40,525 nt of DNA. It comes from Przondovirus NAN33P6. Made by a program: the position numbers and the translations under genes. Location of the stretch: sequence record OZ035736.1; one strand, given 5' to 3'. The notes beneath the pieces were generated by a model, which worked only from the letters and a program-made list of their open reading frames with translations, had not been told where the DNA came from and made no database searches. The first letter of the stretch is position 1. Each line of letters starts with the position of its first letter. This document shows, piece after piece, positions 1-40,525 of this stretch.

Positions 1-29
1 TGAGCGCCCAGACTTATAAGGAGTAACAT

Positions 30-287
30 ATGGACCTGATTAAGTTCCTCGAAATGTTAGACACTGAGATGGCTCAGCAGATGCTCATGGACCTGAAGAA
101 TCCCGAGAAGCGAACCCCTCAGCTGTACAACGCCATTGGTAAACTACTGGAGCGGCACAAGTTCCAAATCTCTAAGCTGACCCCTGACGTTAACATCTTG
201 GGCGGTCTTGCTGAAGGTCTGGAGGCTTACAACTCCAAGGTGGGTGCTGATGGTCTGACAGATGACGATAAGTTCACCCTACAGTGA
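30..287 (+). CDS. 18: Terminase small subunit (DNA maturase A), T7 gp18 homolog
   Basis: 85 aa; FLEMLDT.MAQ.ML.DL...PQLYNAI.KLL.RHKFQI.KL.PDV.ILGGLA...GLTDDD..TLQ matches recalled T7 gp18 nearly end to end; AAGGAG RBS at 20-25. Confidence 0.9.
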   Translation: MDLIKFLEMLDTEMAQQMLMDLKNPEKRTPQLYNAIGKLLERHKFQISKLTPDVNILGGLAEGLEAYNSKVGADGLTDDDKFTLQ

Positions 288-335
288 TATACTCAAGGTA
301 CTACTATATGTAGTGCCTTTATGGATGTCATTGCA
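288..335 (+). promoter_or_regulatory. Putative RNase III processing hairpin (R18.5-like)
   Basis: ACTCAAGGTA...TACTATATGTAGTG...CCTTTATGGA; same motif family recurs at about 9470, 10005 and 16590 and resembles the recalled T7 R1.1 substrate (ACUCAAGGUCA...GGCCUUUAUGAUUG). Confidence 0.55.
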
Positions 336-383
336 CTACGCTAGGCGTTCCTACGTGAAATCTGAGAAACAACGGGAGGCATT

Positions 384-830
384 ATGCTGGAGTTCACAAA
401 GAGAATCGTCCCGTATCTTGTGGCTATCATGGTGTTTGCCTTCGGGTGGCACTTGGGGACACAGTCTACGGACGCCAAATGGAAGGAGGAAGTACAGAAT
501 GAGTACGTTAAGAAGCAAACGGCTAGAGCTGAAACTCAGAAAGCGATTGACGCAGTATCGGATAAGTACCAAGCAGACCTTGAGGGGCTGGAGGGCAGCA
601 CTGATAGGATTATTGCTGATTTGCGTAGCGACAATAAGCGGCTGCGCGTCAAAGTCAAACCTACCAGTGTCGCCGCAGGACCAGACGGTCGATGCCTCAT
701 TGATGGTTCCGTCGAACTACACGAAGCAACTGCTCGAAGTCTTATCGCAATAACCCAGAAGGCTGACCTCAAAGAGAAGGCCCTACAGGACACAATTCGT
801 AAGCTGCAAGGGAAAGGAGGTGAACATTGA
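384..830 (+). CDS. 18.5: i-spanin (Rz-like inner membrane spanin), T7 gp18.5 homolog
   Basis: 148 aa; MLEF.....GWHLG..S.DAKWK.EV.NEYVK...[13 protein letters not shown] matches recalled T7 gp18.5; N-terminal TM segment. Confidence 0.9.
499..753 (+). CDS. 18.7: o-spanin (Rz1-like outer membrane lipoprotein), T7 gp18.7 homolog, embedded in +1 frame of gene 18.5
   Basis: Internal ATG at 499 of ORF 262..753; MSTLR...[19 protein letters not shown] matches recalled T7 gp18.7 including lipobox-like ISGC. Confidence 0.85.
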   Translation: MSTLRSKRLELKLRKRLTQYRISTKQTLRGWRAALIGLLLICVATISGCASKSNLPVSPQDQTVDASLMVPSNYTKQLLEVLSQ

Positions 831-2584
831 GTAACTCTCAGCAAGCCAAGAACGCCTTAATCATTGCGCAACTGAAGGGTGACTTTGTCGCCTTTCTCTT
901 CGTGCTCTGGAAGGCCCTGAACCTGCCGGAACCAACCAAGTGTCAAATCGACATGGCCAAGTGTCTGGCAGACCCAAAGAACAAGAAGTTTATCCTTCAG
1001 GCTTTCCGTGGTATCGGGAAGTCGTTCATCACGTGTGCGTTCGTAGTGTGGACCCTATGGCGTGACCCTCAGTTAAAGATACTGATTGTCTCAGCCTCGA
1101 AGGAACGTGCGGACGCTAACTCCATCTTCATCAAGAACATCATCGACTTGTTGCCTTTCCTGAGTGAGCTTAAGCCTCGCCCCGGTCAGCGTGACTCCGT
1201 GATTAGCTTTGATGTAGGCCCTGCCAAGCCTGACCACAGCCCGTCAGTTAAGTCTGTGGGTATTACGGGTCAGCTTACTGGTAGCCGTGCCGATATCATC
1301 ATTGCGGATGACGTGGAGATTCCCGGTAACTCTGCAACCCAAGGTGCCAGAGAGAAACTCTGGACGTTGGTTCAGGAGTTCGCCGCACTGTTGAAACCTC
1401 TGCCGACTAGTCGTGTTATCTATCTGGGTACCCCTCAGACCGAGATGACGCTCTACAAGGAACTTGAGGACAACCGTGGTTACTCCACAATCATCTGGCC
1501 TGCGCAGTATCCTCGCTCCAAAGAGGAAGACCTGTACTATGGCGACCGACTGGCTCCTATGCTCCGTAGTGAGTACGATGAGGACAAAGAGGGTCTCGGT
1601 AGTCAACCTACTGACCCGGTTCGATTTGACTCCATGGACCTTCAGGAACGTGAGGTGGAATACGGCAAGGCTGGCTATACACTTCAGTTCATGCTCAACC
1701 CGAACCTCAGTGACGCCGAGAAGTATCCTCTACGCCTCCGTGACGCTATCGTGTGCGGCCTACAGATGGACAAGGCCCCAATGCACTACCAGTGGCTGCC
1801 GAACCGTCAGAACCGCAATGAGGAGCTTCCTAACGTGGGCATGAAGGGTGACGAGATTTACTCCTTCCATACAGCCTCCAGTAACACTGGTGCGTATCAG
1901 GGTAAGATTCTGGTCATTGACCCCAGTGGTCGCGGTAAGGATGAGACCGGCTGGTGCGTACTGTACACCCTCAACGGTTACATCTACCTGATGGATGCTG
2001 GCGGTACTCGTGGGTACGAAGAGAAGTCCCTTGAGTTCCTCGCTAAGAAGGCTAAACAGTGGCAGGTACAGACTGTGGTCTTCGAGAGCAACTTCGGTGA
2101 CGGCATGTTCGGTAACGTGTTCCAGCCTGTGCTCCTGAAGCATCACCCGGCGCAACTCGAAGAGATTCGTGCTCGTGGTATGAAAGAGGTCCGCATTTGC
2201 GATACCCTTGAGCCTGTGCTGGCAAGTCACCGCTTGGTCATCCGGGATGAGGTCATCCGACAGGACTACCAGACGGCACGTGATGCAGACGGTAAGCACG
2301 CTCTGAAGTACAGCCTGTTCTACCAGATGACCCGTATGAGCCGTGAGAAGGGCGCTGTGGCACACGACGACCGCCTTGATGCGTTAGCATTGGGTGTCGA
2401 GTTCCTACGCTCTACGATGCAGCAGGACGCTGTTAAGATAGAGGCTGAGGTACTTCAGGAGTTCTTGGAGCATCACATGGAGAAGCCCCTGAGTAACATC
2501 TCCCAGTTCAGGGCCACCAGTAGCAACGGCGTGGACATCCGATGGGAAGACGATGGGGATGACACTATGTTCATCGCATGGTGA
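827..2584 (+). CDS. 19: Terminase large subunit (DNA maturase B), T7 gp19 homolog
   Basis: 585 aa; [35 protein letters not shown]...[18 protein letters not shown] nearly identical over long runs to recalled T7 gp19; apparent TTG start at 827 overlapping the gene 18.5 stop (TTGA), GGAGG at 816-820. Confidence 0.95.
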
Positions 2585-2664
2585 TTATGCAGGGATTGTG
2601 CATAAGGATTCATTAGGCCACGGAAGGCCACTTCAGGAAAACTTCAGGCATAACAGACACTTGG

Positions 2665-2687
2665 AATTAGGTAGCACTATAGGGAGA
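2665..2687 (+). promoter_or_regulatory. Phage RNAP promoter (phiOR-like, right end)
   Basis: AATTAGGTAGCACTATAGGGAGA; exact consensus 23-mer, +1 G at 2682. Confidence 0.85.
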
Positions 2688-2828
2688 GACCCCTAAAGAC
2701 TTACTATAAGAACACTTAAAGTTTCATTCATATAGTTATGCACTACAGGTCTCCTCTATGAGAGAGGGTAGTAATGATAATATCACCCTCTAACTATAAG
2801 ACACTAAGAGCTAACACAAGGAGGACCT

Positions 2829-2978
2829 ATGCGCTTACTGTTAACCTTACTGCGCCATAGGACTACTTGGCGGTTTCTGCTGGTACTTGCTGGTGCCCTT
2901 GGGGCTTCACTGGTTACTCAGCAACAACTCGGTGGACTGGAGACTCTCGTGTGCTCTCTACTCACTTGTAGCGATTAG
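2829..2978 (+). CDS. 19.5: T7 gp19.5 homolog (small protein of unknown function)
   Basis: 49 aa, below the ORF-track cutoff; MRLLLTLLRHRTTWRFLLVLAGALGASLVTQQQLGGLETLVCSLLTCSD resembles recalled T7 gp19.5 (ends ...SILTCSD); GGAGG RBS upstream. Confidence 0.75.
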   Translation: MRLLLTLLRHRTTWRFLLVLAGALGASLVTQQQLGGLETLVCSLLTCSD

Positions 2979-3059
2979 GGTCTTCCTGACGCGCTAGGGA
3001 TTCCGTAGTGATGCTTATCAGCATACACCACTCCATCCCTCTACAGTCAATACTTAAAG

Positions 3060-3440
3060 TTAACCTTAGGTGATTCACTGGGTCTACCTACGGGTCTATG
3101 CACTGACCTGAGGACTACCTGAGGTTACCTTTAAGAATTTTACATAAAGTTCTGAGTGTACATCTCACAGTTTAAACTTTTGGTTATCCCCCCGGTACCC
3201 TCCAGTTCACCCAAAGTAACCATAGGCCACCCCTAAACCTTCGGTTTAACCTTAGGTGGGACTGATGGGAAACCTGAGGTGATACTATATGTTGTGGTGA
3301 GTGGGACCTTGGGTGACTATATGTTGATGTCACTGTGTCCCTATCTGTTGGGCCTCTTTAAGTAACAACCTGAGGTTAGACCTGAGGCATCCACCTTAGG
3401 ACATCCTGAGGTAATACCTGAGACCATATACCTTAGGTTA
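3060..3440 (+). repeat. Array of about 10-12 CCT(G/T)AGG heptamers flanking the presumed genome end and terminal repeat
   Basis: CCTTAGG at 3064, 3250, 3394, 3431; CCTGAGG at 3107, 3118, 3273, 3369, 3381, 3405; variants CCTTCGG 3238, CCTTGGG 3307; positional analogue of the T7 CCTAAAG end repeats. Confidence 0.65.
3163..3350 (+). repeat. Probable direct terminal repeat (collapsed to one copy), with left genome end near 3163
   Basis: TCTCACAG at 3163-3170 resembles the T7 left-end start TCTCACAGTGTACGG; GTGTCCCTATCTGTT at about 3335-3350 resembles the T7 motif near the inner end of its 160-bp repeat; boundaries are estimates. Confidence 0.45.
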
Positions 3441-3506
3441 ACCATGGGCCATCCGGTGAGTCATTACTATAAGGCTATTGGGAGACCATTGTCAAATCAT
3501 CCAACC

Positions 3507-3529
3507 AATTAGGTAGCACTATAGGGAGA
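3507..3529 (+). promoter_or_regulatory. Phage RNAP promoter (phiOL-like, left end)
   Basis: AATTAGGTAGCACTATAGGGAGA exact consensus. Confidence 0.85.
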
Positions 3530-3608
3530 CACTTAAAGTGTTACTATGAGACCATCACCAATAAGAACACTATCACTATAGGTCTAACTAAAAGTTTAAC
3601 TTTGAGTG

Positions 3609-3637
3609 TTGACATTCAGATTCCGTTATGAGACATT
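3609..3637 (+). promoter_or_regulatory. Candidate host sigma70 early promoter (A1-like)
   Basis: TTGACA (3609-3614), 17-bp spacer, GACATT; same relative position as T7 A1 (TTGACT...GATACT); weak -10. Confidence 0.4.
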
Positions 3638-3743
3638 AGCAACCGTTGAGACAGACACAACGTTATCAACCACTAGCACACTTCGAGTTACTAGCTGGAT
3701 ACGGAAGGGTCTCAAGTAGCCATCAACCGGCATACGAAAATGG

Positions 3744-3772
3744 TTGACTCAACGATGCACAAGTAGTAACGT
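3744..3772 (+). promoter_or_regulatory. Candidate host sigma70 early promoter (A2-like)
   Basis: TTGACT (3744-3749), 17-bp spacer, TAACGT. Confidence 0.4.
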
Positions 3773-3861
3773 AGTAAGCAAGCAGTAACTAGCAGCACCG
3801 CTCTTTAACAATATGGATTAGTCAAAGCTGATATGTACACCATGACAATAGTGTTTAACTA

Positions 3862-3916
3862 GTGGCTACATTCGGGTCTCTGGCAAGGTACGTCCTGTCA
3901 CCCTGGGAGTAGCCAC
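3862..3916 (+). promoter_or_regulatory. Structured leader upstream of gene 0.3 (possible R0.3-type processing site)
   Basis: 8-bp inverted repeat GTGGCTAC (3862-3869) and GTAGCCAC (3909-3916) enclosing about 40 nt, just upstream of the gene 0.3 RBS. Confidence 0.3.
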
Positions 3917-3947
3917 GCTGATAACCACTAATTGAAGGATATACATC

Positions 3948-4415
3948 ATGATTTACACTAAAGAGCCAGCTAATAAAGTATTCGTATTCGTTACCGCTTA
4001 TCGTGGTCATGAGTCGCTCGAGGTTAACGAGAAGATGCTCAAGGGTCTCATTCGCACCATTAAGACCTATCCGGGTGCATATGGCAACATTCGTGATGAG
4101 CACGTGCAAGGCTGCTTTAAGGAAGATGGCATGCCTGAGGCAACACAAGAACGCACGCTCAAGGTTGAATGTACTGAGAAGCAAGCGGCAGAGCTGACGT
4201 GGTTGGCCTGTAAGACCTACTCGCAGGACGCTGTTCTGGTGGTGAACTCACAGACCCATACAGCCGCGCTATGGTCTATCGAGGATGTAGGCGAGTACCC
4301 ACAGGTCTACCCACGCTTGAAAGAGGTGTCCTTAGGTGGCACGCTGCAACAAGTGGACGCACCAAAGGGTGAATGCTATTCAATCATCGACGGGCAATAT
4401 TGGGAGGTGGTGTAA
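3948..4415 (+). CDS. 0.3: S-adenosylmethionine lyase (T3-type SAMase, anti-restriction), T3 gp0.3-like
   Basis: 155 aa; M.YTKEPA..VF......R.....EVN........RT....PG.YG......GC..E...ATQERT..V.C..KQAA.L...AC...QDAVLV.NSQTHTA.L resembles recalled T3 SAMase; unlike the T7 Ocr DNA mimic. Confidence 0.75.
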   Translation: MIYTKEPANKVFVFVTAYRGHESLEVNEKMLKGLIRTIKTYPGAYGNIRDEHVQGCFKEDGMPEATQERTLKVECTEKQAAELTWLACKTYSQDAVLVVNSQTHTAALWSIEDVGEYPQVYPRLKEVSLGGTLQQVDAPKGECYSIIDGQYWEVV

Positions 4416-4597
4416 TGGTCAAATATGGTCTCACTCAGCAGGAAATACACGAGTACCGCAGCGCCTTTAAGACGGCTTGCGAGTGCACTGCTGGCATACC
4501 TGAAGCAAAATCCGACTGGTTCTGCTACTACATGGCCCAAATGGCCCAGACCTATCGCACACGTAAGGTAATGTATGATAACCCTGTTCGTAATTAG
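4415..4597 (+). CDS. Small early protein, possibly T7 gp0.4-like
   Basis: 60 aa from the ATG overlapping the 0.3 stop (TAATG), GGAGGTGG RBS; MVKYGLTQQ...YMAQMAQ has weak resemblance to recalled T7 gp0.4 (VQYGLTAQ...AMAQ). Confidence 0.45.
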   Translation: MVKYGLTQQEIHEYRSAFKTACECTAGIPEAKSDWFCYYMAQMAQTYRTRKVMYDNPVRN

Positions 4598-4772
4598 TGT
4601 GTACGCCCTGATTGTCCTGTACTTTGTGCGGGACTTTCGTAAGGGTCTCAAGGTGCACAAAGCATCTTTCAGTTACATGAAGTGGGGCTTATTGCCTCGC
4701 TTTACTGTACGGCTACCTAATGGCCGCTTTAAGGCTAACAAAGTGGGGGTATTTTATGTTGCAACGCACTGA
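4575..4772 (+). CDS. Small hydrophobic early protein (hypothetical)
   Basis: 65 aa; N-terminal hydrophobic stretch ITLFVISVYALIVLYFV; in the gene 0.5/0.6 position; start uncertain. Confidence 0.35.
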   Translation: MITLFVISVYALIVLYFVRDFRKGLKVHKASFSYMKWGLLPRFTVRLPNGRFKANKVGVFYVATH

Positions 4773-4950
4773 GATACTGAAGGCACTATCTGAGCGGTAC
4801 CTTGCACCCGAGGGTGTACGAGTCCGGGTAATGGACTACACGGGAAACCCGCTGGCACCTGAGAAGGTAGCTTATCGCATCACCTTTACTTCGCTTGGAA
4901 GAAAGCACAGGGTAACATACTGGCCTAACACTGTAGGCTTCCAATCATAG
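4756..4950 (+). CDS. Small early protein (hypothetical, gene 0.6 position)
   Basis: 64 aa from internal ATG MLQRTEILKAL of ORF 4720..4950; precedes gene 0.7. Confidence 0.35.
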   Translation: MLQRTEILKALSERYLAPEGVRVRVMDYTGNPLAPEKVAYRITFTSLGRKHRVTYWPNTVGFQS

Positions 4951-4988
4951 CAATATCACCAATTCAATCTATACAAGGAAACAACCTA

Positions 4989-6002
4989 ATGAACTACACC
5001 GATATGCAAGCACGCTTAGACGCCATCCGTAACCTGCCAATCTGTGAACTCGACAAGCGCCAGCCGCTGCTGGTAGCACTCATCGCTGACATTGTGAACT
5101 GTGAGACGTCCGACGGTGACGATACGGACAGCGGTTGGGGTCTGGAATGTCAGGACTATTGGCAAACCCTGAAGATTAAGGCCAAGGACGCTGGGTTTAG
5201 CCTGCTGGGCAACGGTCACTTCAGCGCAGCGTTTAAGCACGAGCTGCTGCCGGGTAGGGTCATTAAGGTTGGCTTTAAGAAAGAGGACTCAGGGGCCGCC
5301 TACGTGGCTTTCTGCCGGATGAACCAAGGCCGGGTAGGGATTCCTAACGTCTATCACGTAGCGCGTCACGCTGGATGCTATACGGTGGTTCTGGATGAGC
5401 TGGAACCATGCAAGAGGCGCGACAACGAGACGCACGAGCATTACGCGGACCTAGCGAATTACTTTGTGGAGAACTCTGGTGCAGAGCTGGGAGATGTTGA
5501 CGGTGCAGAGAAGGAATTACCCTTCGTCGAGACGTGTCAAATGATTCACAAGTTCTTCTACGGGATTGCGTCTTTTGATATGCACAGCGGAAACATCATG
5601 TTCACCAAAGACGGCAAGCCAGTGATTACCGACCCGGTGTCATTCTCAGCGGACCGGGACCGTGAGCCTTTCTCACTGGAACCTGAGGAACTGCTCGCAG
5701 AGATTGAGCAGATAGCACACAATAAGATGATTGAACGTTGTAAGCGCAACAAGGCTAAGCGCGACCCGAACGGGGAGCTGCGCATCGCACGCCGTAAGGC
5801 AAACAAGGAACGTCGGGCACGTCGTAAGGCGCACGCTCGGTGGCGTAAGGAGCAGGAAAAGCGTGATGCCGAACTCTTAAAGTTTGACCTTGCGAAAGTC
5901 GAGGAGCGGGTACTGGCATGGCAGGTGGGACCCGGCCTAGCGATACAGCAAGGAAAGCCACTACCAATCGACAACTACCTTCAGGGTAGACTCATGGGCT
6001 AA
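4989..6002 (+). CDS. 0.7: Ser/Thr protein kinase with host transcription shut-off region, T7 gp0.7 homolog
   Basis: 337 aa; LPICELDKRQ, AGF.LLGNGHFSAA, RVIKVGFKKEDSGAAY.AFCRM.QGR.GIPNVY.V.RHAGCYTVVLD, FDMHSGNIMF, ITDPVSFS match recalled T7 gp0.7; basic K/R-rich C-terminus. Confidence 0.9.
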   Translation: MNYTDMQARLDAIRNLPICELDKRQPLLVALIADIVNCETSDGDDTDSGWGLECQDYWQTLKIKAKDAGFSLLGNGHFSAAFKHELLPGRVIKVGFKKEDSGAAYVAFCRMNQGRVGIPNVYHVARHAGCYTVVLDELEPCKRRDNETHEHYADLANYFVENSGAELGDVDGAEKELPFVETCQMIHKFFYGIASFDMHSGNIMFTKDGKPVITDPVSFSADRDREPFSLEPEELLAEIEQIAHNKMIERCKRNKAKRDPNGELRIARRKANKERRARRKAHARWRKEQEKRDAELLKFDLAKVEERVLAWQVGPGLAIQQGKPLPIDNYLQGRLMG

Positions 6003-6073
6003 CAAGGTGTATCTTAGGTGTCTCCAAACGGTGAGGCACCAATAGATAAACTTTATTCACAAAGAGGCACACA

Positions 6074-8794
6074 ATGAACGCATTAAACATTGCACGTAAT
6101 GACTTCTCAGAGATTGAACTAGCAGCTATCCCGTACAATATCCTCAGTGAGCACTATGGGGACAAGCTGGCACGTGAGCAGTTAGCACTGGAGCACGAGG
6201 CGTACGAGCTGGGTGAGCAGCGTTTCCTGAAGATGTTAGAACGTCAGGTGAAAGCTGGCGAGTTCGCTGACAACGTGGCCGCTAAACCGCTGGTCCTAAC
6301 GTTGCACCCGCAGCTGACCAAGCGTATTGACGACTGGAAGGAGGAGCAAGCAAACGCTCGCGGTAAGAAACCTCGCGCATACTACCCGATTAAGCACGGT
6401 GTGGCTTCTGAGTTAGCTGTTAGCATGGGCGCTGAGGTGCTCAAAGAGAAGCGCGGAGTGTCCAGTGAGGCAATCGCACTGCTAACCATCAAGGTCGTCT
6501 TAGGGACGCTCACAGACGCCTCAAAGGCCACAATCCAGCAGGTGTCCTCACAGTTAGGCAAGGCCCTTGAGGATGAGACCCGCTTCGGTCGTATCCGTGA
6601 GCAGGAAGCCGCATACTTCAAGAAGAACGTAGCGGACCAGCTGGACAAGCGAGTAGGCCACGTGTACAAGAAGGCTTTCATGCAGGTAGTCGAGGCCGAT
6701 ATGATATCCAAAGGGATGCTGGGCGGCGACAACTGGGCGAGCTGGAAAACTGACGAGCAGATGCACGTAGGGACCAAGCTGCTGGAGCTGCTTATCGAGG
6801 GGACTGGTCTGGTGGAAATGACCAAGAACAAGATGGCCGATGGCTCCGACGATGTGACCAGTATGCAGATGGTCCAGCTGGCTCCGGCGTTTGTGGAACT
6901 CCTGAGCAAACGAGCGGGCGCACTCGCGGGTATCAGTCCGATGCACCAGCCGTGCGTAGTCCCTCCGAAACCTTGGGTGGAGACTGTAGGCGGTGGCTAC
7001 TGGTCAGTCGGTCGTCGCCCTCTGGCACTGGTGCGTACCCACTCCAAGAAGGCGCTGCGCCGCTACGCAGACGTGCACATGCCCGAGGTATACAAGGCGG
7101 TCAACCTCGCGCAAAACACGCCGTGGAAGGTGAACAAGAAGGTGCTGGCGGTAGTCAACGAGATTGTCAACTGGAAGCACTGCCCGGTTGCTGACGTCCC
7201 AGCGATTGAACGTGAAGAGCTACCACCACGCCCGGACGATATTGACACCAACGAGGTGGCACGTAAGGCATGGCGCAAGGAGGCCGCAGCGGTCTACCGT
7301 AAGGACAAGGCCCGCCAGTCTCGCCGTTTGTCAATGGAGTTCATGGTCGCACAGGCCAACAAGTTCGCTAACCACAAGGCCATCTGGTTTCCTTACAACA
7401 TGGACTGGCGCGGACGTGTGTACGCTGTGAGCATGTTCAACCCGCAGGGTAACGACATGACCAAGGGTATGCTGACGCTGGCTAAGGGCAAGCCAATCGG
7501 TCTCGATGGGTTCTACTGGCTGAAGATTCATGGTGCAAACTGTGCAGGCGTCGACAAGGTTCCCTTCCCTGAGCGCATCAAGTTCATCGAAGAGAACGAG
7601 GGCAACATTCTGGCGAGTGCAGCTGACCCACTGAATAACACTTGGTGGACACAGCAGGATTCACCATTCTGTTTCTTAGCGTTTTGCTTCGAGTACGCAG
7701 GCGTTAAGCATCACGGCCTGAATTACAACTGCTCGCTGCCGCTGGCGTTCGATGGGTCATGCTCTGGGATTCAACACTTCAGCGCTATGCTCCGCGATTC
7801 CATCGGTGGTCGTGCGGTAAACCTGCTGCCATCTGATACCGTGCAGGATATCTACAAGATTGTGGCTGATAAGGTCAACGAGGTGCTCCACCAGCACGCT
7901 GTCAACGGGTCTCAGACGGTGGTCGAGCAGATTGCCGACAAGGAGACTGGCGAGTTCCGCGAGAAGGTAACGCTGGGTGAGTCCGTACTGGCTGCGCAGT
8001 GGTTGCAATACGGCGTGACCCGCAAGGTGACTAAGCGTTCGGTCATGACGTTGGCGTACGGTTCCAAAGAGTTCGGCTTCCGCCAGCAAGTTCTTGAGGA
8101 TACCATTCAGCCAGCTATTGACAACGGCGAGGGCTTGATGTTTACGCACCCTAACCAAGCGGCTGGCTACATGGCTAAGCTGATTTGGGACGCTGTGACC
8201 GTGACCGTAGTGGCCGCTGTCGAGGCGATGAACTGGCTGAAGTCTGCCGCTAAACTGCTGGCCGCTGAAGTCAAGGACAAGAAGACCAAAGAGGTGCTCC
8301 GTAAGCGCTGCGCAATCCACTGGGTAACACCAGACGGCTTCCCGGTGTGGCAGGAATACCACAAGCGTGACCAAGCGCGCCTGAAGCTGACGTTTCTGGG
8401 TCAGGCCAACGTGTTCATGACGTACAACAAAGGGGATACCAAAGAGATTGACGCACATAAGCAGGAGTCAGGAATCGCTCCTAACTTTGTGCACTCACAG
8501 GATGGTAGTCACCTGCGCATGACCGTAGTGCACGCCAACGAGGTCTACGGGATTGACTCCTTCGCGCTCATTCATGACTCCTTCGGGACCATTCCGGCAG
8601 ACGCTGGGAATCTCTTTAAGGCAGTCCGTGAGACGATGGTCAAGACCTACGAGGATAACGATGTAATCGCTGACTTTTATGACCAGTTCGCTGACCAGCT
8701 GCATGAGTCTCAACTGGACAAAATGCCTGCGGTCCCGGCCAAAGGTGACCTGAATCTGCGCGATATCTTAGAGTCTGACTTCGCGTTCGCCTAA
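6074..8794 (+). CDS. 1: Single-subunit DNA-dependent RNA polymerase, T7 gp1 family
   Basis: 906 aa; extensive near-identity to recalled T7 RNAP (AIWFPYNMDWRGRVYAVSMFNPQGNDMTKG, LPLAFDGSCSGIQHFSAMLRD, HDSFGT, C-terminal FAFA); specificity-loop region differs (RLKLTFLGQANVFMTYN versus T7 RLNLMFLGQFRLQPTIN). Confidence 0.97.
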   Translation: MNALNIARNDFSEIELAAIPYNILSEHYGDKLAREQLALEHEAYELGEQRFLKMLERQVKAGEFADNVAAKPLVLTLHPQLTKRIDDWKEEQANARGKKPRAYYPIKHGVASELAVSMGAEVLKEKRGVSSEAIALLTIKVVLGTLTDASKATIQQVSSQLGKALEDETRFGRIREQEAAYFKKNVADQLDKRVGHVYKKAFMQVVEADMISKGMLGGDNWASWKTDEQMHVGTKLLELLIEGTGLVEMTKNKMADGSDDVTSMQMVQLAPAFVELLSKRAGALAGISPMHQPCVVPPKPWVETVGGGYWSVGRRPLALVRTHSKKALRRYADVHMPEVYKAVNLAQNTPWKVNKKVLAVVNEIVNWKHCPVADVPAIEREELPPRPDDIDTNEVARKAWRKEAAAVYRKDKARQSRRLSMEFMVAQANKFANHKAIWFPYNMDWRGRVYAVSMFNPQGNDMTKGMLTLAKGKPIGLDGFYWLKIHGANCAGVDKVPFPERIKFIEENEGNILASAADPLNNTWWTQQDSPFCFLAFCFEYAGVKHHGLNYNCSLPLAFDGSCSGIQHFSAMLRDSIGGRAVNLLPSDTVQDIYKIVADKVNEVLHQHAVNGSQTVVEQIADKETGEFREKVTLGESVLAAQWLQYGVTRKVTKRSVMTLAYGSKEFGFRQQVLEDTIQPAIDNGEGLMFTHPNQAAGYMAKLIWDAVTVTVVAAVEAMNWLKSAAKLLAAEVKDKKTKEVLRKRCAIHWVTPDGFPVWQEYHKRDQARLKLTFLGQANVFMTYNKGDTKEIDAHKQESGIAPNFVHSQDGSHLRMTVVHANEVYGIDSFALIHDSFGTIPADAGNLFKAVRETMVKTYEDNDVIADFYDQFADQLHESQLDKMPAVPAKGDLNLRDILESDFAFA

Positions 8795-8804
8795 GGTCTA
8801 AGGC

Positions 8805-8827
8805 AATTAGGTAGCACTATAGGGAAC
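8805..8827 (+). promoter_or_regulatory. Phage RNAP promoter variant (upstream of ORF 8893)
   Basis: AATTAGGTAGCACTATAGGGAAC; -17..+4 consensus, +5/+6 differ; followed by hairpin GGAACCTTCG...CGAGGGTTCC at the transcript 5' end. Confidence 0.75.
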
Positions 8828-8892
8828 CTTCGAATGGCCGAGGGTTCCATTACTTAAAGTCTTAACTTAGAGAATACTTAAAGAGGCACATC

Positions 8893-9456
8893 ATGACTTA
8901 CTCAATAGTTGTAACCATCTTGTTAATCGTATTAATCGTCCTGTTCGTAAGGGCCGCCACACGCCTCGCTACCTGCGAGTACGCCCTTGAGAAGCAGGCC
9001 AAGAGTAACGAGGAGTACACAAACATCTTGCATGACAAAGTGTGTCGCCTGTCTGAAGATAAGGCAGCACTCAATAAGCAGGTGCGGTGGCTTGAGTCCA
9101 CGCTTAAGGAAGAAGAGCAGAAGGTGCGCGATGTGAATGAACTCCGAGAGCACCAGCGGGACCGCATGAAGTTCCTCCGCAAGTCACTGAAGGAAGCACA
9201 AGACGAGCTGATGATGGTCTCCGACCTGATTCACGTTAAGTTCACAGCTGTGTTGCCGGACGGTACCCACTCTAAGACGCTCTTTAAGTTAGGACTTGGG
9301 CCTTGTGGTCTGCACGTTAAGTCCCTGCGCTGGACCGAGCTGGATGACCGCTATCTGATAGACCAGCTGTGCACCAACGGTGAGCGCAAGCAGTTCGTCT
9401 ACTACAAGAGCGAAGTAGTAGGCCGCATCGAGTTCCGCCACGGTAAGTTTGAATAA
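8893..9456 (+). CDS. Hypothetical early protein with N-terminal TM helix and coiled-coil (no T7 counterpart recognised)
   Basis: 187 aa; AAGAGG RBS; hydrophobic TILLIVLIVLFV followed by a charged heptad-like region; sits between gene 1 and gene 1.1. Confidence 0.7.
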   Translation: MTYSIVVTILLIVLIVLFVRAATRLATCEYALEKQAKSNEEYTNILHDKVCRLSEDKAALNKQVRWLESTLKEEEQKVRDVNELREHQRDRMKFLRKSLKEAQDELMMVSDLIHVKFTAVLPDGTHSKTLFKLGLGPCGLHVKSLRWTELDDRYLIDQLCTNGERKQFVYYKSEVVGRIEFRHGKFE

Positions 9457-9475
9457 GGTAGCACTATAGGAACAT
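9453..9475 (+). promoter_or_regulatory. Degenerate phage promoter-like element (phi1.1-like)
   Basis: AATAAGGTAGCACTATAGGAACA; keeps the GGTAGCACTATAGG core but diverges at -14 and +3..+6. Confidence 0.45.
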
Positions 9476-9515
9476 ACTCAAGGTCATCGTCTGGTGGCCT
9501 TCATGAATGTCCCTT
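9470..9515 (+). promoter_or_regulatory. Putative RNase III processing hairpin (R1.1-like)
   Basis: ACTCAAGGTCATCGTCTGGTGGCCTTCATGAATG, close to the recalled T7 R1.1 substrate. Confidence 0.6.
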
Positions 9516-9539
9516 ACTATCGCAATCAGGAGTAACATC

Positions 9540-9716
9540 ATGTACCAGAACACAATCAACTTCGAGCGCAACCGTGAACGTCAGCAGACCGAGGGCTACA
9601 TCCCTAAGGGCCGCAAGCTGAACAAGACAAAGCGTGGTGGCGGTGTGAAAGGTTCTTTCCGTAACGCCAAGGGTGACAGCGTTGTTAACCAAGAGAAATA
9701 CTTCGTAGGAGCGTAA
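9540..9716 (+). CDS. 1.1: T7 gp1.1 homolog (small basic protein)
   Basis: 58 aa from the internal ATG of ORF 9507..9716; KGRKLNKTKR matches recalled T7 gp1.1. Confidence 0.7.
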   Translation: MYQNTINFERNRERQQTEGYIPKGRKLNKTKRGGGVKGSFRNAKGDSVVNQEKYFVGA

Positions 9717-9719
9717 CAA

Positions 9720-9986
9720 ATGGCCGAGCAAACTAAATGGTTGTTTGACGGTAGCACTTCGCAGTGGTCACGATTGGGTGCCACAGAGCGCAGGTTGATG
9801 GACGAGACGGGACTACGTGTAATCATGACGTACCGCCCATTCAACCGCACAGTGCTATTCTCTGTGTATGAACCTCGCCCGGATTACGACGAGGTGCTCG
9901 TGGAGAAGACCTTCAGTCGCTGGTCGATTGACTCAGCGTCAGACTGGCTGGCAAAACTCACAGCCGACTACTCAAGTTGGAAATGA
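9720..9986 (+). CDS. 1.2: Probable gp1.2 (inhibitor of host dGTPase) by position and size
   Basis: 88 aa; same position and length class as T7 gp1.2 and ends in WK like recalled gp1.2; similarity otherwise weak. Confidence 0.55.
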   Translation: MAEQTKWLFDGSTSQWSRLGATERRLMDETGLRVIMTYRPFNRTVLFSVYEPRPDYDEVLVEKTFSRWSIDSASDWLAKLTADYSSWK

Positions 9987-10007
9987 TTAGGTAGCACTAT
10001 AGGCAGA
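9985..10007 (+). promoter_or_regulatory. Phage RNAP promoter variant (phi1.3-like)
   Basis: TGATTAGGTAGCACTATAGGCAG; +3 C differs from consensus. Confidence 0.6.
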
Positions 10008-10048
10008 CTCAAGGTCATCGGATTCCGGTGGCCTTTATGATTGCTTAT
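10005..10048 (+). promoter_or_regulatory. Putative RNase III processing hairpin (R1.3-like)
   Basis: ACTCAAGGTCATCGGATTCCGGTGGCCTTTATGATTG. Confidence 0.6.
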
Positions 10049-10086
10049 TGCACACTAAATGAACACTACACTTCGGAGACATCATC

Positions 10087-11145
10087 ATGATGAACATTAA
10101 GACTAATCCATATAAGGCCGTTTCATACGTACGCTCTGCTATCGAGAAGGCGCTGGAGACTTCCGGTTACCTCATCGCAGACACTAAGCACGATGGGGTT
10201 CGCGGGAACATTTGCGTAGACAACACGGCCAACGCAGCGTGGCTCAGCCGGGTCTCCAAGACCATTCCGGCGCTTGAGCACCTCAACGGTTTCGACCAGC
10301 GCTGGCAGAAGTTACTGAAAGATGACCGCTGGATTTTCCCTGATGGCTTTATGCTTGATGGCGAACTCATGGTAAAGGGCGTAGACTTCAACACCGGGTC
10401 TGGCCTGCTGCGTACCAAGTGGCTCAAGAAATACAACATGGAGTACCACAACGTGTCAGTAACACCAGACATGCTGAAGCCTCGCAAGGTTGGCGTTGCT
10501 AAGCGTGTTCGTACCGAGTTTAGACTATCCACCGCGCACCTAAAAGTTGTCCTCTACGATATCATTCCGCTTGACATTATCGAGTCAGGTGATGACTACA
10601 ACGTGATGACCCTCCTCCGCCTTGAGCACGTCAAGGTAGCCTTACCAGTCCTGCAAGACCACTTCCCCGAAGTCGAGTGGTGCCTCTCGGAGTCCCATGA
10701 AGTTTACGACATGGACGAACTCGATGCGCTTTACCGACAGAAACGAGAAGAAGGTCATGAAGGTCTGGTGGTTAAGGACCCTCGCGGTATCTATAAGCGC
10801 GGTAAGAAGTCCGGCTGGTGGAAGCTGAAGCCAGAGAACGAGGCTGACGGTGTAGTTGTGGGACTCAACTGGGGAACTCCCGGTCTTGCCAACGAGGGCA
10901 AGGTGATTGGCTTCGAGGTTCTCCTTGAGTCAGGTCGCGTGGTCTCCGCTAACAACATCTCTCAGGCACTTATGGAGGAGTTCACCTCTGCGGTACTAAC
11001 TCAGGAACTGAACGGAGACACTCAGGCGTATATTGGCTGGGCGTGCCAAATCAAGTACATGGAGGAAACTCCAGATGGCTCCCTGCGTCACCCATCGTTC
11101 GACAAATGGCGTGGCACCGAGGCTGACCCTACCACCAAGATGTAA
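10087..11145 (+). CDS. 1.3: ATP-dependent DNA ligase, T7 gp1.3 homolog
   Basis: 352 aa; MMNIKTNP.KAVS.V.SAI.KAL...GYLIA..K.DGVRGNICVDNTAN..WLSRVSKTIPALEHLNGFD, EGLVVKDP, SLRHPSF match recalled T7 ligase (active-site K in KHDGVRG). Confidence 0.95.
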   Translation: MMNIKTNPYKAVSYVRSAIEKALETSGYLIADTKHDGVRGNICVDNTANAAWLSRVSKTIPALEHLNGFDQRWQKLLKDDRWIFPDGFMLDGELMVKGVDFNTGSGLLRTKWLKKYNMEYHNVSVTPDMLKPRKVGVAKRVRTEFRLSTAHLKVVLYDIIPLDIIESGDDYNVMTLLRLEHVKVALPVLQDHFPEVEWCLSESHEVYDMDELDALYRQKREEGHEGLVVKDPRGIYKRGKKSGWWKLKPENEADGVVVGLNWGTPGLANEGKVIGFEVLLESGRVVSANNISQALMEEFTSAVLTQELNGDTQAYIGWACQIKYMEETPDGSLRHPSFDKWRGTEADPTTKM

Positions 11146-11166
11146 TTAGGTAGCACTATAGGAGAC
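11144..11166 (+). promoter_or_regulatory. Phage RNAP promoter variant
   Basis: AATTAGGTAGCACTATAGGAGAC; initiating run is GG rather than GGG. Confidence 0.65.
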
Positions 11167-11172
11167 AACAAC

Positions 11173-11259
11173 ATGTCTATCAATCTGATTCTAATCATCG
11201 TGTTCATCCTCGCGGCTATCGTGTGGTCAATGAATGACGAGCCACCTAAAGGAGCATAA
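11173..11259 (+). CDS. Small hydrophobic peptide (28 aa), hypothetical
   Basis: MSINLILIIVFILAAIVWSMNDEPPKGA; immediately downstream of promoter 11144; below ORF-track cutoff. Confidence 0.35.
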   Translation: MSINLILIIVFILAAIVWSMNDEPPKGA

Positions 11260-11261
11260 CC

Positions 11262-11525
11262 ATGCGCTTACACTTCAATAAATCCAACGGTATCTTCTCG
11301 GTTCGCCGGGAGGACCGCAGCACTGTAGCAGCCTCCGAGCGCCACGGTAAGATTCCACGTATCGGCGACACCTTCGAGCTGTCACCTCGTGTGCACATCT
11401 TGGTTACTCGCGGTCTCTACGAATTGGCTCAGACTAAGAGCCGTCCTTTCGTACCCGTTGTGGTAACCAAGTGGCCACGCCTTCGTCTGTTCTGGGAGCG
11501 CATCAAGGAGGTGGTCAATGACTGA
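11262..11525 (+). CDS. 1.6: T7 gp1.6 homolog
   Basis: 87 aa; F.K.NG.F.VRR.DRS.V.ASE.HGK.PRIGD.F.LSP.V.ILVTRGLY.LA..K.RPF matches recalled T7 gp1.6. Confidence 0.7.
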   Translation: MRLHFNKSNGIFSVRREDRSTVAASERHGKIPRIGDTFELSPRVHILVTRGLYELAQTKSRPFVPVVVTKWPRLRLFWERIKEVVND

Positions 11526-11943
11526 ACGTGAAATTCAAGTAGTGAACCTGCTGGTTGAACAAAACACTGACCGCCCAGACTCCACAACGTGCGCTGATGG
11601 CGTCATATGCTACAAGGTATCGTGCATCGAGTGTCCGCTAGACACCAAAGGTACGACCATTGGGGAAGTCCGCGCAATGAAGGACAGCAAGGCTCCTAGT
11701 GTAGAAGACGACGGGGTCAAGCAGCCTAGTCATTACCAACTGTTCGGAGGTATTGAGGCCATCGAGGTGATTGCGCGAAGCATGACCCAAGAGATGTTCA
11801 AGGGGTATTGCCTCGGGAACATCCTCAAGTACCGCCTCCGTGCTGGTAAGAAGTCCGAGCTTGCTACCTTAGAGAAAGACATGGCGAAGGCCGCTTTCTA
11901 TCTGGAACTATACGAGAAACACAAGGGGTTGTGTCATGATTGA
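11518..11943 (+). CDS. 1.7: Probable gp1.7 (nucleotide kinase) homolog
   Basis: 141 aa; position between 1.6 and 1.8; assignment mainly positional. Confidence 0.5.
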   Translation: MTEREIQVVNLLVEQNTDRPDSTTCADGVICYKVSCIECPLDTKGTTIGEVRAMKDSKAPSVEDDGVKQPSHYQLFGGIEAIEVIARSMTQEMFKGYCLGNILKYRLRAGKKSELATLEKDMAKAAFYLELYEKHKGLCHD

Positions 11944-12072
11944 GTTAACACCGAGTCGTATTGAAATCCTGAAGTATTGGGCGAAGGACTTCCTCAGAAT
12001 CTACCAGACTGAGGACTTCACCAAGGAGGAGCTTGAGTTCATTGAGGAGATTCTTAGCAATGAAACCGAGTG
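11936..12072 (+). CDS. Small acidic ORF (45 aa), hypothetical
   Basis: MIELTPSRIEILKYWAKDFLRIYQTEDFTKEELEFIEEILSNETE; overlaps the 1.7 stop and the 1.8 start; below ORF-track cutoff. Confidence 0.3.
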
Positions 12073-12185
12073 ACTGGTGCCGAGCGATGTACGAGAAGAC
12101 GCTCGACCCTGCGTACATCACCCTGTATAACATGTGGAAGGAGCGAGAAGATGCAAAAGTTTGTCGTAACGGTCGAGACAGCTAA
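12060..12185 (+). CDS. 1.8: T7 gp1.8 homolog
   Basis: 41 aa; SDWCRAMYEKTLDPAYITLYNMWK resembles recalled T7 gp1.8 (SEWCRKMWEETFDDAYIKLYELWK). Confidence 0.6.
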   Translation: MKPSDWCRAMYEKTLDPAYITLYNMWKEREDAKVCRNGRDS

Positions 12186-12315
12186 CGCATCGTACGAACT
12201 CCCGGTACACGCTGGGTCTCTTGAGGAGGCCCTCGAAGTTGCCGAGGCGGAGTACGAAGAGTTAGGCCAAGTGACCCGGGTACGCCCGGATACTAATTTC
12301 GGGTTCGACCTGTAG
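12151..12315 (+). CDS. 2: Inhibitor of host RNA polymerase, T7 gp2 homolog
   Basis: 54 aa from internal ATG of ORF 12070..12315; VETANASYELPVHAGSLEEALEVAEAEYEELGQVTRVRP resembles recalled T7 gp2. Confidence 0.75.
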   Translation: MQKFVVTVETANASYELPVHAGSLEEALEVAEAEYEELGQVTRVRPDTNFGFDL

Positions 12316-12316
12316 T

Positions 12317-12339
12317 CATTAGGTAGCACTATAGGGACA
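12317..12339 (+). promoter_or_regulatory. Phage RNAP promoter variant (phi2.5-like)
   Basis: TCATTAGGTAGCACTATAGGGAC; followed by 5' hairpin GGGACACAGGTTGTCCC. Confidence 0.7.
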
Positions 12340-12380
12340 CAGGTTGTCCCTCTTACTGTTTAAACTTAAGGAGATTCATC

Positions 12381-13076
12381 ATGGCATTCGCTAAGAAGAA
12401 AATTTACACCACCAAGATTGGTACCTGTGAGCCGTACGCTTACTTCAACAAGCCGGACTATGGCGGTGAGGGTTTTGAGAACCCACGCGGTACCTACAAG
12501 GGTTCCGTAACGTTCAAGAACGAAGACTGTCAGGAGCTGGTAGACCTCATCGTTAAGACCCATGAGGAAAACTACGCGGCCCGTCTGGAAGCGCACGAAG
12601 CGAACCCGCCGAAGGTTCAGAAGGGTAAGAAACCTCTGAAGCCGTACGAAGGCGACATGCCGTTCTTCGACAACGGTGATGGTACAACCACGTTCAACTT
12701 CAAGTGCTACGGTTCGTACGAGGACAAGAAGACTGGCGAGACCAAGAAGATTGTTCTGGGCGTAGTAGACGCGAAGGGCAAGCGCATCCAAGACGTTCCG
12801 ATTATCGGCGGCGGGTCCAAAGTGAAGATTCGCTTCTCGCTGGTACCGTACGGCTGGTCTGCGGTAGCTGGCGCTTCCGTTAAGTTGCAGCTGGAAGGCG
12901 TGATGCTGGTCGAACTGGCTACCTTTGGTGGTGGCGAAGACGACTGGGCTGACGAAGCCGTAGAAGGCGGTTACGAAGCTGACGAACCTCGCAGCCGTAA
13001 ACCTCAGGAAGACCCGGAAGACTGGTCTGGTGAGGAAGCTGACGAGGGCGAAGCCGAAGAAGACGATGACTTCTAA
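12381..13076 (+). CDS. 2.5: Single-stranded DNA-binding protein, T7 gp2.5 homolog
   Basis: 231 aa; OB-fold region followed by a highly acidic C-terminal tail ending ...EAEEDDDF, characteristic of gp2.5. Confidence 0.9.
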   Translation: MAFAKKKIYTTKIGTCEPYAYFNKPDYGGEGFENPRGTYKGSVTFKNEDCQELVDLIVKTHEENYAARLEAHEANPPKVQKGKKPLKPYEGDMPFFDNGDGTTTFNFKCYGSYEDKKTGETKKIVLGVVDAKGKRIQDVPIIGGGSKVKIRFSLVPYGWSAVAGASVKLQLEGVMLVELATFGGGEDDWADEAVEGGYEADEPRSRKPQEDPEDWSGEEADEGEAEEDDDF

Positions 13077-13525
13077 TGGCGGGCTATGGGGCCAAAGGGA
13101 TTCGGAAGGTGGGTGCCTTCCGGTCTGGCCTTGAGGACAAGGTGTCCAAGCAGTTAGAATCAAAGGGCGTCACGTTCGACTACGAATTGTGGCGCATCCC
13201 TTACGTTATTCCTGCGAGTGACCACCTTTACACTCCAGACTTCTTGCTACCTAACGGCATCTTCGTGGAGACTAAGGGTCTCTGGGAAGCCGAGGACCGC
13301 AAGAAGCACCTACTGATTCGTGAGCAATACCCGGAGTTAGACATCCGGTTAGTGTTCTCATCGAGTCGCACTAAGATTTACAAAGGGTCACCAACCAGTT
13401 ACGCTGAGTGGTGCGAGAAGCATAACATCTTGTTTGCCGACAAATTGATTCCCGTAGACTGGCTGAAGGAGCCGAAGCGTGATGTACCGTTCGGCAAGTT
13501 CAAGCAGAAGAAAGGAGCAAAGTAA
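13076..13525 (+). CDS. 3: Endonuclease I (Holliday junction resolvase), T7 gp3 homolog
   Basis: 149 aa; MAGYGAKGIRKVGAFRSGLEDKVSKQLESKG, PDFLLPNGIFVETKGLWE..DRKKHLLIREQ.PELDIR.VFSSSRTK.YKGSPTSY nearly identical to recalled T7 gp3. Confidence 0.95.
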   Translation: MAGYGAKGIRKVGAFRSGLEDKVSKQLESKGVTFDYELWRIPYVIPASDHLYTPDFLLPNGIFVETKGLWEAEDRKKHLLIREQYPELDIRLVFSSSRTKIYKGSPTSYAEWCEKHNILFADKLIPVDWLKEPKRDVPFGKFKQKKGAK

Positions 13526-13527
13526 GT

Positions 13528-13983
13528 ATGGCCAAGGTTCAATTCACTAAGCGACAGGAGACCTCTCAGATTTTCGTTCACTGTTCAGCCACCAAGGCAA
13601 CCATGGACGTAGGTGTTCGTGAGATTCGTCAGTGGCACAAAGAGCAGGGTTGGTTGGACGTTGGGTACCACTTCATCATCCGTCGTGACGGTACCGTTGA
13701 GGCGGGCCGAGACCAAGACGCTGTGGGTTCACACGTCAAGGGATACAACTCGACTTCTGTCGGCGTGTGTCTGGTGGGCGGTATCGACGCTAAGGGTAAC
13801 CCTGAGGCAAACTTCACGCCAGCCCAGATGCAGTCGCTGCGTTCACTGCTGGTAGAACTGAAGGCGCAATACGCTGGGGCCGTGCTGATGGCACACCACG
13901 ACGTAGCGCCTAAAGCCTGCCCGAGCTTCGACCTGAAGCGCTGGTGGGAGAAGAACGAGCTGGTCACTTCTGACCGTGGGTAA
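13528..13983 (+). CDS. 3.5: Lysozyme (N-acetylmuramoyl-L-alanine amidase, RNAP inhibitor), T7 gp3.5 homolog
   Basis: 151 aa; FVHCSAT, DVGYHFIIRRDG.VE.GRD...GSHVKGYNS.S.GVCLVGGID, AHHDVAPKACPSFD matches T7 lysozyme. Confidence 0.95.
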   Translation: MAKVQFTKRQETSQIFVHCSATKATMDVGVREIRQWHKEQGWLDVGYHFIIRRDGTVEAGRDQDAVGSHVKGYNSTSVGVCLVGGIDAKGNPEANFTPAQMQSLRSLLVELKAQYAGAVLMAHHDVAPKACPSFDLKRWWEKNELVTSDRG

Positions 13984-13984
13984 A

Positions 13985-14007
13985 CATTAGGTAGCACTAC
14001 AGGGAGA
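13985..14007 (+). promoter_or_regulatory. Phage RNAP promoter variant (phi4-like)
   Basis: ACATTAGGTAGCACTACAGGGAGAC; C at -2 (TACA instead of TATA). Confidence 0.6.
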
Positions 14008-14046
14008 CAATTACGTTTCCCTGTTGTCGCTTGAGGAGGTTACTTT

Positions 14047-16049
<2,003 letters not shown>

Positions 16050-16069
16050 TCAACCTAAGGAGAACCATC

Positions 16070-16279
16070 ATGTTTAAACTTATCGAAGCATTAGGCCGTC
16101 TGGTCATCGCGCTGTACGTACGTGAAGCCAAGGCACTGGACAAAGCGTCCAAGGTGGAAGCAGAAGCAGCCGCTAAGTTGGCTAAGGCCGCCGACAAGGC
16201 ACGTCAGGCATCTCTGGATGCAACCGCAGAGGCAGCGAAAGTTGCACTTAAAGCTCAGAAACTTAAGGAGTTCTTCTAA
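16070..16279 (+). CDS. 4.3: T7 gp4.3 homolog
   Basis: 69 aa from internal ATG of ORF 16025..16279; MFKLIEALGRLVIALYVREAK resembles recalled T7 gp4.3 (MFKLIKKLGQLLVRMYNVEAK); AAGGAG RBS. Confidence 0.7.
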   Translation: MFKLIEALGRLVIALYVREAKALDKASKVEAEAAAKLAKAADKARQASLDATAEAAKVALKAQKLKEFF

Positions 16280-16590
16280 TGACTACCAAAGCTAAATTCC
16301 CCGGCAACACCATTCAGCTGTCCGACACTGTAGACCAGTGGGGCCGCAAGGTTCACATCAACGTTCGCAACGACAAGGTCACTCTGGTCTACCGCTGGAA
16401 GGCCAAGAGCGATAACCGTGCGCATACTCAGCGTGTGACCCTCGACGATACTCAAGCAGCTCGCCTTCTGGCATCCGTGGCTGTCGCAGCGGCAGTAGCT
16501 GTTGGTGAGGACAAAGTGCGTGACTCAATTCTGATCAAAGAGGCTGGAGAAACCTCCAAGAGACTGGCCGAAGCGTCAGAACTTAAGTGA
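16279..16590 (+). CDS. Hypothetical protein (gene 4.5 position)
   Basis: 103 aa; Ala/Val-rich segment LLASVAVAAAVAVGED; no homolog recognised. Confidence 0.5.
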   Translation: MTTKAKFPGNTIQLSDTVDQWGRKVHINVRNDKVTLVYRWKAKSDNRAHTQRVTLDDTQAARLLASVAVAAAVAVGEDKVRDSILIKEAGETSKRLAEASELK

Positions 16591-16635
16591 TAAACTCAAG
16601 GTCATTACTATATGTAGTGGCCTTTATGATTATCA
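16590..16635 (+). promoter_or_regulatory. Putative RNase III processing hairpin (R4.7-like)
   Basis: AAACTCAAGGTCATTACTATATGTAGTGGCCTTTATGATT; shares the TACTATATGTAGTG loop with the site at 288-335. Confidence 0.6.
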
Positions 16636-16662
16636 TACACAACATATTGAGAGGACATTACC

Positions 16663-17049
16663 ATGCGTAAACCTGAAGAAATCCGTGCAGACATCGAGAA
16701 GCTGACCAAAGAGCTGGAAGCTGTTAAGATTCACGAGTCCAGACAGGTTGCTGCTGTTAACATCTTGTATAACTTAGGGTGGACACACGACCCTCGCAAG
16801 GGCTGGCAGAAACCTGCGCCAAAGTGCAGCGACTATAAGGCACCGCTGAAGGCTGGCGAGCTGGCAACGTGGGAGGATGGTGCCCTTGGTGGAACCGTAT
16901 ATATCCGTAGCGTTGGCAACAAGTTCTCACAAGTGTCTCACGTCCGTGGCGTTAGTCGCCTTGGTGCTGACGTCCTTACAGGCAGCTTCGCGATTGAGAA
17001 CAGCAAGTTGACAATCCGTCCTCGTGAGTATTTCATCGGACGTCGATAA
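16663..17049 (+). CDS. 4.7: Hypothetical protein, probable gp4.7 by position
   Basis: 128 aa; immediately upstream of the DNA polymerase gene, as T7 gene 4.7. Confidence 0.5.
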   Translation: MRKPEEIRADIEKLTKELEAVKIHESRQVAAVNILYNLGWTHDPRKGWQKPAPKCSDYKAPLKAGELATWEDGALGGTVYIRSVGNKFSQVSHVRGVSRLGADVLTGSFAIENSKLTIRPREYFIGRR

Positions 17050-17065
17050 GTAACAGGAGACCACT

Positions 17066-19180
17066 ATGTTAGTAACCGATATCGAGGCCAACAACCTCTT
17101 AGAGAAAGTCACTCAGTTCCACTGTGGGGTCATCTATGACTACAGTACGGACGAGTACGTATCGTATCGACCTTGGGACTTCTCAGCGTATCTCGATGCG
17201 TTAGAAGCTGAGGTGGCTCGTGGTGGTCTCATCGTATTCCACAACGGTCACAAGTACGATTCCCCAGTGTTAACCAAGCTGGCCAAGCTCCAGTTAAATC
17301 GAGAGTTCCACCTGCCGCGCGAGAACGTAGTGGACACGCTGGTGCTCAGTCGTTTACTGTTTGCGAACATCAAAGATTCCGACATGGCCCTGCTGCGTTC
17401 CGGTAAGTTACCCGGTAAGCGCTTCGGGTCTCACGCTCTGGAGGCATGGGGTTACCGCTTAGGTGAGATGAAGGGTGAATACAAGGATGACTTCAAGAAG
17501 CTCCTTGAGGAACAGGGAGAGGACTATGTGGACGGTGCTGAGTGGATTAGCTTCAACGAGCCGATGATGGACTATAACGTTCAGGACGTTGTGGTTACCA
17601 AGGCGCTGTTAGAGAAACTTCTGAGCGATAAGCACTACTTCCCAGCTGGCATAGACTTCACGGATGTTGGTGAGACAACCTTCTGGTCAGAGTCCTGTGA
17701 GGCCGTCTGGTTGGAACACCGGGCCGCTTGGTTACTCGCTAAGCAGGAGCGCAACGGATTCCCGTTCAACACCAAGGCCATCGAGGAACTCTACGTTGAA
17801 CTCGCTGGTCGTCGTTCTGAACTCCTTCAGACACTCACCGACACTTTCGGAACTTGGTATCAGCCTAAGGGTGGCACTGAGTTATTCCTGCACCCGCGAA
17901 CTGGGAAGCCTCTGGGGAAATACCCGCGAGTGAAGTACCCGAAGCAGGGTGCCATCTACAAGAAACCAAAGAACAAAGCTCAGCGTGATGGTCGTGAACC
18001 CTGCGAGCTGGACACTCGGGATTACGTAGAGGGCGCCCCATATACACCAGTAGAGCACGTTGTGTTCAACCCTAGTAGCCGAGACCACATTGCGCTCAAG
18101 CTGAAGGAAGCCGGATGGGTACCGACAGAGTTCACCGATAAAGGTGCACCTAAGGTAGACGACGAGGTCCTTGAGCATGTGCGTGTGGAAGACCCTGAGA
18201 AGCAGCGCTGCATCGACCTCATCAAAGAGTACCTGATGATACAGAAGCGTATCGGTCAGGCGGCTGAGGGCGACAAAGCGTGGCTACGTTACGTTCAAGA
18301 GGATGGTAAAATCCATGGTTCAGTCAATCCAAATGGGGCCGTTACTGGCCGAGCAACACACAGTTTTCCTAACCTCGGACAAGTTCCCGGAGTCCGTTCT
18401 CCTTATGGTGAACCTTGCCGGGCAGCATTCGGAGCTGAACATCACCTTGATGGGATTACTGGAAAACCTTGGATTCAAGCAGGTATCGACGCCAGCGGTC
18501 TTGAATTGCGGTGTCTCGCCCACTTTATGTCCAAGTACGATAATGGAGATTACGCGGACGTTATCCTCAATGGTGACATTCACACAGTCAATCAACAGGC
18601 CGCTGAGCTTCCGACTCGTGACAACGCGAAGACCTTTATCTACGGATTCCTTTACGGAGCAGGCGATGAGAAGATTGGACAAATCGTTGGAGCAGGTAAG
18701 GAACGCGGAAAGGAACTCAAGAAGAAATTCCTTGAGAACACCCCAGCAATCGCAGCGTTGCGTGAAGGAATCCAGCAGACCCTCGTCGAGTCATCCAGAT
18801 GGGTCGCAGGAGAGCAGAAGGTCAAGTGGAAACGACGCTGGATTAAGGGACTGGATGGAAGAAAGGTACACGTTCGGTCACCACATGCCGCGCTCAACAC
18901 GTTGCTTCAGTCAGCGGGTGCGCTCATTTGTAAGCTGTGGATTGTCGAGACTGAAGAGTTGCTTCTTAAAGCAGGATTGAAGCACGGATGGGATGGCGAC
19001 TTCGCCTACATGGCGTGGGTCCACGATGAGATTCAAGTTGCGTGCCGGACCCCAGAGATTGCACAGCAGGTGATTGACACAGCGCAACAAGCTATGCGCA
19101 ACGTTGGGGAACACTTTAAGTTCCGTTGCCGTCTGGATACAGAAGGTAAGATGGGTCCTAACTGGGCCGTATGTCACTAA
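17066..19180 (+). CDS. 5: DNA polymerase (family A, with 3'-5' exonuclease), T7 gp5 homolog
   Basis: 704 aa; near-identical over long runs to recalled T7 gp5 (DIEAN.LLE.VT.FHCGVIYDYST.EYVSYRP, KIHGSVNPNGAVTGRATH, DASGLELRCLAHFM, C-terminal GKMGPNWA.CH). Confidence 0.97.
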   Translation: MLVTDIEANNLLEKVTQFHCGVIYDYSTDEYVSYRPWDFSAYLDALEAEVARGGLIVFHNGHKYDSPVLTKLAKLQLNREFHLPRENVVDTLVLSRLLFANIKDSDMALLRSGKLPGKRFGSHALEAWGYRLGEMKGEYKDDFKKLLEEQGEDYVDGAEWISFNEPMMDYNVQDVVVTKALLEKLLSDKHYFPAGIDFTDVGETTFWSESCEAVWLEHRAAWLLAKQERNGFPFNTKAIEELYVELAGRRSELLQTLTDTFGTWYQPKGGTELFLHPRTGKPLGKYPRVKYPKQGAIYKKPKNKAQRDGREPCELDTRDYVEGAPYTPVEHVVFNPSSRDHIALKLKEAGWVPTEFTDKGAPKVDDEVLEHVRVEDPEKQRCIDLIKEYLMIQKRIGQAAEGDKAWLRYVQEDGKIHGSVNPNGAVTGRATHSFPNLGQVPGVRSPYGEPCRAAFGAEHHLDGITGKPWIQAGIDASGLELRCLAHFMSKYDNGDYADVILNGDIHTVNQQAAELPTRDNAKTFIYGFLYGAGDEKIGQIVGAGKERGKELKKKFLENTPAIAALREGIQQTLVESSRWVAGEQKVKWKRRWIKGLDGRKVHVRSPHAALNTLLQSAGALICKLWIVETEELLLKAGLKHGWDGDFAYMAWVHDEIQVACRTPEIAQQVIDTAQQAMRNVGEHFKFRCRLDTEGKMGPNWAVCH

Positions 19181-19198
19181 TAATACAGGAGATTTATC

Positions 19199-19486
19199 AT
19201 GGCTATTACCAAGTGTGTACATGTGAGTTTTGATGCTAAGTTGGTACTGTCTACCGAAGACGTCGAGAAGATTACTAAAGACCTAGTGGTAGCCTCCAAG
19301 GGTTTCCTTGGGGGTGAGCCGACAGATGGTTGGAAGCTGGCTGGTATCGAGGCTGCTGTAACTGATGGGCCGGAAGCAGCAATCGAGCTGGCACTGAAGG
19401 GAATCATCGCCAAAGAGCTTAAGGCTTTACTGAACGAGATGAAGTTCAACTCCTTCGGTAACTTCCGAGTGGGGTTCAAGCAATGA
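19199..19486 (+). CDS. Small protein, possibly gp5.5-like
   Basis: 95 aa; position and size as T7 gene 5.5; similarity not confirmed. Confidence 0.45.
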   Translation: MAITKCVHVSFDAKLVLSTEDVEKITKDLVVASKGFLGGEPTDGWKLAGIEAAVTDGPEAAIELALKGIIAKELKALLNEMKFNSFGNFRVGFKQ

Positions 19487-19692
19487 GTGAGTACCTCAAA
19501 GTTCTGGCGGCCCTCAAGGGCTGCCCTAAGTCCTTCCAGTCGAACTACGTACGTAACAACGCTGCGTTAGTCGCTGAGGCTGCGAGCCGTGGTCACATTT
19601 CGTGTCTGACCATGAGTGGTCGTAACGGTGGCGCTTGGGAAATTACCAGTGCCGGAGTGAAATTCCTTAAGACACATGGAGGTTGCCTGTGA
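19483..19692 (+). CDS. 5.7: T7 gp5.7 homolog
   Basis: 69 aa; MSEYL.VL.A.K.CPK.FQSNYVRNNA.LVAEAASRGHISCL..SGRNGGAWEIT closely matches recalled T7 gp5.7. Confidence 0.9.
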   Translation: MSEYLKVLAALKGCPKSFQSNYVRNNAALVAEAASRGHISCLTMSGRNGGAWEITSAGVKFLKTHGGCL

Positions 19693-20594
19693 GTAAGCAC
19701 ACATTGTTATCCTTCAGCGACTACCGGGCAACCCAGAAGATTGCCAAGGGTGTCCTTGTGATGGATGGTGACTGGCTGGTATTCCAAGCCATGAGTGCCG
19801 CTGAGTTCGATGCCTCTTGGGAGGAAGAGATTTGGCACCGCTGCTGTGACCACGCTAAGGCCCGTGAGATTCTGGAGAACTCCATCGAGTCCTACAAGGG
19901 CCGCAAGAAGGCATGGAAGAATGCAGACGTTATCCTAGCGTTCACCGACCGTGTCAACTGGCGCAAGCTGCTGGTGGACCCAACGTACAAAGAGAACCGA
20001 GCAGTCGTCAAGAAACCTGTGGGTTACTTCGAGTTCCTTGAGTACGTCTTCGAGACCTACACGTGCGTCCTTGAGCCTCAGCTCGAAGGCGATGACGTGA
20101 TGGGCATCATCGGGTCTAACCCTCTCGTATACAACTACGAGAAGGCCGTACTGGTCTCCTGTGACAAGGACTTTAAGACCGTCCCGGATTGTGACTTCCT
20201 GTGGTGTACCACTGGTAACATCCTCGTACAGACTCGGGAGACAGCCGACTACTGGCATCTCTTCCAGACCATCAAGGGTGACATCACCGATGGTTACGGT
20301 GGGATTCCCGGATGGGGCGATACCGCCGAGGACTTCCTCAAGGAACCCTTCATTGTGGAGCCAGTAACGTCCGTGCTGAAGTCCGGTAAGAACAAGGGCC
20401 AAGAGGTAACCAAGTGGGTGAAACGCTCTCCTGAGCCGGAAGAGACGCTCTGGGACTGCATTAAGTCCATTGGTGCCAAAGCAGGGATGACCGAAGCGGA
20501 AGTAATCAAGCAGGGCCAGATGGCTCGCATCCTCCGTTCTGATGAGTACAACATCGAGACTGGGGAGATTACTCTATGGCAACCGGGCAGCTGA
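19689..20594 (+). CDS. 6: 5'-3' exonuclease, T7 gp6 homolog
   Basis: ILVMDGDWLVFQAMSAAEFDASWEEEIWHRCCDHAKAR, KKPVGYFEFL, CDKDFKT.P.CDFLWCTTGNIL, TLWDCIKSIGAKAGMTE match T7 gp6; start inferred as GTG 19689 (GGAGG at 19678-19682, overlaps the 5.7 stop); ORF track starts at TTG 19683. Confidence 0.93.
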   Translation: MSKHTLLSFSDYRATQKIAKGVLVMDGDWLVFQAMSAAEFDASWEEEIWHRCCDHAKAREILENSIESYKGRKKAWKNADVILAFTDRVNWRKLLVDPTYKENRAVVKKPVGYFEFLEYVFETYTCVLEPQLEGDDVMGIIGSNPLVYNYEKAVLVSCDKDFKTVPDCDFLWCTTGNILVQTRETADYWHLFQTIKGDITDGYGGIPGWGDTAEDFLKEPFIVEPVTSVLKSGKNKGQEVTKWVKRSPEPEETLWDCIKSIGAKAGMTEAEVIKQGQMARILRSDEYNIETGEITLWQPGS

Positions 20595-20686
20595 TTCTTA
20601 TCGTCCTGACCATGGGCTTAATCGCTCGTGGTCTCTGGATGTTGGCCTTGATTATCAAGCAGATAGTCGAGCACAAAGCAGAGTGA
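20576..20686 (+). CDS. 6.3: T7 gp6.3-like small hydrophobic protein
   Basis: 36 aa MATGQLILIVLTMGLIARGLWMLALIIKQIVEHKAE; overlaps the 3' end of gene 6 as T7 gene 6.3 does. Confidence 0.55.
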   Translation: MATGQLILIVLTMGLIARGLWMLALIIKQIVEHKAE

Positions 20687-20702
20687 TAAACTCATGGGCA
20701 CT

Positions 20703-20725
20703 AATTAGGTAGCACTATAGGGAAG
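20703..20725 (+). promoter_or_regulatory. Phage RNAP promoter (phi6.5-like) embedded in a hairpin
   Basis: AATTAGGTAGCACTATAGGGAAG; flanked by inverted repeat GGGCACT (20695-20701) and AGTGCCC (20724-20730). Confidence 0.75.
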
Positions 20726-20772
20726 TGCCCATTATGATTATTACTTAAAGATTACTTAAAGAGGAGACTCAA

Positions 20773-21018
20773 ATGTTAAAACCTATAGAGCACATCCTTA
20801 ACAATCCTAATGACCTTCCTGACGTACCGCGAGCTGTCAAGGAGTACCTACAGTCTCGCTACAATGCTGACTTCCTGTATCAGTCAGAGGTCCGTAAGCT
20901 GCGTGAGGCTGGCCACAGCGAGGAGTTCATCTCCGGGGTACTGTATGGTCACTACATGGCTTCTCGTGTCCTCGACGAGATGGAGGGACGCCAGCGTGCA
21001 CTCAAAGAAGGAGATTGA
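20773..21018 (+). CDS. 6.5: Probable gp6.5 homolog
   Basis: 81 aa; position downstream of phi6.5 and size match T7 gp6.5; AAGAGGAG RBS. Confidence 0.6.
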   Translation: MLKPIEHILNNPNDLPDVPRAVKEYLQSRYNADFLYQSEVRKLREAGHSEEFISGVLYGHYMASRVLDEMEGRQRALKEGD

Positions 21019-21020
21019 TT

Positions 21021-21242
21021 ATGTGTTTCTCACCTAAGATGAAAGCACCTAAGGTCGACACGACGACTGTCCCTGAGCCAGCTCCGCTAACCGAGGAACC
21101 TAGGGGTGTCCAGTACGGTGGAGACGAGGACTCAAACAGCACCACTCCCGAGGTGTCAGGTCGTAAGTCACTCAAGGTGACCAAGACGACCGAGCCTACA
21201 GGGTCCGTCAGTAAAATCCGTAAGTCAGCTTTAGGAGGCTAA
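21021..21242 (+). CDS. 6.7: T7 gp6.7 homolog (small virion protein)
   Basis: 73 aa from ATG 21021; MCFSPK..APK.DT......EPAPLT.E...V.YGG......T.EVSGRK.LKV matches recalled T7 gp6.7. Confidence 0.8.
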   Translation: MCFSPKMKAPKVDTTTVPEPAPLTEEPRGVQYGGDEDSNSTTPEVSGRKSLKVTKTTEPTGSVSKIRKSALGG

Positions 21243-21243
21243 C

Positions 21244-21504
21244 ATGGGACTGTTTAAGAAAATCAAGAAGGCTATCTCCAAGGTAGTCAAGGCACCACTC
21301 AAGGCCGTTGGTCTGGCAGCAGATGCACCCAATGTGCAAACAGCCGCTGAGACACCTGTGGCCGCACCTCAGGAAGCACCGAAAGAGGTCGTGGAGGACG
21401 TTGAATCTTCAGCAGACACTGAGTCCGGCAAGAAGAAAACTCGCGCCTCCGGCAAGAAGTCCCTCTCAGTTTCCCGCAGCTCTGGCGGTGGGATTAACTT
21501 ATGA
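21244..21504 (+). CDS. 7.3: T7 gp7.3 homolog (tail-associated protein)
   Basis: 86 aa; lysine-rich N-terminus and C-terminal ...ASGKKSLSVSRSSGGGINL match recalled T7 gp7.3 (...GGKKSLSVARSSGGGINI). Confidence 0.8.
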   Translation: MGLFKKIKKAISKVVKAPLKAVGLAADAPNVQTAAETPVAAPQEAPKEVVEDVESSADTESGKKKTRASGKKSLSVSRSSGGGINL

Positions 21505-21527
21505 TTGGTTACGGGGAGGGCTAACAA

Positions 21528-23135
21528 ATGGCAGAAGTTAAACTCGAAGGCTTCGCAGAGGAGGGAGCCAAGGCGGTATACGACCGTCTGAAGAACGACC
21601 GACAGCCTTACGAGACACGAGCAGAGTCCTGTGCGCAGTACACGATTCCCTCACTGTTCCCTAAGGATTCCGATAACGCATCGACCGATTACACGACTCC
21701 GTGGCAATCCGTAGGTGCTCGCGGGCTGAACAACCTAGCGTCCAAGCTGATGCTGGCCCTGTTCCCGATGCAATCATGGATGAAGTTGACCATTAGCGAA
21801 TACGAAGCGAAGAACCTTCTGGGTGACGCCGAGGGTCTCGCTAAGGTCGATGAGGGCCTCTCAATGGTAGAGCGCATCATCATGAACTACATCGAGTCCA
21901 ACAGTTATCGAGTGACTCTCTTTGAGTGCTTGAAGCAACTGTGTGTGGCTGGCAACGCGCTGCTTTACTTACCGGAGCCTGAGGGTTATACCCCGATGAA
22001 GCTCTATCGGCTGAACTCGTATGTGGTCCAGCGAGACGCTTTCGGTAACGTGCTCCAGATTGTCACACTCGACAAGATTGCGTTCAATGCGCTCCCTGAA
22101 GACGTTCGTGGTCAGGTGGAAGCGGCTCAAGGTGAGCAGAAGGAAGACGCTGAGATTGACGTCTACACCCACGTGTACCTGAACGAAGCCGGGGATGGCT
22201 ACTCGAAGTACGAAGAGGTTGCCGAAGAGGTAGTTCCGGGCAGTGAGGCCGAGTACCCGCTCGAAGAGTGTCCGTACATTCCGGTCCGCATGGTCCGCAT
22301 CGACGGTGAATCCTACGGTCGTTCCTACGTGGAAGAGTATCTGGGCGACCTCAAGTCCCTAGAGAACCTGCAAGAGTCCATCGTTAAGATGGCGATGATT
22401 ACCGCTAAGGTTATCGGTCTGGTAGACCCGGCAGGTATCACTCAGGTTCGCCGACTCACAGCAGCACAGTCTGGTGCGTTCGTACCGGGCCGTAAGCAGG
22501 ACATTGAGTTCCTCCAGCTGGAGAAGTCCGGCGACTTTACCGTAGCGAAGAACGTAAGCGACACCATTGAGGCGCGCCTCTCGTATGCCTTTATGCTCAA
22601 CAGTGCGGTACAACGTACAGGCGAGCGAGTCACAGCCGAAGAGATTCGGTACGTGGCGTCAGAGCTGGAAGATACCCTAGGTGGTGTCTACTCGATTCTC
22701 TCACAGGAACTCCAGCTGCCTCTGGTAAGAGTGCTCTTGAAGCAACTACAAGCCACGCAGCAAATCCCGGAGTTACCTAAAGAGGCCGTCGAGCCAACTA
22801 TCAGCACTGGCCTTGAGGCTATCGGACGTGGGCAGGACCTTGACAAGCTGGAGCGCTGCATTGCTGCATGGTCAGCTCTTAAGTCCCTCGAAGGCGATGA
22901 TGACCTCAACTTGGCTAACCTCAAGTTACGCATCGCTAACGCTATCGGACTCGACACTGCTGGTATGCTTCTCACTCAGGAGCAGAAGAATGCCCTTATG
23001 GCACAGCAAGGCGCTCAGATTGCTACACAGCAAGGGGCCGCAGCGTTGGGTCAGGGGATGGCCGCACAGGCTACTGCAAGTCCTGAAGCGATGGCCGCTG
23101 CGGCTGATTCAGTCGGTATGCAACCGGGCATGTAA
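21528..23135 (+). CDS. 8: Portal (head-tail connector) protein, T7 gp8 homolog
   Basis: 535 aa; long identical runs to recalled T7 gp8 (YTIPSLFPKDSDNASTDY.TPWQ.VGARGLNNLASKLMLALFPMQ, VQRTGERVTAEEIRYVASELEDTLGGVYSILSQELQLPLVRVLLKQLQATQQIPELPKEAVEPTISTGLEAIGRGQDLDKLERC). Confidence 0.97.
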   Translation: MAEVKLEGFAEEGAKAVYDRLKNDRQPYETRAESCAQYTIPSLFPKDSDNASTDYTTPWQSVGARGLNNLASKLMLALFPMQSWMKLTISEYEAKNLLGDAEGLAKVDEGLSMVERIIMNYIESNSYRVTLFECLKQLCVAGNALLYLPEPEGYTPMKLYRLNSYVVQRDAFGNVLQIVTLDKIAFNALPEDVRGQVEAAQGEQKEDAEIDVYTHVYLNEAGDGYSKYEEVAEEVVPGSEAEYPLEECPYIPVRMVRIDGESYGRSYVEEYLGDLKSLENLQESIVKMAMITAKVIGLVDPAGITQVRRLTAAQSGAFVPGRKQDIEFLQLEKSGDFTVAKNVSDTIEARLSYAFMLNSAVQRTGERVTAEEIRYVASELEDTLGGVYSILSQELQLPLVRVLLKQLQATQQIPELPKEAVEPTISTGLEAIGRGQDLDKLERCIAAWSALKSLEGDDDLNLANLKLRIANAIGLDTAGMLLTQEQKNALMAQQGAQIATQQGAAALGQGMAAQATASPEAMAAAADSVGMQPGM

Positions 23136-23156
23136 TTAGGTAGCACTATAGGGAGA
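23134..23156 (+). promoter_or_regulatory. Phage RNAP promoter (phi9-like)
   Basis: AATTAGGTAGCACTATAGGGAGA exact consensus. Confidence 0.85.
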
Positions 23157-23250
23157 CCGAACGTAAGACCACTCAAGCCGACCTTAGGGTAGCCGTTGAG
23201 TGAACACTGCTAGTAAGTCTCCGCTTAGTCTTAACTTTAAGGAGATTGAA

Positions 23251-24207
23251 ATGGCTGGCGAATCTAACGCAGACGTATACGCATCCTTCGGTGTCAACAG
23301 TGCTGTACTGACTGGTAGTACACCTGAGGAGCACCAAGAAAACATGTTGGCTCTTGATGTTGCTGCCCGTGATGGCGATGATGCAATCGAGCTGAACACC
23401 AACAGTGATGACCTGTATGGCTCCGATGTGGACCCGTTCGGTGAACCTGAAGAGGGCCGAATGCAGGTCCGTATCTCCGCTGACGGTTCAGACGAACAGG
23501 AAGGCGAAGAGGGTCAGGGTGATGAAGAACAGCAGGGCGATGAAGAGAGTCAGTCGGAGGAAGTAACCGACGATGGTGAACCTGAAGAGTTCAAGCCTAT
23601 TGGCGAAACTCCGGCTGACATCAACGAAGCCTCTCAGCAGCTGGAAGAACACGAAGCTGGCTTTAACGACATGGTTGCCACTGCAATAGAACGCGGTCTC
23701 TCACAGGATGCTGTGACCCGTATTCAGCAGGAGTACCAGAACGAAGACAGTTTGTCCGATGAGTCTTACCGAGAGCTGGCCGAGGCGGGCTACAGTAAGG
23801 CGTTCGTCGATGCGTACATTCGTGGTCAGGAAGCTCTGGTCAACCAGTACGTAGAGAAAGTGATGGACTTCGTGGGAGGCCGTGAGCGCTTCCAGCAGGT
23901 CTACAGCCACATGCAGACCAATAACCATGAGGGTGCCGAGGCGCTCATCAAGGCTTTTGAGTCTCGTGATGTAGCCACCATGAAGACGATTCTGAACCTA
24001 GCGGGACAGTCTCGTGATAAAACCTTTGGTAAGAAAGCTGAACGCTCTATTGCCAAGCGTGCTACCCCAGCGAAACCTGTGGCCCGTAAAGCTGAAGGCT
24101 TCGAGTCTCAGGCTGAGATGATTAAAGCTATGTCAGACCCACGTTACCGCACCGACTCCAAGTACCGTCGTGAAGTGGAACAGAAGGTTATCGACTCTAA
24201 GTTTTAA
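23251..24207 (+). CDS. 9: Capsid assembly (scaffolding) protein, T7 gp9 homolog
   Basis: 318 aa from ATG 23251 (AAGGAG RBS); SNADVYASFGVNSAV, ENMLALDVAARDGDDAIEL, acidic middle, C-terminal MIKAMSDPRYRTD..YRR.VEQKVIDS match T7 gp9. Confidence 0.93.
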   Translation: MAGESNADVYASFGVNSAVLTGSTPEEHQENMLALDVAARDGDDAIELNTNSDDLYGSDVDPFGEPEEGRMQVRISADGSDEQEGEEGQGDEEQQGDEESQSEEVTDDGEPEEFKPIGETPADINEASQQLEEHEAGFNDMVATAIERGLSQDAVTRIQQEYQNEDSLSDESYRELAEAGYSKAFVDAYIRGQEALVNQYVEKVMDFVGGRERFQQVYSHMQTNNHEGAEALIKAFESRDVATMKTILNLAGQSRDKTFGKKAERSIAKRATPAKPVARKAEGFESQAEMIKAMSDPRYRTDSKYRREVEQKVIDSKF

Positions 24208-24228
24208 TTAGGTAGCACTATAGGGAGA
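24206..24228 (+). promoter_or_regulatory. Phage RNAP promoter (phi10-like)
   Basis: AATTAGGTAGCACTATAGGGAGA exact consensus; followed by an unusually long leader of about 210 nt before gene 10. Confidence 0.85.
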
Positions 24229-24441
24229 CTGACAACCTCGCAATAACGGCGACCATTCGTCAGGTGCGAGACTGTGCTATCAGATAGACTAGGAGATTAT
24301 GGGTGAGACCTAGACTCCCTTCGAGTTACACAATGAGTATCACCTCGTTTCAAGTAGTACCTCAATAGCTTGGCAACGATAGGCCCGTTTGGTCAGCGTA
24401 ATGACTAATTCTATTCTTTAAACAACATAAGGAGATTCAAC

Positions 24442-25473
24442 ATGGCTAACATGCAAGGTGGACAGCAGCTCGGTACTAACCAAGGTAAAGGTCAATCCGC
24501 AGCAGACAAGCTGGCGCTATTCCTGAAAGTATTCGGCGGTGAAGTCCTGACCGCATTCGCTCGTACCTCTGTGACCGCCAACCGTCACATGCAGCGTCAA
24601 ATCAGCTCCGGTAAGTCCGCACAGTTCCCTGTGATTGGTCGCACCAAGGCTGCTTACCTGCAACCGGGCGAGTCTCTGGATGACAAACGTAAAGACATCA
24701 AGCACACCGAGAAGACCATTAACATTGATGGCCTGCTGACTGCGGACGTGCTGATTTACGACATCGAAGACGCGATGAACCACTATGACGTGCGCTCCGA
24801 GTACACCTCTCAGATTGGTGAGTCTCTGGCGATGGCAGCTGATGGTGCGGTACTGGCTGAGCTGGCTGGTCTGGTTAACCTCGCGGATTCCGTCAACGAG
24901 AACATCGCTGGTCTGGGCAAACCGTCCCTGCTGGAAGTTGGCGCTAAGGCTGACCTGACCGACCCGGTCAAACTGGGCCAAGCGGTTATCGCACAGCTGA
25001 CCATCGCTCGTGCAGCTCTGACCAAGAACTACGTCCCGGCGAACGACCGTACGTTCTACACCACCCCGGACGTATACTCTGCGATTCTGGCGGCTCTGAT
25101 GCCTAACGCTGCGAACTATGCGGCTCTGATTGACCCTGAGCGTGGTTCTATCCGTAACGTGATGGGCTTCGAGGTCGTCGAGGTTCCGCACCTGACCGCT
25201 GGTGGTGCTGGTGATGACCGCCCGGACGAAGGCGCAGAAGCGACCAACCAGAAGCACGCCTTCCCGGCAACTGGTGGTAAAGTCAACAAAGAGAACGTTG
25301 TGGGCCTGTTCCAGCACCGTTCCGCTGTTGGTACCGTTAAGCTGAAAGACCTCGCTCTGGAGCGTGCTCGCCGCGCTGAGTATCAGGCTGACCAGATTAT
25401 CGCTAAGTATGCGATGGGCCATGGTGGTCTGCGTCCAGAATCTGCTGGTGCACTGGTTTTCACAGCAGCCTAA
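24442..25473 (+). CDS. 10A: Major capsid protein, T7 gp10A homolog
   Basis: 343 aa; AAGGAG RBS; broad similarity to T7 gp10A; ends ...HGGLRPESAGALVFTAA with GGTTTTC heptamer at 25455-25461. Confidence 0.95.
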   Translation: MANMQGGQQLGTNQGKGQSAADKLALFLKVFGGEVLTAFARTSVTANRHMQRQISSGKSAQFPVIGRTKAAYLQPGESLDDKRKDIKHTEKTINIDGLLTADVLIYDIEDAMNHYDVRSEYTSQIGESLAMAADGAVLAELAGLVNLADSVNENIAGLGKPSLLEVGAKADLTDPVKLGQAVIAQLTIARAALTKNYVPANDRTFYTTPDVYSAILAALMPNAANYAALIDPERGSIRNVMGFEVVEVPHLTAGGAGDDRPDEGAEATNQKHAFPATGGKVNKENVVGLFQHRSAVGTVKLKDLALERARRAEYQADQIIAKYAMGHGGLRPESAGALVFTAA

Positions 25474-25751
25474 GCGTAAATACCTTTAGTGCTCGGACGG
25501 TAACTCCGTCTGAGTACGAGGTACAGACTGTGACCATTGCTGGTGATTCACTTAAGGTGACACTTGATGGGCTGGAGGGAGTAACGGACTGGTCAACCCT
25601 TGAGGTAACTTACGGTACTTCCGGGATTGCCAGCCATACTCGCCGGACCAACACGCTGTACTTCAAAGGAATCGCTGTGGGCGAAACTCTAGTGACTGTC
25701 AGCTTTGACGGGTCTGAAAGGAAGTCCTTTAAGCTGGTCGTGACTAATTAA
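24442..25751 (+). CDS. 10B: Minor capsid protein gp10B-like, predicted product of a -1 frameshift near the end of 10A
   Basis: Heptamer G_GTT_TTC at 25455-25461; the -1 frame is open from 25461 to the stop at 25749-25751 (covers ORF 25530..25751); mirrors the T7 10A/10B arrangement. Confidence 0.6.
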
Positions 25752-25763
25752 AACTAAGCCAAA

Positions 25764-25801
25764 CCCCTTGGGGACCACTCACGGTCTCTGAGGGGTTTTT
25801 T
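25764..25801 (+). terminator. T-phi-like intrinsic terminator downstream of gene 10
   Basis: CCCCTTGGGGACCACTCACGGTCTCTGAGGGG hairpin followed by TTTTTT; close to recalled T7 T-phi. Confidence 0.85.
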
Positions 25802-25818
25802 CGTTAGGAGCTTACATT

Positions 25819-26397
25819 ATGAACATGCAAGATGCTTACTTTGGGTCTGCCGCTGAGCTGGATGCTGTCAACGAGATGCTCGCAGCTATCGGTGAATCCC
25901 CGGTGACAACCCTTGACGAAGATGGTAGTGCAGACGTGGCGAACGCTCGTCGTATCCTCAACAGGATTAACCGCCAGATTCAGTCTAAAGGTTGGGCCTT
26001 CAACATCAACGAGTCGGCCACACTGACCCCGGACGCCAGCACTGGGCTTATCCCATTCCGCCCTGCCTACCTGTCCATACTTGGTGGCCAGTACGTTAAC
26101 CGTGGTGGCTGGGTGTACGATAAGTCCACAGGGACGGACACCTTCTCTGGACCAATCACCGTGACCCTGATTACCCTTCAGGACTACGACGAGATGCCTG
26201 AGTGTTTCCGCCAGTGGATTGTCACCAAGGCCAGCCGCCAGTTCAACTCTCGGTTCTTCGGAGCGGAGGACGTAGAGAACTCTCTGGCACAGGAAGAGAT
26301 GGAAGCACGGATGGCGTGCAACGAGTACGAGATGGACTTCGGACAGTACAACATGCTCGACGGTGACGCATACGTTCAGGGTCTCATCGGTCGTTAA
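25819..26397 (+). CDS. 11: Tail tubular protein A, T7 gp11 homolog
   Basis: 192 aa; [78 protein letters not shown] match T7 gp11. Confidence 0.95.
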
Positions 26398-26419
26398 TCA
26401 GAAACTTAAGGAGGACCAA

Positions 26420-28795
26420 ATGGCTCTCGTATCACAATCAATCAAGAACCTCAAGGGAGGCATTAGCCAACAGCCTGAAATCCTACGGTACCCAGAGCAG
26501 GGTTCACTTCAGGTCAACGGTTGGTCCTCCGAGACTGAGGGCCTCCAGAAGCGACCACCTATGGTGTTCATCAAGTCCTTAGGAGGCCGTGGGTATCTTG
26601 GGGAAGACCCCTACATCCACCTCATCAACCGTGACGAATACGAGCAGTATTACGCTGTGTTCACAGGGAATGACGTTCGGGTATTCGACCTGTCCGGCTA
26701 TGAGTATCAGGTCCGAGGTGACCGCTCATACGTTACCGTCAATAACCCTAAGGATAACTTGCGGATGGTCACAGTGGCTGACTACACGTTCATCGTGAAC
26801 CGCACCAGACAGGTCCGAGAGAGTCAGAACTTGACCAACGGTGGTACATTCAGGGATAACGTGGACGCCCTCATTAACGTTCGCGGTGGTCAGTATGGGC
26901 GAAAGCTCGAAGTGAACATTAACGGCGTGTGGGTAAGCCACCAACTGCCTCCGGGTGACAACGCTAAGGAGGACCCACCAAAGGTCGACGCACAGGCTAT
27001 CGCTGAGGCCCTAGCGACTCTTCTCAGAACGGCACACCCTACGTGGACGTTCAACGTTGGAACAGGGTTCATTCATTGTATAGCTCCGGCAGACACCACA
27101 CTTGACATATTCGAGACAAAGGATGGGTATGCAGACCAGCTAATCAATCCGGTCACCCATTACGTCCAGAGCTTCTCTAAGTTGCCTCTGAACGCCCCAG
27201 ATGGGTACATGGTGAAGATCGTCGGAGATACGTCAAAGACCGCCGACCAGTATTACGTTAAGTACGACAAGAGTCAGAAGGTCTGGAAGGAAACTGTTGG
27301 ATGGAACATCTCGATAGGACTGGATTACACCACTATGCCTTGGACACTGGTTCGCGCAGCTGACGGTAACTTCGACCTCGGGTATCACGATTGGAAGGAC
27401 CGACGTGCTGGCGACGAGGATACCAACCCTCAGCCATCCTTTGTGAGCTCGACGATAACTGATGTGTTCTTCTTCAGGAACCGCTTAGGGTTCATCTCTG
27501 GGGAGAACATCGTGATGTCACGTACCAGTAAATACTTTGAGTTCTACCCGCCGTCAGTGGCCAACTACACGGATGATGACCCACTGGATGTTGCTGTGAG
27601 CCATAACCGAGTGTCTGTCCTGAAGTATGCTGTGAGCTTCGCTGAGGAGCTTCTACTGTGGTCTGATGAGGCACAGTTCGTCCTGTCGGCCAACGGTGTG
27701 TTATCCGCTAAGACCGCACAACTTGACCTGACCACCCAGTTCGACGTGTCAGACCGTGCGCGTCCTTACGGTATCGGCAGGAACATCTACTATGCGTCTC
27801 CTCGCAGCTCCTTTACGTCCATCATGCGCTACTACGCGGTACAGGATGTAAGCTCTGTGAAGAACGCAGAGGACATGACGGCTCATGTACCGAACTACAT
27901 CCCGAACGGTGTGTATAGCATCAACGGGTCTGGTACGGAGAACTTCGCGTGTGTACTGACCAAGGGCGCTCCCAGCAAGGTGTTCATCTACAAGTTCCTC
28001 TACATGGATGAGAACATCCGGCAGCAGTCGTGGTCCCACTGGGACTTCGGGGACGGTGTGGAGGTGATGGCCGCAAACTGTATCAACTCGACGATGTACA
28101 TGCTGATGCGGAATGCCTACAACGTGTGGATAGCTGCGGTGGACTTTAAGAAGAACTCTACGGACTTTCCGTTCGAGCCTTACCGATTCCACGTGGACGC
28201 CAAGCGTTCATACCACATCTCAGAGACTGCGTACGACATTGAGACGAACCAGACGGTAGTGAACGTCAAGGATATCTACGGTGCGTCGTTCTCTAAGGGT
28301 ACCGTGGCAATCTGCGAGAGTGATGGTAAAATCACCGAGTACGAGCCTACGGGTTCCTCTTGGGATTCAACCCCGGACATCCGCATTAGCGGTGACATTT
28401 CCGGTAAGGACATTGTCATCGGGTTCCTGTACGACTTCCAGTATGTGTTCAGTCGGTTCCTCATCAAGCAGGAGCAGAATGATGGGACAACGTCGACGAT
28501 GGACTCTGGTCGTCTACAGCTGCGCAGGGCTTGGGTGAACTATCAGGACACTGGTGCGTTCACTGTGAGCGTCGATAACGGCAACCGCGAGTTCAACTAT
28601 CTGGTAAACGCCAGAGTTGGTTCTACTGGTTTACGGCTGGGTCAGAAGGCCACAACTACTGGCCAATACCGCTTCCCGGTGACGGGTAACGCCCTGTACC
28701 AGAAGGTGTCCTTGAGTTCCTTCAACGCTTCCCCTGTGTCAATCATTGGGTGTGGCTGGGAGGGTAACTATACCAACCGCGCCAGCGGTATTTAA
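26420..28795 (+). CDS. 12: Tail tubular protein B, T7 gp12 homolog
   Basis: 791 aa from ATG 26420 (AAGGAGG RBS); MAL.SQSIKNLKGGISQQP.ILRYP.QGS.QVNGWSSETEGLQKRPP, GRLQLRRAWVNY, IIGCGWEGNY match T7 gp12. Confidence 0.95.
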   Translation: MALVSQSIKNLKGGISQQPEILRYPEQGSLQVNGWSSETEGLQKRPPMVFIKSLGGRGYLGEDPYIHLINRDEYEQYYAVFTGNDVRVFDLSGYEYQVRGDRSYVTVNNPKDNLRMVTVADYTFIVNRTRQVRESQNLTNGGTFRDNVDALINVRGGQYGRKLEVNINGVWVSHQLPPGDNAKEDPPKVDAQAIAEALATLLRTAHPTWTFNVGTGFIHCIAPADTTLDIFETKDGYADQLINPVTHYVQSFSKLPLNAPDGYMVKIVGDTSKTADQYYVKYDKSQKVWKETVGWNISIGLDYTTMPWTLVRAADGNFDLGYHDWKDRRAGDEDTNPQPSFVSSTITDVFFFRNRLGFISGENIVMSRTSKYFEFYPPSVANYTDDDPLDVAVSHNRVSVLKYAVSFAEELLLWSDEAQFVLSANGVLSAKTAQLDLTTQFDVSDRARPYGIGRNIYYASPRSSFTSIMRYYAVQDVSSVKNAEDMTAHVPNYIPNGVYSINGSGTENFACVLTKGAPSKVFIYKFLYMDENIRQQSWSHWDFGDGVEVMAANCINSTMYMLMRNAYNVWIAAVDFKKNSTDFPFEPYRFHVDAKRSYHISETAYDIETNQTVVNVKDIYGASFSKGTVAICESDGKITEYEPTGSSWDSTPDIRISGDISGKDIVIGFLYDFQYVFSRFLIKQEQNDGTTSTMDSGRLQLRRAWVNYQDTGAFTVSVDNGNREFNYLVNARVGSTGLRLGQKATTTGQYRFPVTGNALYQKVSLSSFNASPVSIIGCGWEGNYTNRASGI

Positions 28796-28821
28796 CTGAA
28801 CGTCTCCCTGTGGTGTTGCTC

Positions 28822-28844
28822 AATTAGGTAGCACTATAGGGAGA
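28822..28844 (+). promoter_or_regulatory. Phage RNAP promoter (phi13-like)
   Basis: AATTAGGTAGCACTATAGGGAGA exact consensus. Confidence 0.85.
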
Positions 28845-28867
28845 CCACACTAAGAGGGACTTAAAGC

Positions 28868-29278
28868 ATGTACATAAGAAACACCGTAAGTAATGACTTC
28901 GAGTTATTCATCCCGGCCTACCATGACGTACTTGAGGCGCAGGCCATGGGTATAGAACCATCGTTCCCAGCGGTTACTGAGTGTGTCACGTTAGACCACG
29001 ATGGTTTTCCTTTGGCTATAGGTGGACACTGCGGAGACCAGTGCTGGTTCGTCACGAGTGACCAAGTGTGGAGACTCGACAGGGCTGGCAAGCTGGAGTT
29101 CCGTGAGAGAATCATGGAGTACAGGGACATGTTATTAAATGTTTATCCATCCCTGTGGAACTTCGTGTGGGTCGGTAATGGTCCCCACAAGCGGTTCCTT
29201 AAGTCCATCGGTGCTGTATTCCACGAGGAGTACACTCAGGGTGGGAAGTTCCAACTGTTCACCATAACGAGGAGGTAA
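28868..29278 (+). CDS. 13: Internal virion protein, probable gp13 homolog
   Basis: 136 aa; position and size as T7 gp13 between phi13 and gene 14. Confidence 0.7.
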   Translation: MYIRNTVSNDFELFIPAYHDVLEAQAMGIEPSFPAVTECVTLDHDGFPLAIGGHCGDQCWFVTSDQVWRLDRAGKLEFRERIMEYRDMLLNVYPSLWNFVWVGNGPHKRFLKSIGAVFHEEYTQGGKFQLFTITRR

Positions 29279-29280
29279 CT

Positions 29281-29871
29281 ATGTGCTGGGTGGCAGCTAT
29301 TCCTATCGCAATGACGGCAGTGCAGGCCATCGGTCAGTCACGCAATGAGGCCAAGATGATTGGCCTTCAGAATGACCAGATGCGCCGACAGTCTGCCCAG
29401 ATGATTAAAGAGTCAAACATTCAGAACGCTAACGCCAGCCTTGAGCAGAAGCAGAAGCTGGAAGAAGCCAGTGCGGACCTGACCGCTAAGAATCTCGATA
29501 AGGTTCAGGCCATGGGTACAATCCGTGCAGCAATCGGAGAGGGAAACCTTGAGGGTAACAGCATGGACCGTATCAGTCGAATCGAAGAGGGCAAGTTCAT
29601 TCGGGAGGCCAACGCGGTCACCGATAACTACCGTCGAGACTATGCGTCACTGTTCGCTCAGCAGCTGGGTAACTCTGAGTCGACTATCGACCAAGTTAAG
29701 TCCATGCAGAAAGCTGAGGGCAAGGGTAAGTCTAAGCTGGAGCAGGTACTCGACCCACTAGCACTGATGACCTCACAGGGTGCATCCGCGTATGCTTCCG
29801 GTGCATTTGACAGTAAGGGCACCAAGGCACCAATAAGTAAGGCCCAAGGTACTAAGGTAGGAGGTAAATAA
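29281..29871 (+). CDS. 14: Internal virion (core) protein B, T7 gp14 homolog
   Basis: 196 aa; MCW.AAIPIA...QAI, NIQNA..SL....KLEEASA.LT..N..KVQA.G.IRAAIGE..LEG.SMDRI.R..EG.FIREAN.VT.NYRRDY, LDPLA.M.S..ASAYASGAFDSK match T7 gp14. Confidence 0.9.
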   Translation: MCWVAAIPIAMTAVQAIGQSRNEAKMIGLQNDQMRRQSAQMIKESNIQNANASLEQKQKLEEASADLTAKNLDKVQAMGTIRAAIGEGNLEGNSMDRISRIEEGKFIREANAVTDNYRRDYASLFAQQLGNSESTIDQVKSMQKAEGKGKSKLEQVLDPLALMTSQGASAYASGAFDSKGTKAPISKAQGTKVGGK

Positions 29872-32126
29872 TGGCCAGTAAATTAGAACAAGCATTAAGC
29901 CAACTACCACAGGCCGGGTCTACCCGTATCCGTGGTGGCTCGGCATCCATGCAGTATCGCCCAGTGACCATCCAACAGGAAGGGTTCCGGCAGTCTAATC
30001 TCGTGCAGTCCTTGGCGAAGTTTGGTACTGCGGTGGGTGAAGCAGCGGATGCTTACGACAAGCGTCAACGGGACAAGGCCGATGAGCGGTCCGATGAGAT
30101 TATCCGTAAGTTGACCCCAGAGCAGCGCCGGGAGGCAATCAAGAACGGGACCCTGCTATATCAGGATGACCCGTACGCTATGGAGGCCCTACGGTTCAAG
30201 ACTGGACGTAACGCAGCGTTCCTCATTGACGACGAAGTGGCACAGCGTGTTCAGAACGGTGAGTTCCGTACTCGTGCTGAGATGGAAGAGTATCGCCACA
30301 AGCGGTTGACCGAAGGTGCCAATGAGTTCGCCGAACAGTTCATGATTAACCCTGAGGACTCTGAGTTCCAGAGAGGGTTCAACGCGAACATCACTGAGCG
30401 CAACATCTCGCTGTACGGTAAGCACGATACGTTCCTTAGTGAGCAAGCCCAGAAGGGTGCCATACTGGCCTCGAAGGTTGAGCTGTCAGGCGTACTCAAA
30501 GACCCTGCCGTTCTGGCCCGTCCAGAGTCCGGTGAGTTCTTCCAGCGCTACATCGACAACGCGATTAAGACCGGGAGTATCCCTAGCGACGCTCAGGCGC
30601 AGCAGGTCATCATAGGGTCCCTTAACGACGTCATCCAGCGTCCGGGTGCCACCAACTTCCTCCAGAGCCTTGCAGACCGTCCGGTTACCCTCAACGGGAA
30701 GACCTCGACCTATAAGGAGCTGATGGGAGAGGAGCAATGGAACGCCCTGATGGTCAAGGCCCAGTCGACTCAGTTCGACAATGACGCCAAGTTGTCTGAA
30801 GGTTTCCGCCTTGGGATTACAAGCGCGTTGAACCAAGACGATACCAGCAAGGGCTGGGAGATGCTTCAGGGTGCCAAAGCGGAACTTGACCGCCTACAAC
30901 CCGGTGAGCAGATGACCCCAGAGCGTGAGCGCTTGATTCAGGCTGAGGAGCAGATGCAGGCCCGTTTCCGTCAGGAGGCCCAAGCCGCAGCCAAAGAGAT
31001 GGACAAGCGTCAGAAGACTATAAACAAGAATCAGGTCATCGACCAGCAGTTCACCAAGCGTATAAACGGTCAGTACGTGTCCACCAGCTACAAGGACATG
31101 CCGACCAATGAGAACACCGGAGAGTTCACGCACAGTGACATGGTGAACTACGCTAACGGTAAGCTGGCCGAGATTGACCAGATGCAGCTCACTGAGCAAC
31201 AGAAGGACCGTATGAAGCTGAGCTACCTCCGGGCAGACTCAGAGGGTGGAGCCTTCCGTACCGTTGTGGGCCAGATGGTAACCGACGCTGGGTCTGAATG
31301 GTCTGCCGCTGTGATTAACGGTAAGTTACCGGAGGACACCACGGCGCTGAACAAGCTGCGTACCATGCGTAACACCGACCCGGACCTCTTCGCTGCACTG
31401 TACCCGGACAAGGCTGAGCTGTTCCTAACGCTCGACATGATGGATAAGCAGGGGATTGACCCTCAGATTCTCATCGACGCTGACCGTTCTCGCCGCAGCC
31501 TAACAAAAGAGATGCAGTACGAGGATGACAAAGCGTGGGCGGCACTGAAGAACAACTCCCAGTCCCCAGAACTGTCCCGCATTCCGGCCAGTCTTGATGC
31601 TATGGCCAGAAAGATGTATGACAGCGTCAAGTACCGCACAGGCAACAGTGACATGGCCATGGAGCAGGTCGATAAGTTCCTCAAGGAATCCACTGTGACT
31701 TTCAAAGGTGATGACGTGGATGGTGATACCATTGGTATTATCCCGAAGAACATCCTACAGGTCAGTGATGACCCTAAGAGCTGGGAGCAGGGCCGAGACA
31801 TCCTCGAAGAAGCCCGTAAGGGAATCATCGCGGCTAACCCTTGGGTGACCAACAAGCAGCTGACGATGTACCAGCAGGGTGACTCCATCTACATGATGGA
31901 CACCACTGGCACTGTACGCATCCGCTACGACAAGGAGCTACTGACTCGAACCTATCAGGAACAGCAGCAGCGACTGGCCAAGGAAGCCGAAGAGAAGGCA
32001 CTGAAGGAAGCAACCAAACGCGCACCTATTGCCGCAGCCACTCAGGCCCGTAAGGCCGCTGGTGAGCGTGTCCGTGCGAAACGTAAAGCCACTCCGAAGT
32101 TCATCTATGGAGGTGGTTACCAATAA
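29871..32126 (+). CDS. 15: Internal virion (core) protein C, T7 gp15 homolog
   Basis: 751 aa; IIRKLTPEQRREA..NGTLLYQDDPYAMEALR.KTGRNAA, EMEEYRH.RL.EGA, GEEQWNALMV, KQGIDPQ, SWEQGRDILEEARKGIIA.NPW.TNKQLTMY.QGDSIY.MDTTG match T7 gp15. Confidence 0.95.
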   Translation: MASKLEQALSQLPQAGSTRIRGGSASMQYRPVTIQQEGFRQSNLVQSLAKFGTAVGEAADAYDKRQRDKADERSDEIIRKLTPEQRREAIKNGTLLYQDDPYAMEALRFKTGRNAAFLIDDEVAQRVQNGEFRTRAEMEEYRHKRLTEGANEFAEQFMINPEDSEFQRGFNANITERNISLYGKHDTFLSEQAQKGAILASKVELSGVLKDPAVLARPESGEFFQRYIDNAIKTGSIPSDAQAQQVIIGSLNDVIQRPGATNFLQSLADRPVTLNGKTSTYKELMGEEQWNALMVKAQSTQFDNDAKLSEGFRLGITSALNQDDTSKGWEMLQGAKAELDRLQPGEQMTPERERLIQAEEQMQARFRQEAQAAAKEMDKRQKTINKNQVIDQQFTKRINGQYVSTSYKDMPTNENTGEFTHSDMVNYANGKLAEIDQMQLTEQQKDRMKLSYLRADSEGGAFRTVVGQMVTDAGSEWSAAVINGKLPEDTTALNKLRTMRNTDPDLFAALYPDKAELFLTLDMMDKQGIDPQILIDADRSRRSLTKEMQYEDDKAWAALKNNSQSPELSRIPASLDAMARKMYDSVKYRTGNSDMAMEQVDKFLKESTVTFKGDDVDGDTIGIIPKNILQVSDDPKSWEQGRDILEEARKGIIAANPWVTNKQLTMYQQGDSIYMMDTTGTVRIRYDKELLTRTYQEQQQRLAKEAEEKALKEATKRAPIAAATQARKAAGERVRAKRKATPKFIYGGGYQ

Positions 32127-32142
32127 CCATTAAGGAGACAAC

Positions 32143-35100
32143 ATGAGCTACGATAAGTCTAAACCTAGCGATTACGATGGCATCTTCCAGAAGGCAGCAG
32201 ACTCTCATGGGGTCTCCTATGACCTCCTGCGTAAGTTATCGTTTAACGAATCATCCTTCAACCCTAAGGCCGTCTCTAAGACTGGCCCTAAGGGCATCAT
32301 GCAGTTCACCCGCAACACGGCCCGAGCGATGGGCCTTAACGTGACAGACGGTGACGACGATGGGCGCTACAACCCTGAGTTAGCCATTGACGCTGGTGCT
32401 AAGCTGCTTGCGAGCCTCGTTAAGAAGTACAATGGGGATGAGCTGAAAGCAGCCCTAGCGTACAACCAAGGGGAAGGCCCAGCGGGTGCTCCCCAGCTCC
32501 AAGCGTACGACAAGGGAGACTTCGGGTCTATCTCGGAGGAAGGTCGTAACTACATGCGCAAGCTGCTGGATGTGGCCAAGAGTCCGAACTCAGGCGCACT
32601 GGAGGCGTTCGGTGGCATCACCCCAAAGGGTAAAGGGATTCCCGCAGAGGATGCCTTCAAGGGCATCGCTAAGGCTGGAAAGGTTGGTACCGAACTGCCG
32701 GAGTCCCATGGGTTCGACGTTGAAGGTGTAGCGCAGGAAGCGCCCAACACTCCGTACGCTAAGGACTTCTGGGAGAAGACCGGGACGACTCTCGACGAGT
32801 ATAACGCTCGGTCAACCTTCTTCGGGTTCGGGGATGCGGCTGAAGCTCAGATTCAGAACTCCACATTAGGTGTGGCCTTCCGTGCTGCGCGTGCCGACGA
32901 TGGGTATGATGTGTTCAAGGACACGATGACCCCGACTCGCTGGAACTCTTATGTTCCATCCAAGGAAGACTTGCAGAAGCTGCGCGACTCTGGGTTACCT
33001 CCGAGTTACTACGGTGTGGTGACTGGTGGTGACGGCGAGAACTGGGATGCACTCATCAAGCTGGCCAAGGATAACTTCGAGGCTGACCAACGGGCCGCTG
33101 AGGCTGGTACTGGGGCGAAACTCGCTGCTGGTATCGTTGGTGCTGGTGTAGACCCACTAAGCTATGCACCTCTGGTCGGTGTGGCCGGGAAAGGACTCAA
33201 GGTGGTCAATAAGGCCCTGCGAGTAGGCGCACAGGCTGGAGCACTCAGTGTTGCCTCTGAGGGAATCCGTACGTCAGTAGCTGGTGGTGAAGCTCACTAC
33301 GCTGATGCAGCACTTGGCGGGTTACTGTTCGGTGCTGGCATGTCGGCTCTTAGTGACGCTGTGGCCGCTGGTATCCGCAAGGCTCGTGGAGTAGACTCCG
33401 TGAATGAGTTCGCTGGTCCAGCACTCCGCATGGAAGCACGAGAGACTGCCATAAACACTGGGGGTCACGACACCTCGACTCTACCTCCAGAGAACTTCTC
33501 GTTCGAGCAGGGCCACAGAGGTGTTCCGTTCGCCGACCACCCGACCGAAGAGGGCGCAGTGGTTCTGGCTAATGGTTCCATCCTGAGCGATACCAACCCG
33601 CTTAACCCAAGGACTCAACGTGACTTCGCAGAGATTGACCCAGAGCGTGCAGCCCCCGGTATCAGGCTCGGTGGGTTCACTGAGATTGGCCTGAAGACCT
33701 TAGGGTCCAAGGATGCTGGTGTTCGTGCAATCGCTCAGGACCTCGTGCGCTCTCCAACAGGGATGCAATCAGGGTCTAGTGGTAAGTTCGGGGCTACAGC
33801 TTCGGACATCCATGAGCGGCTCCATGCGACTGACCAACGGATGTACAACCAACTGTATGACGCTGTTGACCGCGCCATGAAGGACCCAGAGTTCTCCGTG
33901 GGTGAGCAGAAGATGTCACGCAGAGCCATCCGTCAGGAAGTCTACAAGCGTGCTGCCTTGGCGATTGAGCGCCCAGAGTTACAGGCTGATTTGACCAAAG
34001 GTGAACGTGAGGTGATGGACCTGCTGAAGGAGCACTTCGACACCAAGCGTGAACTGATGGAACAGCCGGGTATCTTCGGTAACGCTAACGCCGTGAGCAT
34101 CTTCCCCGGTAGTCGACACAAGGGTACCTACGTGCCTAACGTGTACGACAGGGGCGCTAAGGAACTGATGATGCAGAAGCTGGGTGGACCTGAAGGGCTC
34201 CAACAGGCAATCGCTCAGAGCTGGCTCACCAGTTACCGAGTGCGTCCTGAGGTCAAGGCACGTGTCGACGAGTACCTTATGGAACTCAACGGCTACAAGT
34301 CGGTAGACCAAGTGACACCTGAGGTGGTCCAGAAGCACGCCATTGACAAGGCTTACGGTATCAGTCACACAGAGGACTTCACAGCGTCCAGCGTCATTGA
34401 CGACAACATCACAGGTCTGGTCGGTATCGAGAACAACTCGTTCCTTGAAGCCCGTAACATGTTCGACAGCGACATCCCGGTCACCTTGCCGGACGGGTCA
34501 ACCTTCAGTGTCAACGACCTGAGGGACTTCGATATGGCACGGATTATCCCAGCGTACGACCGTCGAGTTAACGGTGATATCTCCATCATGGGTGGCAGTG
34601 GGAAGACCACGAAGCAGCTCAAGGACGAAATCATGGCGTTAGACAAGCGGGCCGAACGTAAGGGGCAACTGAAGGGTGAAGTGGAAGCGCTGAAGGACAC
34701 CGTTAAGATTCTCACTGGGCGTGCTCGACGTAACAACGATACAGCCTTTGAGACGGCTATGCGTTCCCTGAATGATCTAGCGTTCTTCGCTAAGAACTTC
34801 TACATGGGTCCGCAGAACCTCACAGAGATTGCTGGGATGTTGGCTAAGGGTAACGTTAAGGCGATGCTACACGGTATCCCAACGTTGCGAGACCTCGCCA
34901 CCAGAACCTCTCCGGTGTCGGGTAGTGAACTTCGTGAACTCCATGGGGCGCTGTTCGGTAAGGAACTCGACCAGTTAATCCGTCCTGGACGTGAGGACAT
35001 CGTACAGCGAATCCGTGAGGCTTCCGATACCAGTGGAGCCATGGCGTCAGTCATTGGTACCATTAAGTTCGGCACTCAGGAGCTGTCAGCACGCTCTCCT

Positions 35101-36108
35101 TGGACCAAGATGTTGAATGGTACAGCCAACTACATTCTGGACACTGCCCGTCAAGGTGTGCTCGGTGATGTGGCTGGTGCGGCCCTAGGCGGTAAGGGTT
35201 CCAAGTTTGGTAAAGAGAACTTCCTCAAAGCTGCCTCTATCAGTCCTGAGCAGTGGAAGGGCATCAAGCAACTCTTTGTCGACCACGCGACTCGTGACGC
35301 TAACGGCCAGTTCACCATCAAGGACAAGAAGGCTTTCAGTCAGGACCCGAGAGCGATGGACCTGTGGCGTCTTGCCGATAAGGTTGCCGACGAGACCATG
35401 CTACGGCCTCACAAGGTATCACAGCAGGATTCCAAGGCGTACGGTGCTGGTGTCAAGATGGCTATGCAGTTCAAGAACTTCACCATCAAGTCACTCAACG
35501 CTAAGTTCATTCGGTCCTTCTATGAGGGCTACAAGAACAACCGCGCTATCGACATGGCATTGACCCACATCCTGTCACTCGGTATAGCCGGGACTTACTA
35601 TGCGATGCAGGCCCACGTGAAGGCTTACGGTCTCCAAGAGTCTCAACGTAAGGACTACCTGAAGAAAGCCCTGAACCCGACCATGCTGGTGTACGCAGCG
35701 TTGACTCGAAGTTCCCACATTGGTGCCCCGCTGTCCATCGTCTCGATGATTGCAGGTGCCGCTGGGTTCCAAGATGCAAACATGCTGCGCTCCACCATCT
35801 TGCCTAAGGAGGAACAGTTCCAGAAGAAAGGCGGGGCGTCCAAAGGTCGGGCTGAGTCGAGTAACCTTGCGGGTAACCTAGGGTCTCAGGTCCCGGCTCT
35901 TGGTTACGTAGGGAACGTCATTGCGACCGCTAAGAACGCCTACGGTGTTGTTACAGCACCCAATAAGCCGACTGAGCGCGACTACATGACTGGCCTGATG
36001 AACTCCACTAAGGAGCTTGTGCCGAACGACCCGCTGACCCAACAGCTCATAATGAAAATCTATGAGGCTAACGGAGTAACCATCAAACAGCAGCCTAAAC
36101 CCAACTAA
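32143..36108 (+). CDS. 16: Internal virion (core) protein D with N-terminal lytic transglycosylase domain, T7 gp16 homolog
   Basis: 1321 aa; PSDYDG.FQKAAD..GVSYDLLRK, TGP.G.MQFT (transglycosylase motif region), KAALAYNQGEG, long conserved central and C-terminal runs (ARSPWTK.LNGT.NY.LD.ARQG, DPLTQQL..KIYEANGV). Confidence 0.95.
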   Translation: MSYDKSKPSDYDGIFQKAADSHGVSYDLLRKLSFNESSFNPKAVSKTGPKGIMQFTRNTARAMGLNVTDGDDDGRYNPELAIDAGAKLLASLVKKYNGDELKAALAYNQGEGPAGAPQLQAYDKGDFGSISEEGRNYMRKLLDVAKSPNSGALEAFGGITPKGKGIPAEDAFKGIAKAGKVGTELPESHGFDVEGVAQEAPNTPYAKDFWEKTGTTLDEYNARSTFFGFGDAAEAQIQNSTLGVAFRAARADDGYDVFKDTMTPTRWNSYVPSKEDLQKLRDSGLPPSYYGVVTGGDGENWDALIKLAKDNFEADQRAAEAGTGAKLAAGIVGAGVDPLSYAPLVGVAGKGLKVVNKALRVGAQAGALSVASEGIRTSVAGGEAHYADAALGGLLFGAGMSALSDAVAAGIRKARGVDSVNEFAGPALRMEARETAINTGGHDTSTLPPENFSFEQGHRGVPFADHPTEEGAVVLANGSILSDTNPLNPRTQRDFAEIDPERAAPGIRLGGFTEIGLKTLGSKDAGVRAIAQDLVRSPTGMQSGSSGKFGATASDIHERLHATDQRMYNQLYDAVDRAMKDPEFSVGEQKMSRRAIRQEVYKRAALAIERPELQADLTKGEREVMDLLKEHFDTKRELMEQPGIFGNANAVSIFPGSRHKGTYVPNVYDRGAKELMMQKLGGPEGLQQAIAQSWLTSYRVRPEVKARVDEYLMELNGYKSVDQVTPEVVQKHAIDKAYGISHTEDFTASSVIDDNITGLVGIENNSFLEARNMFDSDIPVTLPDGSTFSVNDLRDFDMARIIPAYDRRVNGDISIMGGSGKTTKQLKDEIMALDKRAERKGQLKGEVEALKDTVKILTGRARRNNDTAFETAMRSLNDLAFFAKNFYMGPQNLTEIAGMLAKGNVKAMLHGIPTLRDLATRTSPVSGSELRELHGALFGKELDQLIRPGREDIVQRIREASDTSGAMASVIGTIKFGTQELSARSPWTKMLNGTANYILDTARQGVLGDVAGAALGGKGSKFGKENFLKAASISPEQWKGIKQLFVDHATRDANGQFTIKDKKAFSQDPRAMDLWRLADKVADETMLRPHKVSQQDSKAYGAGVKMAMQFKNFTIKSLNAKFIRSFYEGYKNNRAIDMALTHILSLGIAGTYYAMQAHVKAYGLQESQRKDYLKKALNPTMLVYAALTRSSHIGAPLSIVSMIAGAAGFQDANMLRSTILPKEEQFQKKGGASKGRAESSNLAGNLGSQVPALGYVGNVIATAKNAYGVVTAPNKPTERDYMTGLMNSTKELVPNDPLTQQLIMKIYEANGVTIKQQPKPN

Positions 36109-36129
36109 TTAGGTAGCACTATAGGGAGA
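36107..36129 (+). promoter_or_regulatory. Phage RNAP promoter (phi17-like)
   Basis: AATTAGGTAGCACTATAGGGAGA exact consensus; transcript starts with GGGAGACC...GGTTTCCC inverted repeat. Confidence 0.85.
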
Positions 36130-36170
36130 CCAGCACGGTTTCCCTTCTCATTCAACTTAAGGAGGTCACG

Positions 36171-38702
36171 ATGGACCAAGAAATTAAAACAGTCATCCAG
36201 TACCCCACAGGGTCCACTGAGTTCGACATCCCGTTCGACTACCTGTCCCGTCGCTTCGTCAGAGTGTCTCTGGTCTCTGAGGATTCCAGAAGACTGCTGA
36301 GTAACATCACGGAGTACCGCTACGTCTCCAAGACCAGAATCAAACTACTGGTTTCTACTGAAGGTTTCGACCGTGTTGAGATTCGTCGGTTTACCTCAGC
36401 CTCTGAGCGAATTGTTGACTTCAATGATGGCTCTGTGCTGCGAGCAACAGACCTTAACGTATCACAGCTACAGTCGGCGCATATTGCGGAAGAAGCCCGT
36501 GACGCAGCCCTGCTGGCCATGCCTCAGGACGACGCAGGTAACCTCGATGCACGCAGTCGCCGTATCGTTAACTTGGCTCCCGGTATTGACGGCACTGACG
36601 CTATCAATAAGAACCAGTTAGATTCAACGCTGGGTGAGGCTGGTGGTATCCTTTCTGATATGAAAGAAGTACAGAAGGAAACCTATGACTACATCGAGAA
36701 GCTCGGTGACGACACTTCGATTGTCCGTGGGGTAACTTGGGTGTACAATCAAGGGTCTGCCGTTGGTGGCGAGACTACTGTACTCATCGATAAACCTACC
36801 CGCACGCTGGCCGTTCCTTATATTGAGATTAATGGTAGCCGCCAAGAGGTTGGGTATCACTTCTCGTTTGATATTGCCACCCAGATGATTACCTTAACGG
36901 AACCACTGGTTACCGGGGACTTCCTGATGGCAATGACCACAGAGTCTAGTGTACCTCTGGAAGACCTTCTGACCAACCCTACTGGTGCCTCGGCTATTGG
37001 TACCTCCGATGGTCGAAACGTTCAGGCAAACATCGACGAGCTTCGCTCCGAGTTAGACTTCCTGAAAGACACGACGGTACTTGACGTTAGACGCTTTGGT
37101 GCTGTTGGTGATGGTATTGCAGATGATTACCCAGCGTTTCAGAAAGCGTGCATAGCCGCTAGTCAACTTGGTGGGGCAATAGTCCACGTACCGACTCCAA
37201 AGGTAAAATGGAAGATTGGATTCCCGGTTTACTTGTTCGACCGCACTTGGGTCCGTGGGACAGGCATCAACTGTATTGTCGAGTTCACTGACCCGCTGTA
37301 TGCTCGCAAGTCCCGCTCTGGGTTCGTCATTGGGTCTGGCTACGAGCAGAACCGCGACAAGGCTATTCAATGTCTTAACGATGGCACTTGGGCCACTACT
37401 GGTTCGGTGGTAGATAGGAACTTCGTTGAGTTGGACCGAGGTCAGTACGTTCGCGACAATCCGAGCAAGGTCCAGTCGAGACTGTGCCGAGTGTCCGGGA
37501 TGTACCTGAAGGCTTCATATCCGAATGGTGCTACCCTGAAGGGTGGTTACGCAGTGTCTGGTGCCAACGCAGTAGACTCAGAGGTATTTGATATCTGGGG
37601 CGAAGGTTGGACTGAGATTATCAACTTCGGGTCTGACGTACCACCAGCTACACCAAGCTGTCACAACCTCCATGCGTACGACATCACGTGTGTTGCACCT
37701 AACGACTACGAGACGTACTACAGTGCAGGATTCATTGCGAACTCTACAAGTTGCTCTATTGGCCGCTTCAAGCAGCTCAGGGCAATAGCTGACGGTTCTC
37801 CTCATGGTTCCTGTGGTTCCACGAACTACACCGAGTTCTGTTCGTTCTATGACATTGATGTGCCCAATCTTGGTCGTACTGCATCTTCTGAGGGTATCCT
37901 CGTGAACAACTCTAAGGGCGCGGTGACTCGTAACATCCGTATCGGGAACGCTAAGACGTGCGTGGCTGAATACTACACCACTGGTGCGGGTATCTTCTAC
38001 GACCGTAACCATCCGAACGTGTTCGACGGTATTCACGCTAACAACTGTGACAACGCGGTAGCTCTCCGCTCCAAGTTCTCAGTTTGGAAGAACGTGACGC
38101 AGACCAACTGTACCTATCACGTCTACTTCGGGACTACCAACGCACAAGCCTGTGTGGTCAAGTTCGTACCGGACACAATCGGTGGTGGTAATAACGTAGA
38201 CATTCTGGACAGGCTCCGCGATAACGTTGTGACTGGCTGGCGTGTGCGCTCGCTCCACATCCGACCCATCGCCTACCTACTGAACGACAAGTCAGTGTTG
38301 CGTAGCTGGGATGCTGGTAAGAACATCAAGGCTGAGAACGGTGTGGGATTCCAGTGGTTATTCCCTGTACCATCTACCATGCGTGCAATCACTCAGGTCA
38401 GCCAATGGTTTACCTTCGAGGTGGGTGCAGCGACGGCCGGGACAGAGGTCAAGGTTCAGGTTCGCCGTATGTCAGCGTACAACGGAGACGCCAACGAGCA
38501 GCCTGTAATCCTCTTTGAGAACAGCCGCAAGGCCTCTCTGGATACCGTACAGGCTACTAACATTGTTGCCAACTCCCCGGGTCTGGTCCTGACGTCCCCT
38601 ACGGATGGACTGGCTAACGCTGTGGATGTCCTCGTGAGTGTTACAGCGCCGACCGTTAACTTCAACATGAAAGAAGCTCGCATCACGTATCTGGGCGACT
38701 AA
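36171..38702 (+). CDS. 17: Tail fibre/tailspike: T7 gp17-like N-terminal adaptor domain fused to a large, non-T7 C-terminal domain with depolymerase-like (pectate-lyase-type beta-helix) features
   Basis: 843 aa versus 553 in T7; first ~150 aa match T7 gp17 (F.IPF.YL.R.FV.V.L, VDF.DGS.LRA.DLNV.Q.Q..H.AEEARD, LDAR.RRIVNLA); downstream begins [22 protein letters not shown], a motif typical of beta-helix glycanase/depolymerase tailspikes. Confidence 0.85.
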
Positions 38703-38715
38703 CTAAGGAGACAGT

Positions 38716-40302
38716 ATGTTAAACAAATTGAATCAACCTAAAGGCTCTACAATCGGTGTGCTCAAGGATGGGCGCACCGTCCAAGAGGCAATCGACGAGC
38801 TGGAGAAGATTAAGACCCGCAACGTTGACCCTGAGCGCTTCCGTGAGACACTGACGTCAAGTGACGATGAGGTATTCGAGAAGCTGTTCGCGTGGTTGGC
38901 TACTCAGTCAGACGTTGTGGGAACCTCAAGTTCTTCCTATATCACAGCCTTACCTCGCATGATTGAGCTTAGCGGTCGTACCTATACGTTGACTAAGCGT
39001 CACGTGCTGGACGGTAACTTTGGTATACAGAACGGTACCATCCTGATGTCCGGTGAGGGTGAGATTATCATGGGCCTCGATGCTGGTACCAAGACTCGTC
39101 GTCACTTCCTTAAGTATGCACATTTTGAGTACATCGGGGAAACAGACCGTAGCACCTCTCTGGTCACCATGGCGCGGTGCTTCAACTCTGTGGTTCTGTT
39201 CTGTAACTTCATAGCTGGTGGCGATGCCGCTCGCAACAGGGCTCCACGTACACGTTACGGCCTGTTCGCAGGGTCCACCAGATGCTGGGGCTTACAGTTA
39301 ATCGGTGGTGAGTATTATGGTGGCGACTGTGCGTTGCGTGTTGGACGCGCTAACGACCACACTGGGTTGACCATTCGTCCCGGTACTGTTCACCATTCTC
39401 GCGTTATCAATATGCTACTATGTAACCCAGCGGGTGCTGAGGTGTCTGGTTGTAACATTGAACACGCAGACAATGGTGCCATCGGCCTAGGGATTACCTC
39501 CGGTACCAATACATCAGGTAACGCAGCCCATGGCGTTCGCATCAATGGTGTGTACTTATACAACAACGGTAACGGCTCCAGCGGCTCAAACGTAGCACCT
39601 GCGAATATTCTCATTGGTAAGGACATTCCGGGCACCGAAGGTTGGGACCGCCCGGGCGAGTTGATTACGTCAAGCCGAAACACCGCGCACAGTATTACTG
39701 TGTCAGAGTGCTACATTGTAAGCCCAAACACAGAGAATGCCTGGCAGGTGAACGCCCTGTACGGTGTGTCCTTCGTGGACAACAAAGTGGGCCTCAAAGG
39801 TGACGCTACGATTCACGGTGTGTACGACGGTACGTGTGCTAACTGCTGGGCTGTTGGAAACCGAGATCAAGGCGGTAAGGTATTCCAGTTCTCCTCTACA
39901 GCAACCAACGCGATTCTGACTACCCGCAAAGGTAAGTGGACTCCGAAGATTATCGGTGAGGGTACGGCAGGTAACACTACACTGAGTGCTTCTGGCGGCG
40001 CATACTCTCTGGATAATGGAATGGTAACCGTATCGTGCTTCGCAGTGGTAGACACTAAGGATCCTAACATGGCTGGGAACCTGAACATCAAACTCCCGGT
40101 AGCCTGTGAGGACCAGCAGCGAGGTGGTAACGGAATTTCTCTGACTAACATCCCCGGCGTATCGAGTCCTAACGGGAGTGTTATAATCATTGGGGATACC
40201 GCTCGAATCATGCTAGGGTCTGCGAGATTGCAGCCCGAGAACATCACAACAGGCACTGCTATCCACTTCTCAGTGTCATACCCAGCCGATGTTAAGGTAT
40301 AA
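38716..40302 (+). CDS. Second tailspike-like protein (putative receptor-binding protein/glycanase) lacking a gp17-type adaptor domain
   Basis: 528 aa; strong RBS AAGGAGACAG; no T7 counterpart between gene 17 and 17.5; Gly/Asn/Thr-rich repetitive segments consistent with a beta-helix; sequence-composition inference only. Confidence 0.6.
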   Translation: MLNKLNQPKGSTIGVLKDGRTVQEAIDELEKIKTRNVDPERFRETLTSSDDEVFEKLFAWLATQSDVVGTSSSSYITALPRMIELSGRTYTLTKRHVLDGNFGIQNGTILMSGEGEIIMGLDAGTKTRRHFLKYAHFEYIGETDRSTSLVTMARCFNSVVLFCNFIAGGDAARNRAPRTRYGLFAGSTRCWGLQLIGGEYYGGDCALRVGRANDHTGLTIRPGTVHHSRVINMLLCNPAGAEVSGCNIEHADNGAIGLGITSGTNTSGNAAHGVRINGVYLYNNGNGSSGSNVAPANILIGKDIPGTEGWDRPGELITSSRNTAHSITVSECYIVSPNTENAWQVNALYGVSFVDNKVGLKGDATIHGVYDGTCANCWAVGNRDQGGKVFQFSSTATNAILTTRKGKWTPKIIGEGTAGNTTLSASGGAYSLDNGMVTVSCFAVVDTKDPNMAGNLNIKLPVACEDQQRGGNGISLTNIPGVSSPNGSVIIIGDTARIMLGSARLQPENITTGTAIHFSVSYPADVKV

Positions 40303-40311
40303 GGAGGTATC

Positions 40312-40521
40312 ATGTTGTCCCTAGACTTCAACAACGAAGTTATCAAGGCGGCTCCCATTGCGGGGGTCGCTGGGGCCGATGGTGTAGCGAGGCTCTTCTG
40401 GGGCCTCTCACTCAACGAGTGGTTCTACGTCGCGGCAATCGCCTACACAGTGGTTCAGATTGGTGCCAAGGTAGTCGATAAAATCATTGATTGGAAGAAA
40501 GCAAACAGAGGTGACTCATGA
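40312..40521 (+). CDS. 17.5: Class II holin, T7 gp17.5 homolog
   Basis: 69 aa; MLSLDFNNE.IKAAPI.G...AD..ARLF.GLSLNEWFYVAAIAYTVVQIGAKVVDK.IDWKKAN nearly identical to recalled T7 gp17.5; stop overlaps an ATG at 40518. Confidence 0.95.
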   Translation: MLSLDFNNEVIKAAPIAGVAGADGVARLFWGLSLNEWFYVAAIAYTVVQIGAKVVDKIIDWKKANRGDS

Positions 40522-40525
40522 GAGA

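What the first reader, a model, noticed from the sequence alone, without database searches (positions are those of the whole stretch)
36171..40302. Two-protein receptor-binding module: enlarged gene 17 with a depolymerase-like C-terminus plus an extra tailspike-like ORF without an adaptor domain
Gene 17 keeps about 150 aa of T7-type tail-attachment sequence but then carries some 690 aa of unrelated sequence starting with a [20 protein letters not shown] motif typical of beta-helix glycanases. A second 528-aa ORF (38716-40302), absent from T7, is Gly/Asn/Thr-rich and repetitive but has no gp17-type N-terminus, so it would have to dock onto gp17 or the tail by another interface. This pattern suggests a dual-specificity or branched tailspike system targeting surface polysaccharide, and an encapsulated enterobacterial host.
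Basis: partly seen in the sequence, partly recalled or inferred. Interest (0 to 1): 0.65.

Follow-up and report, generated by a model that had tools for sequence, protein, structure and literature searches.

The report
Known two-tailspike module of Klebsiella phage
The two genes are the standard branched pair of capsule-digesting tailspikes of KP32-like Klebsiella phages: the first is 98% identical to an enzyme shown to digest the K57 capsule, and the second is an uncharacterised tailspike that carries the family's known docking peptide, so the finding is real but ordinary.

Summary
Both ORFs exist exactly as reported: 36171-38702 (843 aa) and 38716-40302 (528 aa). The window is a Przondovirus (KP32-like Klebsiella phage), 98.8% identical over this locus to the deposited phage NAN33P2.

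It is 98% identical to Dep_kpv767, a proven K57-specific beta-galactosidase.

Modest new points:
- The 69-aa "truncated second RBP" of KpV767 is an in-frame deletion of this very gene.
- Other Przondoviruses carry a 155-159-aa "mini-RBP2" (docking peptide plus C-terminal domain) that still evolves under constraint.

Interest is low.

The parts
36106..36129 (+). Phage-RNA-polymerase promoter (T7 phi17-like), TAATTAGGTAGCACTATAGGGAGA. It overlaps the stop codon of gene 16 and drives RBP1, RBP2 and the holin.
   Evidence: The core CACTATAGGGAGA occurs 9 times in the window on the + strand with up to 1 mismatch, against 0.02 expected. One copy is at 36117-36129 (sequence). No further copy, and no above-chance sigma-70 promoter or terminator, lies between the two RBP genes.
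36171..38702 (+). RBP1 (gene 17 homologue, 843 aa): the anchored primary tailspike and capsule depolymerase.
   Evidence: ORF with an AAGGAGG ribosome-binding site. It is 98% identical (822/843) to KpV767 gp46, Dep_kpv767.
36171..36632 (+). RBP1 anchor domain (aa 1-154), the T7 gp17-type tail-attachment domain.
   Evidence: Pfam PF03906, E 3.6e-37. It also matches the T7 gp17 N-terminus (PDB 7boz, 8e4g) and the Kp9 tail complex 7y1c.
36633..37070 (+). RBP1 coiled-coil neck plus branching ('T4gp10-like') domain (aa 155-300; beta core about aa 186-257). This is the docking site for RBP2.
   Evidence: aa 155-299 match the Kp9 type I tail fibre 7xy1 (E 2e-49). aa 183-253 match the N-terminal domain of tailspike chains 7rej/7rfo (E 5e-11) and 9d80/9d83. 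It aligns without gaps to KP32gp37, with Arg224 and Val227 conserved. The literature places the T4gp10-like domain of the near-identical KpV767 protein at aa 188-256.
37083..38699 (+). RBP1 depolymerase module (aa 305-843): a right-handed beta-helix starting at [11 protein letters not shown], plus C-terminal beta domains.
   Evidence: The AF2 model has high confidence across most of this region (most 10-residue blocks above 80, with dips near aa 376-381 and 408-417) and is nearly all beta-strand. Foldseek hits include K2-2 TSP, KP32gp38, AlgE4/6 and polygalacturonases. The recombinant KpV767 fragment lacking aa 1-252 cleaves K57 capsule.
38716..40302 (+). RBP2 (528 aa): the secondary, branched tailspike.
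   Evidence: ORF with an AAGGAG ribosome-binding site, starting 13 nt after the RBP1 stop. pN/pS is 0.05 against PMBT12 and KA1-1.
38716..38814 (+). RBP2 docking ('conserved') peptide, aa 1-33: MLNKLNQPKGSTIGVLKDGRTVQEAIDELEKIK.
   Evidence: It matches aa 1-35 of KP32gp38 (6tku) and the P560 depolymerase (7vul). N6-R20, Q23 and A25 are invariant in 16 second RBPs whose remaining sequence is unrelated. tblastn finds 165 phage records, only 8 of which match 80% or more of RBP2; most listed hits cover only the N-terminal part.
38938..39915 (+). RBP2 beta-helix body (about aa 75-400), with invariant motifs NDHTG (213-217) and NIEH (247-250). Presumed polysaccharide-degrading domain.
39922..40299 (+). 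RBP2 C-terminal beta-sandwich domain (aa 403-528).
   Evidence: The AF2 model shows nine beta-strands at pLDDT ~85-93. This domain is the part retained in the 155-159-aa mini-RBP2 of other Przondoviruses.
40312..40521 (+). Class II holin (T7 gp17.5 homologue). It is the downstream boundary of the RBP cassette and not part of the module.
   Evidence: Pfam PF10746, E 7e-33; PHROG 920 holin.

Best explanation
The locus is the anchor-branched dual receptor-binding-protein cassette of a Przondovirus (KP32-like Klebsiella podophage). One phage-polymerase promoter upstream of gene 17 transcribes RBP1, RBP2 and the holin together.

RBP1 trimers attach to the tail through the T7 gp17-type anchor (aa 1-154). 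A coiled-coil neck and branching domain (aa 155-300) follow. The distal beta-helix (aa ~305-843) binds and hydrolyses K57-type capsular polysaccharide at beta-galactosidic linkages.

RBP2 has no anchor. Its first ~30 residues are the conserved docking peptide, which binds the RBP1 branching domain, so each of the six tail positions carries a branched pair of spikes. The RBP2 beta-helix most likely degrades a second surface polysaccharide, probably a capsule of another K type and possibly one from non-pneumoniae Klebsiella. This adds a second host specificity. RBP2 is an accessory: relatives have deleted all or most of it and remain viable on the RBP1 host.

Shown here: gene anatomy, homologies, predicted folds, conservation of the peptide and branching residues, purifying selection, and modular exchange.

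Taken from the literature: the enzymatic activity of the 98%-identical RBP1, and the dependence of RBP2 function on the peptide and the branching domain in KP32.

Inferred: that RBP2 is catalytically active, and what it targets.
For: - **Identity of the phage:** megablast gives 98.8% to Przondovirus NAN33P2 and 92.7% to Klebsiella phage PMBT12 over the whole locus. 222 of 234 matching records are Klebsiella phages.
- **Gene order:** gp16-RBP1-RBP2-holin is the same as in KP32, PMBT12 and KA1-1.
- **RBP1:** PF03906 anchor. It is 98% identical to Dep_kpv767, which produces halos only on K57 strains, competes with phage adsorption and cleaves the beta-galactosidic linkage of K57 capsule (PMC7693772). 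The predicted C-terminal part is a beta-helix.
- **Branching domain:** aa 155-300 are homologous to Kp9 gp42 (7xy1) and to tailspike N-terminal domains 7rej/7rfo. Arg224 and Val227, the predicted contacts in KP32gp37, are conserved.
- **Docking peptide:** it matches KP32gp38 and the P560 depolymerase and is invariant across 16 otherwise unrelated second RBPs.
- **Experiments in KP32:** deleting the peptide or removing the branching domain stops propagation on the RBP2-specific host (indirect evidence that RBP2 is not incorporated; the authors note direct proof is still lacking), and calorimetry shows the peptide is needed for RBP1-RBP2 binding (PMC13352976). RBP2 is dispensable for assembly (PMC13082707).
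- **RBP2 constraint:** pN/pS 0.04-0.05, with 137 synonymous against 22 non-synonymous differences.
- **Modular exchange:** the RBP1 catalytic module occurs behind a KP32-type docking peptide (P0041) and behind a KP34-type MALxxLV peptide (P0048). The RBP2 body occurs behind T7-type anchors (P0011, P0017), a P22 head-binding domain (P0009) and PF18668 (P0018).
- **Co-transcription:** a promoter lies at 36106-36129 with none between the genes, and each gene has a ribosome-binding site.
Against: - No activity, substrate or virion localisation is known for RBP2 or any detectable relative. It has no Pfam, NCBIfam or sequence-level PDB match beyond the peptide.
- The T4 gp10 protein itself was not retrieved by sequence search from aa 155-304. 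'T4gp10-like' therefore rests on published HHpred results for the KpV767 protein and on homology to KP32gp37.
- Two of the four predicted KP32gp37 contact residues (His261, Arg275) are Val and Ala here.
- The RBP1-RBP2 complex was not modelled. The monomer model of the RBP1 N-terminal 300 aa has low confidence.
- PMBT12, which has both RBPs, lysed only its K. grimontii isolation strain in a small panel, so dual host range is undemonstrated for this RBP pair.
Confidence: 0.88

Rival explanations
1. RBP2 is virion-bound through the docking peptide but is a non-catalytic adhesin. Its beta-helix only binds a surface glycan or protein and does not cleave it.
Confidence: 0.1
2. RBP2 is not attached to RBP1. 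Either it is a soluble enzyme released at lysis, or it binds another tail component (nozzle or adaptor) directly.
For: No complex was modelled or observed here. Free depolymerases without structural domains have been proposed for some Klebsiella podoviruses (PMC9989827).
Against: RBP2 carries the exact peptide that is necessary for RBP2 function on KP32 virions and sufficient to bring a foreign enzyme onto them. Removing the RBP1 branching domain abolishes RBP2 function. The peptide is invariant across unrelated bodies, as expected for an interface and not for a soluble enzyme.
Confidence: 0.03
3. RBP2 is a dispensable gene on its way to loss and contributes nothing to host range in this phage.
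For: KpV767 has deleted codons 68-526 of this same gene and still infects K57 strains. At least 11 protein clusters are 155-159-aa internally deleted forms. In KP32, RBP2 is not needed for assembly or for infection through RBP1.
Against: The full-length gene is intact here and in NAN33P1/2, PMBT12 and KA1-1. It shows pN/pS 0.04-0.05 with pS ~0.3-0.36, which is incompatible with neutral decay. KA1-1 pairs it with a different RBP1 on a K. aerogenes host, so the module is maintained and moved between phages.
Confidence: 0.05

Closest known systems
Klebsiella phage KP32 gp37/gp38 ('KP32viruses group A' anchor-branched dual-RBP system; Latka et al. 2019, PMC6872550; Latka et al. 2026, PMC13352976)
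   Same: Same genus and same gene order (gp16-RBP1-RBP2-holin). RBP1 aa 1-320 are 65% identical, including branching-domain residues Arg224 and Val227. The RBP2 docking peptide is the same (MLDNFNQPKGSTIGVLKDGRTIQEAFD in KP32, MLNKLNQPKGSTIGVLKDGRTVQEAID here). Both RBPs are beta-helix tailspikes.
   Different: The catalytic modules are unrelated in sequence. KP32gp37 targets K3 and gp38 targets K21. Here RBP1 is the K57 enzyme and RBP2 belongs to an uncharacterised family. RBP2 here ends in a single ~125-aa beta-sandwich, not the CBM-lectin tandem of gp38.
Klebsiella phage KpV767 gp46 (Dep_kpv767) and gp47 ('KP32viruses group C', second RBP truncated)
   Same: RBP1 is 98% identical over all 843 aa. 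The 69-aa gp47 is 99% identical to RBP2 aa 1-67 and ends with the same last two codons.
   Different: KpV767 lacks codons 68-526 of RBP2, an in-frame deletion at the imperfect repeat CAGACGTT / CCGATGTT. The window carries the intact gene, so it is the group A counterpart of KpV767.
Klebsiella phages PMBT12, NAN33P1/P2 and KA1-1 (deposited genomes)
   Same: NAN33P2 (98.8% nt), NAN33P1 (92.9% nt) and PMBT12 (92.7% nt) carry the same RBP1 and RBP2. KA1-1 carries RBP2 at 96% aa identity.
   Different: KA1-1 has an unrelated RBP1 catalytic module (37-53% nt identity after about nt 37070) and a K. aerogenes host. PMBT12 was isolated on K. grimontii. In the annotated records RBP2 is labelled 'hypothetical protein' (PMBT12) or 'tail fiber protein' (KA1-1), and the PMBT12 paper does not analyse it.
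E. coli phage G7C gp66/gp63.1 and the tailspike complex of phage CBA120 (T4 gp10-like branching domains)
   Same: The principle is the same: an anchored primary tailspike bearing a gp10-like domain on which a second tailspike docks. RBP1 aa 183-253 match the N-terminal domain of tailspike chains 7rej/7rfo at E 5e-11. That these entries are CBA120 tailspike 4 is my own recollection, not a tool result.
   Different: These are other phage families. The docking element of their secondary spikes is a folded N-terminal domain, not the ~30-aa Przondovirus peptide. G7C gp66 has both gp10-like subdomains (D2 and D3), whereas the Klebsiella podophage domain is shorter.
T7 gp17 tail fibre
   Same: The N-terminal ~150-aa tail-attachment domain is shared (PF03906; PDB 7boz, 8e4g).
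   Different: Nothing is similar beyond aa ~155. T7 has a fibre shaft and tip instead of a branching domain and beta-helix enzyme, and no second RBP gene between gene 17 and the holin (established knowledge of the T7 map).

Membership tests
Przondovirus / KP32virus group A anchor-branched dual-RBP system | First RBP with an N-terminal T7 gp17-type anchor domain | tested here: met
   PF03906 on aa 1-154, E 3.6e-37, 127.9 bits against a cut-off of 25.2. aa 1-331 match Kp9 gp42 (7xy1) at E 1e-140.
Przondovirus / KP32virus group A anchor-branched dual-RBP system | Branching domain in the first RBP (about aa 186-257) homologous to that of KP32gp37 | tested here: met
   Gap-free alignment to KP32gp37 through aa ~296, with Arg224 and Val227 conserved. 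aa 155-299 match 7xy1 at E 2e-49 and aa 183-253 match 7rej/7rfo at E 5e-11.
Przondovirus / KP32virus group A anchor-branched dual-RBP system | Similarity of that domain to T4 gp10 domains D2/D3 | tested here: inconclusive
   phmmer of aa 155-304 against all PDB sequences at E up to 10 did not retrieve T4 gp10. The published HHpred probabilities for the 98%-identical KpV767 protein are 85.35 and 84.24. No profile-profile or structural comparison to gp10 was possible here.
Przondovirus / KP32virus group A anchor-branched dual-RBP system | Second RBP without an anchor but with the conserved ~29-aa N-terminal peptide | tested here: met
   aa 1-35 match KP32gp38 aa 1-35, and aa 1-31 match the P560 depolymerase. 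N6-R20, Q23 and A25 are invariant in 16 second RBPs.
Przondovirus / KP32virus group A anchor-branched dual-RBP system | Both RBP genes lie between internal virion protein D (gp16) and the holin | tested here: met
   gp16 homologue at 32143-36108, RBP1, RBP2, then holin at 40312-40521. KP32, PMBT12 and KA1-1 have the same order.
Przondovirus / KP32virus group A anchor-branched dual-RBP system | Physical docking of RBP2 on RBP1 in the virion | not testable with these tools
   Tested genetically and by calorimetry for KP32 only (PMC13352976).
Right-handed parallel beta-helix tailspike depolymerases (pectate-lyase-like fold) | Central right-handed beta-helix fold | tested here: met
Right-handed parallel beta-helix tailspike depolymerases (pectate-lyase-like fold) | Homotrimeric assembly | not tested
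   Only monomers were modelled.
Right-handed parallel beta-helix tailspike depolymerases (pectate-lyase-like fold) | Polysaccharide-degrading activity | not testable with these tools
   For RBP1 this is inferred from 98% identity to the characterised Dep_kpv767. For RBP2 no characterised relative exists.
K57-specific beta-galactosidase depolymerases (Dep_kpv767 / Dep_kpv79) | High sequence identity across the catalytic region (aa 309-671 of kpv767_46) | tested here: met
   822/843 identical with no gaps. pN/pS is 0.08 between the two genes.
T7 gp17 tail fibre | Fibre shaft and C-terminal tip domain after the anchor | tested here: not met
   Matches to T7 gp17 chains stop at aa ~151. The rest is a branching domain plus a beta-helix.

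The most novel reading that the evidence does not exclude
The RBP2 position of Przondoviruses exists in three natural states of the same gene:
- the full 528-aa tailspike (this window);
- a 155-159-aa 'mini-RBP2' that joins the docking peptide directly to the C-terminal beta-sandwich;
- a 69-aa stub (KpV767).

The mini form has at least three different junctions and still shows pN/pS ~0.1-0.17. It may therefore be a functional, non-enzymatic occupant of the branching site, such as a small lectin-like binder or a structural cap. That would be an unrecognised class of secondary RBP.

Separately, the full RBP2 may extend the host range of a K57 K. pneumoniae phage to K. oxytoca-complex or K. aerogenes strains.
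Probability: 0.2. Interest if true: 0.45.

Novelty: new member of a known kind. Interest (0 to 1): 0.18.

Why it matters
The architecture and the docking mechanism are textbook for Klebsiella podophages, so the main value is practical.
- The locus pairs a validated K57 depolymerase (K57 is a hypervirulence-associated capsule type) with an intact secondary tailspike from a small family (27 clusters) that has no characterised member. That tailspike is a candidate source of a new capsule or O-antigen specificity for depolymerase catalogues and plug-and-play RBP engineering.
- It also shows that the 'group C' truncated second RBP of KpV767 is a recent deletion of this gene.
- The short docking-peptide-plus-C-terminal-domain proteins are excluded by the length filters of the two RBP surveys I checked.

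Tried and rejected
- **Sequence repeats in RBP2:** Tandem Repeats Finder found nothing in 36171-40302, so 'repetitive' was dropped.
- **Family assignment of RBP2:** Pfam, NCBIfam and PHROGs gave no hit beyond the N-terminal peptide. A 26-sequence profile against all PDB sequences gave 0 hits at E up to 10. No hydrolase-versus-lyase call could be made. A resemblance of the NDHTG motif to the DPHE/D motif of alginate epimerases (the motif is my recollection) could not be tested and is not claimed.
- **Direct T4 gp10 similarity by sequence:** not found.
- **Host clues for RBP2:**
  - A scan of one genome per species for relatives found none.
  - IMG/VR gave 19 loci at 35-43% identity but no organism names.
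  - No supplements are held for the PMBT12 paper, so the capsule type of its host is unknown.
  - No paper was found for KA1-1 or the NAN33 phages.
  - The DepoCatalog main text has no hit for KpV767 or K11PH164C1 and gives no lead on RBP2; its supplementary sequences were not checked.
- **Internal regulatory signals:** sigma-70 promoter-like and terminator-like sites inside the locus are at or below chance.
- **Antisense ORFs:** 37578-38036 (152 aa) and 39867-40415 (182 aa) were treated as spurious because every gene of this phage type is on the + strand. They were not searched further.


Full report
**1. Observation**

They lie between a gp16-type internal virion protein (32143..36108) and a T7-type class II holin (40312..40521; Pfam PF10746, E 7e-33).

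What holds:
- RBP1 aa 1-154 are a T7 tail-fibre N-terminal domain (PF03906, E 3.6e-37).
- The motif [20 protein letters not shown] exists and aligns to the start of the pectate-lyase-like family PF12708.
- RBP2 is moderately enriched in Gly, Asn and Thr.

What needs correction:
- The motif lies at aa 305-324 (nt 37083), not directly after the anchor.
- RBP2 has no sequence repeats.
- RBP2 lacks a gp17-type domain, but its first ~30 residues are one of the most conserved stretches of the locus.

**2. What the window is**

Megablast of the locus finds 234 phage records, 222 of them Klebsiella phages.
- Przondovirus NAN33P2: 98.8% identity over all 4132 nt.
- NAN33P1 and Klebsiella phage PMBT12: about 93%.
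- KpV767: 94.6% over RBP1 and the first 200 nt of RBP2.

A T7-like phage promoter core, CACTATAGGGAGA, occurs nine times on the + strand (0.02 expected). One copy is at 36117-36129, immediately upstream of gene 17.

There is no further promoter copy between RBP1, RBP2 and the holin, and no above-chance sigma-70 promoter or terminator. The genes are 13 and 9 nt apart, and each is preceded by AAGGAG. The three genes therefore form one late transcription unit.

The window is a circular permutation of a whole ~40.5-kb genome. Gene 18 starts at nt 30 and the holin ends at 40521.

**3. RBP1**

The protein is 98% identical (822/843, no gaps) to KpV767 gp46. A recombinant fragment of that protein lacking aa 1-252, Dep_kpv767, behaves as follows (PMC7693772):
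- it gives halos only on K57 strains;
- it competes with phage adsorption;
- it hydrolyses the beta-galactosidic linkage of K57 capsule.

The AF2 monomer model is confident across most of aa ~300-843 and almost entirely beta-strand there. It is poor for the N-terminal 300 aa, as expected for a trimeric coiled coil modelled as a monomer. Foldseek matches include the Kp9 tail complex (N-terminus, 88% identity), Klebsiella K2-2 TSP, KP32gp38, AlgE4/6 and polygalacturonases.

aa 155-300 match the Kp9 type I tail fibre (7xy1, E 2e-49). The core, about aa 183-253, matches the N-terminal domain of tailspike chains 7rej/7rfo (E 5e-11) and 9d80/9d83.

The region aligns without gaps to KP32gp37 through aa ~296. 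Arg224 and Val227 are retained; these are the two branching-domain residues predicted to contact the RBP2 peptide. His261 and Arg275 are not retained.

Latka et al. place the T4gp10-like domain of the KpV767 protein at aa 188-256 by HHpred. I could not reproduce a direct hit to T4 gp10 by simple sequence search.

**4. RBP2**

aa 1-35 match KP32gp38 (6tku) aa 1-35, and aa 1-31 match the P560 depolymerase (7vul). Nothing else in the PDB matches by sequence.

In an alignment of 16 second RBPs whose bodies are unrelated (22% mean column identity), N6-R20, Q23 and A25 are invariant. tblastn finds 165 phage records, but only 8 match 80% or more of RBP2, and most listed hits cover only the N-terminal part.

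The AF2 model, built from 26 homologues, has pLDDT 87.2 and pTM 0.80. It contains:
- N-terminal helices;
- a long beta-helix, about aa 75-400;
- a nine-stranded beta-sandwich, aa 403-528.

Structural searches agree on the fold:
- Foldseek ranks Det7, HK620, Sf6 and LKA1 tailspikes first.

Invariant residues include D214-H215 (NDHTG) and E249-H250 (NIEH).

The gene is clearly maintained. Against PMBT12 it shows 137 synonymous and 22 non-synonymous differences (pN/pS 0.05).

The beta-helix family is small. Only 27 representative clusters out of 1.84 billion proteins match at E <= 1e-3, and none is characterised. The named members come from Raoultella, K. aerogenes and K. oxytoca genomes, and one relative lies in the Serratia rubidaea phage IME250.

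Phages carrying the near-identical protein were isolated on K. grimontii (PMBT12) and K. aerogenes (KA1-1). The substrate is unknown. A capsule type of non-pneumoniae Klebsiella is a reasonable guess, but only a guess.

**5. Mechanism**

The anatomy is exactly that of the 'KP32viruses group A' anchor-branched system (PMC6872550).

For KP32 the mechanism has been tested (PMC13352976):
- calorimetry shows the peptide is needed for RBP1-RBP2 binding;
- fusing the peptide to a foreign enzyme brings that enzyme onto the virion.

RBP2 is not required for assembly or for infection through RBP1 (PMC13082707).

I therefore conclude, with high confidence, that RBP1 anchors to the tail and digests K57 capsule, and that RBP2 docks on the RBP1 branching domain through its first ~30 residues. 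With moderate confidence, RBP2 digests a second polysaccharide.

**6. Modular exchange**

- The RBP1 catalytic module occurs at 72% identity behind a KP32-type docking peptide in the 570-aa tail spike of vB_Kpn_K11PH164C1 (P0041). It also occurs behind the KP34-type MALxxLV peptide (P0048).
- The RBP2 body occurs behind T7-type anchors (P0011, P0017), a P22 head-binding domain (P0009) and PF18668 (P0018).
- Module borders lie at about aa 300 in RBP1 and about aa 33 in RBP2.

**7. Things not in the literature I could search**

(a) KpV767's 69-aa 'truncated second RBP' is 99% identical to RBP2 aa 1-67 and ends in the same two codons. The junction lies at the imperfect repeat CAGACGTT / CCGATGTT. 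It is therefore an in-frame deletion of codons 68-526 of this gene.

(b) At least 11 protein clusters from ~40-kb Przondovirus contigs are 155-159-aa 'mini-RBP2' proteins. Examples are RCIP0018, VAC71, 71Y, cp43/46 and the phi1_1460xx phages. The docking peptide is fused directly to the C-terminal beta-sandwich, at 87-98% identity to the window.
- Three junction types exist.
- Among mini forms pN/pS is 0.08-0.17, though on only 2-14 synonymous differences per pair.
- The two RBP surveys I checked excluded such short proteins by length filters: under 200 aa in one, under 500 aa for literature phages in the other.

(c) The window's C-terminal domain is much closer to the mini forms (pS ~0.1) than to the full-length PMBT12 and KA1-1 alleles (pS 0.5-0.6). 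This points to a recombination breakpoint inside RBP2.

**8. Verdict**

The system is a described and experimentally dissected one, and near-identical genomes are already public. RBP1 is effectively a known enzyme. RBP2 is a new, uncharacterised member of the docking-peptide class of secondary tailspikes. Interest is low (0.18). The only mildly novel thread is the conserved mini-RBP2.

Noticed in passing
window 38716-40302; L001 (KpV767) 6546-6755: The 69-aa 'hypothetical protein' kpv767_47 is an in-frame deletion derivative of the window's RBP2. It keeps aa 1-67 at 99% identity and the last two codons. The junction lies at the imperfect repeat CAGACGTT (window ~38910) / CCGATGTT (window ~40287).
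   Followed up: yes
window 39922-40299; L003 3501-3974, L005 3501-3974, L006 3001-3480, L007 3001-3474, L008 3001-3468, L009 3001-3474: A 155-159-aa 'mini-RBP2' (docking peptide fused to the C-terminal beta-sandwich, with no beta-helix) occurs in at least 11 protein clusters of K. pneumoniae Przondoviruses. It has three junction types and pN/pS 0.08-0.17. It may be functional and not a decaying remnant.
   Followed up: partly
window 39900-40302: The C-terminal domain of RBP2 is mosaic. Synonymous divergence is ~0.1 to the mini-RBP2 alleles but 0.5-0.6 to the full-length PMBT12 and KA1-1 alleles. This suggests a recombination breakpoint near aa 400 and independent movement of this domain.
   Followed up: partly
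window 2675, 3517, 9995, 12327, 13995, 23144, 24216, 28832, 36117 (+ strand): There are nine copies of the phage RNA-polymerase promoter core CACTATAGGGAGA with up to 1 mismatch (0.02 expected by chance). This gives the late and middle promoter map of the genome.
   Followed up: partly
window 1-300 and 40500-40525: The window is a circularly permuted, essentially complete ~40.5-kb genome. Gene 18 (small terminase) starts at nt 30, directly after the holin that ends at 40521. The physical genome ends and terminal repeat must therefore lie inside the window.
   Followed up: partly
window 36561-36647 (RBP1 aa 131-159): There is a Pfam YadA_stalk match (PF05662, E 4e-7, just above its cut-off) at the anchor-neck transition. 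This is a trimeric coiled-stalk motif shared with bacterial autotransporter adhesins.
   Followed up: no
window 37578-38036 (-) and 39867-40415 (-): Long antisense ORFs of 152 and 182 aa lie inside RBP1 and across the RBP2-holin boundary. They are presumed spurious because all genes of this phage type are on one strand, but they were not searched.
   Followed up: no
P0041, P0048 (homologues of RBP1 aa ~300-843): The K57-type catalytic module also exists as a secondary RBP: behind a KP32-type docking peptide in a phage named for K11 (vB_Kpn_K11PH164C1, 72% identity) and behind the KP34-type MALxxLV peptide. Whether 72% identity keeps K57 specificity is unknown.
   Followed up: partly
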